From contig CAVZQN010000008.1 in NCBI GenBank assembly GCA_963777505.1, positions 192,001 through 256,000 on the forward strand: a stretch of 64,000 bases of DNA, given 5' to 3'. The notes below the pieces were generated by a model, which had not been told where the DNA came from, did no database searches, and saw only the letters and a program-made list of their open reading frames with translations. This stretch comes from an uncultured bacterium (GTDB lineage Bacteria; Acidobacteriota; HRBIN11; JAKEFK01). A program made the translations under genes and the position numbers. Shown in pieces: positions 1 to 64,000 of the stretch; within the stretch, counting starts at the first letter, position 1; each line of letters starts with the position of its first letter.

Positions 1-62
1 GGTAAAAACCGCCGCAATGGGATCGCATTCATAGCTTCCATTATAAATAAAGTCAAAAACAG

Positions 63-105
63 TTGACTCCATTGAGGTATTTTGGTATATTTATACCAAA
101 GTACC
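63..105 (+). promoter_or_regulatory. sigma70-type promoter overlapped by a palindromic operator
   Basis: TTGACT (63-68), 17 nt, TATATT (86-91). Inverted repeat TTTGGTATA-TT-TATACCAAA (81-100) extends to GGTA...TACC (76-105). Confidence 0.65.
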
Positions 106-127
106 AGACGGGAGGTTACTTACTACG

Positions 128-415
128 ATGAGTCCCAAGGTGCCAAAGAAAAAAGCGGAAGATCTTCTTGTGATTGAACGAGTTCAAACTGGAGTCCGTC
201 TTGAGAAACGGATTTTGAAGGTACTCAAAGCTCTTGCTGAATACTATGACATGACGCTTGGTGACCTTCTGGAAGGAATCATACTTCACACTTTTGATGG
301 TAAAACTCCGTTTTCTTCAGAGTCACTCGCTCACATAAAAGAACTAAAACGGATTTACAAATTAGATCTTGATTCAAGTCACAGTCACAAATTGCGCGAA
401 CAATCAACAAACTAA
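128..415 (+). CDS. small conserved hypothetical protein, probable ribbon-helix-helix DNA-binding protein
   Basis: GGAGG RBS. Beta-strand RVQTGVRL followed by two amphipathic helices (KRILKVLKALAE, TLGDLLEGII). Confidence 0.6.
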   Translation: MSPKVPKKKAEDLLVIERVQTGVRLEKRILKVLKALAEYYDMTLGDLLEGIILHTFDGKTPFSSESLAHIKELKRIYKLDLDSSHSHKLREQSTN

Positions 416-420
416 GGAGA

Positions 421-828
421 TTGAAAATGCAACTGACAGAAACCGAATTCGTCAAACAATTCGAAGCTGCCACTTTGCCGCCGGAAGACTTTCATCACAC
501 AGAACATGTGCGAATAGCCTGGATTTACATCAGGGATTATCCGGCACTTGAGGCTCTACAACGGTTCTGTAAGTATTTAAAACAATTTGCGGCAGCAAAT
601 GGGCATCACAACCTCTATCACGAAACAATTACATGGGCATACTTTCTACTCATTCAAGAAAGGATTCAAAAGAGTAAAGGAATAACGTGGGAACTTTTTG
701 TGGAGGCGAATAAAGATTTATTGGATTGGAAAAACTCAATTCTGAAAAAATACTACAGCGATCAAACTCTGAAATCGGACCTCGCCAGATCAGTATTCGT
801 TTTTCCTGACTTACCTATCTCCGCCTGA
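421..828 (+). CDS. conserved hypothetical protein (FHHxEHVRIAW / YHETITW motifs)
   Basis: AAGGAG RBS, follows the preceding gene closely, His-rich conserved-looking motifs. Confidence 0.7.
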   Translation: MKMQLTETEFVKQFEAATLPPEDFHHTEHVRIAWIYIRDYPALEALQRFCKYLKQFAAANGHHNLYHETITWAYFLLIQERIQKSKGITWELFVEANKDLLDWKNSILKKYYSDQTLKSDLARSVFVFPDLPISA

Positions 829-838
829 TCCGAATCTT

Positions 839-2188
839 CTAGTTGGTTCTACGCTTTTTTGATTTCTTTTTTGTGGCTGCTTCCTCTTTTAAGCGTTGGA
901 CGGTTTCAAGATGACGGATCGCATCTTCATTCTCTGGATCCAGCTTCAAAATCTCATTCAATTCTTCAATGCTCTTATCGTAAAAACCGTTTCTGCTGTA
1001 ATTGAGTGCAAGATTCCACTTACTTCGAATCAAAACGTTGTTAACCTTTTGAGGCTCCTCCACGGGAGTGTTTTCTTGAACTGGAGCTGGAGCGCCCGGT
1101 TGCGGTTTAGCCGTTTCGACGATGGGCTTATCATTGCCCGACATAAAGAAACCGATCAAAGCGATTGCTGAAATCAGTACAGCAGCAACAGGCAAATAAA
1201 TCTTACGGACTTTGACGGGTAATTTTTTCCATGTAGAAATGTGTGGCAGCGGTGGCGGCACTGTCGTTGACATTGCAGGATTGGTTACTTCTTTTGCAAT
1301 ATTCGTAGCACGTACGCTTTCAAGTCCGTCCAGTTCCGAAAAGCCTCCGCTAATTCCATCCATCTTTTTCAAGTCCTGGATTAGATCAGCGCCGCTTGAG
1401 TAACGTTTTGCAGGATCCTTTGCAAGCAACCGCTGCAAGATTTCATTGCAGGGTTCTGGAACAGCTGGATTGATTGTGCGAGGTGGGAGCGGATCAACGT
1501 GAACAATCTTGTAGGAGATTGAAGTAAAACTGTCTCCGGAAAATGGTCTCTCACCCGTTAACATCAAGTAATAAATGACTCCAAGTGAAAAAAGATCGCT
1601 TCTTCCATCAACTGCTGATTTGCCTTCAATCTGTTCAGGAGACATGTAATTCGGTGTGCCCATGAATTGTCCGCTTTTTGTAAGGTCTGAACTTGCCATT
1701 CGAGCAATTCCGAAATCCATGATTTTCGATTTCAGTCCTGGAAGCAGCATGATGTTTGCACTCTTCACATCTCGATGGACGACTTGCTGTCTGTGTGCAT
1801 AGTTGAGTGCATCAGCCATTTGCATAATGACTTGATTCACATCCTCGAGCGGAAGCAACAAGCCTTGTGCCAGCATTTCTTGCAACGTCGTTCCTTCCAA
1901 ATATTCCATAACGATAAACGGAGTGCCTGTTTCTTTGTCTTCATCGACGTCATAAATGGTGACTATATTTGGATGATTCAGTTTGCCTGCCGCTTTTGCT
2001 TCACGATAAAAACGGTTGAGATAAAGCTGCTTTTCTTCGTCGGTTACTGCAAATGACAGCTGAATTGCTTTGATTCCGACTTCCCTTTCGATGACAGGAT
2101 CATCCGCTTTGTAAACCACACCCATCGCTCCGCGGCCAATTTCACGGATGATATGATAGCGGCCTAATTTCTTGGGGGTGTCGTTCAT
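839..2188 (-). CDS. membrane-anchored Hanks-type Ser/Thr protein kinase with C-terminal TPR-like region
   Basis: GRGAMG, HRDVKSANIML, DFGIAR and GTPNYMSPE motifs, TM helix LPVAAVLISAIALIGFF. Start placed at ATG 2188 (ORF is open to 2245). Confidence 0.93.
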   Translation of the reverse strand: MNDTPKKLGRYHIIREIGRGAMGVVYKADDPVIEREVGIKAIQLSFAVTDEEKQLYLNRFYREAKAAGKLNHPNIVTIYDVDEDKETGTPFIVMEYLEGTTLQEMLAQGLLLPLEDVNQVIMQMADALNYAHRQQVVHRDVKSANIMLLPGLKSKIMDFGIARMASSDLTKSGQFMGTPNYMSPEQIEGKSAVDGRSDLFSLGVIYYLMLTGERPFSGDSFTSISYKIVHVDPLPPRTINPAVPEPCNEILQRLLAKDPAKRYSSGADLIQDLKKMDGISGGFSELDGLESVRATNIAKEVTNPAMSTTVPPPLPHISTWKKLPVKVRKIYLPVAAVLISAIALIGFFMSGNDKPIVETAKPQPGAPAPVQENTPVEEPQKVNNVLIRSKWNLALNYSRNGFYDKSIEELNEILKLDPENEDAIRHLETVQRLKEEAATKKKSKKRRTN

Positions 2189-2275
2189 GGTATGATCGAA
2201 ACGCTGATTTGATGCAGTGTTTGAAGACTGTAAATTATCCTCCACGCATCCGGGTGTGTCAAGTAAACGTTACTG

Positions 2276-3043
2276 ATGACTGACGAACTTTTCACTCGAA
2301 ATTTCCTATCCCTTTTAAAGCGAAGTCAACGAGTCATGGTTTCAACCGGTGCTGGCATTTCTGCCGAAAGCGGCGGTCGTACCTTCCGTGGTTTAAACGG
2401 TCTCTGGAAAGATTTTAACCCAGAAGAGTACGCAACGCCTGAGGCTTTTGATAATAATCCGAAGAAAGTTTGGGAATTTTACGAATGGCGGCGTCAAAAA
2501 TACAAAAACATGGCCCCGAATGGGGGTCATCTTGCAGTTGCTGAGCTTGAGACTATGTTCCCTCAGTACTGGCTATTCACTCAAAATGTAGATGGTTTGC
2601 ATCAGAAAGCAGGCAGCAAAAACATATATGAATTGCACGGAAGCCTCTGGCGCGCAAAATGCGTACACGAGGGCACAAGCCGGCCGTTTCTTGAAACACC
2701 ATTGCTTGAGATCCCGCCTAAGTGTGAATGCGGTGCTTTGCTGCGACCAGATGTTGTTTGGTTTGGTGAAGCTTTGCCCCATGATTTGATTGACATGGCG
2801 ATGGAAAAAGCTGCGATGTGTGATGTGTTTTTCTTAATTGGAACATCAGCAACCGTTCAACCTGCAGCTTCACTTGCATGGATTGCTCAAGAAAACGGAG
2901 CAATCGTTATCGAAGTTAATCCTGAATCGACACCTGCAACCGAAATAGCACACGAAAGTTTCCGCGGAAATGCAGGTACAATTTTGCCGCGGCTTGTTGA
3001 GGCATTGAGAGTTCACGATGAAGAGACCAGTACTGCACATTGA
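2276..3043 (+). CDS. cobB: NAD-dependent protein deacylase (sirtuin, class III-like)
   Basis: TGAGISAESG, TQNVDGLH, ELHGS, RPDVVWFGE and IGTS motifs, YxxR (YEWR). Confidence 0.92.
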   Translation: MTDELFTRNFLSLLKRSQRVMVSTGAGISAESGGRTFRGLNGLWKDFNPEEYATPEAFDNNPKKVWEFYEWRRQKYKNMAPNGGHLAVAELETMFPQYWLFTQNVDGLHQKAGSKNIYELHGSLWRAKCVHEGTSRPFLETPLLEIPPKCECGALLRPDVVWFGEALPHDLIDMAMEKAAMCDVFFLIGTSATVQPAASLAWIAQENGAIVIEVNPESTPATEIAHESFRGNAGTILPRLVEALRVHDEETSTAH

Positions 3044-4190
3044 AGCATCTTCCGGAGTATCCGGAGATATGATGCTGGGCGCCTTTCTCGATCTTGGGAT
3101 TCCGGTGGAAACTTTGTACAGCGCGTGGAACTCTCTTCGTCTGGACAATTATGAAGCCGAAATTTTTGAAACGACCAAGAGCGGCATGCGTGCACTTCGA
3201 TGCCGAATCAAAACGGATGAATCACAAGGACCTCGAAGTTGGAAAGAGTATGAAAAACTTCTGAAGACTTCAAGATTAAAACCGGTGATACGCGATACGG
3301 CACTAAAATTGTGCCATCGTCTTTTTGAAGTAGAAAGTGAATTTCATGCCATTCCTCTTACACGGCTGCATCTCCACGAAATGGGAGGAACTGACTTATT
3401 GCTCGATGTAGTTGGTACTCTTGCCGCTGTTGAATTTATGAAACCACTATTCATTACAGCATCAGCAGTGAATACGGGTCACGGTTTTATTCGCTTCTCA
3501 CACGGACATTATCCAGTTCCGGCACCCGCAACTACAAAATTATTGGAAGGCGTTCCTGTTTTCCAGAATGAAGTGAGCGGTGAACTTGCAACACCCACCG
3601 GAGCATTGTTGATAAAACATCTCGCAAATTCATTCGGATCCATGCCTGTTATGTCGCTCGAAAAAACTGGGATCGGTGCGGGAGAGCGTGATACTTCACC
3701 TCATCCAAATGTGCTTCGTATTTTTCAGGGAAACGTTGAAGAATCTACTGCAAACTATGAAGATATATATCTGGTGGAATCAAACATCGATGATTGCAAT
3801 CCTCAAATCCTTTCCTACTTCATGGAAAAAGCCTTTGAGCAAGGAGCGCTGGACGTTTTCTTCACTCCGATCTTCATGAAAAAGAACCGTCCTGCGATCA
3901 GGCTTTCTTTGTTAACTCCATTTTCACGATTGGAAGACCTGATCCGTTTGTTGTTCGCGGAAACTACGGCAATCGGTGTGCGTTATTGGAAGGTTGAAAG
4001 ACAGAAGCTCGAACGGAAATGGAAAGAAGTTAGAATTTGGAAGAATGTCATAAAAATCAAAGAAAGTTATATGGATGGAAAACTTTATAATTACCAGCCT
4101 GAATATGAAGATTGCAAAACTTTGGCGCAAAAGCTAAATAAGCCGTTAAAAGAAGTAATAGCCGCTGCAATCCAAGCTTACCGAAAGTAG
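3018..4190 (+). CDS. larC: nickel pincer cofactor biosynthesis protein LarC
   Basis: SGVSGDMMLGA, HLHEMG, PVPAPAT, GELATPTGA, SNIDD, MKKNRP and PEYEDC motifs. Confidence 0.92.
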   Translation: MKRPVLHIEASSGVSGDMMLGAFLDLGIPVETLYSAWNSLRLDNYEAEIFETTKSGMRALRCRIKTDESQGPRSWKEYEKLLKTSRLKPVIRDTALKLCHRLFEVESEFHAIPLTRLHLHEMGGTDLLLDVVGTLAAVEFMKPLFITASAVNTGHGFIRFSHGHYPVPAPATTKLLEGVPVFQNEVSGELATPTGALLIKHLANSFGSMPVMSLEKTGIGAGERDTSPHPNVLRIFQGNVEESTANYEDIYLVESNIDDCNPQILSYFMEKAFEQGALDVFFTPIFMKKNRPAIRLSLLTPFSRLEDLIRLLFAETTAIGVRYWKVERQKLERKWKEVRIWKNVIKIKESYMDGKLYNYQPEYEDCKTLAQKLNKPLKEVIAAAIQAYRK

Positions 4191-4193
4191 CAA

Positions 4194-4253
4194 TTTGTAA
4201 CGCCGGCCTCTGGCCGGCTCCTAGCTCTGCGCCTCTGCGGTTGGTCGTACAAA
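4194..4253. repeat. REP-like composite palindromic element
   Basis: TGTAAC-GCCGGCCTCTGGCCGGC hairpin plus CTCTGCGCCTCTGCGGTT. Inverted relative of 10033..10081, lying between convergent genes. Confidence 0.65.
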
Positions 4254-4255
4254 CC

Positions 4256-5716
4256 CTAATTAGACTTGTCCCTGTAGTTTAACGGCGGTTTTTTGTCTGC
4301 AGGAATTCTTGAACGATACTCCCGATTTCCCTTTCGAAGTTTGAAATTGGCTTTTGCGCGGTCAACCAGTTTTGGATCCGTGAGTAAATCCATAGCTGTT
4401 AGTGCAATTGTTTTTGCGGCTACCACCATTCCTTTCCTTCCGACACTCGATCCGGAACAAGCCACTGCTTGCCACGTATGTGCTGGAGTTCCAGGAACCC
4501 ATGTAGCAGCATCAAAATCCGCGACTGGAACGTTCCAGCTTACGTCCCCAACATCAGTTGATCCGGTCGAAGTATCAGCACGAATGGGTTGTATCTTCGA
4601 TTCACTTCCAAGTGGCGGCGCATCTTCAAGATCGATCGTTTTTCGTAACTTTTCCGCAAACACAATTTCTTCCGGAGTGTATTTTACGCCGCCAACCGTC
4701 TTTAGGTTTTTATCGACAACCTCTACAAGAACGTCATTCGGAAGCATGCTATAGCTGCTATGAATAATTTCCATAGACATCTTTGTCTCTGTCGCGAGCG
4801 CTCCAGCTTCAGCACACTTTTTGATCCTTTCCCAAATTCCATCCACTGTGTCCATTTCAGGATGGCGTGCATATAAAAAGACTTCTGCAAAATCAGGCAC
4901 AACATTTGGTGCTCCGCCACCATTTGTAATTACATAATGAATCCTGGTAGTTGTAGGCACATGTTCACGAAGCAAATCTACAGCGTGAGTCATCACCTGG
5001 ACTGCATCCAATGCAGAACGTCCTTTATCTGGAGATGCAGAAGCATGTGCCGCAACTCCTGAAAAACGGAATTTAGCGCTGATATTCGCAAGTGAAGGCC
5101 GCTTGCTCGCCTGATTTTCATCTCCAGGATGCCATGCGATAACAACATCACAATCGTTAAATAATCCAGCACGCACAAGATATGCTTTTCCGCTTCCTCC
5201 TTCTTCCGCCGGAGTTCCATAAAGCCGAATTGTTCCTTTCAATTTCTTTTGCGACATCATTTCTTTTACTGCAACAGCAGCTTGTAACGCTGCTGTTCCA
5301 AATAAATTGTGACCGCACCCATGACCTGGCGCTCCATTCGTTCGAACCTTCTTCTCAGGAACATCTTCCTGCGATAAGCCTGGAAGCGCATCAAATTCTG
5401 CAAGAATTCCGATCACAGGGCTTCCGGATCCCCAGCTTGCAACAAAGGCAGTAGGAATTTCTGCAACACCTTCCTGGATTTCAAAGCCCGCGCTGCGAAG
5501 TTCGGACTTTAACAATTCCGAACTTTGGGTTTCTTTGTATCCAACTTCAGCAAATTCCCAAATTTTCCGCGACACTTCCCCAAAATGATCCGCATTCTTG
5601 TTTATAGATTCGATCATCGCTTGACGATCATCCGTGGAAAATGACTCCGACGCGCTTACATGAAAAGAAAAAAGAGGAACGCAAAACAGCAGAATGATGA
5701 AAAGACTCTTATTCAA
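4256..5716 (-). CDS. exported M20 family amidohydrolase (AbgB-like)
   Basis: Signal peptide, AEFDALPG, HGCGHN, GTPAEEG, WHP and GSTDVGDVSW motifs. Confidence 0.9.
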   Translation of the reverse strand: MNKSLFIILLFCVPLFSFHVSASESFSTDDRQAMIESINKNADHFGEVSRKIWEFAEVGYKETQSSELLKSELRSAGFEIQEGVAEIPTAFVASWGSGSPVIGILAEFDALPGLSQEDVPEKKVRTNGAPGHGCGHNLFGTAALQAAVAVKEMMSQKKLKGTIRLYGTPAEEGGSGKAYLVRAGLFNDCDVVIAWHPGDENQASKRPSLANISAKFRFSGVAAHASASPDKGRSALDAVQVMTHAVDLLREHVPTTTRIHYVITNGGGAPNVVPDFAEVFLYARHPEMDTVDGIWERIKKCAEAGALATETKMSMEIIHSSYSMLPNDVLVEVVDKNLKTVGGVKYTPEEIVFAEKLRKTIDLEDAPPLGSESKIQPIRADTSTGSTDVGDVSWNVPVADFDAATWVPGTPAHTWQAVACSGSSVGRKGMVVAAKTIALTAMDLLTDPKLVDRAKANFKLRKGNREYRSRIPADKKPPLNYRDKSN

Positions 5717-5741
5717 GGGACCTCCCGGAAGAATTTGAGGA

Positions 5742-6206
5742 TTACTTCAACAGAAATTTTAGTTTAGGACCGGTAAATATGAAACCCTGTTTTTCGTAAA
5801 AGCCTCTTGTGCGCTCCCAGCGCTCAGACTCAGGGGCAGTAACGTCAATACGCGCCCAGCCTTTTTTCCTGCCGTACTCTATCGCTGCTTGAATCAGCAT
5901 CGCTCCAATACCAGCCGAGCGATAGGCAGGATCTGTGTACATTTCATTGATGATGCCGTAATTGCCATTTGCATAGATTGCGAAAGTCTCTGCTAAAGTC
6001 AGAATTCCAACAATCTTTTCTTCAGGATTCTTAGCAGCGAACACCTTGAAACGATCTGAAGAGTTTTTCCATTCTTTCAATACCTTTTCGTGTGATAACT
6101 CTCCGAGTTCATCTCCTTCTTCGCCTAGCTCTACAAGTAGTTTTAACACTTCATCAAAAACAACATTCGCTTCATCTACACTCAATTTCACAATCCGTAT
6201 ATTCAT
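5742..6206 (-). CDS. GNAT family N-acetyltransferase
   Basis: YRSAGIGAML acetyl-CoA loop, FYEKQGF. Confidence 0.88.
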   Translation of the reverse strand: MNIRIVKLSVDEANVVFDEVLKLLVELGEEGDELGELSHEKVLKEWKNSSDRFKVFAAKNPEEKIVGILTLAETFAIYANGNYGIINEMYTDPAYRSAGIGAMLIQAAIEYGRKKGWARIDVTAPESERWERTRGFYEKQGFIFTGPKLKFLLK

Positions 6207-6208
6207 CG

Positions 6209-6676
6209 TTAAAGTTTTAACTCCATGTATGCAGTGCCTGAAATGGGATTGTAACGATACGCGTCAATTTCATAAAAGCCGAGTGACTTATACAACATTT
6301 TTGCACGTTCCATTGTTGGCAGAGTATCCAGCCGCATGAATTTATATCCCGCATTGCGGGCACGCTCAATGATCGACTCCGCAAGAGTTCTCCCTAACTT
6401 TGTACCACGCCATTCCGGACGCACATAGAGGCGTTTCATTTCGCATGAATTATTTCCAAGGCTGCGCATGGCCACACAACCCGCCGATTTACCCTCTTCA
6501 ACTGCGAGCAGCAAAGCACCTTCAGGTGGTGTATACGCTCCTGGAAGTTCAGCCAGTTCTTTATCAAAACCCTGGAAGTCTAATGGAGTCCCAAGCGACT
6601 CAGCATATTCAAGGAACAAGCTTCGGATTTCATTTAGAAATTGGCCCTCATGAGCATCAATGATTCTGATCGTCAT
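6209..6676 (-). CDS. GNAT family N-acetyltransferase
   Basis: CEMKRLYVRPEWRGTKLG, RLDTLPTM, LYKSLGF. Confidence 0.92.
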   Translation of the reverse strand: MTIRIIDAHEGQFLNEIRSLFLEYAESLGTPLDFQGFDKELAELPGAYTPPEGALLLAVEEGKSAGCVAMRSLGNNSCEMKRLYVRPEWRGTKLGRTLAESIIERARNAGYKFMRLDTLPTMERAKMLYKSLGFYEIDAYRYNPISGTAYMELKL

Positions 6677-7380
6677 ACTTCAATTTCTGGATTGTTTTTA
6701 TTGATGATCGCCGGTTTGATGTTTCCTTTGCAAAATTTACGGATAAGAGTCGCAAGTTCTTCGATGATTTCATTTAGTTTCGCGTTGTCTACAGGCGGAA
6801 GCGCTTCAATGACTAAAATCGCGTTGCGCGTATTGTCAGATAATTTTGTTCTGTCGGCTTCCTTCCAATTCCATCTTCTGCAAATTGCACCGGTCGTATC
6901 CTTATATATAACCTCACCGTTTTTTGGAGAGCGCGCCTCAGGTTCACCAAGGAGCTTCACGGCTGGTTCATTTTCGCTCGCAAAGGTTAACTCAATATCG
7001 CCTTCAATTTTATCGAGATCTTCACCGCCGGCAGGCACAATATGCTTGAGTGAAATCATGTTGTAGAGATCAACAAGCATGTTGATATGAGGAAGCGAAT
7101 AGCCCTTAATGACACGTTTGATTAAGTTCTCAACCGAAGAGGGATAATCTTTCGGCTTTGCGCCGAATTTTCTGTAAGCCTCGCGCCATGGAGAAATTTG
7201 GGGATGTTCACTCACCTGCTGGTTTACAAAACGTTCCCGGACTTGAGTTTCTTCACGATGCAAACTCTCCAAAACTTCCGCGCTTTCTGAAGAGTTATCA
7301 ATTTCACGGGCTGAAATAACACCGATGAGAACATCGGGAAATGTCGCGAAGATTTTTTCTGAAACGAAAAGCTTTGTCAT
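6673..7380 (-). CDS. B3/4 domain protein (PheT B3/B4-like trans-editing family)
   Basis: WREAYRKFG, PSSVENL, INMLVDLYN, GGEDLD and CRRWNW motifs. Confidence 0.9.
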   Translation of the reverse strand: MTKLFVSEKIFATFPDVLIGVISAREIDNSSESAEVLESLHREETQVRERFVNQQVSEHPQISPWREAYRKFGAKPKDYPSSVENLIKRVIKGYSLPHINMLVDLYNMISLKHIVPAGGEDLDKIEGDIELTFASENEPAVKLLGEPEARSPKNGEVIYKDTTGAICRRWNWKEADRTKLSDNTRNAILVIEALPPVDNAKLNEIIEELATLIRKFCKGNIKPAIINKNNPEIEV

Positions 7381-7425
7381 TCATAAATTATAAAAGCGAA
7401 CTACTGTGTGGAATAGATACAGTTA

Positions 7426-8382
7426 TTATGAACAATTTTCGCCTTGTGCACCCTTCGGCCAGGCACCTGAAAGGAAAGTATCCACAGCATAGAAAAAAGT
7501 TTCAGGTTGTTCGACGAATGGCCAGTGTCCTGCTTTAGGAATCACAAAAAGGCAAGCATTTGGGAAACCAGTAACCCAATCCCGTGCGCCTTCGATTGGA
7601 ATTGAATCTTCCGCACCATGAATGACAAGCCGTTGTACATTCAGATTCTTCAGATCAGGCATCAGATTTATGCCTTCGACCGTTGGAATGAGCGCTTCAA
7701 AGTATGATCCCAAATTAGTTGGCCATTCATTTGGATACTTACACACATCCGGATGATCTTTCGATTTGGCAGGATCAAAAAAAGTCGTCGGCTGCATGAT
7801 ACTTGCTTCGGCCCTGCAATAACCTTCAGGATCATTTTTCCATGTTCCTGCTTCTCTTTTGGTACGCAATTCAGCGAGAGCTTTTTCATCGATGTTTTTC
7901 ATTCGACCATTCATCATTCGTTCCATGTAATCCTTTGATACCGGAGGAAGAGCGGCAACTTGAATCAGTTTCGACACTCTTTTGGGATAACGCACCGCAT
8001 AAACTGCAAATTCTTTTCCCATTCCGGACCAGCCCAGGAGAATCATCTTTTCTAATCCCATCGCTTTGCGCAGATCTTCCAAATCATTCACTTGATGGTC
8101 AAGTCCAACCTGTGTACCCTTTACTGAATCGGACCGTCCGCGTCCGCGTGCATCATAAAAAATGACTCGCCGCGTTTGAGCTAAAGGCTTTAACCCCTCT
8201 TCATTTAGAAATCCACCCGATACGACAATAGTTTCAGAACCTGAACCTTCAATGTGGTAATAAATACGAACTCCATCCCGAGCTTTCACAAAACCTTCGA
8301 GCGGAGTTTTTTCTTGCGCTATAGCCTGCGCATCCAGGATAAAAAAGAAATAAACACAAAGAACAATTAAGACTGGACGCAT
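7426..8382 (-). CDS. exported alpha/beta hydrolase (proline iminopeptidase-like)
   Basis: Signal peptide, YDARGRGRS, nucleophile elbow GWSGMG, HGAED and AGHWPF. Confidence 0.85.
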   Translation of the reverse strand: MRPVLIVLCVYFFFILDAQAIAQEKTPLEGFVKARDGVRIYYHIEGSGSETIVVSGGFLNEEGLKPLAQTRRVIFYDARGRGRSDSVKGTQVGLDHQVNDLEDLRKAMGLEKMILLGWSGMGKEFAVYAVRYPKRVSKLIQVAALPPVSKDYMERMMNGRMKNIDEKALAELRTKREAGTWKNDPEGYCRAEASIMQPTTFFDPAKSKDHPDVCKYPNEWPTNLGSYFEALIPTVEGINLMPDLKNLNVQRLVIHGAEDSIPIEGARDWVTGFPNACLFVIPKAGHWPFVEQPETFFYAVDTFLSGAWPKGAQGENCS

Positions 8383-8497
8383 ATGACCGCCTCCTTTGTT
8401 TCAATTAATGTAATCTTGAGGAAGCTATGCTGATAAGTAATTTGGCTCAGTCCGAGAAAATTGTTCCTTAGAATGATCGATTTGCGTGTTGAATCGC

Positions 8498-8993
8498 TTA
8501 GCTATGAACGTCGAAGTAGTAGAGATAATCGGTCATACATGGGTTTGCCCCATGCGACCGAAGAAGAGTTGTAACCTGACCGCGATGATACGTAGAGTGA
8601 TTTACAAGATGCTGAAATATTTGGACCATCGTGTATTTCCAGATTTCACCGCTGAAAATTTGTGTACGCAATTACTTTTTCCAAAGACTCCTCAGAGGCG
8701 CTTTCGACAAGCTTCTTTAGTTCCTGATCGACTTCAGCCCATCGAACGCGCATTGAGTTTAAGTCAGGAAATTCTTGAGGGTTCATCATTTGCTTTGGGG
8801 AAATTCCATTGCAGCGTTTCATCATCACCCATTCTGCGGAAAGAATATGCGTTAAAGTATCTCGAACGGAACGATAGCTGCTTGCGACGTCTTCTGTGAA
8901 CTTTTCAGGCGGCAAAGAGGCGACGGCATCTAATATGCAGCCATTTGCCCAACGGTTGTATGCAAATAAAGTCTGAACATCGGTTGGATTCAT
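8498..8993 (-). pseudogene. DinB/YfiT family protein interrupted by a +1 frameshift near 8655-8658 (pseudogene or assembly error)
   Basis: N-half has YNRWAN and TLTHILSAE. The C-half continues in another frame as FSGEIWKYTMVQIFQHLVNHSTYHRGQVTTLLR...DYLYYFDVHS* (TAA 8498-8500). Confidence 0.85.
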
Positions 8994-9006
8994 AGTACCC
9001 TCACAT

Positions 9007-9073
9007 GTGGGCGGGTCTAAGACACGCCCGTGTAGAATCAACCTCTACTCGCGGGCGGGTTAGACGCCCCTAC
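9007..9073. repeat. GTAG-type REP-like inverted repeat pair
   Basis: GTGGGCGGGTCTAAGACACGCCC ... GGGCGGGTTAGACGCCCCTAC. Overlaps the 3' end of the upstream gene. Confidence 0.6.
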
Positions 9074-9995
9074 TGGTGAACCTGGCACTATCGCGTCAGC
9101 TAATCCAAGATACGGATCATCAATCGGGATATGCAACAGTTCCTTGTAAATGACATTTCCGAAGGTTTCGATTTTTGGAAGTGAGGTGTAGTTTGAATAA
9201 AGCGCATGAACTGCAGGACGCATCAATTTCATGTTGTTTACAGAATCAGCTTCAACAATATCGCGGCCAACTTGCTGAGGATCTTTCGTTTTGATTTTCA
9301 GCAAGCATCTCTGTCAATTCTTGCACTGTAGCCGGATCTTTGCTGATATCGTGAAAGCCTTTTGAAGCCCGGCCTCCGCTTCCCGCTTCCGCGAGGCCGG
9401 GCCTCAGATTCAAAGCTTTTAATAGCGGACTCTCTACGAGTGCTTTTGAAAGAGTAATCCTTTGTTGTTCAACATGGACTTGTTCCGAAAACTGTGTACG
9501 ATGCCATGCAATTACTTCCTGATTATTTGTTGGTGGTTTCAAAGTTTTAACGAAATCCAGCGTTTTACGAATTTCATTCACGTAGTGCACGGGGTTATAA
9601 ACACCGGGATAAGCGTCATACACATCTCCATCCGGAGATAGGATGTAAGTAACGATGTTTCCGCCAAGAGTGCGTTGCAGAGTTCGACCATTGCCGAGTT
9701 CAATCGTTACTTTTGGAACGGAACCAACACTTTCCCACACAGGAATAACTTCAGATGAAAGAAGCCGAATGACTTCGGGATCAGAGAGCGTCACGGCCCT
9801 CAGGGTTCGCCCGTTGGTTCATGTAAATTCTTGATCCAGGCGTCCGAATAAATGCAGAAGTAGAATTGGTTTGCCTTCCTGTTTCGCTTTTTCTTGAGCG
9901 GCTTTCAGGGATGTTTCCCATGGAATAGCTGCAAAGCCGTTAATCGCGAAAAGGAGGAAACTCCCGACGAGAAAGGCGCGCTTTAAATGGTTCAT
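9038..9995 (-). CDS. putative exported thioredoxin-fold selenoprotein (SelN-like motif), UGA at codon 59, one frameshift near 9295-9298
   Basis: ATG 9995 gives a signal peptide then IPWETSL...GKPILLLHLFGRLDQEFT-UGA-TNGRTLRAVTLSDPEV, in frame with ORF 9252..9794. The C-terminus (EADS..N, DDPYLGL) is in ORF 9038..9304. Confidence 0.75.
9784..9801 (-). promoter_or_regulatory. candidate bacterial SECIS hairpin
   Basis: GAGGGC-CGUGAC-GCUCUC, 6-bp stem with one G-U pair. The loop starts 23 nt after the UGA and has G at loop position 2. Confidence 0.6.
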
Positions 9996-10032
9996 GCTAT
10001 ATAAAACGCGCCTGAGCTTAAAAGATAAGGAA

Positions 10033-10081
10033 TTTGTAGACCAAACCGCAGAGGCGCAGAGTGCGGAGGCAGCGTTACAAA
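10033..10081. repeat. REP-like element related to 4194..4253
   Basis: TTTGTAGACCAAACCGCAGAGGCGCAGAG...GCGTTACAAA. Confidence 0.6.
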
Positions 10082-10097
10082 CGCTTGGCTAAAAGAT

Positions 10098-11606
10098 TTA
10101 TTCGGGCATATCTGCAATATGTGATGCGATATACCAGGTATTGCCGAACGCATCTTTAACACTGGCTACCCTATCACCATAAGGCTGATCCTGGGGTGCT
10201 TGCATTGAGATTCCGCCTGCTTTAACCGCGCGATCATAGAGACTGTCAACATCTTCTACATACATGTAAATTGTCGCGGGGCTTTCATGCTCAAGGGATT
10301 CCATTCCACCGATCATCACCATGGATGAACCGATTCGAACTTCTGCATGCAGACCACCTGCTGAACCGGTCGTTCTGAAAGTTTCGGTTGCTCCAAAGGC
10401 TTCTTTTACAAACTCAAGAAGTTGTTCTGCTTTTTTCACACAAAGATACGGAGTGACAGTCTGGTAACCTTTCGGAATCGGGCTCACTTTCTTTTCAGGA
10501 GCTGCACCTTGAGTATCCGATATATGTGTTGCGATATACCAATGGTTCCCAAATGGATCTTTCACGCTTGCTTCACGATCACCATAAAACATATTTTCCG
10601 GCTTTCTCAGTGAAGTCGCACCTGCGTCAATTGCTTTTGAATAGAATGCGTCGGCATCAGGCACATACAAATGAATTGCAGCGGGCATAGGTTGAAATTC
10701 ACCATGAGCTTCACCCATTTCGATCACAGAATCCCCGATTCTTATTGAGGCGTGCATGATAATTCCTTCCGGTGAAGCGTGACGGCCGAGCTCTTCGGCA
10801 TCAAAAGCTGTTTTCAAAAAATCAAGGAGCTGCGCTGCGCCGCGTGGATGCAAGTAAGGAGTAATGCTGCGCATTCCTTGAGGAATGTAGTGAACAGTGG
10901 GTTTTGGTTCCAAAGATTGTGCATCAGGTCCTTTAACTATTTCGTCGAAGCGCTTTTGCATTTCATCCGGTGCAACGTCTTCAATGTGAGCAGAAATATG
11001 CCAGACATGGCCGAATGGATCCTGAATCTTTCCAGAGCGATCACCATAGAATTGATCTTGCACAGGCATCAATATACGTGCGCCTGCATTCACGGCACGT
11101 TCCGCAAAGGTATCCGCATCTTCCACATAAAGATGAATACTGACTGGAGACTGACCTGTTGTTTGAGGCCCAAGAATTCCATATTCAGGATACTCATCGG
11201 CAAGCATGATTGGAGCGTCGCCGATTTTAAGTTCAGCATGTCCGATCCTGCCATCAGGTTCTTGTAATCTAAAAAGTTCATTTGCACCGAGCGCCTCTTT
11301 GTAGAATTCGATCGCGCGTGCTGCATTTTTAACGACAAGGTAAGGAGTTACGGCAATTGTTTCAGGGATCATAGATTTTCCTCGTTTGATTTCAATTTGT
11401 CCCGGCTCAGACATTCTTTTTGCCTGATGAGCTAATCGCATCTTGAGTTGTGATCGAAAACTTTCGCTCGGCATATGACGAAGATCTGTTGCAAGTTGGA
11501 GTAATGGGCCCAAATCAGGATCTACTGATGCCGAAAAAGCATTTAGATCGGACAAAATTATCTCAAGCTCTTCATTGAGTTGATCGATTTGACTTCGTTT
11601 AGCCAT
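10098..11606 (-). CDS. triple VOC (PhnB/glyoxalase-like) domain protein with ~80-aa N-terminal helical extension
   Basis: Three TPYL...HA...YGDR..DxFGxxW units. ATG 11606 overlaps the sigma-factor stop (ATGGCTAA). Confidence 0.88.
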   Translation of the reverse strand: MAKRSQIDQLNEELEIILSDLNAFSASVDPDLGPLLQLATDLRHMPSESFRSQLKMRLAHQAKRMSEPGQIEIKRGKSMIPETIAVTPYLVVKNAARAIEFYKEALGANELFRLQEPDGRIGHAELKIGDAPIMLADEYPEYGILGPQTTGQSPVSIHLYVEDADTFAERAVNAGARILMPVQDQFYGDRSGKIQDPFGHVWHISAHIEDVAPDEMQKRFDEIVKGPDAQSLEPKPTVHYIPQGMRSITPYLHPRGAAQLLDFLKTAFDAEELGRHASPEGIIMHASIRIGDSVIEMGEAHGEFQPMPAAIHLYVPDADAFYSKAIDAGATSLRKPENMFYGDREASVKDPFGNHWYIATHISDTQGAAPEKKVSPIPKGYQTVTPYLCVKKAEQLLEFVKEAFGATETFRTTGSAGGLHAEVRIGSSMVMIGGMESLEHESPATIYMYVEDVDSLYDRAVKAGGISMQAPQDQPYGDRVASVKDAFGNTWYIASHIADMPE

Positions 11607-12135
11607 TTGCTTCACCCATACGAGCTCGTAAATTTTGCAATGCCCGGAACTGAAGTTGTTTTATTGCGCCTTCTGTACGTTTCATTTCTTCTGCGATTTC
11701 ACGAATTGATTTTTGCTCTCCAAAACGCAAAACAATTACGCGGCGCTGATCAACCGGAAGGCTGTTTACAGACTGAAACAGATGAGCATGGTTTGCGCCT
11801 TGATCAAAATCGATTTCATTGGACTCTTCAGGAGTTGGAATGTCACGAAATCTTGCTGCCCGCCTGGAATGATCCACAATTGCATTGGATGCAATTCGAA
11901 GCAGCCATGACACGAACGGCACGCCGCGCCATTCATACTGTTTCAGATTTGCAAGCGCCTGATGGAAAACATCTGCCGTGAGATCTTGAGCTTCAAACCG
12001 GTCGCGCACACGACTGGCTATAAAGGCATAGACACGGTTGAAATTGTTCTCATAAAGTTCCGCAAATTGGCTCGGATCCTTTTGCGCAGCCTCAATGAGA
12101 ACTCGTTCGTCTGCTTGCATTTCAGGAGCCTTCAA
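11599..12135 (-). CDS. ECF RNA polymerase sigma factor
   Basis: Region 2 (AQDLTADVF, FVSWLLRIASN) and region 4 (LPVDQRRVIVLR, SIREIAEEM, IKQLQFRA). GGAGG RBS before the TTG start. Confidence 0.93.
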   Translation of the reverse strand: MKAPEMQADERVLIEAAQKDPSQFAELYENNFNRVYAFIASRVRDRFEAQDLTADVFHQALANLKQYEWRGVPFVSWLLRIASNAIVDHSRRAARFRDIPTPEESNEIDFDQGANHAHLFQSVNSLPVDQRRVIVLRFGEQKSIREIAEEMKRTEGAIKQLQFRALQNLRARMGEANG

Positions 12136-12167
12136 TCAGGGCCTCCGACGTAAGTGTTCAAATAAGA

Positions 12168-12193
12168 AAACGTGCGGAATGATGAAAGGTTAC
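12168..12193 (-). promoter_or_regulatory. ECF-type promoter, probably autoregulatory
   Basis: GTAACC-N15-CGTTT upstream of the ECF gene, matching the generic AAC/CGT ECF consensus. Confidence 0.55.
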
Positions 12194-12225
12194 GCCTTTA
12201 AAAAAAGGATTATTGGATTGATGGA

Positions 12226-12525
12226 TTATTGGGTTCGCGGAAGTCCGTCTACGACAATCATGTTTGTCTTTGCGCTTTTATGACGCAATAGCCGGGCTGG
12301 AGCATATTCAGAACAATTGAGCCATTCTTTAGCACGGGCGACACTTTCGAATTCTACGATAACAACCCGTTTTGGAATCCAATCTCCTTCCAAAACTTCA
12401 GCCGTGCCACCGCGCGTAAGATACCTGCCTCCATATTGAGCTATGGAATCAGGCACAAGCTTCTTGTACTCTTCGTAAGCTTCATGATCCTTTATGTCGA
12501 CTTCTACAATTATGTAAGCTGGCAT
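12226..12525 (-). CDS. DUF1330 domain protein
   Basis: YGGRYLTRGG, LEGDW, VIVEFES and EY..AR..R motifs. Confidence 0.9.
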   Translation of the reverse strand: MPAYIIVEVDIKDHEAYEEYKKLVPDSIAQYGGRYLTRGGTAEVLEGDWIPKRVVIVEFESVARAKEWLNCSEYAPARLLRHKSAKTNMIVVDGLPRTQ

Positions 12526-12534
12526 TGTTTTATT

Positions 12535-13476
12535 TTACCTCAGAGTCGCAAAGTTCCAAATTTCCGAAAGAGGGGCTACGACAGAAAGCTGTTTTCCTGT
12601 GAAAGGATGTAAAAATGAAATGGAATATGCGTGAAGGCCGAAGAAATTGGCGTTTTTGAGGTTTGCTCGCAGTGCAGTGTCATGAATTCGGGTCCAATTT
12701 CCACCGCCATATTTTGTATCCCCTACGATTGGATGATTTTCTGAAAAAAGATGAACGCGAATTTGATGTGTACGTCCGGTTAAAATTTGAACATCAAGGA
12801 GCGCTCCAAAATCATATTGTTTTAAAACGCTATACGTTGTCAGAGCCGTTCTCGATCGCCTGGCGCGAACCGAAATTTTTTGCCGGTTCTGCGGATCGCG
12901 TCCTAGAGCGCGATCAATTTTTCCCTCTTTTCGTTCAAAGCGGCCATAGGCTAATGCCCTGTAATGCTTTTCAACAGTCCGTTCTTTAAACAATGCGGAT
13001 AGCTTGTGATATGCCGATACTGTTTTTGCAAAAAGGATCACACCTGATGTTTCTTTATCCAACCGGTGTACGACTCCTGGTCTGACAGGATGACCAATGC
13101 CTGCAATTTCAGGGCGTAATGCAATCATCGCATTTGCCAGAGTTTGTTCGCGATTTCCTGCACCAGGATGCGTGACCACGTTTGGCGGCTTATTCACGGC
13201 AATCAGATACTCATCTTCATACAAAATCTCCAGTGGAAACGACCATGGGCGTAATTCATTACGTTCAGCAGGCACATCAGCAATCTCGATTTCTATCGCA
13301 TCGAAAGCGCGGACATGGTAAGAGGGACGTGAAGATTTTCCGTTGACCTTCACTGTACCTGATTGAATCATTTTCTGAATTGAAACACGGCTATCGAGCG
13401 AAAGTTTCCGAACGAGATACAGATCGAGACGCTCACCGGCATCTTCGGAAGAAACGTTAAGCAAACGAGAGGTCAT
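12535..13476 (-). CDS. rluD: RluA family 23S rRNA pseudouridine synthase with S4 domain
   Basis: RLDLYL S4 domain, NKPP, VHRLDKETSG, TGRTHQIRVH. Confidence 0.9.
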   Translation of the reverse strand: MTSRLLNVSSEDAGERLDLYLVRKLSLDSRVSIQKMIQSGTVKVNGKSSRPSYHVRAFDAIEIEIADVPAERNELRPWSFPLEILYEDEYLIAVNKPPNVVTHPGAGNREQTLANAMIALRPEIAGIGHPVRPGVVHRLDKETSGVILFAKTVSAYHKLSALFKERTVEKHYRALAYGRFERKEGKIDRALGRDPQNRQKISVRARRSRTALTTYSVLKQYDFGALLDVQILTGRTHQIRVHLFSENHPIVGDTKYGGGNWTRIHDTALRANLKNANFFGLHAYSISFLHPFTGKQLSVVAPLSEIWNFATLR

Positions 13477-14272
13477 TTTGCCGAAGCAGCTTCTGCTGTG
13501 TGAGATCTACTTCGTATGAACAACACAATCAGTGAAGCGGCGAACACGATCAAACTGATGAACTGAGAAGTTGAAAGCATGCCGTTGAATACTGTTCCGC
13601 GCGGATCACCACGGAAGAACTCAACAGAAAAACGCAGGATGGAATAAAGAAGCAAGTATAAAAAGAATTGTTGACCTTCAAAACGGCGCCTGGAATATGT
13701 CAACCTGAGAATCAAAAAGATCACCAGCATTCCTGTGCCTCATATAGTTGAGTTGCATGTAGGGAAATATTAAGCGGAGTGCCTACCTGTTCCGCTGCAT
13801 CACGATTTGTAAATGTAACTCCTAGCGGAAAACCAGTTGGACATTCCTTACCCCAGCAGCATCCTGCGAAAAAGCATCCGATCCTTCCGAACATCTGACC
13901 AATTGAGAGTCCCATTGAAAGAGCATCGGCTGTACCCCAAAAACTCATATGATGTCTTCGGACGTACCAGATAGTCACAAGCACTGCCATGAGAAAGCCG
14001 CCATAATACACACCGCCCACTTGATAAATATTGAGCAAGCGGCCCCAATCCTGTTTGTAATAATCCAGGTCAACGAGTATGTGAAGAAGTTTTGCACCAA
14101 TGAGAGCTGAAATAAAAATGTAGATTACAACATCCACAATTCGAGAAGGCTCGAGGCCGTCTTTCTTTCCGTAGTAGGATGCGACTCGCAAGCCAACCAG
14201 AAATGCAATTGCGAGCATCAAGCCATAGGAATGTAATGTTATGGGTCCGATATCAAGTATGTTTGGAAACAT
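13473..14272 (-). CDS. lgt: prolipoprotein diacylglyceryl transferase, split by a 1-nt deletion near 13735 (probably an assembly error)
   Basis: YGLM, YYGGF, GRIGCFFAGCCWG and HATQLYE in the first ORF, RFSVEFFRGD and STSQFIS in the second. Confidence 0.9.
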
Positions 14273-14282
14273 TTAAGAAGCG

Positions 14283-15158
14283 CTAAGAGAAGACGATTTT
14301 CGGTTGGAGACGTTGTGTTTCACCAGTTATTTCAACATGAGCCAGAGCCAGCAATGATTTTTGTTCGCTGAAAACTCGCACCCACTCATTGTCGAAACTC
14401 TGCGGAACGCTGATGGCTGATCCGCTACTGATCTTTTTTTCAAGTTCGTGATTAATAATCACTTCTGGATAATCTGTAAGCATCCGCTCAATTGGAATAA
14501 AGGATGCTTGAATTTTATCCGTGCCCAAATCAGGCGCAATACATTGTTCCATTGTAAAGTTGCCGAAACGAGTCCGTGTTAATTCCTGAACATGAGCACC
14601 ACACCGGAGGCGCATTCCAAGATCTCGCGCTATTGCCCGCACGTACGTTCCGCTTGAACAATGAATATAAATTGTAGCCAGATCTTTTTCAAAATGGATC
14701 AAAGTAATTTCATGAATCGTTACTTTTTGTGTCGGTAAATTCGGTTTAAGACCACGGCGAGCAAGTTTATGCGCGGGTTTACCTTTAATCTTTTTTGCAG
14801 AATAAATCGGTGGCTTTTGTTCGTATTCACCCTGAAACGAAGACAACACACGTTTTAGTTGGTCCGCTGAAAAATCTACTTTACGATATGGACCTTCCTG
14901 TTCACCTTCGCGATCATCGGTAACAGTAAAAAATCCAAAACGGATAGCAGTGATGTAACACTTATCTGCACGCATGTAAAACGGAGTTAATCGCGTGGCT
15001 TTCCCCATACAGACTGGAAATACTCCAGTTGCCATAGGATCGAGCGTGCCAAGATGTCCAGCTTTTGTTGCTTTTACGCGATTCTTCACAGCTTGAACGA
15101 CAGTATGGGAAGTTTCGCCTTCAGGCTTGTTAATTAGAATCAGACCATCCCAGTTCAT
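14283..15158 (-). CDS. truB: tRNA pseudouridine(55) synthase
   Basis: GHLGTLDPMATGV, PPIYSAKK, CSSGTYVR, LTRTR. Confidence 0.95.
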   Translation of the reverse strand: MNWDGLILINKPEGETSHTVVQAVKNRVKATKAGHLGTLDPMATGVFPVCMGKATRLTPFYMRADKCYITAIRFGFFTVTDDREGEQEGPYRKVDFSADQLKRVLSSFQGEYEQKPPIYSAKKIKGKPAHKLARRGLKPNLPTQKVTIHEITLIHFEKDLATIYIHCSSGTYVRAIARDLGMRLRCGAHVQELTRTRFGNFTMEQCIAPDLGTDKIQASFIPIERMLTDYPEVIINHELEKKISSGSAISVPQSFDNEWVRVFSEQKSLLALAHVEITGETQRLQPKIVFS

Positions 15159-15508
15159 TCTTCGGAATCTTCCCGCTTAACCGATTTGAGAATTTCTTCT
15201 ATGTGTTGGGAGTATTCTGCTCCAGAATCATAAAAGAAGACTAATTCTGGCACATGTTTCAGATGGACTCGGCCGAGTTCATGTCTGATAAATCCTGATG
15301 CTGAATTCAGAGCTTTTATACAATCCTCACGCTGGTGCGGATCACCAATTACACTAATATAGACCTTAGCGTGCCTATAGTCTCTGCTTAATACTACATC
15401 AGTCACGCTGCACAAAGACAATCGAGGATCCTGCATCTTATTAAAAAGAATTGTGGATATTTCGTGTTTCAGTAAATCAGCGAGGCGTTCAACTCTTCTA
15501 TTCACCAT
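15155..15508 (-). CDS. rbfA: ribosome-binding factor A
   Basis: RRVER, DPRL, AKVYIS, VPELVFFYD. Lies directly after infB. Confidence 0.95.
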   Translation of the reverse strand: MVNRRVERLADLLKHEISTILFNKMQDPRLSLCSVTDVVLSRDYRHAKVYISVIGDPHQREDCIKALNSASGFIRHELGRVHLKHVPELVFFYDSGAEYSQHIEEILKSVKREDSEE

Positions 15509-15533
15509 AAAAACACTGCTTGTCAGCGAAGAG

Positions 15534-17933
15534 CTATGTCAGTTGGCGGGCTACTTTTTCAACTGTGAAAGCTTCGATAACATCTTCAGCTTTAATATCG
15601 TTGAAATTTTCGATTCCCACGCCGCACTCAAAACCTTCTTTTACTTCACTCGCATCGTCCTTAAATCGTTTCAATGAGCTGATTTTGCCTTCGAGTATTA
15701 CAACATGATCACGAACGAGACGGATGCTTGCATTACGTGCTATTTTTCCAGAAGTTACATAACATCCTGCGATCATTCCAACTTTAGGAATGCGAAATGT
15801 ATCGCGAACCTGGGCGCTTCCAAGAAATACTTCTTTGATAGTAGGCCGTAACAAACCTTCAAGTGCACTTTTTATTTCCGCTGTAATGTTATAAATGATT
15901 GTATGCGTACGGACATCAACTTTTTCTTTTTCCGAAAGTTCGCGAGCTTTAGGTTCAGGCCGAACGTTGTATCCAATAACGATGGCATTCGATGCTGAAG
16001 CAAGAAGAACGTCACTTTCAGTAATTGCACCAGTGCCACTGTGAATGATGCGGATCTTGACTTCTTCAGTTCCAATTTTAGTGAGGGATTCGCTTAATAC
16101 TTCCAATGATCCTTGAACATCTGTTTTAATAATGATCGGAAGTTCGCGGATTTCACCTTGTTGAATCTTACTAAATAGCTGTTCAAGTGAAAGACGCGAA
16201 GAGGATTGCGTCGCCATTTCTCTGGCTTTCGTTTGCCGGAAAGCTACAATACTTCGGGCTTTGAATTCGTCTTTAAATACCTGATACGAATCACCGGCTT
16301 GAGGAACACCCTGGAAACCAAGTACTTCCACGGGTTGCCCGGGCAGAGCATCTTTTAGTTTGTTGCCAAGATCATCAAACATCGCTCGAACTCGTCCCAT
16401 GACTGAACCTGCAACAAACACATCGCTGACGTGAAGTGTGCCATTTTGCACAAGTACAGTTGCAATCGGTCCACGAGATTTATCAAGTCGCGCTTCAAGA
16501 ATTGTTCCGGTAGCAAGACGTTCTGGTGTTGCTTTCAGCTCTAAAATGTCAGCAACAAGAAGAATCATGTCCAGCAAAGTATTAATATTCGTTTTCTTAC
16601 GTGCCGAAATTTCAACACAGACCGTATCTCCGCCATATTCTTCAATCAAAATTTCATGCTGGGAAAGTTGCTGCTTAATGCGGTCAGGATTTGCCTCAGG
16701 TTTGTCCATTTTATTGATGGCGACAACAATGGGAACCTTCGCTGCCTTTGCGTGATCAATGGCTTCCATAGTCTGAGGCATCACACCATCATCTGCAGCG
16801 ACAACAAGTACAACAATGTCTGTTACCAGTGCGCCGCGGGCACGCATCCGTGTAAATGCTTCATGACCCGGCGTATCGATAAACGTGATTGCTCTTCGAT
16901 TAACTCTTACTGAATACGCGCCAATGTGTTGTGTAATTCCACCGAATTCTCCGCCTGCAATATTCGATTCGCGAATTGCATCTAGAAGTGACGTTTTTCC
17001 GTGATCTACGTGACCCATAATCGTGACAACAGGCGGGCGAATGACCAAGTTAGACTCTAGTTCTTCACCCTCTTGTTCACGGGCTACAACTTCTTCATAC
17101 GTTTTTACTTCAATATCAAAACCAAACTCACCAGCAAGCTGTTCGGCTAACTTTAGACCGATACTTTGATTCAGGTTCGCCAAAATTCCACGGTCTAATA
17201 ATTTCTTAAGCAAAACCTTCGACATTACATTCAGTTTTATTGCAAGATCTTTTACCGCAATATTTTCGCTAACCTGAATGCGCGGACGTGCCGGAGCTTC
17301 CGGTACAGCAACTGCCACAGGAGGCGCTTCAGCAATCTCAGCTTCAGGTGCTGTCATACGATCAAGCTCTTCCTCACTAATAGAAGGTTCCGCAATGACT
17401 GGAGCTTCAGTTTCTTGCCGGTCGGGCTCCGCTACTGCCACTGCAGTATCAGCATGCACCTTCGGCCGCTGAGGCTGAGTAACAGTTTTTCTCTTCGCCT
17501 TAGGATCTTCTTTCTCTTTTGCGGCTTCTTTCAGTTTGGGTTCCGTTTTCGCTTTATGCTCCACCACTTTCGGCTTGTGATCGGTTTTATGTTCTGTTTT
17601 GGGCTCTGGTTTGGGTTCCGTCTTGTGTTCTGGTTTGTGAGCCGTTTTATGTTCTGGCTTGTGATCGGTTTTGTGTTCTACCTTGTGCGGAGTCTTATGC
17701 TCCGTCTTATGTGCTGTCTCCGTTTTGGGTGTTGTCTTATGTTCTGTTTTTGATTCAGGAGGATGAGCACTTTTCTTGTGGGCCGAAAGACGTTGCTTGA
17801 TTTTTGGAACAAGAGATTCATCAATAGAACTCGTATGCGACTTTACTTCGACACCAAGTTCCACAAGAACTTCCAGGATTTCGTGACTGGTCTTGTCCAA
17901 ATCTTTAGCTACTTGATGGATTCGTACCTTCAT
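15534..17933 (-). CDS. infB: translation initiation factor IF-2
   Basis: GHVDHGKTSLL, GGITQHIG, DTPGHEAF, NKMD, SSLKRFKDD. Confidence 0.98.
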   Translation of the reverse strand: MKVRIHQVAKDLDKTSHEILEVLVELGVEVKSHTSSIDESLVPKIKQRLSAHKKSAHPPESKTEHKTTPKTETAHKTEHKTPHKVEHKTDHKPEHKTAHKPEHKTEPKPEPKTEHKTDHKPKVVEHKAKTEPKLKEAAKEKEDPKAKRKTVTQPQRPKVHADTAVAVAEPDRQETEAPVIAEPSISEEELDRMTAPEAEIAEAPPVAVAVPEAPARPRIQVSENIAVKDLAIKLNVMSKVLLKKLLDRGILANLNQSIGLKLAEQLAGEFGFDIEVKTYEEVVAREQEGEELESNLVIRPPVVTIMGHVDHGKTSLLDAIRESNIAGGEFGGITQHIGAYSVRVNRRAITFIDTPGHEAFTRMRARGALVTDIVVLVVAADDGVMPQTMEAIDHAKAAKVPIVVAINKMDKPEANPDRIKQQLSQHEILIEEYGGDTVCVEISARKKTNINTLLDMILLVADILELKATPERLATGTILEARLDKSRGPIATVLVQNGTLHVSDVFVAGSVMGRVRAMFDDLGNKLKDALPGQPVEVLGFQGVPQAGDSYQVFKDEFKARSIVAFRQTKAREMATQSSSRLSLEQLFSKIQQGEIRELPIIIKTDVQGSLEVLSESLTKIGTEEVKIRIIHSGTGAITESDVLLASASNAIVIGYNVRPEPKARELSEKEKVDVRTHTIIYNITAEIKSALEGLLRPTIKEVFLGSAQVRDTFRIPKVGMIAGCYVTSGKIARNASIRLVRDHVVILEGKISSLKRFKDDASEVKEGFECGVGIENFNDIKAEDVIEAFTVEKVARQLT
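17555..17752 (-). repeat. imperfect 12-nt tandem repeat in infB encoding (E/D/A/P)HK(T/P/V) tetrapeptides
   Basis: EHKT-TPKT-ETAHKT-EHKT-PHKV-EHKT-DHKP-EHKT-AHKP-EHKT-EPKP-EPKT-EHKT-DHKP. Confidence 0.75.
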
Positions 17934-17956
17934 TTATTAACTTCCAATAAGTTCAG

Positions 17957-19222
17957 TTATCTGGCAAATTCGGGTTCAACGAAATGTCGTATCTCCTGAA
18001 ATAGCTTTTCCGCCATTTCAGGTTCCAACGAAGAGATTTCACTAGAAGATTGCATTTTTTTAAGCTTGGCAAAAGAGTTAAATCCTGCAGAATTCAAAGC
18101 TTCAATGGCTTTTTCCCCAAAATCGGGATCCGATTGTATTTTCGTGCGAAAAGATTCAAAACGCACAGACAACTGTTCATCGTCTCGTTTCTTCTCATCA
18201 ATACTCTTGATGTCTATTTTCCATGTTGTTAGTTTGGATGCCAGACGCACGTTTTGGCCTTTCTTGCCAATTGCCAGGGAAAGTTGATCATTTTCTACAA
18301 CAATTTCCAGGCGTTTCTCTTTCTCATCCATGAAGCTTACCTGTTGAACACGGGCAGGCTTCAAAGCATTTGATGCAAGCTTTACGATGTCATCAGACCA
18401 TTCAATAATGTCGATCCGCTCGCCGTGCAGCTCATTGATTACAGATTGTACGCGAGTTCCTTTGATCCCGACACAAGCGCCTACTGGATCGATTGCTGAA
18501 TCTGAAGTAGCAACTGCAATTTTTGCACGATCGCCTGCTTCCCGAACAGCAGACTTAACTTCAATTGTCCCATCATAAATTTCAGGAACCTCAGCTTCAA
18601 AGAGCTTGATTAATAGCCTTGGATCGGTCCGTGAAAGCACAATTTGTGGATCATTAGAAAAGCGATGAACTTTTGCAATGACTGCCCGGATCCGGTCGCC
18701 GCGGGAATATTGTTCTACAGGAGACTGATACATTTTCGGCAGGATCGCTTCCGTCGCTCCAAGGTCGATAATCATATCGCCTTTCTCAAAATTCTTCACA
18801 ATGCCGTTTACAAGTTCACCCAAACGCCCGGTGTATTCATCATGAATTTTCTTTCGTTCTGCTTCCTTAACACGCTGAAAAATAATCTGCTTTGCAGTCT
18901 GCGCTTCAATGCGCCCTAACGGACGACTGGCTAACAATACATTCACAGAATCACCTGTGATAGCCTCCGGATTCACCTGGCGCGCACTTGAAATATCTGT
19001 TTGCGTTTCAGGATCTAATACAGAATCCACGACATGTTTCGTTCCAAACAAGTCGACTTGACCGGTCTCACGATTAAAACGGGCGGACAAATCCTCACGA
19101 TTTTTATAAAGCTTACGGGCTGCCGTTAAGATTGCATCTTCAATTGCATGCACAATCTCTTCAGGATCAATTCCTTTTTCCCGGCTCACCTGTTCAATTG
19201 TTGTAATTAATTCGCTGCTCAT
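17957..19222 (-). CDS. nusA: transcription termination/antitermination factor NusA
   Basis: GRIEAQTAKQ, S1 domain, DPVGACVG, SLAIGKKGQNVRLA. Confidence 0.97.
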   Translation of the reverse strand: MSSELITTIEQVSREKGIDPEEIVHAIEDAILTAARKLYKNREDLSARFNRETGQVDLFGTKHVVDSVLDPETQTDISSARQVNPEAITGDSVNVLLASRPLGRIEAQTAKQIIFQRVKEAERKKIHDEYTGRLGELVNGIVKNFEKGDMIIDLGATEAILPKMYQSPVEQYSRGDRIRAVIAKVHRFSNDPQIVLSRTDPRLLIKLFEAEVPEIYDGTIEVKSAVREAGDRAKIAVATSDSAIDPVGACVGIKGTRVQSVINELHGERIDIIEWSDDIVKLASNALKPARVQQVSFMDEKEKRLEIVVENDQLSLAIGKKGQNVRLASKLTTWKIDIKSIDEKKRDDEQLSVRFESFRTKIQSDPDFGEKAIEALNSAGFNSFAKLKKMQSSSEISSLEPEMAEKLFQEIRHFVEPEFAR

Positions 19223-19228
19223 TGATTT

Positions 19229-19720
19229 CTATTTCCGTTTTTTTTTACCTTTTCCAGGATGTGATGGCATCGGTACATCTTGCTGTGCTTTGCGTATTTG
19301 GCTGCGCTGAATATGAATATCCGAATCTTGTTGTTGAATCGTCACAGCATTACTATCTACATCCTTCAACAAGCCGATTGCATGCAAAATTTTTCCATCG
19401 ACTTCATAAGAAATCCGTACGGTCCGCCCTAAACTTTTCTGATAATCCTGATCGGTTTTGAAAGGACGATCCATGCCAGGCGAGCTAACCTCAAGTACAT
19501 ACGCTTCCCTTACTAGATCATTCACATCTAGAACTGCACTGAGCTGCCTGCTGACGTTTTCACAATCGTTTAAAGTCACACCACCATTCTTATCGATAAA
19601 TACGCGCAAAAGGCTCCGCGATTGCCCCGTTTTATACTCGAGATCCTTCAATTCCAGGCCTTCAGATTCAGCAATCTTGCGGGCGTGTTGCTCGATGTCA
19701 GACAAGGGTGGCAAGGCCAA
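19229..19720 (-). CDS. rimP: ribosome maturation factor RimP
   Basis: LRVFIDK..GVTLNDCE, YVLEVSSPGMDRP. Start placed at TTG 19720 after GGAGG. Confidence 0.93.
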   Translation of the reverse strand: MALPPLSDIEQHARKIAESEGLELKDLEYKTGQSRSLLRVFIDKNGGVTLNDCENVSRQLSAVLDVNDLVREAYVLEVSSPGMDRPFKTDQDYQKSLGRTVRISYEVDGKILHAIGLLKDVDSNAVTIQQQDSDIHIQRSQIRKAQQDVPMPSHPGKGKKKRK

Positions 19721-19732
19721 AAGTCCTCCAAG

Positions 19733-19766
19733 AAAAAATAAAAAGTGGGCATGTAGCCCACTCAAA
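19733..19766 (-). terminator. rimP-nusA leader hairpin / attenuator
   Basis: GAGTGGGC-TACAT-GCCCACTT followed by TTTATTTTTT, just upstream of the rimP RBS. Confidence 0.75.
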
Positions 19767-19951
19767 AAAGATTATCTTTGAGAAATTAGAAGTATACGCC
19801 TTTTCCTTTAGATTGCCAAGTTGCGTTGGCAACGCCATCTGATTGCAAATCTAGGACAAAACGGCTTTGCAAACGCCAGTTTTAATGCATCTTCGTTTCC
19901 TTCTTTACCGGTTCAATATTGGTTCAAGACGATGATTTTTTCGCCTCGATC

Positions 19952-19967
19952 TGGCCGAACGCTTGCA
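19952..19967 (+). promoter_or_regulatory. candidate sigma54 (-24/-12) promoter upstream of ssb
   Basis: TGGCCG-AACGC-TTGCA with GG-N10-GC spacing. Confidence 0.4.
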
Positions 19968-19995
19968 TAGTGCAAAGTTAGGAGGATTTCAAAGA

Positions 19996-20394
19996 ATGTC
20001 ACTCAACAAAATATTGATTATTGGAAACCTTGGATCTGACCCAAACAGGCGTTCTTTGCCATCAGGCAAACCAACAGTTTCATTCAGCGTTGCTACAAAT
20101 CGACGTTACAAAGTTGAAGGGCAACTCAGAGAGGAAGTTGAATGGTTTAGTGTTGTTGCATTTGGAAGACTCGCTGAAATTTGTTCCGAGTTTCTGAGAA
20201 AAGGAAAACCTGTGTTTATCGAAGGCAGAATGAGAACACGCAATTGGACCGATGCGAATGGAGCCGTTCATTATCGGACTGAAGTCATTGCTGAAGGAAT
20301 GCGGATGATTGGAAGAAGAGAAAACGGTAATCAATCAGAATCCCATGAAGTTTCCGAATCCTCCCACTCCGATATGCCGGAAGAACCGTTTTAA
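19996..20394 (+). CDS. ssb: single-stranded DNA-binding protein
   Basis: NKILIIGNLGSDP, FSVATN, KGKPVFIEGR, acidic tail EEPF. AGGAGG RBS. Confidence 0.95.
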   Translation: MSLNKILIIGNLGSDPNRRSLPSGKPTVSFSVATNRRYKVEGQLREEVEWFSVVAFGRLAEICSEFLRKGKPVFIEGRMRTRNWTDANGAVHYRTEVIAEGMRMIGRRENGNQSESHEVSESSHSDMPEEPF

Positions 20395-20424
20395 GATTCA
20401 CCGCAAAGACACGAAGATAAGTTT

Positions 20425-21180
20425 GTGAAATGGATAGCGGGAGCAAGGCTTATATTCGTTTGTATTTTTATAGCCTTGTACTTGATTGTTGTCGGCATTC
20501 CAGTTTTAACGTATTGCCGCATCATAAAAAACCCAAAGCTTGCTCTTCGGCTTTCCCGTGTATTGGCTGGAATTGTTTTATGGTTTGGCGGAGTCAAGTT
20601 AATTGTTGAAGGCCGGCAAAAGGTTGATCCTTCAAAAGGTTGTGTATACGTTGCAAATCATAAAAGTTTTGTCGATTCAATTGCGCTCTTTTATGCGTTG
20701 CCCGGCGATTTGACTCTCCTTGCAAAAAAAGAAATTTACAAAATTCCGCTCGTCTCTTTTGCCTTACGTACGATGGACATTATCGCGGTCGATCGTTCTG
20801 ATTCTGAAGCAGCAGCACAAAGTATTGAACGTGCTGTTCAATATCTACAAAACGGAAAATGTGTAATCATGTTTCCAGAGGGGACACGCAACAGAGGAGA
20901 AGGACTCCTTCCATTTAAGAAAGGTGCATTTGTTCTTGCGATCAAGGCGCAAGTCCCAATTGTTCCAGTTGCAATTATTGGAGCTGAAAAAGCAATCGCA
21001 CCGGATACAATCTTTTTATACCCAGCAACGCTGCATATCACTGTTCTCGATCCGATAGAAACGAAAGGGATGGATCTTGAACAACGCACAGAACTACTTG
21101 ACTATACGCGGTCAGTTATAGAAGCGACGTATATGGGTTCTTTACCGCAGAGTCACAGAGAAGGTTCCACAAGTCGATAA
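20425..21180 (+). CDS. plsC: 1-acyl-sn-glycerol-3-phosphate acyltransferase
   Basis: NHKSFVD, FPEGTR, FKKGAF and VPIVPV motifs. Confidence 0.88.
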   Translation: MKWIAGARLIFVCIFIALYLIVVGIPVLTYCRIIKNPKLALRLSRVLAGIVLWFGGVKLIVEGRQKVDPSKGCVYVANHKSFVDSIALFYALPGDLTLLAKKEIYKIPLVSFALRTMDIIAVDRSDSEAAAQSIERAVQYLQNGKCVIMFPEGTRNRGEGLLPFKKGAFVLAIKAQVPIVPVAIIGAEKAIAPDTIFLYPATLHITVLDPIETKGMDLEQRTELLDYTRSVIEATYMGSLPQSHREGSTSR

Positions 21181-22238
21181 ATTGTGTCGCGTTTTTGGGG
21201 AGTGAAGCCGGCATCGCGGATCAGGCGTCGTAAGTCTTCTTCAGAAGCTCGGAAGTTTGCGCCTGCAGCAGAAACAACATTTTCCTCAATCATCACACTG
21301 CCCATATCATTAGCGCCAAAACGTAAAGCAACTTGACCCAGCTTCAATCCTTGAGTTAGCCAGGAGCTTTGAACGTTCTCAATGTTATCTAAAAAGATTC
21401 GTGAAATTGCGAGCGTCTTAAGAAAATCGGATGCAGTTGAAGTCGGACATTGCAACAAGGTATTCTCCGGCTGAAAAGTCCAGCAGATAAAAGACATGAA
21501 TCCACCTGTTTTATCTTGTAAGTCTCTGATCCGTTGAAGATGTTCCGCGCGCTCTTCCAATGTTTCTACGTGACCAAACATCATCGTAGAGCTGGAACGA
21601 AGTCCTTGCTTGTGGGTTTCTTCATGTACAGCAAGCCATTCATCGGACATGCACTTTCGTGGCGATATTTCGCGTCTCACACGATCAACAAGAATTTCGC
21701 CACCGCCGCCGGGAAGTGAATCCAGCCCGGCAGCAATCAATCTTTCCATTACTTCTGATAATGAAATTCGCGAGACCTTACAAATGTTTACTATTTCCGG
21801 CGGAGAAAATCCGTGAATCCAAATTGGAAATTTGCTTTTGATGTGTCGCAATAATGCTTCATACCAATCGATCTTCAATTCCGGATGCAGACCGCCTTGC
21901 ATCAAAATACCTGTTCCTTTTAAGGCAAGTGTCTCTTCAATTTTCTTATCCAGAACTTCGAACGCATGCAAATACGTATCGGATTCACCCGGTGAACGAT
22001 AAAATGCACAAAATGAGCATTCGACGTTGCATACGTTTGTGTAGTTGATATTACGATCGATTATGTAGGTAACCGTTCTTTCTGGATGGAATTTGTATCG
22101 CACAAAGTCAGATGCCATTCCCAGTTCAAGCAGATCGTTGCAATGAAATAACTGGATCGCATCCTCTTGTGATATACGTTCACCCCGATACACACGCGAA
22201 AGGATTTCAGAAACAGTGGATTGCACAGCTACATCCAT
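21153..22238 (-). CDS. mqnC: cyclic dehypoxanthine futalosine synthase (radical SAM)
   Basis: DRNINYTNVCNVECSFCAFYR, LMQGGLHP, GANDMGSVMIEENVV. Adjacent to mqnA. Confidence 0.93.
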   Translation of the reverse strand: MDVAVQSTVSEILSRVYRGERISQEDAIQLFHCNDLLELGMASDFVRYKFHPERTVTYIIDRNINYTNVCNVECSFCAFYRSPGESDTYLHAFEVLDKKIEETLALKGTGILMQGGLHPELKIDWYEALLRHIKSKFPIWIHGFSPPEIVNICKVSRISLSEVMERLIAAGLDSLPGGGGEILVDRVRREISPRKCMSDEWLAVHEETHKQGLRSSSTMMFGHVETLEERAEHLQRIRDLQDKTGGFMSFICWTFQPENTLLQCPTSTASDFLKTLAISRIFLDNIENVQSSWLTQGLKLGQVALRFGANDMGSVMIEENVVSAAGANFRASEEDLRRLIRDAGFTPQKRDTIYRLVEPSL

Positions 22239-23002
22239 ATATCCGTCCTTATGTTCTTTACGAGTTTTAGATCAGCTGCGAGGTCCAGGTACTTAGAAAA
22301 ACCCTGGTAATCGTTCGGGGTGAGCTGATAATGCAAGTCAAGATTATAATATCTTTTTAGAAATTCGCTATCCACGGTAATCATCTTTTTGGCCTGCTCG
22401 ATAATCGAATCAATTGCTTCTAAACCCTTGACGAGAGAATCACGGAATATTTCCTGTTTTGATAATTCAAGATTTTGTGTCGAAGCCCACACAGCAAATA
22501 TAAAAGGAAGGCCTGCAAAATCGTGCCATTCTGACGCAAGATCCCACCGATTACTTCCGGGGATTCTGGATAGAATTGCGTCATCTCCAATCACTAAAGC
22601 GGCATCATAATTTTTTAGAGTCCCAACTATGTCATGGCTATCGGCGGTAACGAAGAGCGGTTTATTTCCGTATTTTTTTTGCAGAATAATTTTCAATAAA
22701 TTCACCGAAGTCAATGACGCGGGGTCCACTGATACGGTTTTGAGTTGCTCTAATGGTTTAAATGAATAAAGGTAGACTGATTCTGTTTGTTTTTCAGCGG
22801 CAATTCCGATTCCGGAAATCGCCCGCACATTTTCATGCAATTGAGTTCCAAAAATAGGTATCAGGGCTACATCAACTTCGCTATGAATCAGGTGTTTGAA
22901 ACAGGCAGAAGGAGTATCCAGTATCAATTCGATGCTTGAATTGCGTTGAAGACCATAAATAAGTGGAAGAGTATTGATGTAATGGATTGCCGCGACGCGC
23001 AT
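22229..23002 (-). CDS. mqnA: chorismate dehydratase (futalosine menaquinone pathway)
   Basis: IHYINTLPL, SLTSVNL, LVIGDDA, DLASEW...GLPFIFAVW. Confidence 0.9.
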   Translation of the reverse strand: MRVAAIHYINTLPLIYGLQRNSSIELILDTPSACFKHLIHSEVDVALIPIFGTQLHENVRAISGIGIAAEKQTESVYLYSFKPLEQLKTVSVDPASLTSVNLLKIILQKKYGNKPLFVTADSHDIVGTLKNYDAALVIGDDAILSRIPGSNRWDLASEWHDFAGLPFIFAVWASTQNLELSKQEIFRDSLVKGLEAIDSIIEQAKKMITVDSEFLKRYYNLDLHYQLTPNDYQGFSKYLDLAADLKLVKNIRTDIWM

Positions 23003-23009
23003 GATTCAT

Positions 23010-23044
23010 TGTAGCGGGTAGGTCAAAGAAGACCCACCCGTACA
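23010..23044. repeat. REP-like hairpin / possible terminator
   Basis: TGTAGCGGGTAGGTC-AAAGAA-GACCCACCCGTACA imperfect inverted repeat. Confidence 0.5.
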
Positions 23045-23051
23045 AATAATT

Positions 23052-23693
23052 TTATTGCGAAGGCATCTCGCGATTGGCTTCGATTTTTTCGGATTTTACG
23101 CGAAGCTGTTCAAAATAAACAACGCTGGTTCCACCGGTAACAAGGCCAACCTGGCCGCCGGTGCTTGTTTCATCTTCTACTTCTAAAACTGGCTCTCCAT
23201 CGAGAAATGCGCGAATTTTGTTGAGGTAGCACACTGCTTTCAGTTCATACCAACGATCTGGTTCGATGCTGCGATTTTCACGCTTAAGTGCCTTCATACC
23301 TCTGAGTGCAGCACGAGTTAAAGTAAGTCTCTTGTCTTTGGTGTTGATGAAGAGCATGTAATAGCTGTAGAGATTTCGATAACGAAGTATCAAACCTCCA
23401 GATTGTATATCTTGATTTTCGCTGCTCAGGTAAATGCGCGTGCTTACTTCAAAATCAAAATAATCATGTCCCTTGAGTAACGCTTTAGGATAGTCTGCGT
23501 ATTTTACTGTTTGATTCAAAAGGGGAACATTCAACTTGGGTGGAGTGCGAATTTCCCATTTCCCTGAGATCGCATCAAGTTCTTCAAGGACCTCAGGCCG
23601 GTCAAACCTCCAACTCTGATCAGTTCCGCGTGAAGTATAGGTGGCTCCCACCCAGAGTAATGAGAGCAGCAATAGCGCAGCATATTTTTTCAT
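23052..23693 (-). CDS. exported beta-sandwich protein (DUF1080 / ConA-like)
   Basis: Signal peptide, DFEVST, GGLILRY...YY, WYELK, IRAFLDG and GQVGL patterns. Confidence 0.6.
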   Translation of the reverse strand: MKKYAALLLLSLLWVGATYTSRGTDQSWRFDRPEVLEELDAISGKWEIRTPPKLNVPLLNQTVKYADYPKALLKGHDYFDFEVSTRIYLSSENQDIQSGGLILRYRNLYSYYMLFINTKDKRLTLTRAALRGMKALKRENRSIEPDRWYELKAVCYLNKIRAFLDGEPVLEVEDETSTGGQVGLVTGGTSVVYFEQLRVKSEKIEANREMPSQ

Positions 23694-23702
23694 GCACTCC
23701 TC

Positions 23703-26700
23703 TTAGAAGTCGTAACCGATCGAAAAATCAAACTCAATTCCATCAGTAATCTCAAACCCTGACACTGGCTGAGTGAGATCGACAATACCGAATTCATTTC
23801 CAAATCGCCCTTTGCCATAGACTTTGGAGAAGTCAAAATTTAATGGCAGGCCACCGGCATGAAAGGTAAAACCGAATCCAATGGCACCTGCTCCTTCTTT
23901 AAAATCCAATAAGAAAAATTGATCATCTACAGTGCGAGAAGAGAAAGTAGGAACATTGAATTGGCCAAGAGAATCCTCATGATACTCCATTCGAAAATAA
24001 TCGACGAATACTTTGCCGCGGAGTTGACCAAGGAACGGCATCCGTGGGTTAGGATAAAGTGGAAAACGGTATTCTAGATTTCCAATACCGCCTCTTTGGC
24101 CTGCTATTTCTCGGAAATCAAATCCACGAATATCGAGCCCACCGCCGAATGAAAATATAACAGGATCATCACCAGCGGTACGGAAACCGCGGGCACGAGC
24201 AGCAATAAGAGTTCGATTTGTGACTCTGAAATATTTCCTCAAATCGACATCTAAGATTGAACGAGAAACCCACTCATTCGAAACAGGAGGTGCATAATCG
24301 AATGCAATACGAAACGTATGGCCCGAGATCGGACCAAACTCGCGGAACCGTGTGGTTTCAGCAACGAAAGCAACACTGAGCGGGATGTAACCACCATTAG
24401 ATAGAAAATCATCCACGTTTTGATTTACGAGAAAATTCTCATAAATATCCTGCGTTTGATTATCATAGAAGCGCTGCGACAAATCGAATACACCGGCTCC
24501 TAATTCAAAACGATAATAGCGGTTCAAAGGGTATTGACCTAGGAATCGTCCACCGTAAATTCGGGAACGTACGATGTCTGTAGTAAATCCCGTTTGCTGC
24601 GCTATTTCGGCTGGAACAGAGATCAGGAAAAAATCATCGTTAAAGACAAAGTCTGATAGATACTGCAAACGGTGTCCGAGATCAACATATCCTGCATAGT
24701 AGGATTGAAATCCGCGAATACGGCTTGTATAAAAACGCCATTCTTGATCTCCGAGAATATCTTGAAGCACAACCCCGGATGCCACTGCAAATGTGTCGCC
24801 CGAAACACCTGTAATAACGCTAGGACGGCCACCAACAATCAGCTTGAGTTTCTTGTCCTGAACTTTCTTTTCATCAACTACAAGATTCTTAGTTGGTTGA
24901 AAATCAGAGAGCACAGGGCCTTCTTTCGGAAATTCCCGAGAAGTCGGATCATCTTCGCTTTGTGCCATCTTTAAAGTTTCGCCACCTTCTGTTTCACTTC
25001 CTTTTGCAATCACATTAAGAGGTTCAGGCAAGTCCATAATGAACAATCGGTATTGGCCTTTAAAGAATGAAGTAAATGCGATGCGCTTCTTCTCCCCTTC
25101 ATAAAACACGACGGGACTAAAATTGCTTCCGATAACATCGGTAAATTGCAATTTATCGCCTGTGCTTAAATCCAGGGCGTAGATGTTGTAAGCGCCGGTC
25201 TTATCGCCCGCGTAATAGACACGATTCGTGCGAGGATCATACTCAGGACTTGTTGAATCGTAATCGGAGAATGTAAGTTGCTCAATCTTTGCCGGGTTTG
25301 CAGTTTCCATTCGCATGATCTGATCGCGTGAATTAATACGGCTCGTATAGTAAATGTATTTTCCATCCGGAGAATACCGCGGTGTCTTTTCGTAAAGAAT
25401 ATCGTTTGTGATTTTTTTGTATTCTTTAGTTGCTACATCGATCGCAAACAAATCAGGCTGAGCATCCTTAAATCCCGTAATGATGACTGTCCGCCCATCA
25501 GGTGAAATAGTAGGCGATGCTGCTTGATCGATGTCTACCTTAATTTTTTCAATTCTGTCACCATCTTTTGAATCTACGATGAATAACGAACGACGCTTTC
25601 CTGTACGTCCGAAATAACCGATGTATCGGCCATCATAGCTCCATGCAATATTCCGGCCTTCAAATCGCCAGCTATCAGTAGTCAGATAATCGTAAGAAGT
25701 TGTAAAACCGCCTGTGAGATTTTCAAGCACTTTGCCTTCACGATTGATTTTCAGAATATCAAATTCATAATCGCTGAAATTGGAAGTTAGTACAGCAAAT
25801 TCTTGCCCATCCGGTGATGGATGTTGGGAAAAAGCCTGACGATACTTTGAAGGAAGTGAAATTTCATTTCCATAATCTATCGGAGATTGTTTGTCGCGAT
25901 AATCTTTAAATCGCTCGCGAAGATATGAAGAAAACTGTTCGTTAAATTCCTCTTCTTTTACACCAAGGGCGCTAAAGATTACATCTTCAGTACCGAGTAA
26001 AGTAGCCTTCTTCATGTAAAACCAGAATTGTCTAAGCGCTGCATCACCATATTTTTCGGCTATGAACTCGAAAACAGCATGACCAACGTTGTAAGGTGCG
26101 CGACCCAACTCTTGAGTTCCACCAGGATAGATCATGTCGCGTTCTACACTCACAAATGGGAGACGTTCAGTTAGAACCGCATCTCGAACGACCATAATGT
26201 CTGCCGGATCCCATGTCCCTGTTGCATAATCCGCATATCCTTCCATTACCCAGAGTGGCGGACTTGAACGAACGATGGGTGAAAGGATTCCACCAAAAAG
26301 CATTGAGAATTCAAATACGTGCGCTAGTTCGTGCGTTATTAAACTTTGCAGCTTATCGGACGGCTGATCAATTGCAAACGCCATACGGTTGTAAACAGGT
26401 TCTGCTGCACCAAGAATACCTTCACTGATTTGTAAATAATTTACCTGTTCAAATTCACTTTGTGTTTTGAAAAAGATTAACGGAATTTTAAATTCAATGT
26501 CATGCTGCAAATCAGCACTGAGCTTATCGTAAGCAGATTCAGCCATGCTAACTACGCGCTGCAGTTGTTGTTTTGATTCCGGATAGAAGTAGATTTCAAA
26601 ATGCGCAGTTTTATACGTCTTCCATTCGAAAGAGTCGTATTTGACATTATTTTTTCCGTAGTAAGGAACGATTTGCGCGAAAAGCGGAAGGCCAAACAGG

Positions 26701-26735
26701 AGTGCAAACAGGGTGATAGCAACTCTTTTAAACAT
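23703..26735 (-). CDS. Omp85-family outer-membrane protein with N-terminal zinc peptidase and PD40/TolB-like propeller
   Basis: Signal peptide, HELAH plus WVMEGYADY (gluzincin), repeated SPDG/SYDG units, GGGLDIRGF, NLEYRFPL, C-terminal FSIGYDF. Confidence 0.85.
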   Translation of the reverse strand: MFKRVAITLFALLFGLPLFAQIVPYYGKNNVKYDSFEWKTYKTAHFEIYFYPESKQQLQRVVSMAESAYDKLSADLQHDIEFKIPLIFFKTQSEFEQVNYLQISEGILGAAEPVYNRMAFAIDQPSDKLQSLITHELAHVFEFSMLFGGILSPIVRSSPPLWVMEGYADYATGTWDPADIMVVRDAVLTERLPFVSVERDMIYPGGTQELGRAPYNVGHAVFEFIAEKYGDAALRQFWFYMKKATLLGTEDVIFSALGVKEEEFNEQFSSYLRERFKDYRDKQSPIDYGNEISLPSKYRQAFSQHPSPDGQEFAVLTSNFSDYEFDILKINREGKVLENLTGGFTTSYDYLTTDSWRFEGRNIAWSYDGRYIGYFGRTGKRRSLFIVDSKDGDRIEKIKVDIDQAASPTISPDGRTVIITGFKDAQPDLFAIDVATKEYKKITNDILYEKTPRYSPDGKYIYYTSRINSRDQIMRMETANPAKIEQLTFSDYDSTSPEYDPRTNRVYYAGDKTGAYNIYALDLSTGDKLQFTDVIGSNFSPVVFYEGEKKRIAFTSFFKGQYRLFIMDLPEPLNVIAKGSETEGGETLKMAQSEDDPTSREFPKEGPVLSDFQPTKNLVVDEKKVQDKKLKLIVGGRPSVITGVSGDTFAVASGVVLQDILGDQEWRFYTSRIRGFQSYYAGYVDLGHRLQYLSDFVFNDDFFLISVPAEIAQQTGFTTDIVRSRIYGGRFLGQYPLNRYYRFELGAGVFDLSQRFYDNQTQDIYENFLVNQNVDDFLSNGGYIPLSVAFVAETTRFREFGPISGHTFRIAFDYAPPVSNEWVSRSILDVDLRKYFRVTNRTLIAARARGFRTAGDDPVIFSFGGGLDIRGFDFREIAGQRGGIGNLEYRFPLYPNPRMPFLGQLRGKVFVDYFRMEYHEDSLGQFNVPTFSSRTVDDQFFLLDFKEGAGAIGFGFTFHAGGLPLNFDFSKVYGKGRFGNEFGIVDLTQPVSGFEITDGIEFDFSIGYDF

Positions 26736-26744
26736 AGGTACCTC

Positions 26745-27440
26745 TCATGGTTCGAGTAATGTTCTAGAGCCTGCGACCCGGTAAGGAACTAAGATTCCGA
26801 CGATTTTGGGTGTCATCCTTTCAAAAACATCATAGAAGAGAGGAAGGCTTACATTATTAATATCATCGTAAACTTCTTCTTCTTTGAAATTTTCCTGAAA
26901 CAATTTTTCGCCTGTTGAGGCATCAATAAGATACAGGTTTACCGCAAGAATAAGTTGTAAGCGCTCTCTTGTAGTTGTTACATCTCGCTGAACACCTGTA
27001 CGAGGATTGGTTACCCGTTCTGTTACAAGTCCGCTCTTTTCCTTATTAGAAAAATCGACAGACCCAACAAGAATCATAGCTCCTTCCCTTTTTCCGATGT
27101 CCTGGGCCACCCAGAAAGCAGGATCCTTCAAAATTTCATCCGGCGTTTTAGTCTTATCAAACTCAACTTTCAGATCTTCAACTTCATAACCACTTTTATC
27201 TTTAAATTCCGATTTTAGTGTTTCCTTGATTTCTTTGTTGATATTGATGTTTACATTCTTATCAATGTCATGAGTTCCGGTAATGATAAAGTCAGATATG
27301 TATAAATTTTTGAAACCTTTAGCGACATATTTCGGGCGTAAAGGTGCCGAAATCTGTACTTCGGTGGATTTTTTTGCAAACGCTGGTGCGATGAAAGAAA
27401 TGAGAAAAATGACAAGAATTCCGAACGACACATTTTTCAT
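26745..27440 (-). CDS. exported hypothetical protein
   Basis: Signal peptide ending AFA. Co-oriented, 9 nt before the Omp85 gene. Confidence 0.75.
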   Translation of the reverse strand: MKNVSFGILVIFLISFIAPAFAKKSTEVQISAPLRPKYVAKGFKNLYISDFIITGTHDIDKNVNININKEIKETLKSEFKDKSGYEVEDLKVEFDKTKTPDEILKDPAFWVAQDIGKREGAMILVGSVDFSNKEKSGLVTERVTNPRTGVQRDVTTTRERLQLILAVNLYLIDASTGEKLFQENFKEEEVYDDINNVSLPLFYDVFERMTPKIVGILVPYRVAGSRTLLEP

Positions 27441-27489
27441 AAACTAATCTCACGGTGGGAAATGAAGGAAGGCGTGTAAAACAGCACCT

Positions 27490-27846
27490 TCATTTTCTTT
27501 GTCGTTGATATTTCCGGTAGAAGTCCCTGAAACGGTCTAAATTGTTTTTAATGATCTCACTCTGACTATCTAACCGGTAAGCTATCTGGTACTCCTCCAT
27601 AGCTAGATCATATTCTCCCATCTGCTCATATGCCACTGCCAAATTGTTGTGCGCCATCACGTTATCACGATCCAGCTGCAGTACCTTCTGCCATCGGTAA
27701 ATTGCCTCATCCCAATGATCATCTTTTGCCGCTCTTACACCGAATTCAAGTTGTTGTTTGACTTCTTCGGGCATGTCGGCGGCTTTTAATGGGAGAGTGA
27801 CAGAAAGAAGAACAAAGGAAAGTAAAAAGTAGGACCGTATCTTCAT
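27490..27846 (-). CDS. exported TPR protein
   Basis: Signal peptide, TPR motifs WDEAIYRW and AHNNLAVAYEQMGEYDLA. Start placed at ATG 27846. Confidence 0.85.
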   Translation of the reverse strand: MKIRSYFLLSFVLLSVTLPLKAADMPEEVKQQLEFGVRAAKDDHWDEAIYRWQKVLQLDRDNVMAHNNLAVAYEQMGEYDLAMEEYQIAYRLDSQSEIIKNNLDRFRDFYRKYQRQRK

Positions 27847-27868
27847 TATTCTTCGGCTGATAGCAAAA

Positions 27869-27897
27869 ATTATATGGGTTTTAATTTGAAGGCGCAA
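27869..27897 (-). promoter_or_regulatory. sigma70 promoter of the TPR/Omp85 operon
   Basis: TTGCGC-N17-TATAAT. Confidence 0.5.
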
Positions 27898-28035
27898 GGG
27901 ATTCGGAAATTTGAATTTTGTAGAAGTCAAATTGGATACGAATATGAACGTTTGCGACCCCGGTGTTGTCCATGGTACGATGACTTTGATCCCGATTGAT
28001 TACCAGGCTATGCTGGAAATAATTGCTCTTTTTCT

Positions 28036-30810
28036 ATGAATTCTCTTCCTTCAGAGCTATCGAGTCATTTTCCGTTCCTCCGGCTTCCATCCTTTGACGA
28101 AATCTCGATCCAATGGTTTGAACCAATCGCAAGGATCCATTCCTATATATTTATCGCTCTTCAAAAACGGAAATCATCTAAGTTTGAAGAACTCCTGTTG
28201 AAAGATCTTCCTTTTTCCAAAGAATATTCAAAACCGGATTCTTCCAAGACTTCGGATAAGAATGAAACAGATTTTCTGCAAGCTGTACGCGATCTGCAAG
28301 AATTGAATTTGTTAAGCAGTCCGAACGGCAGGATTACTGTAAGTTATGGGGATCAAGCGCAAGATGTTTTTCCATTTCTCATCCTGAGACAAGACCAGTT
28401 GTTTTGGATCAATGGTTTAACTCCATGCGGTCTTGTGTATGCAAGTCTTTCAGGAGATTCCTATACGATCGATTTTGCCTCCTCAGAATTTGATGGAACA
28501 CTCGATGCATTACTTGAACGAGGATGGTATCGGGTCTTGATAAAGCTTCTGGAGGAAGTTCCGGAACAACACAAGAAATCCTACGAAAATAGACTCTATT
28601 CCTCACGGTGTTTTCTTGCTTGTGATTATTACAAAGCAAGACAATTCAACAATGCAGTTGCTGAGTTTGAAAAGGCCATGTTGATTCAATCCAACATGCC
28701 GCAACTTTATTACAATCTTGCACTCAGTTATGCGCGCTTGAATGAACACCGCAAAGGAATTCATATATTGAGCAAACTGAGTCGTATTCGTCCCAACCAG
28801 CCAAAAACATACGAACTATTAGGGGACTTTTATTTCCACTTAACAGAATGGGAACGCGCCTTATCACTGTATCGCCGCGCCTATGAGTTTTCCGATAACA
28901 AAATAAATATTGAAACAAAAATTAAGAAAATTGAAGAAAAAACGGGTAAGACAAAAGCGGAAGGCCGGAAAGAAGATGAAAAAGAGGAAAGATTTTCAAT
29001 CCATTCTTGTCTTCAAGATTTGACAGCAGAAGCCGAACTCGGAAAATTTCAGCCTGTCGTTGGCCGTGAAAAAGAAATACTTCAGATGCAGGAAATTCTT
29101 GCATGTCAAAGCAAGAAAAATGTTTTGATTCTTGGTGACCCTGGTGTTGGAAAAACAGCACTCGTTCAAGAATTTAGTTACAGAATTATTTCCGGTGCTG
29201 TAAGTGAGCGATTTGCGGGACGTCCTTTGTTACGCGTTAATCTTGGAGCCTTGCTGGCTGGAGCAAAATTTCGCGGACAATTTGAAGAACGGGTTATGAA
29301 TTTAATCCGAGAAGCAAAACGCCAGAATTGCATTCTATTTATGGATGATATTCATCAGATTGTAGCCGGTAGTGGTACACGAAATACTGCAACCGAAGCT
29401 TCGCAATTTATGAAGCCTGCATTGCTGAATGATGAAGTACAAGTCATTGGAGCAACGACTCTGGAAGAATTCAGAACAACTGTTGAAAAAGATTCTTCGT
29501 TTCTTCGATGCTTTCAAATTATCCGCTTAGAAGAACCGGATCATGATGTATTGCTCCAAATTGTGCGCGAATACAAGAATGTTCTTGAACGATATCATCG
29601 CGTGACTGTCAGTGATGAATCACTTGAAACAGCTCTTCTTTGGGTGAAAGTTCTCCTGCGAGATCGAGCACTTCCAGATAAAGTGCTTGATGTGCTGGAT
29701 CGCGCAGCGGCAAGAGTTTCAATTCAAGGATTAACCGGGACCGTAACTTCAGAAACTATTCTTGAAACTCTTTCAGAAATCAGCAATGTTCCTTTAAACA
29801 GGATGAGTGTATCGGAGAGAGTTCACTATCGTAATACAGAAGGCTTTCTTGCTCAGCGAGTAGTTGGACAAGAGCCGGCGATCCGAACTGTTTCAAAAGT
29901 TTTGTGCACTTCAAAACTTCGTTTGAATCTAAATCCCGCCCGGCCAAAGGGAATCTTCCTTTTCATTGGTCCTACCGGAGTTGGAAAAACAGAACTTGCG
30001 AAAGCGATGGCCCAATTCTTATTCGGTCATGAAGATCGTATCGTTCGAATCGATATGTCCGAATACATGGAACGTTACAGCGCTTCTCGTTTGATCGGAA
30101 CCTCTCCAGGATATGTAGGATATTATGATCAAAATCAGCTTGTCGATAAAATCCGCACAAATCCTTATAGCCTTATTTTGCTTGATGAAATTGAAAAAGC
30201 AGACCCACAGCTCTTAAGCATTTTCCTTCAAGTCTTTGACGCCGGAAGACTCACTGATGGCAAAGGTAAGGTTGCTTATTTTGACAACACAACGATCGTA
30301 ATGACGAGCAATGTTGGAACGCATCTTTTTGCCCAAAACAGGTTGGGTTACGGGTTGGAGGCAGACGGAGTTCATGTAACTCGTTCAGATCTAATGAAGG
30401 AAGTGAAGCGATTTTTTCAACCTGAATTCTTAAATCGGATCGACGAAATCGTGCTTTTCAATCCGCTCAAATTGGAAAACGTTCGTGAAATCGCTCAAAT
30501 GAAGCTGACCTCTATTTTGGATCAGCTTAAAAAGCAGCAAAAGCAGCTTTTCGTGGATGAGGATGCCCTGATTCAATTATGCAAAATGGGATATGATTAC
30601 GAATATGGCGCTCGTAATCTTGAAAGAGTATTACGGCGCTGCATTTTAGATCATTTGGCTGAGATGGCATTGAGAGAAGATTGGCCTTCGATAAAAACCA
30701 TTTCAGCTGAATTCGCAAACGGTGAATTCTTGCTTAAGACCGATTCGATCACAGGGGTTCATGAGTTGCTTACATCTAATCTTGAAGAGCAGGACTTCAT
30801 GGAGAAATGA
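28036..30810 (+). CDS. Hsp100/Clp AAA+ ATPase with N-terminal unknown domain and TPR repeats
   Basis: TPRs at about aa 190-300. NBD1 GDPGVGKT / FMDDIH, NBD2 GPTGVGKT / LLDEIEK / GYVG / GARNL, LGY loop. Confidence 0.9.
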   Translation: MNSLPSELSSHFPFLRLPSFDEISIQWFEPIARIHSYIFIALQKRKSSKFEELLLKDLPFSKEYSKPDSSKTSDKNETDFLQAVRDLQELNLLSSPNGRITVSYGDQAQDVFPFLILRQDQLFWINGLTPCGLVYASLSGDSYTIDFASSEFDGTLDALLERGWYRVLIKLLEEVPEQHKKSYENRLYSSRCFLACDYYKARQFNNAVAEFEKAMLIQSNMPQLYYNLALSYARLNEHRKGIHILSKLSRIRPNQPKTYELLGDFYFHLTEWERALSLYRRAYEFSDNKINIETKIKKIEEKTGKTKAEGRKEDEKEERFSIHSCLQDLTAEAELGKFQPVVGREKEILQMQEILACQSKKNVLILGDPGVGKTALVQEFSYRIISGAVSERFAGRPLLRVNLGALLAGAKFRGQFEERVMNLIREAKRQNCILFMDDIHQIVAGSGTRNTATEASQFMKPALLNDEVQVIGATTLEEFRTTVEKDSSFLRCFQIIRLEEPDHDVLLQIVREYKNVLERYHRVTVSDESLETALLWVKVLLRDRALPDKVLDVLDRAAARVSIQGLTGTVTSETILETLSEISNVPLNRMSVSERVHYRNTEGFLAQRVVGQEPAIRTVSKVLCTSKLRLNLNPARPKGIFLFIGPTGVGKTELAKAMAQFLFGHEDRIVRIDMSEYMERYSASRLIGTSPGYVGYYDQNQLVDKIRTNPYSLILLDEIEKADPQLLSIFLQVFDAGRLTDGKGKVAYFDNTTIVMTSNVGTHLFAQNRLGYGLEADGVHVTRSDLMKEVKRFFQPEFLNRIDEIVLFNPLKLENVREIAQMKLTSILDQLKKQQKQLFVDEDALIQLCKMGYDYEYGARNLERVLRRCILDHLAEMALREDWPSIKTISAEFANGEFLLKTDSITGVHELLTSNLEEQDFMEK

Positions 30811-31784
30811 CCCGGAATAAATCCGGATTGGGGGACTTCATGAGCTTAAGAGGTAGGGCTGTTTTAAAAAGTATACTCACTGGGCTTGGTATCGTCCTTC
30901 TGGTTCTCGCATGTCTCGAGTTCATTCTATATAAAAGGTTGGACAAATTTACAGAAGTTCCACCCGAAAAACATGAAACGACACCAGACGCTCTTCTTTT
31001 GAATGCGAATGAAGTTCGCTTTCATGCTTCAGATGGGGCAGAGCTTCACGGCTGGCTGATTCAAGGATCGCCGGGATGCCCTGCATTCATTATTGCGCAT
31101 GATTACAAATCAAGCCGCTCAAACGTTCTGATTAAATTGGAATCACTTATCTCTTCACTTAATAGACAAGGATACTTTATCTTCTTGTTTGATTTTCGCG
31201 GACACGGTAAGAGTCCGCCGCCAAGCGCTTTAGGATATAAAGAGCATCTTGATCTTCATGCTGCGATCAAAGAAGTTTCAAAATATAAGCAAATTGAACC
31301 ACGCATTGGAGTACTTGGAATTGGAATGGGTGCGATAGCGGCAATTAGAATTTCTGGTAGTGTTGAATCAGTAAAATTCTTGATGCTGGATTCAGTTTAT
31401 GATGATGTTGCTTCAAAGCTTTCAAGAGAAATTACTGATGAATATCCATTCATGCACTTTGCGACACCTGCCCTACTCCATGCTATGAGCTGGAATATGA
31501 CTCCTGTAACAGGCGCGACTTCTCGCAACTTGAACCTTGAAGAATTGTTGCCGAAGTTATATCCAAAACCAGTCTTATTTGTAGAAAAAAATCCACTAAG
31601 CCCCTCGGCACGAAGATTGTACGATGCAACTAAAGAGCCCAAGGAGCTGATTCAACTTGGAGAAACCGCTTCCGGTGATCTAATCGGTGATGTCAGGGAA
31701 CGTTACAAGAACGAAATTGAATCGAAGATTCTTCAACATTTCCCGCCTTCACTTGAACAAACAACAATTGAAATACTAAATTGA
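30807..31784 (+). CDS. membrane-anchored alpha/beta-hydrolase-fold protein lacking the catalytic Ser
   Basis: TM helix, [17 protein letters not shown], elbow GIGMG in place of GxSMG. Start may be 30840. Confidence 0.75.
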
Positions 31785-31803
31785 TCGCAACTTCCTTAAC
31801 TAT

Positions 31804-32751
31804 ATGAAAGATTGGGTGCTTATAACGGGTGGTGCCGGTTTTATTGGATCACATCTTGCAGATTATCTATTGAACAAAGGGTATGCCGTAATCTGCATGG
31901 ACAATCTTCTAACCGGTGATATCTCAAACATCAGTCACATCTACAACAAGGATTTTTTGTTTATTAAACATGATGTTACGCAGTTTATTTATGTCGATAA
32001 ACCATTGCGGTTTATTCTTCATTTCGCAAGTCCTGCTTCTCCAATTGACTACTATGAATTCCCGATTCAGACGTTGAAAGTAGGATCACTTGGAACGCAC
32101 AAAGCATTAGGGTTAGCGAAAGATCACAAAGCAACGTTCGTGCTCGCTTCGACATCAGAAGTGTATGGCGATCCGCTCGTTCATCCACAAAGCGAAGAAT
32201 ACTGGGGAAATGTAAATCCGGTCGGTCCGCGCGGTGTCTATGATGAAGCAAAACGATTCGCGGAAGCAATGACAATGGCCTATCATTACTATCACCAGAT
32301 CGACACAAAAATCGCGCGGATTTTTAACACATATGGACCGAGAATGCGTTTGCACGATGGCCGCGCGATTCCGAGTTTTATCAGTCAGGCACTTACAGGA
32401 GAAGATCTGAGTGTCTTTGGGAATGGAAAACAAACCAGAAGTTTTTGTTATATCTCCGATCTTGTAGAAGGAATCTATCGATTAATGATCTCTAACTACA
32501 ACGAACCTGTGAATCTTGGCAATCCCAATGAAATGACGATTTTAGAAATGGCAGAAAAAATTCTTACGATGACAGGTTCAAATTCCAAGATTGCATATAA
32601 ACCCTTACCTGTTGACGATCCAAAAGTTCGACAACCCAACATTCATCGTGCCAACACTATTTTAGGTTGGAATCCATCCGTTAGTTTAGAAGATGGTTTA
32701 AAATCCACAATTGAATATTTTAGAGAAAAAATCGCTCCCAGCCGCGGTTAA
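31804..32751 (+). CDS. UDP-glucuronate decarboxylase (extended SDR)
   Basis: [40 protein letters not shown]. Confidence 0.92.
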
Positions 32752-32781
32752 TCATAAATCCGATAAAAAAGGATAATCATT

Positions 32782-34089
32782 TTGTTTTTTCGATCCCGCA
32801 TTGTAAATGCGATTTCAGTGTTAGTTTTGATCAGCGCGTTTGCACTCCTTGGTTATCACGGATTTGATTGGTGGAAATCCCGCGAACAGAGAAGGAAGCT
32901 TTTCATTTATTTTCAGAAAGAAAGTGATATTACCAAACGGATTCCCGAGGATGCGATTGCTTACATTAATCTCTTCGATTTCAAACGAGTGCATTCAGGT
33001 CTGAGAGACACAAGACTCTACGACACAATTACTCACTGGGTTGACACGGAACTTTCAGGCAATAAAGATCCAAATCCACTAATGGGTGGCATGCTTGAAA
33101 AAACCATTTTGAATGTAATTGGAGAAGAATTCGGAGTCGCATTATTACCGTCACAAAATAAACCTGCAGATTTCTTTGCAGTTGCGAGACTTGCCCCCGG
33201 GTCAGATTTCATCCTTGGGATTGCGCTTGCATCCAATCGCAAGCTTAAAAAGATCGGCATTTCAAACGAAACTGTATACGTTATTCCTTCCGGGAATTCT
33301 GATCTTGGTGAAGTCTTTGTAGTCATGAAGTCAGGCTTTGCATACGCTGCAACGGACCAGGAGCGGATCAAGAAGGCATTGGAAGCTCCTTCAAGTGGAC
33401 CGAAGTTTTTGCTAGAGTCCACCATTACTCAAATTCCGGAAGACACATTCCTGTTTGCGCGAGCCAAGCAGCCCGATTTTTTTGCTATTGTGCATGGTGG
33501 CAATAATACTTTTACATTAAAAGCTCCATCAGGATCTTTCATATACAGCAGCCTTCCTTCTCTTCCGGGTAACGATGGAATTTTCAAGCTGCAAACGAAT
33601 GCAACAGAAATTCTTGGACAACCCTCTACGAGTTTTGCAATTCATTCAGTTGATGGCCATCCTTCGTCACGACTTGTCTTTGGATTTCCGTCTCAGGCAA
33701 GAGCAAAACAATTCGGGTCATCTTTCCTAAATGGAGCAAATGGTATCGGAGAGCAGGTGAAGTTTTCCAACGGTGAGTGCGTTCCTCTTCGACTCGAAAA
33801 TGCGGATTGGACTCTTTGTTCCAGAGACACAAGTTTACTTTTGGCTGAAGAACCGGTCGATTTTAATTTCGTCAAACAAAAGATGGCTGCAATTACACCC
33901 AAAAAACTCCCGGTAACTCTAAAAATTGAAAACAATTCTGCGGCTCTAAAGAGTTATCAGGAGAAAATAAACGCCGGTAATTGGGAAGATTTCGATACTG
34001 CGCGAGAATTTTATTTCTTAAGCTGTTTGAAAACAGTGCGAGGAAGCATCGATAACAACAACGATGAGATCATCGCAGAGATTCAATAG
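32782..34089 (+). CDS. membrane-anchored hypothetical protein
   Basis: N-terminal TM helix, 435-aa ORF with no recognisable motif. Confidence 0.65.
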   Translation: MFFRSRIVNAISVLVLISAFALLGYHGFDWWKSREQRRKLFIYFQKESDITKRIPEDAIAYINLFDFKRVHSGLRDTRLYDTITHWVDTELSGNKDPNPLMGGMLEKTILNVIGEEFGVALLPSQNKPADFFAVARLAPGSDFILGIALASNRKLKKIGISNETVYVIPSGNSDLGEVFVVMKSGFAYAATDQERIKKALEAPSSGPKFLLESTITQIPEDTFLFARAKQPDFFAIVHGGNNTFTLKAPSGSFIYSSLPSLPGNDGIFKLQTNATEILGQPSTSFAIHSVDGHPSSRLVFGFPSQARAKQFGSSFLNGANGIGEQVKFSNGECVPLRLENADWTLCSRDTSLLLAEEPVDFNFVKQKMAAITPKKLPVTLKIENNSAALKSYQEKINAGNWEDFDTAREFYFLSCLKTVRGSIDNNNDEIIAEIQ

Positions 34090-34091
34090 AT

Positions 34092-35186
34092 TCAAAGCCT
34101 GCCTGCAATTTCATTAATAACGCGTTCAATCGTTCCCGATGGACCCAGCGATTCAACAACTCTTTGTAAATTCTCTTTCATTTTTTTTACTTCATTTTCG
34201 TTATCCAGCAAACTGAAAGATGCTTTCACAAGCTCATCGCTATTCATTCGATCTTGCATAAATTCGGGTACGATCTTTTCTCCTGCAATCCAATTCACTA
34301 AACCATAATACGGAACACGTACGAGTACTTTTCCTAATTGCCATGACAATGGGCTGACCCGATACACTATCAAAAGTGGAACGCCCAGAATTGCGCATTC
34401 CAGCGTACTTGTTCCTGAAGCAACAATCAGCAGATTACAAGCCTTCATTGCTGCATAGCGATTCTCTCGCACAATATGAATTCCTGGATCAGGTTCCAGA
34501 TGCGGACCCTCTACTGAAGCTGGCCAAATAATGACAGTTTCTCCGCCTCGTTCTTCTTGAATCCTTTTCGCTGTCTCCAACATCACAGGCAAATGACGCT
34601 GGATTTCTACATCACGGCTTCCTGGCATTAAACCGATCAACGGTCTTTTAGTAACAGTGTATGAAGGCTGTTGTGAAACTTCTTCACGAACGATTTCAAC
34701 CAATGGATGACCACAATAAACAGAACGAACTCCAGCCTCTTCGTAAATTGATTTTTCAAAAGGCAAAACACAAATCATCAACTCAATATGATCTCGCAAA
34801 AAATGTACACGATTTTTTCGCCATGCCCACACTTGAGGACTGATGAAATAAAACACTTTTACGCCCTGCTCTTTTAGAAGGCGTGCCATCCGAAAATTAA
34901 AATCTGGGAAGTCGATTAAGATTGCGAAATCAGGACGCTCTTTTACGGTCCAGCTTCGTAACTGCGCAAAGGCTTGTTTTAATTGTTTCAGTTTTGAAAA
35001 GACTTCAAAGACACCAATGACAGCGACACTGGAATAATCAAATAGAAGATTGACGCCGGACTCTTGCATGTGCTTTCCACCCATTCCGGCAATCTCAATC
35101 GATGGATAACGTTCACGTAATGCAGAAGCAATTTTTCCCCCGTAAATATCACCTGAAGCTTCGCCCGTTACAATCAGCACTTTCAT
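34092..35186 (-). CDS. lpxB: lipid-A-disaccharide synthase
   Basis: GEASGD, IDFPDFN, SPQVWAWR, GHPL, PGSR, SGTSTLE. Confidence 0.96.
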   Translation of the reverse strand: MKVLIVTGEASGDIYGGKIASALRERYPSIEIAGMGGKHMQESGVNLLFDYSSVAVIGVFEVFSKLKQLKQAFAQLRSWTVKERPDFAILIDFPDFNFRMARLLKEQGVKVFYFISPQVWAWRKNRVHFLRDHIELMICVLPFEKSIYEEAGVRSVYCGHPLVEIVREEVSQQPSYTVTKRPLIGLMPGSRDVEIQRHLPVMLETAKRIQEERGGETVIIWPASVEGPHLEPDPGIHIVRENRYAAMKACNLLIVASGTSTLECAILGVPLLIVYRVSPLSWQLGKVLVRVPYYGLVNWIAGEKIVPEFMQDRMNSDELVKASFSLLDNENEVKKMKENLQRVVESLGPSGTIERVINEIAGRL

Positions 35187-35230
35187 GCAGGGTTATTGTA
35201 CACTGCCGATATTCCTGAATCTCATCCCTA

Positions 35231-35264
35231 AAAGAAAAAACCGGCAGCTGATCAGGCCGCCGGC
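35231..35264 (-). terminator. intrinsic terminator of the PEGA gene
   Basis: CCGGCGGC-CTGATCA-GCTGCCGG followed by TTTTTTCTTT. Confidence 0.75.
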
Positions 35265-35285
35265 TTCGTATGATTTGTTTTTATC

Positions 35286-36296
35286 TTATTTTTTTTCGAG
35301 CTGGACAGTAATGTTGCGAGCTGCGCTTTCGTTTACAACAAAGTCTTTGTTTAACGACTCAAACCCAGGCCGAACAACTTCAAGCTTGTGAGTGCCATTT
35401 GCCAACAAGACTTGAATTTGATTCGAGCTTTGAGCGTCACCAGTTCCGTAGTAGGTGCCATCAATGTAAATTGTGGCATCTTTTGGCTCAACCTGAATCG
35501 TGAACATGGTTTTGTCACTGAGAGTTTGTTCACCAAGTTCATATTCCAGTGGTGCAGGTTCACTGCTGTACTGATCGCGTTGTGCAGTTTGACTGTTGTA
35601 TTGATCACGTTGTGCAGTTTGACCTCGCCGATCGAATTGTTCATCCCGGCCATTACTACCGCCGTTTGAACCGAACTGGCCGTTGTCGTCATTGTAGTCA
35701 TCATCATGGTTACGCTGACGATCATAGTTATTGTTTCGATCGTAATCACGTGAACGCGGAGCTTCTTGAGGTGATAACCTCATTTCGCTTTCTGGAATCA
35801 CATCCTCACCCGGTATCAGCTGGTGCTTAATGTGATAATCCTGGCCTGGAAGAACTCGAAGCGTCATCGCGTAGGGCTGAAATCCGTTTAACCGGAAGAC
35901 AAGACGATACTTTCCAGGATCCAAATTCATCCTCTGGTACCAACTATTGAAATCATCAGCTACACCAACATAATCCCCATCAAGGTACACCTTCGCTTCA
36001 TCCGGTTTCACTTCTGTCCGGACTTCCCCTAACCCATTGTAATAACTGTTGTAGTAGCCGTACGGATAACCGTATCCGTATCCACCGTAACCGTATCCAT
36101 ATCCACCATAACCATATCCAAACCCATATGGCCGATAGTAGTACGGACGATAATAAGGTCTATAGTAGCCGCGATTGTATGGGTGATGCGATGCAAAGCT
36201 CAGATAAAAGCTTGAGCCTGCCTCTGCTTTTTGCTCGAACAAACTCATACTCGCTATTGAGACCAAAACAAGAGTCAAAATCTTCAATGCTCTCAT
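35286..36296 (-). CDS. exported protein with Gly/Tyr-rich region and two PEGA domains
   Basis: Signal peptide, (GY)n tract, two VxPxxAxVYxDG...G.Y/H...GF units. Linker has a 30-nt duplication (35565-35623, QTAQRDQY twice). Confidence 0.85.
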   Translation of the reverse strand: MRALKILTLVLVSIASMSLFEQKAEAGSSFYLSFASHHPYNRGYYRPYYRPYYYRPYGFGYGYGGYGYGYGGYGYGYPYGYYNSYYNGLGEVRTEVKPDEAKVYLDGDYVGVADDFNSWYQRMNLDPGKYRLVFRLNGFQPYAMTLRVLPGQDYHIKHQLIPGEDVIPESEMRLSPQEAPRSRDYDRNNNYDRQRNHDDDYNDDNGQFGSNGGSNGRDEQFDRRGQTAQRDQYNSQTAQRDQYSSEPAPLEYELGEQTLSDKTMFTIQVEPKDATIYIDGTYYGTGDAQSSNQIQVLLANGTHKLEVVRPGFESLNKDFVVNESAARNITVQLEKK

Positions 36297-36323
36297 AACG
36301 CAACTCTCCTTTGCACAACTTTT

Positions 36324-36340
36324 AGCAAAGCGTGTGCCAG
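36324..36340 (-). promoter_or_regulatory. sigma54 (-24/-12) promoter of the PEGA gene
   Basis: CTGGCAC-ACGCT-TTGCT, an exact TGGCAC-N5-TTGC match, upstream of an AAGGAG RBS. Confidence 0.75.
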
Positions 36341-36419
36341 AAGGTTTCTCGTCGCTAGGATCTTTTGAAAGTAGAACGATTTTGCATACAAGCGTAATTT
36401 AAATGAGACATACAGGTGA

Positions 36420-37652
36420 TTAGAGGACAGGTTCACCACCGATGATCGTCTGAATAACGTCGGCTGTGGTTGTGTTGTAGATGAGATGGTTTAGAACCTG
36501 CTTTTCAGAATCGTAATAAGCAGGTGTTCTCAGCAAAACCAAGTCTGCTTCCTTTCCAATTTCAAGAGAACCGATCTTCTCTTGAAGGTTCATTGCGCGT
36601 GCTCCATCAATCGTCATCATTTCTAGCATTTTCTGTTCTTTGATCTTCTGAGGCTCGTAACGAGTGCGCTGCTGAAAAAGCGCAAAACGTGATTCTTCAA
36701 AAAGATCCAATCGATTATTACTGGCAGCACTATCAGTGCCCAGCCCAACACGAAGACCACGTTCGATCATTGAAATGACCGGCGCGATCCCATGGCCAAA
36801 TTTTGAATTCGATTTCGGACAGTGCGCAATCGATACATCATAGGAAGCAAGAAGATCCAAATCTGAATCACTTGCTTGAACAATGTGGGCAAGCAATGGC
36901 TTTGTTTCGTAAATACCTGTCTCCTTCAAATGCTCCACACTCGTTTTTCCCAAAATTTTCCAATCAGATGCTCTTGTTTTAAGAAATTCTTGAATCGGAC
37001 CTGACCGGCGGCTTATGAATTCTTCTTCTTCACGGCTTTCGGAAAGATGAAAACTTACAGGAATTTCATCACGCAAAGCCCATGCTCCGATGCGCCGATA
37101 TAATTCCGGCCTCACTGTGTAACAAGCGTGCGGTGAGATTCCAATTTTTAGCCTGCCTGACGAATATGTAGAAATAAGCCTTGGAAAAACTTCCTGTACT
37201 GATTTCCATGTTTGATCCGCTTGCTCATTCTCAATGCCAAATACTTCCCAGTAAAAAATTCCACGCAATGGACTTCGAGAAAGCTCTCGCAATGAAATTT
37301 CTAGATCCGAAAGATCGGCAACTGTTGTAATACCTGAACGAAGACACTCGGAAATTCCAAAACGCGTAGAAGATGCAACATCTTCGTCTGTCATTTTCTG
37401 ATACTTGAATTCAGTAAGTTTTCGGATCCATTCAAAAAATGAAAGATCATCAAAAAGATTGCGTAGCGCAGTATATGCGAGATGAGTATGGGTATTGATC
37501 AATCCTGGAATCAAACATGTTCCGGCAATGCAATTTTCGCTCGCAGTTGCCGGGCGAATCTGTTTGATTTTTTCATCCTCAATTTCGATGACATGATTCC
37601 GGAGTGGTGGGGATGTAACTGGAAAAATCCATTCAGCGCTGACAATGGGCAT
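36420..37652 (-). CDS. metal-dependent amidohydrolase (MTA/SAH or aminofutalosine deaminase-like)
   Basis: PGLINTHTH, SPHACY, HLSES, HCPKSN, LGTDSAASN, GSLEIGKEADL. Confidence 0.85.
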   Translation of the reverse strand: MPIVSAEWIFPVTSPPLRNHVIEIEDEKIKQIRPATASENCIAGTCLIPGLINTHTHLAYTALRNLFDDLSFFEWIRKLTEFKYQKMTDEDVASSTRFGISECLRSGITTVADLSDLEISLRELSRSPLRGIFYWEVFGIENEQADQTWKSVQEVFPRLISTYSSGRLKIGISPHACYTVRPELYRRIGAWALRDEIPVSFHLSESREEEEFISRRSGPIQEFLKTRASDWKILGKTSVEHLKETGIYETKPLLAHIVQASDSDLDLLASYDVSIAHCPKSNSKFGHGIAPVISMIERGLRVGLGTDSAASNNRLDLFEESRFALFQQRTRYEPQKIKEQKMLEMMTIDGARAMNLQEKIGSLEIGKEADLVLLRTPAYYDSEKQVLNHLIYNTTTADVIQTIIGGEPVL

Positions 37653-37679
37653 AATTTCTAACGCCGAGATCGTGTGGGG

Positions 37680-37952
37680 TTAAAAATGAAGATCAACAAT
37701 GTCTACGATGCCGACGATTGCACTATCTAAGGGACCTTGCTTCTTGCCTAATGCTTCATTAGCCGCACGGCCTTCTTGTACGATCAGGACTTTTTCTCCG
37801 ACACCTGCGCCTACTGCATCAATCGCCAGAACAGGTTCTCCCATCGGCTCATCTTTCAAGCTAAGAGGTTGAACGAGCAAAAGTTTTGCTCCTTCATATT
37901 TTGGATTTTTCTGGGTCGCCACAACAGTACCAAGCACTTTTCCAAGTGTCAT
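37680..37952 (-). CDS. BMC vertex protein (BMC-P, EutN/CcmL family)
   Basis: GKVLGTVVATQK, AIDAVGAGVGE, DSAIVGIVD. Confidence 0.95.
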   Translation of the reverse strand: MTLGKVLGTVVATQKNPKYEGAKLLLVQPLSLKDEPMGEPVLAIDAVGAGVGEKVLIVQEGRAANEALGKKQGPLDSAIVGIVDIVDLHF

Positions 37953-38221
37953 AATTCTTCCACATGAAAATAATCAACAATTCCAGTGATTCCTGTGTCA
38001 GTGGGCACTATTTCTGGCAGCAGAGGAAATGACCCTTCTTTACCGCGAACGTAAATAATAGTTTCACCAATGCCCGCGCCGATCGTATCAACAGCAATCA
38101 AGGCCTGCCCGATCGGTTTGCGATCCGCTGAAATCGGTTGAACAACAAGCAATGTTTTGCCTTCAAGACCCGGCTCTTTCCGAGTGCAGACAACTGTACC
38201 GATTACTTTTCCTAGCTTCAT
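37949..38221 (-). CDS. BMC vertex protein (BMC-P, EutN/CcmL family)
   Basis: GKVIGTVVCTRK, AVDTIGAGIGE, DTGITGIVD. Confidence 0.95.
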   Translation of the reverse strand: MKLGKVIGTVVCTRKEPGLEGKTLLVVQPISADRKPIGQALIAVDTIGAGIGETIIYVRGKEGSFPLLPEIVPTDTGITGIVDYFHVEEL

Positions 38222-38223
38222 GA

Positions 38224-38490
38224 TTATTCGAAATCAATCGTATCAACAACGCCAACGATTGCCGCATCAACCGGACAATCCTTTGTTACCGTTGTCATTC
38301 TTGCGGAACTGCCGCTAACCACAAGCACACGGTCCTGTGCTCCGGCATCTACAGTATCAACAGCAACAAGATAATTGCCATATGGTTTGCCTGCGGTATC
38401 GAGTGGTTGTACTAAGAGAAGTTTGAATGGAACGAGGCGATCATCTTTCCGGGTGCAGACAACTGTACCAACAATCCTTCCAATGATCAT
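38224..38490 (-). CDS. BMC vertex protein (BMC-P, EutN/CcmL family)
   Basis: GRIVGTVVCTRK, AVDTVDAG, GSSAR, PVDAAIVGVVD. Confidence 0.95.
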   Translation of the reverse strand: MIIGRIVGTVVCTRKDDRLVPFKLLLVQPLDTAGKPYGNYLVAVDTVDAGAQDRVLVVSGSSARMTTVTKDCPVDAAIVGVVDTIDFE

Positions 38491-38542
38491 TCAATTCATC
38501 CGGAAATTCGCGGCGATTCTTTGCCGCGATAACAAATTCAAA

Positions 38543-38827
38543 TTATTTGCTCGCTTTTCCGATTGGTAGTGAGTCTTCCAGACTTGGATGAGGACGAGGA
38601 ATAACGTGTACTGAAATCAATTCGCCGACGCGACGTGCTGCTGCGGCGCCAGCATCTGTTGCTGCTTTTACAGCTGCAACATCTCCTCGGACAATCGCTG
38701 TGACATAACCAGCCCCGATCTTTTCCCAGCCGATGAGCGTCACCTTGGCCGCTTTCACCATCGCATCAGCGGCTTCAATCATCGCGACAAGACCCTTCGT
38801 TTCGATCATGCCCAGTGCTTCACCCAT
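38543..38827 (-). CDS. BMC hexameric shell protein (BMC-H, EutM/PduA-like)
   Basis: [50 protein letters not shown]. Confidence 0.96.
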
Positions 38828-38901
38828 CGACGAATCCTCCTTGATTCTATTGCCCGTGGATCAGATATACTGCAGAAAATTCGGGTCTAAATTAAACCAG
38901 A

Positions 38902-38929
38902 ATTCTATCAGAAGAGCATCAATTGTCAA
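38902..38929 (-). promoter_or_regulatory. sigma70 promoter of the BMC shell operon
   Basis: TTGACA-N16-TAGAAT. Confidence 0.55.
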
Positions 38930-38999
38930 CGAAACCGGTATAACCACGAAGCTCAGGAACTCACGAAGAAGGATCAAGGTCACGTGATAAAATTGGCAC

Positions 39000-39479
39000 A
39001 TGCCTATCAGCATTCCACGACTCTACATTTCTTTACGGAGCAATATAAGCGATTCGAAATTGAAGGACAAAACATTGAAACTTCTCGAATTGTTTCACAA
39101 CCGGGTCGAATCAACTTCAGAAGAGGCAATGTTGAAAAAGCCAGTTTCTGAAAAATGGAGTGCTATGGAAGTAGCTTTTCACGCAGTCAATACAGCCAAA
39201 GGAATTCTGCGGCTTTGTGAAAGCCTGCGTGCGAAACAAAATGTTCCGGATTCCGGTCGATCTTCAGCCGGACGCACGCGAGAAGTGAGTCGTGCTGATT
39301 TGCTTACACTCATTAAACGAGTATCGGAGATGACAACCAGTTTCGATTTCAAATCAGTAAAAACGGCAACAAGTGCTCATCCATTTCTGGGACAATGCGA
39401 TTTCCACAAATGGCTTGTAATCAATATGGTCCATCTTGAAAGGCATTATCGGCAGCTTAATCGCGCACTTGAAAATTAA
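39000..39479 (+). CDS. DinB_2-like protein
   Basis: KWSAMEVAFH, HPFLG, HLERHYRQL. Confidence 0.8.
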   Translation: MPISIPRLYISLRSNISDSKLKDKTLKLLELFHNRVESTSEEAMLKKPVSEKWSAMEVAFHAVNTAKGILRLCESLRAKQNVPDSGRSSAGRTREVSRADLLTLIKRVSEMTTSFDFKSVKTATSAHPFLGQCDFHKWLVINMVHLERHYRQLNRALEN

Positions 39480-39481
39480 AT

Positions 39482-40168
39482 ATGCCGCCGCGTAGATTGA
39501 CACTCAAACAGCTTCCTGAAACCGAACGGCCTAGAGAACGCCTGATTCAAGAAGGCGCAAACAGTTTGACTGATGCAGAACTTCTCGCAATTGTGTTGGG
39601 TTCAGGGAGTCCATCTGAAAGTGCATTACAACTCGCACAGCGACTTATTAAAGAATGCGGAGAGTTGGATAAGTTAGCACGGATGAGTGTCATTGAACTC
39701 TGCAACTTTCATGGAATCGGCCAGGCTAAAGCAGCACAACTAAAAGCAAGTTTGGAACTTGCTAGAAGACTTCAAGCAACAAATAATCCCGGAGAACAAT
39801 TCAGTAACAGCGAGGCTGTTTACCGAAAGTTCCGTTTAGAATTAGGATCGCAAACCCAGGAAGAATTTTGGTCCGTATCTCTGAATGCAAAAAATAAATT
39901 TCTTGCGCGCCACTTTATCAGCCGCGGGACTCTGACTTCAAGTCTTGTACATCCGCGAGAAGTCTTTGAAAAAGCGATTCGAGATTCTGCAGCTGCCATC
40001 ATTGTTGTCCATAATCATCCTTCCGGAGATTCTGATCCAAGTCCTGAAGATCGGAAAATTACATCAATTCTCGCTGAAGGCGGACGTCTGCTTGGAATTC
40101 CTTTACTGGATCATGTAATCGTAGCCAGTAAAAAGTATTTCAGTTTTAAGGATTCAGGATTGTTGTAA
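39482..40168 (+). CDS. radC: RadC/UPF0758 JAB-domain protein
   Basis: ERPRERL, ELLAI, GIGQAKA, VHPREVF, HNHPSGD, LLDHVI. Confidence 0.95.
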   Translation: MPPRRLTLKQLPETERPRERLIQEGANSLTDAELLAIVLGSGSPSESALQLAQRLIKECGELDKLARMSVIELCNFHGIGQAKAAQLKASLELARRLQATNNPGEQFSNSEAVYRKFRLELGSQTQEEFWSVSLNAKNKFLARHFISRGTLTSSLVHPREVFEKAIRDSAAAIIVVHNHPSGDSDPSPEDRKITSILAEGGRLLGIPLLDHVIVASKKYFSFKDSGLL

Positions 40169-40170
40169 GG

Positions 40171-40575
40171 CTATTCTGATTTTTCAGGTCTGTAGCCAAG
40201 AATTTGCGCAATTTGAAGAAGGTCCTTCCTTAACGTTTCCCATTTTTCGTAAAGTTCTGGAGCTGACTCTTTTGTTAATGTGGAAGATACCTGCGACGCC
40301 TGATAGTGCAAACGATCAAATGCGCTGCGTGCTTCAAGAGAGTTTGCGCCAAATCTGCGGCATGCATTATGGAATCGGGAAGCACGTTCCGCAAATTCCG
40401 CTAATGGATCATCAAATGGAGGCGGAGCGTCATCTTGAAACTGATCTGCATCGTTTTCGAGCTTTTGAGCAAAGTCCGCTACACGTACCTCTTCAGGCGA
40501 CATCGGATTTCCGGTGGATTTGTAACCACTACATGCCGCCATAGAGATAAGAAAAAGTAACAGCAGTTTTTTCAT
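40171..40575 (-). CDS. hypothetical helical lipoprotein
   Basis: MKKLLLLFLISMAAC lipobox-like signal. Confidence 0.7.
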   Translation of the reverse strand: MKKLLLLFLISMAACSGYKSTGNPMSPEEVRVADFAQKLENDADQFQDDAPPPFDDPLAEFAERASRFHNACRRFGANSLEARSAFDRLHYQASQVSSTLTKESAPELYEKWETLRKDLLQIAQILGYRPEKSE

Positions 40576-40625
40576 GGAAAGATCCTTGGGTTATTAAAAT
40601 AGCAAAGACAATCCACGAACCAGGA

Positions 40626-41375
40626 TTACCGGTTCTTTAGATGCCATTGGTTGGCCGCGCTGATGAACTCCTGAAATAACGCAGCCTGAGGCGGAGATTC
40701 ACGCCACATCCTCTCCGGGTGCCATTGAACTCCCATCAGGAATTGACCACCATTCCTATTTTCATACGATTCGATTACACCATCCGGTGAATACGAAGTC
40801 GGACGTAAATTTGGCGCAATCGTTTTTACACCCTGATGATGAATACTGTTCACTTCAATTTCAGGTTTTCCAAAAATTCGATAAACGATTGAACCCTCTT
40901 CGACTTTTACAGTATGTGCAGGCGTAGAATATGGCTCCCCCTGCCAATGAGTCACTGTACTGTTCAGCTCATGAGGAATGTCTTGATACAGTGAACCGCC
41001 ATTAAAAACGTTTAAAGACTGATGCCCAAAGCAGATTCCAAACACAGGCATTTTCTTTTCTGCTGCTTTTTCCAAAAGATAAAAATCGGATTCATCTCGT
41101 TCGGGACCACTCTCTCCGTAATAAGGCGACACATCGGATCCATAATATTTTGGATCTACATCCGTAAGACTTCCTGGCAGCAGAATTCCATCTGCTAAAT
41201 CGATCACGCGTGATGCATAATCACGATCCGCCATCAAAGGAAGACCTACTGGAACGCCTCCTGCATTTTTGATTGCTTCGAGATAGCCTCTCCGAATATA
41301 AAACATGTCATCTGTACTACGCGTACAAAGATTGATCACAATAATTGGTTTGTATTGATTCATATCCCCCTTCAT
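40626..41375 (-). CDS. peptidase C26 / gamma-glutamyl-gamma-aminobutyrate hydrolase family
   Basis: DVDPKYYG, GICFGHQ, VNSIHHQ, GVQWHPE. Confidence 0.9.
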   Translation of the reverse strand: MKGDMNQYKPIIVINLCTRSTDDMFYIRRGYLEAIKNAGGVPVGLPLMADRDYASRVIDLADGILLPGSLTDVDPKYYGSDVSPYYGESGPERDESDFYLLEKAAEKKMPVFGICFGHQSLNVFNGGSLYQDIPHELNSTVTHWQGEPYSTPAHTVKVEEGSIVYRIFGKPEIEVNSIHHQGVKTIAPNLRPTSYSPDGVIESYENRNGGQFLMGVQWHPERMWRESPPQAALFQEFISAANQWHLKNR

Positions 41376-42004
41376 CTCCCCGGCGTTTCACCCCATAGTG
41401 CCTTGTGTAATTGAATTTGAAAACGGACAGGAAGTTTGTCCACTAAAATCCATTCCGCAAGTTGGTCCGCCGGCATCTTTTGATAAACCGGTGAAAATAA
41501 TATCAGATTTTTCTGATCCAGTTGATACTTGTTCATAATTTCTTTCGACCATTCATAGTCCCTGCGACTATTGATCACAAACTTAATTTCGTCTTTTGGA
41601 CCCAGGTATTTCAAGTTTTCCCAGTTCATATGCTCGGTCATGCCACTATCAGGACACTTTATGTCGAGGATCTTTATGACCTCTGACGGGAGCGAACTCA
41701 CGTCGATGGCTCCACCTGTCTCAATCAAAACCGTATGCCCTTTTTCGAGCAGCTTTGAAGAAAGCTGCAGAATCTCCTCTTGCATCATAGGCTCGCCGCC
41801 AGTAATTTCAACGAGGTTGCAGCCATGTGGTTCAATTTCAGCCAGAATCTCGTCAATTGTCATGCTTCTACCGCCGTAAAATGCATATTGGGTGTCGCAC
41901 CAGACACATCTTAAATTGCAGCCAGTCGTTCGGATAAAACTACAAGGTAGACCTGCAAACGAAGATTCCCCTTGAATAGATTTAAATATTTCAGTAATGA
42001 CCAT
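41372..42004 (-). CDS. queE: 7-carboxy-7-deazaguanine synthase (radical SAM)
   Basis: EIFKSIQGE, GCNLRCVWCDT, TGGEP, QLHK. Confidence 0.92.
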   Translation of the reverse strand: MVITEIFKSIQGESSFAGLPCSFIRTTGCNLRCVWCDTQYAFYGGRSMTIDEILAEIEPHGCNLVEITGGEPMMQEEILQLSSKLLEKGHTVLIETGGAIDVSSLPSEVIKILDIKCPDSGMTEHMNWENLKYLGPKDEIKFVINSRRDYEWSKEIMNKYQLDQKNLILFSPVYQKMPADQLAEWILVDKLPVRFQIQLHKALWGETPGR

Positions 42005-43960
42005 TTAAGTGCCCTGATGATATTGTATGAACTTTTCACGCAATTGTTCAAAAGCATCCTTAAGGTCATCGATTTTGTGTATGACCGGCATTTGCGGCAA
42101 ATTCCGCAAAAAAACCTCGCCGTAATTCTTTGTAACTAATCGTTTATCCAAAACAGCAAGAAATCCGTAATCGACACTCGTGCGAATCAATCTGCCTATC
42201 CCCTGCTTTAACATCATTACGGCCGCAGGAAGTTGATATTCTGAGAATGGATTTTTTGATCTCTTCTTTAGATACTGGATTTTTGCTTCAATCAAAGGAT
42301 CGCTCGGCACGGCAAAAGGGAGCTTATCGATAATTACAGAAACCAATGCATCGCCTTGAACATCAATTCCTTGCCAGAAACTCAATGTTGCAAGCAGCAC
42401 AGATCCTTTGTTACGCATGAAACTTTTTAACAAAGCCTGTTTAGAACGGCTTCCTTGTACAAGCAGCGGATAATCCAGTTTTCTTAACTCTTTTTCATAG
42501 ATACGCATGTTTCCATAACTGGTACACAGCACAAAAGCACCACCCTCTGTGATCTGAACCAGTTCAGAAATTTCTTCCGCGGCTTCTTCAGCAAAGTTAG
42601 GATGAGTGGGATCGGAAATGTGTTTTGGGACATACATACAAGCTTGAGCAGCATAATCAAAATTGTATGGAAAGCAATGCTCCAGAGGTGCTTCGAGGCC
42701 AAGTTCTTCTTTGACCGGTTCGCAATTTTGATCAACAAAGAGAGTTGCAGAAGTGAGAATCGCCGAATGAAGTTTTGGCCATAAATTTTCGGCGAGTAAG
42801 CCTGAAACATCCAATGGCGATGCTTGTAGCGTCCATTGCCGTACGTCGTTTCTTTCTGCCCAGTAGACATATGCATCGTCATCGCCCTGCAGCAAGAAAG
42901 CGAGTGACGACTGGGATGCCGCAAGGCGGCGATAAATCTGAGGCATGTCTTCCGTTTTTTCGACATGCCGTGATAACTCCTCGAGTAAGCTGATGTAAAT
43001 CCGGTCGATTGCAATTTGATGATCGGCTACTATTTTTGTAATACTGTGCTTGTCGTAGCGCACCTTCTGCGGAAGAGGAGTAAACTTCGCAAACAATGAG
43101 TTGACGCTTTCACCAAGCTTTCTGGCGCGTTCCTGAACAGGGCCCGTTTCTATTTTTTCCCGGAGCCTGAGGATCTTCAGCTCCTTACTTAAATCTTCAT
43201 AGAGCTCTGCAAAATTACGTTCGGAAAAAATGATCGATAGATTATGCGTAGCAACATCGGCCAATTGATGTGCTTCATCAAAGACGACAATGTCGTACGG
43301 TGGAAAAATGGATGTGCTATTCAAGATTTGCAGTGATAGATCGGCGAAAAACAGATGATGATTTACTACAATGATCCGCGCTTCTTCAGCGCGCTGTTTT
43401 AAACGAAAGATAAAACAAGGATTAAAAAAGCGGCACTTTGCACCAATACAGGCATCAGAAGAAATCGTCAATTGTTTCCAAACAGAGGCATTCTCCGGAA
43501 TTCCGGATTCTGCAAGATCACCGGACTCAGTTTCAGAAGCCCATTGCTGTATCTGTTGAAAATGCTCAACACTTTCTTCATCGGGCAATAACGGTTCATT
43601 TTGCACACGCTCTTGCTTTAAAAGGCAAAGATAATTCATCCGGCCTTTCATCAAAACGTAATCAAACTCCATCCCAAGTTTTTCGTGAAGTAAAGGAATG
43701 TCTTTAAAAACGAGTTGTTCCTGCAACGCCTTTGTACCCGTGGAAATCAGGACGCGGCGTCCGGCTTGAAGCGCCGGAATCAAATAAGCAAGCGTCTTCC
43801 CTGTACCCGTTTGTGCTTCTAGCAAAGCGATGCGCTTTGTAGAGAGCGCTTCCTGAACGGCTTGAGCATATTGGATTTGGGAAGGACGATATTCAAAGTA
43901 AGGAAGGATTTTTGAAAGAGGGCCCTTCTCACCAAATATATTTTCCAGATCCAAAATCAT
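42005..43960 (-). CDS. DinG/YoaA family Fe-S ATP-dependent DNA helicase
   Basis: EAQTGTGKT, KGRMNYLC, Cys cluster ligands, DEAH, TSATL, QGIGRLIR. Confidence 0.92.
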   Translation of the reverse strand: MILDLENIFGEKGPLSKILPYFEYRPSQIQYAQAVQEALSTKRIALLEAQTGTGKTLAYLIPALQAGRRVLISTGTKALQEQLVFKDIPLLHEKLGMEFDYVLMKGRMNYLCLLKQERVQNEPLLPDEESVEHFQQIQQWASETESGDLAESGIPENASVWKQLTISSDACIGAKCRFFNPCFIFRLKQRAEEARIIVVNHHLFFADLSLQILNSTSIFPPYDIVVFDEAHQLADVATHNLSIIFSERNFAELYEDLSKELKILRLREKIETGPVQERARKLGESVNSLFAKFTPLPQKVRYDKHSITKIVADHQIAIDRIYISLLEELSRHVEKTEDMPQIYRRLAASQSSLAFLLQGDDDAYVYWAERNDVRQWTLQASPLDVSGLLAENLWPKLHSAILTSATLFVDQNCEPVKEELGLEAPLEHCFPYNFDYAAQACMYVPKHISDPTHPNFAEEAAEEISELVQITEGGAFVLCTSYGNMRIYEKELRKLDYPLLVQGSRSKQALLKSFMRNKGSVLLATLSFWQGIDVQGDALVSVIIDKLPFAVPSDPLIEAKIQYLKKRSKNPFSEYQLPAAVMMLKQGIGRLIRTSVDYGFLAVLDKRLVTKNYGEVFLRNLPQMPVIHKIDDLKDAFEQLREKFIQYHQGT

Positions 43961-43987
43961 TTAAGACAACCGCAGAATTTCAAAATG

Positions 43988-44036
43988 GTAGGGGCCGATC
44001 TTGTGCCGGCCCGGGCTGCCACAAGGGCAGCCCCTA
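43988..44036. repeat. GTAG-type REP doublet
   Basis: GTAGGGGCCGATCTTGTGCCGGCCC-GGGCTGCCACAAGGGCAGCCCCTAC at the glyA stop. Confidence 0.7.
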
Positions 44037-45281
44037 CTTAAGACGCGATGCATATAGCGGAAAATCGGAACAAAGTTTGTGAACCTGATTTCTGATCTCA
44101 GTTTTTCGCGATTCGTTATCCTTATTTTTTAAAGCATCCGCAATCAACCTGCCAATCGTTTGCATCTGTTCACTTCCCATTCCTCGAGTTGTAATCGCAG
44201 GAGTTCCAATACGGATCCCGCTGGAAACCATTGGACTCTTCGTATCGAACGGGATTGTATTTTTGTTTACTGTAATATCGACTTCACCTAAAATTTTTTC
44301 GGCTTCTTTGCCGGTTAAATCCACAACTGTCAGATCGAGAAGAAACATATGATTGTCAGTTCCGCCTGTAACGATTCGCAACCCTTCTTCCGTTAATGAC
44401 GCTGCCAACTTTGATGCATTTTTAACGATGTTTTGCTGATATGTCTTGAAAGCAGGCTGCAATGCTTCTTGAAATGCGACAGCTTTTGCTGCAATCACAT
44501 GGACAAGTGGTCCGCCTTGATTGCCAGGAAATAAGAGCTTATCAATATTTTTTGCATAACTCTCTTTGGACATGATCATTCCACCGCGCGGACCACGCAA
44601 AGTTTTATGTGTCGTAGTTGTAACGACCTCAGCATGAGGTACCGGAGAAGGATGAAGATTGGCCGCCACCAACCCAGCAACATGAGCAATATCAGCGAAA
44701 AGCACCGCTCCAACTTCTTGTGCAATCTTACTGAACCTTTCAAAATCAATTGTTCGTGAATAAGCGCTTGCACCTGTCATAATGACTTTTGGATGATGTT
44801 CGCGCGCTACACGTTCGACTTGATCAAAATCGATCCGCTCGGTTTCTCGATCGACTCCGTAGCTAACAACCTTGAACATGAGTCCCGAAAAATTCAATGG
44901 ATGTCCGTGCGATAAATGTCCGCCCTGACTTAATTCCATTCCCATCAACGTATCGCCAGGTTTCATCACGCTCATATATGCCGCGATGTTTGCTTGTGTT
45001 CCTGAATGCGGTTGAACATTCGCATGATCGGCTCCAAAAATTTGCTTCGCCCGATCGATGGCTAATTGTTCGACAACATCAACAACCTGGCAGCCTCCAT
45101 AGTAACGGCGGCCCGGATAACCTTCAGCATATTTATTTGTAAAAACGGAGCCAAGCGCTTCAAGCACAGCCTCACTGACAAAGTTTTCGGATGCAATTAA
45201 CTCAAGTCCGCCAGCCTGTCTTTGAGTTTCATTTCGAATCGCTTCGGCAATTTGGGGATCAACTTTTGATAGAAATTCCAT
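44034..45281 (-). CDS. glyA: serine hydroxymethyltransferase
   Basis: [37 protein letters not shown]. Confidence 0.98.
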
Positions 45282-45321
45282 ATTCGTATCCTTTTTTATT
45301 CAACCGCAGAGACGTAAAGTG

Positions 45322-45759
45322 TTAAGGAGTTTCAAATGTACTGATTTTATCGATCCGCCGTTTGTGACGGCCACCCTGAAATTCGGTCTGAAGCCAGGTT
45401 TTTACAATTCTTTCTACTTCATCAGAGTCTTCTAAAATCCGGCCACCCATGACCAATATATTTGAATCGTTATGTTCCCGGCTCATTTGTGCCGTATAGA
45501 TATCATTGCAAATTGCAGCCCGAATTCCTTTAAATTTGTTTGCCGCTATCGACATACCGATCCCTGTTCCGCAACACAGTATTCCGAGAGACCCATTTTG
45601 CACAGCTTCTGCAACTTTACGCGCAAAATCTGGATAATCGACAGAATCTGTATCTTCAGGCCCAAGATCATCATATATAACTTGCAAAGAATCGAGAGCC
45701 TTCTTAATTTGATTTTTCAAATGAAAACCGGCATGATCGCTCGCGATAGCGATTTTCAT
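45322..45759 (-). CDS. rpiB: ribose-5-phosphate isomerase B
   Basis: SDHAG, DYPD, CGTGIG, ANK, REHNDSN, GGRH. Confidence 0.96.
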   Translation of the reverse strand: MKIAIASDHAGFHLKNQIKKALDSLQVIYDDLGPEDTDSVDYPDFARKVAEAVQNGSLGILCCGTGIGMSIAANKFKGIRAAICNDIYTAQMSREHNDSNILVMGGRILEDSDEVERIVKTWLQTEFQGGRHKRRIDKISTFETP

Positions 45760-45860
45760 CAGTCAGCTTTACCCATCACTTCCCTGTGATATCTTAAAAC
45801 ATCTTACAATAAGAGTTAACTCAACCGCAAAGACTCAAAAGGTTAACTACTGGAGTTGTT

Positions 45861-46298
45861 ATGATTGAAAAATTTCAAGAACAGCTAAAAGTATCAATGA
45901 AACAGCGCGATGAGCTGAAAACAAGCGTTTTACGGATGCTGATTTCCGAATTCAAATATGCTCAAATCGAGAAAAAAGGAACGCTCGATGAGGCAGAATC
46001 AATCCAGGTCATTCAAAAAGCAATAAAAAAACGGAAGGAAGCTGCGGAGCTTTATGAAAAAGGAGGCCGGGCAGAACTTGCTGCAAAAGAAAACGCAGAA
46101 GCAAAAATTTTGGAGACTTTTGCACCAGCTCAGATGGATGAAACTGCCGCCAGACAGAAAGTGACGGAAGTTATTCAGGAACTCGGAGCAAAGGATAAAA
46201 AAGATCTGGGCCGGGTCATGAAAGAAGTTCTGAACAGATATCGGGGTCAATTGGACGGAAAATTAGCACAAAAGTTGGTGAATGAATTGCTTCCGTAA
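45861..46298 (+). CDS. GatB/YqeY domain protein
   Basis: LRML, IKKRKEA...YEKGGR.EL, DLGRVMK, DGK. Confidence 0.92.
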   Translation: MIEKFQEQLKVSMKQRDELKTSVLRMLISEFKYAQIEKKGTLDEAESIQVIQKAIKKRKEAAELYEKGGRAELAAKENAEAKILETFAPAQMDETAARQKVTEVIQELGAKDKKDLGRVMKEVLNRYRGQLDGKLAQKLVNELLP

Positions 46299-46349
46299 AG
46301 ACACGATGAGCGATCAGACGGGGTGGTAAAGATAAGAGAGGTGAAGTGA

Positions 46350-46808
46350 CTACGTTTCGAGCCCTATCACCTGCAGCCGAATTTCACGTTCGCGAGGACC
46401 ATCCAATTCAGCAAAAATGATACTTTGCCACTCCCCTAACGCTGGCTCGCCATCCTGAACCATTACAGTTGAGGAATGACCCAGCAAAATGGCACGAAGA
46501 TGGGATCCTGCATTATGGCGTTCACAATCCGAATGTTCCGGCGAATTGTGTTTCCACGCCTTATCCTCACGGACCCAATCATTCAGTATCGTCTTAATAT
46601 CGTCGAGCAACGCGGACTGAACTTCGTTTACGAAGAGAGCCGTTGTCGTATGTAAGGAGGAAATCATCAGGATTCCGTCTTTAATCTTGCTAGCTTTTAC
46701 GAAATCCTTCACCTTCTGAGTAATGTTGTAAAGCTCGACTTTCTTGTCGGTCAACAGTTTTAAAGTCTGCCTCTGAATTGCCAATCCTGCTTTCGTGGTC
46801 GTTATCAT
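46350..46808 (-). CDS. YjbQ / UPF0047 family protein
   Basis: HTTTALFVNE, NAGSHL, LGEWQSI..AELDGPR. Confidence 0.9.
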   Translation of the reverse strand: MITTTKAGLAIQRQTLKLLTDKKVELYNITQKVKDFVKASKIKDGILMISSLHTTTALFVNEVQSALLDDIKTILNDWVREDKAWKHNSPEHSDCERHNAGSHLRAILLGHSSTVMVQDGEPALGEWQSIIFAELDGPREREIRLQVIGLET

Positions 46809-46825
46809 GTTGTTTTTTACCTTAA

Positions 46826-46860
46826 TAAAAAAAGCCCCTCGAGAAACTACCCCGAAAGGT
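46826..46860 (-). terminator. terminator-like hairpin between the ATP-grasp pair and yjbQ
   Basis: CCTTTCGGGG-TAGTT-TCTCGAGGGG (G-U rich) followed by CTTTTTTT. Confidence 0.5.
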
Positions 46861-46922
46861 CAAACAGCAATTTTAGTCGGAAGGATAGGGTGAGTCAATC
46901 ATCTGCTCCCTATCTTCGGCAA

Positions 46923-47912
46923 TTACGTTAATTTATATCTATTAAATGCAGACTGCAGGATTTTTGCGATCAGTTCCTCATAATGAACTCCATTATGACG
47001 AGCAATGATCGATAAATCACTGTGTTGTGGGTTCAACCCTGCAAGTGGATTAATCTCAAGAAAATACGGATTCCCTTCTGCATCACACCGGATATCAACC
47101 CTGCCAAAATCTTTGCAATCTAATACACGATAGGAATGAAGCGCGATGTCTTCTATTTGCTGCAATCTATCAGAATCCATTTTAGGTGGACATATATAAT
47201 GAACCAGCGATTCATAGTCCTCTTTCACATGGTACGAATAAAAATCCTCTGATTTTCCTGTGTCAAAAACAATTTGCATCGTACCAATTACTTTTGGAGG
47301 AGTCCCTACAATCCCGACGGTAAATTCTTCGCCCTCTAAATATTCCTCGATCAAAACCGGCTCTTTATACGTTTTGATTAAATATTTAACTTTTGATTTG
47401 AGCTTGGGATAATTATTAATCCTTGAATTTGCGTCAATTCCTTTTCCTGTACCTTCGTGAACGGGCTTCGCGAATAATGGAAAACGCAAAGGAATTCCAG
47501 AACCATTTAGATCTTCCGGCTTCACAACTTTTAAAAATGGGGCTGTCGGAATCCGCTCGGCTTTCATGATCTGTTTTGTCATTACTTTATCGAGCGCTAC
47601 GCCTAGAGTTACCGGATCCGAACCGACATATGGAATTTGTAATAATTCAAGAAGTGCAGGGATTTGTGCTTCACGAGCTCGCCCTGAATAACCTTCAGCA
47701 ATATTAAAAATCAGATCGGCCTTGTTGTTGGATAGCCATGAAAGCAGCTTTTTGCCATCACCAATTAAGATTGGATCGTGACCATAGGCCGAGATCGCAT
47801 TTTGAAGCCCAACGATTGTAGCTTCGGTATCAAATTCTGCAGCGGCATCGGCAGGATCATCCTCGAGATATTCGTAATCCGTACCGAGGTTATATGTGAG
47901 CCCAATTTTCAT
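46923..47912 (-). CDS. D-Ala-D-Ala-ligase-like ATP-grasp protein (non-canonical)
   Basis: AEFD, FNIAEG, REAQIP, KPVHEGTGKGI, GRVDIR, LEINPLAGL. No GGxSxE motif. Confidence 0.88.
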   Translation of the reverse strand: MKIGLTYNLGTDYEYLEDDPADAAAEFDTEATIVGLQNAISAYGHDPILIGDGKKLLSWLSNNKADLIFNIAEGYSGRAREAQIPALLELLQIPYVGSDPVTLGVALDKVMTKQIMKAERIPTAPFLKVVKPEDLNGSGIPLRFPLFAKPVHEGTGKGIDANSRINNYPKLKSKVKYLIKTYKEPVLIEEYLEGEEFTVGIVGTPPKVIGTMQIVFDTGKSEDFYSYHVKEDYESLVHYICPPKMDSDRLQQIEDIALHSYRVLDCKDFGRVDIRCDAEGNPYFLEINPLAGLNPQHSDLSIIARHNGVHYEELIAKILQSAFNRYKLT

Positions 47913-47917
47913 TCGAT

Positions 47918-48949
47918 TTAGGGGACCACGCGTTCTTCGCGGTTGGCTAGCCTCTCCTCGGCGAAAGAAATTAGTAATGCAACCAGATCAGCATAGGTAC
48001 GCCCATTGAGTGAAAATGCTTTGAAGAATCCTGCATTTGGAGAAACATCTGGATTGCAATTGACTTCCAAAATATATGGCACACCTTTTTGATCGACTCT
48101 CATATCAACCCGCGCATAATCTCTACATTGAAAAAGTTCATACGCACGGATTGCAGCAGTGGTGATGTTTTGTCTGAGCTTTGCAGGAAGCTCAGGAAAA
48201 TACCGCTTCGTTCCGCGATCAAAGACTGAACCATAGTGCCATTTAGCTTCATAAGAACAGATTTTCGCGTGACCTTCAGGAAGTCCTTCGAAATCTATTT
48301 CTGCAATTGGTAAAACTTCAGGTGGATTTCCGATTAACCCAACATTGAACTCGCGGCCATCAATGAATTGTTCAACAATCGAAGGCTGTTTTAATACTTC
48401 ACGGATGTATTCAATCTTCTGATTCAACTTTTCCAGATCATGCACAACAGAATCGTAATGAATTCCAATGCTGGCATCTTCATGTTGCGGTTTTACAATC
48501 AATGGAAAATCAACATTGGTTTTTTCCATGACTTGATCCGTAACAAAGAAGGAAGGCGTTTTCAGACCTGCACCTTTCAGCAAATGTTTTGAGCGGTCTT
48601 TATAGCAGGTTAAACCGAGCGCAAGTGGCCCTGAGCCTGTGTATTCAACTCCAATGAGCTCAAGCAGCGCAGGGATATTGGGTTCCTTTAAATTGTTCCC
48701 GCTAATGTCTTCACATAGATTAATTGCGATTTGATACTTTTCTTGAATCAACGACATGATCATGTCGCATGCATTTTCTTTATCTACGCGCAAAATTTTG
48801 TACGGACGTTTTAATTCGCGTAAAGAACAAATAAAAGCATCTAAACTATCTTGAACCTGGGATTCTGTTCTATCTACTGGTGTGCCTTCTAAAAGATATG
48901 GATCATTGTAAACGATCGCGATTGGCGGGGAATGTCGATTGCTTCTCAT
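47918..48949 (-). CDS. D-Ala-D-Ala-ligase-like ATP-grasp protein (non-canonical)
   Basis: NLCE, YTGS, KPQHEDASIGI, GREFNV, YEAKW, DYARVDMR, LEVNCNP. Confidence 0.88.
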   Translation of the reverse strand: MRSNRHSPPIAIVYNDPYLLEGTPVDRTESQVQDSLDAFICSLRELKRPYKILRVDKENACDMIMSLIQEKYQIAINLCEDISGNNLKEPNIPALLELIGVEYTGSGPLALGLTCYKDRSKHLLKGAGLKTPSFFVTDQVMEKTNVDFPLIVKPQHEDASIGIHYDSVVHDLEKLNQKIEYIREVLKQPSIVEQFIDGREFNVGLIGNPPEVLPIAEIDFEGLPEGHAKICSYEAKWHYGSVFDRGTKRYFPELPAKLRQNITTAAIRAYELFQCRDYARVDMRVDQKGVPYILEVNCNPDVSPNAGFFKAFSLNGRTYADLVALLISFAEERLANREERVVP

Positions 48950-48956
48950 ATTTTTA

Positions 48957-49094
48957 TCAGTTCGGTTCCGGAGGGATTTTTATTGGGATGAAATATCCGG
49001 AGGCAAGCGGAGCGTGTACAACACGTCCGTTACAATTGATGTTTATACTGTCATTCAGAAAGTAAATTTCTCCGGCTTCCTCACGAGTTCGCAT
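48957..49094 (-). CDS. possible 45-aa leader ORF
   Basis: MRTREEAGEIYFLNDSININCNGRVVHAPLASGYFIPIKIPPEPN*, ending 7 nt before the ATP-grasp ATG. Extended -10 TGTTATAAT at 49126-49134, no clear RBS. Confidence 0.3.
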   Translation of the reverse strand: MRTREEAGEIYFLNDSININCNGRVVHAPLASGYFIPIKIPPEPN

Positions 49095-49400
49095 TTTTTG
49101 CAGCGTGAGCAATCAACTCGCCGCAATTATAACAGAAAAAAAACAAAGAAAAACAAATCGATGGAAATTTTCTTTAACCATAATTGAAAAAAATCAAAGC
49201 AGTTACGTCTTGAGATTTCAAATTTAATTCTATAATTCTAATAGAATAGTAATACTTCCGAAAACTGGTTTGCACAACCGTGCTGCAGTGATTTTTGCCG
49301 AAATCGGTGCCTGAGATGCCAATTCTACCCAACTACTTTCAACCTCCTCAGGTACTCTCAAAATCTTAGTATATCGCCATCATATTTTCTTATAACGTCC

Positions 49401-49429
49401 TTGACAACGCTTGCGTACCGTTTTATATT
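49401..49429 (+). promoter_or_regulatory. sigma70 promoter of clpB
   Basis: TTGACA-N17-TATATT. Confidence 0.7.
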
Positions 49430-49465
49430 TATTTTTATAATATCGTCGACAGAGGTGTTCTTTAT

Positions 49466-52048
49466 ATGAGAATGGATCGCTTTACAATTAAGGCTCAAGA
49501 AGCTTTACAAGAGGCTCAAAGCCGCGCCGAGCAGGCCGGAAACCAGGAAATGGAGCCTGAGCATCTTCTTTTGACACTTGTTGAACAAAAAGATGGAATC
49601 ATCCCTCCATTAATTAAGAAACTTGGAGCAAATCTGTCACTTCTTGAATCCCGTCTTCAAGACCGGATCCAAACTTTCCCCAAAGTTTCTGGTGCTGGAG
49701 CCGGAAGCTATATTTCGCCAAAACTAAAAACGATTTTGGATGGGGCGGAAAAGGAAGCTGAAAAACTTAAAGATGAATTTGTGAGTGCCGAACATTTCTT
49801 GCTTTCAATGGTGTCAGCACAAAGCATGGAAGTGGGAAAAATTCTGAAGACGCTTGGAGTTCAGCGCGATGCAATCTTGAAAGCTCTTCAAGATTTAAGA
49901 GGCAACCAGAAAGTAACCGATCAAAATCCTGAAGACAAATACCAGGTACTCGATAAATATTGTAAGGATCTTACTTCCCTTGCACGTCAGGGAAAGCTGG
50001 ATCCAGTTATCGGACGCGATGAAGAAATCAGACGGGTAATGCAAGTCCTCAGCCGCCGAACAAAAAATAACCCTGTGTTAATAGGCGAACCTGGCGTAGG
50101 AAAAACTGCAATTGTCGAAGGACTCGCCCAGCGTATTGTCAATCGTGATGTGCCTGAAAGTTTAAAAGACAGACGTGTGCTCGCTCTTGATATGGGAGCA
50201 TTGATTGCAGGAACGAAATATCGTGGCGAGTTTGAAGACCGATTAAAGGCGCTCTTAAAAGCAGTCACAGAAAGCAGCGGACAAATTATCCTTTTTATAG
50301 ATGAGATGCATACGCTCGTGGGCGCTGGAGCAGCCGAAGGTGCAATCGATGCTTCAAATATGTTGAAACCTGCGCTGGCGCGAGGTGAGCTTCGATGCAT
50401 TGGAGCAACAACCCTGAATGAATACCAAAAATATATTGAAAAAGATGCAGCTCTCGAACGCCGATTTCAGCAGGTCTATGTAAAACAACCAACAGTAGAA
50501 GATACGATCTCCATTTTGCGTGGACTAAAAGAACGATATGAAGTTCATCATGGAGTAAAAATTAAAGATACCGCAATCATCGCAGCGGCAACCCTTTCAC
50601 ATCGGTATATCTCCGACCGTTTCCTTCCTGATAAGGCAATCGATCTTATGGACGAAGCCGCGTCCCAACTTCGCATGGAGATTGACAGTCTTCCGCGTGA
50701 AATTGATGAAGTTGAACGGCGCATGATGCAGTTGCAGATCGAACGTCAGGCACTTTTAAAAGAAGAAGATCGAGCCGCACATCAAAGGTTAGAAAAGATC
50801 AGCCAGGAGCTTGCGCAGCTTCAAGAACAAAGCAGCATTATGAAGGCTCACTGGCAGCAAGAAAAAGATTTAATCGGCAAGATCCGTCAATTTAAGGCAG
50901 AGATTGAGCAAAGCAAAATTGAGGAAGCAGCAGCAGAACGCATAGGAGATCTTAATCGTGTCGCGGAATTACGTTACGGTGTTCAAGTTCAATTGAAGAA
51001 TGATCTTGAAAAAGCAAACAAGGAATTAGAGGACTTACAAAAAAGTCAAAAGATGTTGAAAGAAGAAGTCGATGAAGAGGATATCGCTCAGATCGTTTCG
51101 CACTGGACAGGAATTCCAGTCACTCGAATGATGGAAAGCGAAATGCAAAAGCTGATTCATCTGGAGGAAATGCTTCGTAAGCGTGTCATTTCCCAGGATG
51201 AAGCTCTGGAAAAAGTCAGCAACGCTGTACGACGTTCTCGCGCAGGATTGCAAGATGTGAATCGTCCAATTGGTTCATTCATATTCCTTGGACCTACAGG
51301 AGTTGGTAAAACTGAACTGGCTCGGGCCCTTGCAGCAGCGCTTTTTGATGATGAAAAAGCCATGATTCGCATCGATATGTCGGAATACATGGAAAAGCAT
51401 GCAGTTTCGCGGATGATCGGCGCACCACCCGGCTACATTGGCTACGATGAAGGTGGCTTTTTAACTGAAGCAGTCCGCAGAAGACCTTATTCAGTAATTC
51501 TTTTTGATGAAATCGAAAAAGCCCATCAGGATGTTTTTAATATTTTGTTGCAGGTGCTTGATGATGGCCGTTTAACAGATGGAAAAGGACGTACGGTCGA
51601 TTTCAAAAATACAATCATCATTATGACTTCCAATATTGGCAGCCACGTAATCGCTGAAATTCAAAACGAAGAGCGGATGCGTGAAGAAGTTATGGATATA
51701 GTAAGAAAACATTTCCGTCCGGAATTTTTGAACCGCGTCGATGACATTGTTATCTTCCATCCATTAACCGAAAAGGATATCGCAAAGATTGTCGATATTC
51801 AGCTTGGAGTTTTACAAAAACTTTTGGATCAAAAACATTTGAAGCTGAATGTATCCGAAGCTGCGCGTGATTTCCTCGGGCGCGCCGGTTACGATCCTGT
51901 TTATGGAGCACGGCCACTAAAACGAGCCATTCAGCAGTATCTACAAAACTCACTGGCGATGGAACTGCTCGAAGGCAAAATCCATGAAGGACAAACGGTA
52001 AACGTTGACTACGATCCAAAAGCTGAAAAGCTTGTTTTCAATACATAA
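49466..52048 (+). CDS. clpB: ATP-dependent chaperone ClpB
   Basis: Clp_N domain, canonical NBD1 (KYRGEFE, IDEMH, LERRF), coiled-coil M domain (AELRYG), NBD2 with GYIG, no IGF loop. Confidence 0.97.
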
Positions 52049-52081
52049 ACTTAATAGTGTGAATTTTTCTGCAATGACGGA

Positions 52082-52930
52082 GTGAAAAGAATGTCAGGAT
52101 TAAAAACTGCACTTTTATTTGGATTAATGACCGCGCTTATTTTAGGCATCGGTCAATTGATTGGCGGCCAGCAGGGAATGGTTATCGCATTTGTCGTTGC
52201 GGCTGTAATGAACTTCGTTTCATACTGGTTTTCGGACAAGATTGTGCTTGCAATGTATCGCGCAAAACCGGTGGATGAATCGCAAGCGCCTGAACTCTAT
52301 CGAATGGTTCGGGATCTTGCTCAACGCGAAAACATTCCGATGCCGAAGGTTTATATCATTCCAACAGACTCACCAAATGCGTTTGCAACAGGAAGAAATC
52401 CTCAAAATGCTGTCGTGGCTGCAACCGAAGGGATTCTGCAAATCTTAAATCGCGAAGAACTTCAGGCTGTGCTTGCCCATGAACTCGCGCATGTTAAGAA
52501 CCGCGACATATTAATATCTTCTGTCGCTGCGACTTTAGCAGGGGCAGTCATGATGATTGCTCGCATTGCACAATTCGGAATGTTTTTTGGCGGCGGGCAT
52601 CGTGATGATGATCGAGGCGGAAATCCGATTGGAATGCTCTTGATGGTAATTCTGGCTCCTATTGCTGCGATGTTAATTCAACTCGCTATCTCTCGTTCCC
52701 GCGAGTATGCAGCGGATGAAACCGGTGCACGCATGATTGGACATGGGGAGACGTTGGCAAGAGCCCTGGAGAAGCTTCATCAAGCTTCGAAAAGAATGCC
52801 TTTACCGGCAAATCCTGCAACAGCCCATTTGTTTATTATCAAACCATTTTCGGGAAGCGCTTTGATGGAGATTTTTAGTACTCACCCTCCACTTGAAAAG
52901 AGGATTGAACGGCTTCGAAAAATAGGCTAA
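52082..52930 (+). CDS. htpX: zinc metalloprotease HtpX
   Basis: [26 protein letters not shown]. Confidence 0.95.
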
Positions 52931-52966
52931 GGGTTTTTTACCACATAGATACACAAAGACATCGAC

Positions 52967-54754
<1,788 letters not shown>

Positions 54755-54757
54755 ATT

Positions 54758-54810
54758 AGTGCTGAGCAATGAGTAAAAAGTGCTGAGTGTGTAATTCAGC
54801 ACTCAAAACT
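54758..54810. repeat. short heptamer-repeat hairpin (TGCTGAG / CAGCACT)
   Basis: AGTGCTGAGCAATGAG...AGTGCTGAG-TGTGTAA-TTCAGCACT. Confidence 0.45.
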
Positions 54811-54839
54811 CACAATCAAGATTCGCCTTTATTTCGATG

Positions 54840-54869
54840 AAAGGAGCGCACTTAGCGCTCCTTTTTTTT
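54840..54869 (+). terminator. intrinsic terminator after groEL
   Basis: AAAGGAGCGC-ACTTA-GCGCTCCTTT followed by a T tract. Confidence 0.88.
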
Positions 54870-54997
54870 GCTTTTGCTAACTGACAAAAAGTGTACAGAA
54901 ATTAGGTCGTATTTTGTCGCGCTATCATGAGTGCTTCATGTCGAGAAAAAGTTGAAAACAGAAACTCGCTTTGTTATATTTCATGCAGGTTGGTTTA

Positions 54998-57277
54998 ATG
55001 CGGGATCCTATAGACTTTGGCGATTACAACGATAAGCTGAGTAAGTCAGGACGTGAAGTTCTCGCACTTGCTATTGAAGAATCCCGTAGAAGAGATCAAA
55101 ATTACCTCGCCGCAGAGCATCTTTTCCTTGCACTTGTCAAAGTAGAACGCAAACTCTTCGAAGAAATGGTTCGTGATTTGCGTCTGACTCCTGAAGACAT
55201 CATCAAAGATATCAGTCAACATCTTGATCTCAGCAAACAATATGTCGGAAAGGGACTGAAGATTACTTTCAGCATGAAATCAATCTTCCGATTGGCCTGG
55301 ATTAACACTTTTCAATGCGGCCGTTCCAAGATTGAATCTTTTGATTTGCTTTGCGCAATTTTTCAGGAAGGTAACAACATTCCTGTTGAGATCTTCAGAC
55401 TCTATGGCATCGAGCCCGAGCATGTTGTTCGAAGGATCAGCGATCGTGTAAAGAATCGCGAATTACAAGAAAAAGAACTCAAAAGAAAATTTGATCTTCC
55501 ACGTCATCTGAAACATTTCACAACAAACCTTAACTATCTGGCACGTCAGAATAAACTTCCTCCGATTATCGGCCGCGAAAAAGAAGTCGAAAAGGTGATT
55601 GAAATCTTAAGCCATGTAGATCGCCCAAATTCGGTCATGCTTTTAGGAGAACCTGGCGTTGGAAAGAGTGCCATTGCAGAAGGCCTGGCACAGCGTCTCG
55701 AATTCGAATATCACTCCGTTCCTGAAAGATTGAAAGGATGTCAGGTCTTACAACTTCATCTTAATATGCTCATCGCGGGGACCATGTTCCGCGGAATGTT
55801 TGAAGACCGGATTGAAAATATCATTACAGAACTAAAAGAGCGGCATGATTTGATTCTTTTTATTGATGAAGCTCACACCTTGATTGGAGCCGGTGCAGCA
55901 CTCGGTGCTCCAGCCGATGCCGCAAATATTTTTAAGTCTTCGCTTGCACGCGGAGAAATCCGGATTATTGCGGCAACTACAAACACGGAGTACAGGCAAT
56001 TTTTTGTTGAAGATGAGGCTCTCGCGCGAAGATTTCGAAGTGTGAAAATTAATGAGCCTTCATTGGAAGAAACGCGCCGGATTCTGGAAGGGCTCATCAC
56101 GCGATTCGAAAGCAATTATTCCGTCCGAGTTTCAGAAGATGCAGTTGAGACAGCGCTTGAAATGGCATCCCGTTACAATCGCGGTTTGCATTTGCCTGAT
56201 AAGGTAATCGGCTGGCTGGACACGGCTTCAGTTAAAGTGCAGATCCGAAATGACGAACGCGTCGTAAAGCGTGAGGATGTCGTTTCTGTAATCGCCGAGG
56301 AATCGGAAATACCGCAAGATCTTGTAAGTCGCGAGGTCACTGATCGTTTCAAAACACTGGAAGCTGACCTTTCGAAACGGATCATCGGCCAGCACGAAGC
56401 CATCAATAAGCTTGCACGCAGATTGCGCTTGAATAAAGGACCATTGAAGGAAAACTACTATCGTCCGGATGGTGTTTTCATGTTTCTTGGGCCAACAGGT
56501 GTCGGCAAAACAGAATTGGCTAAGGCACTTGCTGAATGTTTATTCGGGGATGAACACAAAATGATCCGTGTTGATCTTTCTGAATATCAAGATTCAGGCG
56601 TTTCGATTGAGAAACTGATCGGAATGCCCCGCGGCATTGTCGGCTCCGAACGAGGTGGTGTGCTGACTACGCAATTGCGAGACAATCCTTACACCGTTGT
56701 CCTGCTTGACGAAATCGAAAAGGCGCATCCTCATTTGTTGTCTTTATTTCTTCAGGCTTTTGATGAAGGATGGCTTACGGATGGTCGCGGCAAAAAAGTT
56801 TATTTCAGTGATGCAATTATTATTATGACTTCCAATCTCGGCTCACATTTATTCAAAAGCGCTCTGCAGCCTCTTGGCTATTTGAATGATCGTGAAAACA
56901 TTAACGTCATCAAACGGGACGTTATGAAAGATATGGAACGGATGTTCTCTCCTGAATTCCGGAATCGTCTGGATGAAGTTGTTGTATTTTCACCATTAAC
57001 AAGACAAGAAGTCCGCGCGATTGCTGAAAAATATTTGGCACAGGTGGAAGCAGCCTTACAATCATCAGGCAAGCGATTGATCGTGACTCCGGAAGCGCTG
57101 GAGAAGATCTCTTCAACCGGATACAACTATGCGTATGGCGCCCGTTTCTTGAAACGAACCGTTGATGAAAAGATCAAAATTCCTATCACAAATCTCTGGA
57201 ATGAATCTGATACCTTCATTGCCGAAGTCAAAGATGATCAAGTGGTCATCAATCCCATCATTGCCGAACTAGTTTAG
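54998..57277 (+). CDS. ClpA/ClpC-like Hsp100 ATPase with atypical pore loops
   Basis: Clp_N repeats, GEPGVGKS / FIDEAH / [13 protein letters not shown] / LLDEIEK, no M domain, LGY loop. Start uncertain (54971-54998). Confidence 0.9.
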   Translation: MRDPIDFGDYNDKLSKSGREVLALAIEESRRRDQNYLAAEHLFLALVKVERKLFEEMVRDLRLTPEDIIKDISQHLDLSKQYVGKGLKITFSMKSIFRLAWINTFQCGRSKIESFDLLCAIFQEGNNIPVEIFRLYGIEPEHVVRRISDRVKNRELQEKELKRKFDLPRHLKHFTTNLNYLARQNKLPPIIGREKEVEKVIEILSHVDRPNSVMLLGEPGVGKSAIAEGLAQRLEFEYHSVPERLKGCQVLQLHLNMLIAGTMFRGMFEDRIENIITELKERHDLILFIDEAHTLIGAGAALGAPADAANIFKSSLARGEIRIIAATTNTEYRQFFVEDEALARRFRSVKINEPSLEETRRILEGLITRFESNYSVRVSEDAVETALEMASRYNRGLHLPDKVIGWLDTASVKVQIRNDERVVKREDVVSVIAEESEIPQDLVSREVTDRFKTLEADLSKRIIGQHEAINKLARRLRLNKGPLKENYYRPDGVFMFLGPTGVGKTELAKALAECLFGDEHKMIRVDLSEYQDSGVSIEKLIGMPRGIVGSERGGVLTTQLRDNPYTVVLLDEIEKAHPHLLSLFLQAFDEGWLTDGRGKKVYFSDAIIIMTSNLGSHLFKSALQPLGYLNDRENINVIKRDVMKDMERMFSPEFRNRLDEVVVFSPLTRQEVRAIAEKYLAQVEAALQSSGKRLIVTPEALEKISSTGYNYAYGARFLKRTVDEKIKIPITNLWNESDTFIAEVKDDQVVINPIIAELV

Positions 57278-57299
57278 TTAACCGCAAAAGACTCAAAGC

Positions 57300-58610
57300 C
57301 TAGTGAGAGTTGGCTTTCCGGCCTATCCCGTAATATTTAAAGCCCATTTTCTTCATTCGGTCAGGACTGTACAGGTTTCTTCCATCAAAAAAGATTGGTT
57401 GCTTCATTGCGTTCCGAAGGCGTTCCATATTGAGTAATTTAAACTCACGCCATTCTGTTAGAAGGATCGTACAGTCTGCATCTTTAGCAGCATCATAAGC
57501 ATTCTTTGCATAATGCACACGTTTGCCGAAAATCTTTCGCGCATTTTCTATTGCTGCCGGATCATATGCGCGCACTTTACCTTTCTTCTCTAAAATGCGC
57601 TCGATTACTTCAATCGATTTAGCCTCTCGCATGTCATCTGTATCAGGCTTAAAAGCGAGTCCAAGTAGCGCAAAGGTTTTGTTTTCCATATCGCCCATGA
57701 CGCTCTCAATTCGTTTTGCAAACCGGGAAATACGGTCATGGTTAATATCGCAGACGGACTGCAATAGCGTGAAATCATAATCAAACTTTCGTGCCGTTTG
57801 GATTAGTGAATCCACATCTTTCGGAAAACAGGAGCCACCATAGCCCAGCCCTGGCTGCAGATGATGATGACCAATACGTCGATCATGTCCCATACCGTTA
57901 ATAACGTGCACTACATCGGCACCTGTCCTTTCACAAATGTCGGCGATCGCATTGGCAAACGAAATCTTCATCGCAAGAAATGCGTTGGAAGCATACTTAA
58001 TGAGTTCGGCGCTCTCAACATCCGTAATTAACATCGGACATCCAAGCGAGGCATATAACTCAAGAAGCGTTAAAGCGACTTGTTGATTCGGGGCGCCAAT
58101 AACAACACGGTCGGGCGAAAGTGTATCGCGGATCGCTGAACCTTCTCTCAGAAATTCAGGATTAGAGACAACATCAAACTTGATCCCGCTGTCTTTTCTT
58201 ACTTTTTCAATAATGTTTTTTACAAGATTGCCTGTACCAACGGGTACGGTACTTTTATTTACAATGACTTTGTATCGATCAATATTATGGCCGATTGCGT
58301 CAGCCGCTTCTTCAACCTGAGAAAGATCCGTTTCACCGTTTTCTTTTGATGGAGTTCCAACTGCGATGAAAATCACATCGCCCTTTTTTACCGCTGAAGC
58401 TAGATCGGTTGAAAATGATAGACGATGATCTTCCATATTTCTTTTTACAAGCTCTTCTAAACCTGGCTCATAAAAAGGAATTTTCCCTTGAGATAACTGC
58501 ACGATCCTGTTCTCATCTTTATCTACGCAGATAACATCGTTTCCAAGGTCGGCAAAAACGCTGCCGGTCACAAGGCCGACGTAACCTGTGCCAATGACTG
58601 CAATGTTCAC
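57300..58610 (-). CDS. ugd: UDP-glucose 6-dehydrogenase
   Basis: GTGYVG, NKSTVPVG, NPEFLREG, GGSCFPKD, AFKPDTDDMRE. Confidence 0.95.
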   Translation of the reverse strand: MNIAVIGTGYVGLVTGSVFADLGNDVICVDKDENRIVQLSQGKIPFYEPGLEELVKRNMEDHRLSFSTDLASAVKKGDVIFIAVGTPSKENGETDLSQVEEAADAIGHNIDRYKVIVNKSTVPVGTGNLVKNIIEKVRKDSGIKFDVVSNPEFLREGSAIRDTLSPDRVVIGAPNQQVALTLLELYASLGCPMLITDVESAELIKYASNAFLAMKISFANAIADICERTGADVVHVINGMGHDRRIGHHHLQPGLGYGGSCFPKDVDSLIQTARKFDYDFTLLQSVCDINHDRISRFAKRIESVMGDMENKTFALLGLAFKPDTDDMREAKSIEVIERILEKKGKVRAYDPAAIENARKIFGKRVHYAKNAYDAAKDADCTILLTEWREFKLLNMERLRNAMKQPIFFDGRNLYSPDRMKKMGFKYYGIGRKANSH

Positions 58611-58689
58611 TTCTTAATACCTCTCTTTTAAAACGCAGACTATTTCACGTTTTGCGTTTTAATATACATAGACACTAAATTCAGTGGGG

Positions 58690-60117
58690 TCAAGAATCGT
58701 TGTGGGAGAGCCCTCGAACGAGCGTGAGCCAGATAATTTTCAGATCGAGCAGAAGTGACCAATTTTCTATATAGTACAAATCGTGTTCGATTCTCTTTTC
58801 AATACTGGTATTCCCTCGCCACCCATTCACCTGAGCCCATCCTGTAATGCCGGATCGAACTTTGTGCCGTAGCATGTATTGCGGAATTTGTTCTTTGAAA
58901 TAGTAAACAAAGAAAGGACGTTCCGGACGTGGGCCTACTAAACTCATGTCCCCTTTTAAAACATTCCAAAATTGCGGCCATTCATCCACATAAAGTTTTC
59001 TTAAAACTTTACCAAATGGTGTCACACGCGGATCATTCGCCTGTGACATGACCGGTCCTGTTTCTAATTCCGCATCGACTTCCATCGTGCGGAACTTGTA
59101 CATTAAAAATGATTTTCCATCCAGCCCCATACGCTCTTGTTTAAAAAAGATCGGTCCAGGTGAGCGGAATTTTACAAGAAAAACTACAACCGGAAAGAAA
59201 ATCAATGCGATCAACATACCGCCTGCACCGAACATAATGTCCATAATTCGTTTGACAAATGAATCAAACCCGCGCATCGGAACGTCGCTGAGGTTAACGA
59301 TTGGAACCCCATCAAGGTCCTCAATCCCGGCGCGAATTGCGACATATTCAAGGATGTCGGGTACAACTTTGATATCAACGATTTCATTGCGAGTTGTATG
59401 AAGAATCGTTTTGACAGTGTCATGAGCGCTTAAGGGGAGCGCAATGAATAGGTAGTCTATTCTTAACTGATCCACTATCGTTGCGACTTCAGATGTTCGG
59501 CCTACAACAGGAAATCCAGATACAACCAGCTTTTCCGGATCATCATCAAGAAATCCTACAACATCGTATCCAAGCTCTTCATGCGCACGGATCCGGCTGG
59601 CCACAGTTTCACCAAGTTTTCCTGCGCCGACGATTAAAACTTTCTTGATGTTGTACCCACGTTTGCGCAGTTCTTCAAGCACTTTTCGGATGCCGGTACG
59701 GGTTAACATGATTCCCGCAATATCAAGAATCATGAAATAGAAAAATAGAACGCGGGCGGGTTCCATCGCTTCGGCAGCATCGATATTGCGTTGATGATAA
59801 ACGCGGTAATACAGGAGCATACCCCACAAAATTGCCGTTGCGATTCCAACAGAAGCTGTTACTGAAAAGAATTCATCAATGCTGGCGCGAGTTCTTCGTA
59901 TTTGATACAAACCGTGGAAGTGGAAAATTACTGGCCAAACAACCAAAAGTAGAGGAATGATGTTGATATATTGTTGAAGTGCGGGAACACCATATTTGAC
60001 CGGGATAATTTCGGTGTAAAAACGCAAATAATAGGCAAGCAGAAAGGAAACTATAGTGACAAGGACATCTCCCGCCAGAAAGATGGCCATCAAAACCTGG
60101 TTCTTTCCCTTAATCAT
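58690..60117 (-). CDS. undecaprenyl-phosphate glucose phosphotransferase (WcaJ-like)
   Basis: TM helices, IVGAG, KFRTM, GDMSLVGPRPERP, GITGWAQVNG, DLYYIENWS. Confidence 0.93.
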   Translation of the reverse strand: MIKGKNQVLMAIFLAGDVLVTIVSFLLAYYLRFYTEIIPVKYGVPALQQYINIIPLLLVVWPVIFHFHGLYQIRRTRASIDEFFSVTASVGIATAILWGMLLYYRVYHQRNIDAAEAMEPARVLFFYFMILDIAGIMLTRTGIRKVLEELRKRGYNIKKVLIVGAGKLGETVASRIRAHEELGYDVVGFLDDDPEKLVVSGFPVVGRTSEVATIVDQLRIDYLFIALPLSAHDTVKTILHTTRNEIVDIKVVPDILEYVAIRAGIEDLDGVPIVNLSDVPMRGFDSFVKRIMDIMFGAGGMLIALIFFPVVVFLVKFRSPGPIFFKQERMGLDGKSFLMYKFRTMEVDAELETGPVMSQANDPRVTPFGKVLRKLYVDEWPQFWNVLKGDMSLVGPRPERPFFVYYFKEQIPQYMLRHKVRSGITGWAQVNGWRGNTSIEKRIEHDLYYIENWSLLLDLKIIWLTLVRGLSHNDS

Positions 60118-61213
60118 CTCTCTTTAATTGTAGCTTTTCTTGAATTATGGCCTGCATTTCGCTTTGAAAGCGGGTGGGACTATAGCGCAAAGCCATCTCG
60201 CGCATGAACGCGACATTAAACTGCATTCCTCGAGCTTTGTCAACCGCTTCTCGTAAGCTTTCCGCCGTTAAGTCATTGAAAAACAAGCCTGTTTCGTTCT
60301 CGGTCACTGTTTCCGTAGCGCCACCCCTACGATATGCTAAAACAGGACACGCGCAAGCAAACGCCTCAATTACATTGATTCCGAAATCTTCAACACCTGG
60401 CTGTATCATCATCGAAGCCGTTTGATACAGCTCACGCAATCTTATGGGCTCGACCCTTCCAAGGAACTTTACATTCGATGATGCAATTTTCTTCAGCCAT
60501 TTTTCTTCGGGACCAGTCCCAACAATCATAAGTTTAAGATTACTGCTTCGAAAAGCTTCAATTGCAATTTCAAGCCGTTTATAGGGAACGAGCGCTGATA
60601 CAATCAGGCAAAAGTCTTCCCTTTTTTGTGCTGAAGGCACAAAAAACTCGGTATCAACAGGAGGGTACGATACTTGCGAAGTACGGCCGTAGTATTTTTG
60701 AATCCTTTCACCAATAAATTTTGAATTCGCAATAAACTCATCTACACGACTGTTACTTGCTACATCCCACATTCGAAGATAGCTAACGATATAGGGCAAA
60801 GTTTTCCTCTTCAGAAACCCTGTGCGATGATCGCCAAAATAATCCCAATAATGACTCCAAATATATCGCATCGGCGTATGGCAATAGCAAAGATGCACCG
60901 CAGACGAATTCGGAATGATTCCTTTCGCAACACAGTGGCTGCTGCTGATGATGAGGTCATAGGACTGTACATCGAAACTTTCGATAGCTGATGGAAAAAA
61001 CGGTAAATAATTCCTGTAGTTCTTCTTAACAAAAGGTGCTTTTTGCAGAAAGGATGTATGAATTGGATGCGCTTCGATTGTTTCAGAAACACTGCCTGGA
61101 AAGTGGAATAGAGTAAAGATCGGAGCGCCTGGAAACATATTGCAGAACTGTTCCAGAACTTTCTCCCCGCCGCGCATTCCAGTAAGCCAGTCATGAACAA
61201 GAGCGACCTTCAT
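60110..61213 (-). CDS. GT4 glycosyltransferase
   Basis: HDWLTGMRGGEKVL, YCHTPMRY, VPYKR, EDFGINVIEA. Confidence 0.93.
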   Translation of the reverse strand: MKVALVHDWLTGMRGGEKVLEQFCNMFPGAPIFTLFHFPGSVSETIEAHPIHTSFLQKAPFVKKNYRNYLPFFPSAIESFDVQSYDLIISSSHCVAKGIIPNSSAVHLCYCHTPMRYIWSHYWDYFGDHRTGFLKRKTLPYIVSYLRMWDVASNSRVDEFIANSKFIGERIQKYYGRTSQVSYPPVDTEFFVPSAQKREDFCLIVSALVPYKRLEIAIEAFRSSNLKLMIVGTGPEEKWLKKIASSNVKFLGRVEPIRLRELYQTASMMIQPGVEDFGINVIEAFACACPVLAYRRGGATETVTENETGLFFNDLTAESLREAVDKARGMQFNVAFMREMALRYSPTRFQSEMQAIIQEKLQLKRDD

Positions 61214-62274
61214 CGCGCAAACCTTCCGTAAATTTCCAGAAGTTGATGCGGGGATTTATCTGTCATGTACTCCTTCGCTTTCTTAGGACCTGCTGAGCGC
61301 AAGAGCGAAAGCTTTTGTGTATCGTGAATCAAACTCTCCAGTTTCGATGCCAGCGATTCAACGCTGTCTCTCTGGAAGAATTCTACACTGTCTCCCAAAA
61401 TCTCGCACAAAGCCGGCGCATCGGAAGATAAAACCGGCGTTCCACAACTCATTGCCTCTAGAGGCGGATACCCAAATCCTTCATACAGGGATGGAAAGAC
61501 AAAGAGCATCGCATCGGTATACAAACGATGAAGCAATCTTCCTTCTGCAAAGCCAAGAACACGCACTCTTGGTGTAGCAAAACACTTTTCAATCAATTCA
61601 GAAGCCGTATCATTTGACTTCCCTACCATCACAAGTTGTGGCGGATCTTTGAGCTGTTGAAATGCATCCACAAGAGTTTCAACCCCCTTGTGCCGTTTAA
61701 AGTTTCCAACATAGAGAAGAAAATTCTTTTCAATCCCAAGTTCGGAAAGATCCATTGGTGCAGCAGGTTGCATCCAATCGGGGCTGAGCCTGTTGTAAAT
61801 AACTTCCAATTTCTTTTCAGTAAATGGATACAATTCAGCAATATCATTCCTGCTTGTTTGTGAAACTGTCAGGATTAGATCGGCCTTCTCCAACGCGCGT
61901 TTCAACACGAACGATCCTGCACGTACTTTCCATGACGGATAAAATTGCGGAAATTTGTATTGAATCAAATCATGAACGGTAACAATCGAAGTCTTTTTCA
62001 GAGCCAATGGCAATGTGTAATGTGGAGAATGAAAAAGATCCACTGAGTGTTGGTTGGCCTTTCTGGCAAGACTATAGTGTTCACGTATCGAATACTTTGA
62101 GCTATCATCCGGAATCCAACTCACGTTTTTTGTGCCCTCAAGCGAGTCATACTGCGTGCAAAACAGAACGTAATTATTTTTCTGATCCGCTTGAATTGCA
62201 GGAAGAATTACATTTTTGATGTGCGTTCCGATTCCATAATCTCGCAGCTTTCGTACATCAATTCCAATCTTCAT
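61210..62274 (-). CDS. GT4 glycosyltransferase
   Basis: TVHDL, FPSLYEGFGYPPLEAM. Confidence 0.93.
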   Translation of the reverse strand: MKIGIDVRKLRDYGIGTHIKNVILPAIQADQKNNYVLFCTQYDSLEGTKNVSWIPDDSSKYSIREHYSLARKANQHSVDLFHSPHYTLPLALKKTSIVTVHDLIQYKFPQFYPSWKVRAGSFVLKRALEKADLILTVSQTSRNDIAELYPFTEKKLEVIYNRLSPDWMQPAAPMDLSELGIEKNFLLYVGNFKRHKGVETLVDAFQQLKDPPQLVMVGKSNDTASELIEKCFATPRVRVLGFAEGRLLHRLYTDAMLFVFPSLYEGFGYPPLEAMSCGTPVLSSDAPALCEILGDSVEFFQRDSVESLASKLESLIHDTQKLSLLRSAGPKKAKEYMTDKSPHQLLEIYGRFAR

Positions 62275-62276
62275 TA

Positions 62277-63074
62277 CTACGATACTCCGGAGGGCATTTT
62301 TCCGGAGAGCCGGAGATAGGTTCGTAATAGAAAATTCTGAAATGGACCATGATGCTTTTGATAATAATGAAGCTGACTTTTCCGGTATTCACGATTGACG
62401 CGTTCGGCATCTTGCGCGGAGCTTGTACCCTTGCGGTGCTGAATTAACACACCGGGAAGATAACTCACCCGTTCGCCTTGCATCGTTGCTCGTTTACATA
62501 GATCAACGTCTTCATGATATAGAAAAAACTTTTCATCAAATCCACCCAGTTTCCGAAATTCAGAAGACCGGATCATCATCGCGCATCCGCTCACATAATC
62601 AGGATGTTTCGGCGCGTGATCGTGGATCCAGGATTGCACTCGTTCAGATTTTTCAGATCGTTGCAATGATCTCTGGTTAAATTCGCCCGGTATTGAAAGA
62701 AATGGGCCGAATGAAAGCTGTAATAAACCATCAGGATAAAGCACCTGCGGACCTACAATTGCGGATTCTTTCAATGCTGCAAGAAGCGGAGTCACACAAT
62801 CTTCAACAAACTGACAATCCGGATTTACAAAGAAGAGTGCATCAGACTTTGCGTGCTGAGCACCGATATTACACGCAGCCCCAAATCCCGCATTCACGTT
62901 TTGATGAAGATACACACAATCCAGTTTTGAAGAAAGATTTTTTTCGGAGTTGTTATCAACGACAATCCATTCATACCGATCTGGCTTCAAATGTTTTTTT
63001 ATGGATTCTGCAAGCTTCATGATCTCATCCGGACCGTTGTAATAAACGGTGATAATGCTAACTTCCGGAATCAA
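62277..63074 (-). CDS. GT2 glycosyltransferase (WbbL-like)
   Basis: VVDNNS, NAGFGAACN, NPD, GGFDEKFFLYHEDVDLC. Confidence 0.92.
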   Translation of the reverse strand: MIPEVSIITVYYNGPDEIMKLAESIKKHLKPDRYEWIVVDNNSEKNLSSKLDCVYLHQNVNAGFGAACNIGAQHAKSDALFFVNPDCQFVEDCVTPLLAALKESAIVGPQVLYPDGLLQLSFGPFLSIPGEFNQRSLQRSEKSERVQSWIHDHAPKHPDYVSGCAMMIRSSEFRKLGGFDEKFFLYHEDVDLCKRATMQGERVSYLPGVLIQHRKGTSSAQDAERVNREYRKSQLHYYQKHHGPFQNFLLRTYLRLSGKMPSGVS

Positions 63075-64000
63075 GAAGATGCTCCCAATCCGATGCGATA
63101 ATCTGAGCTGTTTCTCGCCACGTTAATGATGCAGCTCTGATGCGACCGGCATCGACCAATTTCAACCGTTCATTTTCATTTTCCATGACAGTTCGTATTG
63201 CTTCTGCAACTTTTACCGGCTCCAGTAAACCTACAAAAAGAGCAGAATCTCGATAAATCGTATTCATTGCCGGAGTATCTGACAAAATCACAGGAACACC
63301 ATAGGACATTGCTTCCAATGGTGGAATTCCGAATCCTTCATATTCGGATAAATAAACAAATACATCAGCCATTCTGTAATAATCCTGAAGAAGAGAATCC
63401 GACACATATTCTAAGAGTTGAACACGATCCTGCACATTGGCCTTTTGCGCTTCATCCTGAAGATCAATCCACGGGAATGTTCTATTCTCACCAACAATAA
63501 TCAAAATGTAAGAAGGGTCGAGATGGCTCATCGCTTTGATTAAAACTGGAAGATGCCGTCGATTGAAAATGGAGCCTGCATACAAAATTACTTTGTGGTT
63601 GGATATCATTCTTACATCGCGAAGTTCGTTCCGTTTGACTGGATCCACATCGCGAACAGGAACTCCATTTGGAGCAACACGAATTTTATCAGCAGCAACT
63701 TCAAACTGCTGCATGATCTCAGCTTTCACATATTCGCAAACCGTATAGATGCGGTCAGCAGAACGGATCGAGATTGAAGTATTCATCTGTTTGTAGAGTC
63801 TTTCTTTTGCAGTAAACCAAAACGGAAAACGAAAATACGAAAGATCGTGAACTGTCAGTGTTTGAAGTCCACTGAACCTCCAGGGCAAAGTATTCGCTGG
63901 CGAAAACAGAAGATCAACTCGCCGGCGTGATAATTCACGACTCAGCGTCCATTGCTGCCATGCCACACTTGTTGATACCGTCTTTAGAACGATACATTCC
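63058..64000 (-). CDS. GT4 glycosyltransferase, 5' end outside the window
   Basis: TVHDL, YEGFGIPPLEAM. Lacks the usual N-terminus and the frame appears to run off the window edge. Confidence 0.9.
   Translation of the reverse strand, partial: ECIVLKTVSTSVAWQQWTLSRELSRRRVDLLFSPANTLPWRFSGLQTLTVHDLSYFRFPFWFTAKERLYKQMNTSISIRSADRIYTVCEYVKAEIMQQFEVAADKIRVAPNGVPVRDVDPVKRNELRDVRMISNHKVILYAGSIFNRRHLPVLIKAMSHLDPSYILIIVGENRTFPWIDLQDEAQKANVQDRVQLLEYVSDSLLQDYYRMADVFVYLSEYEGFGIPPLEAMSYGVPVILSDTPAMNTIYRDSALFVGLLEPVKVAEAIRTVMENENERLKLVDAGRIRAASLTWRETAQIIASDWEHLLDSGS

Follow-up and report, generated by a model that had tools for sequence, protein, structure and literature searches.

The gene studied here lies on the minus strand of the window, by which we mean the whole 64,000-nucleotide stretch of DNA that was analysed, and it is encoded in two parts. 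Translation from the ATG at 9995 returned the leader and N-terminal sequence quoted in a preliminary description of this locus; codon 59 of this frame is a TGA (9821-9819), and the quoted continuation follows it in frame. The first coding part, codons 1-231 (9303..9995, minus strand), was delimited from the frame of ATG 9995 by translation and homologue alignments, and it holds the leader, a thioredoxin-like domain with the putative selenocysteine (Sec) at residue 59, and the start of a helical C-terminal domain. This part is 53% identical to the orthologue of a same-genus relative, L014, over residues 6-234, an alignment that spans the TGA. The second part (9038..9301, minus strand) was read by translation in another frame and comprises 87 codons, closed by a TGA stop at 9040-9038. 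It encodes the conserved C-terminal helical domain, whose terminal D-D-P-Y-L-G-L motif is conserved family-wide. The automated open reading frame track had been said to start 67 codons late, and the table-11 frame at 9252..9794 (180 aa) does open at GTG 9794.

Codons 1-22 (9930..9995, minus strand) are predicted from the sequence to form a cleavable signal peptide, with a basic n-region, a hydrophobic core, and G-F-A ahead of a mature Ala; the segment has low pLDDT in the AlphaFold2 model described below. A hydrophobic N-terminal leader was observed in all 14 Sec-type relatives, two of which have a lipoprotein-like version. Given this leader, the product is likely to be exported to the cell envelope.

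The reading of the in-frame UGA (9819..9821, minus strand) as Sec draws on the alignment of Cys and TGA at this codon and on the Sec machinery of the genome. One genome per species was scanned, which gave 516 confirmed relatives, and the best 80 loci were kept. Among these best 80 of 516, the codon aligned with codon 59 encodes Cys in 66 (TGC in 47, TGT in 19) and is TGA in the remaining 14, so these loci carry Cys or TGA at this position, as the preliminary description had anticipated. The TGA relatives come from 14 other species in at least five named phyla, and every one of them reads through to an intact protein of 280-419 residues. When the read-through protein was compared with a protein database, 47 of 2,369 candidates matched at E <= 0.001; in ten aligned full-length homologues from the database, the column of the UGA holds Cys nine times and Asp once. 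The Cys/Sec column is invariant in the 75 aligned proteins of the wider family. In the first alignment, the seven closest homologues start just past the TGA position, which is as expected of gene calls cut at a TGA. Selenoproteins are systematically mis-annotated, and the close database homologues here are instances: truncated entries, labelled as hypothetical proteins, that start past the UGA.

A SECIS-like hairpin was recognised inside the coding sequence (9784..9801, minus strand) by comparison across the Sec forms. It begins 17 nt past the UGA and has a 6-bp stem (GAGGGC / GCUCUC) with a 6-nt loop (CGUGAC); its consensus over the Sec forms is GAGRRC-CGUGNN-GYUCUC, with a conserved GU in the loop. 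All six pairs are present in each of the 15 Sec forms, the window included, such that 90 of 90 cells are standard pairs. A compensatory change from G:C to A:U was observed at one pair in five sequences, where it alters two amino acids and keeps the pair, and this is the only one of the six pairs with a two-sided change. The observed pairing was attained in one of 500 shuffles, while all six pairs at the same register were found in none of the 66 Cys forms (the best single locus has five). Folded alone, the 81 nt of the window had no significance (z -0.95), so the evidence for the hairpin is comparative, and because it sits inside conserved coding sequence, its conservation partly reflects that of the protein. 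The arrangement resembles recoding of the E. coli fdhF type, in which a UGA closely precedes a stem-loop with an apical G-U and selA, selB, selC, and selD are all present. It differs from that type in its short stem (6 bp), in its distance of 17 nt from the UGA, and in having no Rfam family match around the UGA.

These comparisons bear on whether the locus is a decaying pseudogene, with TGA-59 as a nonsense mutation, the frameshift as a second lesion, and the first 58 codons not translated with the rest. Two disruptions do fall within one gene, and gene callers begin all of its closest homologues past the TGA. Against this stand the recurrence of TGA at the same codon in the 14 other species, the in-frame leader, N-terminal thioredoxin half, and identical hairpin that all 14 retain, and the conservation of the upstream half at the protein level across the TGA. 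We consider a pseudogene of this kind very improbable.

The preliminary description had noted that selA, selB, selC, and selD are missing from the window and had proposed a genome-wide search for them; their absence from the window was confirmed, and the full Sec machinery was located elsewhere in the same genome. The matches to selA (565 bits), selB (400 bits), and selD (350 bits) are all above curated cut-offs, and the tRNA-Sec scored 69.6 bits and was typed by ARAGORN as tRNA-SeC with anticodon tca. The selD gene itself carries one in-frame TGA, in the motif SGGUAGK, followed by a downstream hairpin of its own. Read-through alone leaves the inserted residue unspecified, and UGA-59 could in principle be read as Trp, Cys, or Gly through a variant code or near-cognate suppression. 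TGA is, however, the stop of 12 of the 49 longest open reading frames in the window, which indicates that it is not generally a sense codon in this organism. The complete Sec machinery with its own UGA-Sec in selD, the Cys found as the homologous residue (the classic Sec partner), and the confinement of the hairpin to TGA forms likewise speak against another amino acid, which we regard as scarcely credible. UGA-59 is thus very probably a selenocysteine codon, and the usual computational evidence for a bacterial selenoprotein is present at the sequence level. Taken as a whole, the locus in all likelihood represents a real selenoprotein gene, with a UGA-59 that would be read by SelB and a product that would be an exported, thioredoxin-fold, single-selenol redox protein.

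The span 9995-9038 had been presented as one protein of about 318 residues. That length stands if one base is skipped (231 + 87 codons), but the single frame does not: the span is 958 nt, which is no multiple of 3, the frame of the ATG stops at the TGA at 9254-9252 after 247 codons, and the conserved C-terminus sits in a different frame, in the open reading frame 9304..9038. Frame comparison with a 90% identical homologue, P0003, placed one extra base relative to homologues at 9302..9305 (minus strand), with the first frame followed up to ...ELTEML and the second from LKIKTKDP. P0003 correspondingly matches the window's own genome in two pieces, residues 1-167 and 162-244. The 87 shifted codons are stop-free and 90% identical to P0003 residues 162-244 (E 7e-46).

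Two other genes within 6 kb are likewise split: lgt, with Pfam profile positions 1-169 and 171-239 of 240 in separate pieces and the presumed indel at 13721-13739, and a DinB-family gene, with profile positions 5-105 and 116-158 of 165 and the presumed indel at 8646-8671. A scan of another 21 open frames in other parts of the window revealed no split gene, so such errors are not widespread. Lgt is normally indispensable in diderm bacteria. Because lgt and the DinB-family gene are split alike nearby, and because three independent real frameshifts so near each other are less likely than consensus errors, the extra base is probably an assembly or consensus error and considerably likelier to be one than to be a real lesion. 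The family could also be genuine and the window copy inactivated, with the extra base at 9305-9302 as a true mutation that would leave a truncated protein, or none, without the conserved C-terminal domain. The frameshift does stand in the assembled sequence, the extra base lies outside any homopolymer run, and the gene is patchy near the window's organism, with a match in 3 of the 41 related genomes searched (its own included), so that it would be dispensable in the lineage. A genuine mutation would, however, have to be very recent if it occurred at all, given the stop-free 87 codons and their identity to P0003, and the two similarly split neighbours speak against it as well; we rate inactivation as unlikely. 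If the frameshift were real, the window copy would be a 247-residue protein without the conserved C-terminus.

The fold was modelled with AlphaFold2 on L014, which is intact (311 residues, UGA read through), from a 27-sequence alignment, and the model reached a pLDDT of 83.5 and a pTM of 0.82. In it a strand spans residues 47-54, Sec is residue 62, and a helix covers 63-72; an additional beta-hairpin comes next, and the C-terminal half is helical. The model thus has a thioredoxin fold in which Sec sits at the start of helix 1, where thioredoxins have the first Cys of their CxxC motif. The best Foldseek match to the model was 3f9u (E 2.9e-4), and the nearest structures are Thioredoxin_7, DsbD-gamma, DsbH, AGR2/3, and UAS-type domains, matched over model residues 20-160. 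These structural matches, with the Cys alignment, back the assignment in the preliminary description of a Trx_7/UAS-type thioredoxin-like fold with the UGA at the redox position. Pfam Thioredoxin_7 (PF13899) stayed below its cut-off on sequence (17.9 bits against a gathering threshold of 27, E 0.0034). The family shares with the Thioredoxin_7, DsbH, DsbD-gamma, AGR2-3, and UAS domains (PF13899, PF03190) the fold and the placement of the active residue at the start of helix 1; it differs from Thioredoxin_7-type domains in the extra beta-hairpin (invariant V-T-I-D/E-F/L-G-N/D-G) and in a helical domain of about 150 residues added after the fold.

No CxxC, UxxC, or CxxU dithiol motif is present, as there is no second Cys three residues past the active residue. 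From the active residue onward, the window protein reads U-T-N-G, its relatives read U-T/S-N-A, and the long Cys forms read C-A-N-S, so that the position of the second Cys of CxxC is occupied by Gly or Ala in Sec forms and by Ser in long Cys forms. The residue before Sec is Cys in 10 of the 15 Sec forms and Thr in the other five. The window is one of these five; Thr before the TGA and the lack of an adjacent resolving Cys had both been described and were confirmed, and the window protein is Cys-free in both frame pieces. Beside the Cys/Sec residue, Asn at +2, Arg at both +4 and +7, and a Pro ahead of strand 3 are invariant in all 75 proteins, and the further invariant columns of the 75-sequence alignment comprise two Trp and the V-T-I...G.G...T..G hairpin.

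The extent of the family was evaluated with a profile of the Sec-site region (66 residues, 19 sequences), searched against cluster representatives at 50% identity. Among 1.84 billion representatives, 1,895 matched at E <= 0.001, of which 831 reached E <= 1e-10. In a quick maximum-likelihood tree, 75 proteins fell into two clades with 100% SH-aLRT support. The short-form clade has 19 rows, 15 with Sec and 4 with Cys. All 4 Cys rows are from Fimbriimonadales, and three of them carry the label Fimbriimonadaceae; the nearest row to the window is L014. The long-form clade comprises 56 rows, all with Cys and about 400-540 residues long, with record labels from Acidobacteriota, Planctomycetota, Cyanobacteriota, Myxococcota, Actinomycetota, and Pseudomonadota. 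This is a large multi-phylum family with a deep split between a short form, in which Sec predominates, and a long form that has Cys throughout. The carriers of the Cys form include the cultivable Nostoc and Microcoleus.

No NCBIfam model matched near its cut-off; the scores of NF041383 (14.2 against 275 bits), NF041199 (11.4 against 300), and NF045694 (9.4 against 805) all fell below. The VPGUxxT type 2 (NF041383) and Trx7/PDZ (NF041199) families are alike in being thioredoxin-like, with Sec at the redox motif, Cys homologues, and a hairpin within the coding sequence, whereas the motif and architecture of the present family differ from both. The family profile gave no match among PDB sequences at E <= 10. 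In the ESM Atlas, the natural Cys homologues fall only into hypothetical protein clusters or low-scoring Thioredoxin_7 clusters (0.75-0.76). A term search of the table in a 2026 catalogue (PMC13188914) found no entry for PF13899, PF03190, a related cd model, or a SELENON-like protein. The family seems to be uncatalogued, since Pfam and NCBIfam lack a model for it and it was not found in that table of the catalogue, while a thioredoxin-fold selenoprotein with Cys homologues and a hairpin in the coding sequence is a well-known kind.

Selenoprotein N (SELENON, SEPN1) is the protein of a human myopathy, and agreement is still lacking on its fold, its reductant, and the range of its clients. In published work, it is described as carrying its Sec in an SCUG motif within a thioredoxin domain (PMC12839072, PMC8584023) and as a luminal protein of the ER with an EF-hand and a type II membrane anchor (PMC7474598); from the variant names p.Sec462Arg and p.Arg466Gln, an Arg stands at the fourth position past the Sec (PMC12839072), and reduction of sulfenylated Cys in SERCA2 has been proposed as the activity of the protein (PMC5751730). 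By these descriptions, SELENON and the bacterial family are alike in having one Sec in a thioredoxin-like domain that is extracytoplasmic (the ER lumen in one case, the predicted envelope in the other), in the SCUG-type Cys that precedes Sec in most bacterial Sec forms (10 of 15), and in the Arg at Sec +4, which is invariant in the bacterial family. Reduction of sulfenylated Cys may also be the chemistry of the window protein. The differences, on the same descriptions, are that the window has Thr-Sec-Thr-Asn (F-T-U-T-N) and not Ser-Cys-Sec-Gly, that Gly follows Sec in none of the 15 Sec forms, and that the window protein starts with a predicted cleavable leader, where SELENON has a type II membrane anchor. 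Past its Sec the window protein continues for about 250 residues, with the helical domain and the DDPYLGL end, in a further difference from SELENON, and no EF-hand was detected in it by Pfam.

A single-sequence search restricted to proteins of 434-2000 residues returned two bacterial matches at E <= 0.001, both hypothetical proteins of 436-437 aa, and a search with the 75-sequence alignment among proteins of 906-2585 residues scored nothing. The best 150 of the 1,895 profile matches are all of the bacterial type. No relevant account of a bacterial SELENON homologue emerged from our literature search. Matches to 'selenoprotein N' in the BSepDB paper were rejected because the text there reads 'selenoprotein name'. 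The likeness to SELENON put forward in the preliminary description thus stands as a lead: the bacterial family may be a prokaryotic counterpart of SELENON, perhaps an older one, in the form of a leader-exported, single-domain Sec-thioredoxin module; we hold this proposal tentatively, at a little under even confidence. If the link holds, a human disease protein could be approached experimentally in bacteria, with Cys-form carriers such as Nostoc and Microcoleus and the Sec forms together serving as a tractable model and a structural template for SELENON.

In the mechanism that we propose for the window protein, SelB with Sec-tRNA(Sec) would read UGA-59, guided by the hairpin 17 nt downstream, and the product would be about 318 residues long once the probable 1-nt assembly error is discounted. 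The leader would direct this protein to the envelope, where the selenolate, placed at the position of the attacking Cys of thioredoxin, would act on an oxidised client cysteine (a sulfenic acid or a disulfide). As the window protein is Cys-free, Sec would be its only redox residue, and as there is no internal Cys, the resulting mixed selenenylsulfide would be resolved from outside, by an external thiol or a partner protein. The genome has one CcdA/DsbD-type membrane protein, and a conduit of this type could carry reducing power across the membrane. Functional precedents are found in periplasmic DsbC/DsbG with DsbD and in the proposed action of SELENON on sulfenylated SERCA2 (PMC5751730). From the fold and the absence of Cys, we infer a single-selenol envelope oxidoreductase (a thiol/selenol reductase), and we regard this function as about an even proposition. 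Sec as the sole redox residue would make the protein an unusually clean case of single-selenol envelope chemistry.

A peroxidase or metal-binding role would suit the fold and the absence of Cys equally well. The gene and its Sec could be as described, with the product acting as an envelope peroxidase or as a binder or chaperone of soft metals or metalloids, and a single Sec with no resolving Cys fits either role. The conserved Arg and Asn beside the active residue recall peroxidatic sites, and an ECF sigma factor and a glyoxalase/VOC-domain protein, found next to the gene within the genus, are compatible with such other chemistry. The nearest structures, however, come from thiol-disulfide exchange domains (DsbD-gamma, DsbH, AGR2/3) rather than from peroxiredoxins or GPx, and the Cys directly before Sec in 10 of the 15 Sec forms fits selenenylsulfide chemistry. 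We consider a peroxidase or metal-related role unlikely, though a serious competitor to the oxidoreductase.

The genomic neighbourhood was compared across 81 loci. In the window and in the same-genus relative, the gene follows the ECF sigma factor and the glyoxalase/VOC-domain protein, and these two loci are among only three of the 81 with an ECF sigma factor within 3 kb. No anti-sigma signature was seen in residues 1-100 of the 505-aa protein encoded upstream. No conserved neighbour gene was found across the loci; the widest cluster consists of histidine-kinase fragments (11 of 81 loci) and the next of a trypsin-TPR protein (10 loci), both of which are attributable to lineage synteny.

Directly upstream of the selenoprotein gene (window 9995-9038, minus strand) lies a gene (11615..10098, minus strand) whose 505-aa product contains glyoxalase/VOC domains. 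The start of this gene is overlapped by that of an ECF-type sigma factor (12135..11599, minus strand). No anti-sigma signature was found in residues 1-100 of the 505-aa protein. The order of sigma factor, glyoxalase/VOC protein and selenoprotein is unchanged at L014 1277-2882, the orthologous locus in a genome of the same genus.

The prolipoprotein diacylglyceryl transferase gene, lgt (window 13473-14272, minus strand), is read in two overlapping frames instead of one. Because these ORFs share out the Pfam LGT profile, with 14272..13721 covering positions 1-169 of 240 and 13730..13473 covering positions 171-239, the sequence indicates a frameshift in lgt, which is probably an assembly error. 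Directly downstream of the selenoprotein gene, a DinB-family gene (window 8498-9041, minus strand) is frameshift-split as well, its pieces at 9041..8646 and 8671..8498 (both minus strand) matching profile positions 5-105 and 116-158 of 165.

Within the family, the all-Cys long subfamily (loci L022-L093; proteins P0030-P0040) was observed to carry an additional N-terminal region of ~80-100 residues. In many of these long Cys forms, an L-C-x4-C motif sits in this region immediately ahead of the thioredoxin domain; its two cysteines, four residues apart, might serve the active Cys as a partner within the same protein. This feature is absent from the Sec forms. In two Sec-type relatives, L023 and L072, both placed in the Vulcanimicrobiota part of the family tree, the leader resembles that of a lipoprotein, a short hydrophobic segment being followed by a Cys. 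The leaders of the other relatives are ordinary.

The selD gene of the same genome (G000:C1:410139-411071, locus L001) itself encodes a selenoprotein, with the motif SGGUAGK and a small hairpin 3' of its UGA. Elsewhere in the window, three tandem, full-length genes for EutN/CcmL, the bacterial microcompartment vertex proteins (37683-38490, minus strand), suggest a microcompartment locus nearby. Within the selenoprotein gene, the variable linker contains an inverted repeat (window 9363-9406; 14-nt arms, 93% complementary, 16-nt spacing) that is GC-rich, whereas the window overall has a GC content of 43%. Its 10-nt core occurs three times in the window, compared to 0.06 copies expected by chance, with the third copy at 46063-46072.
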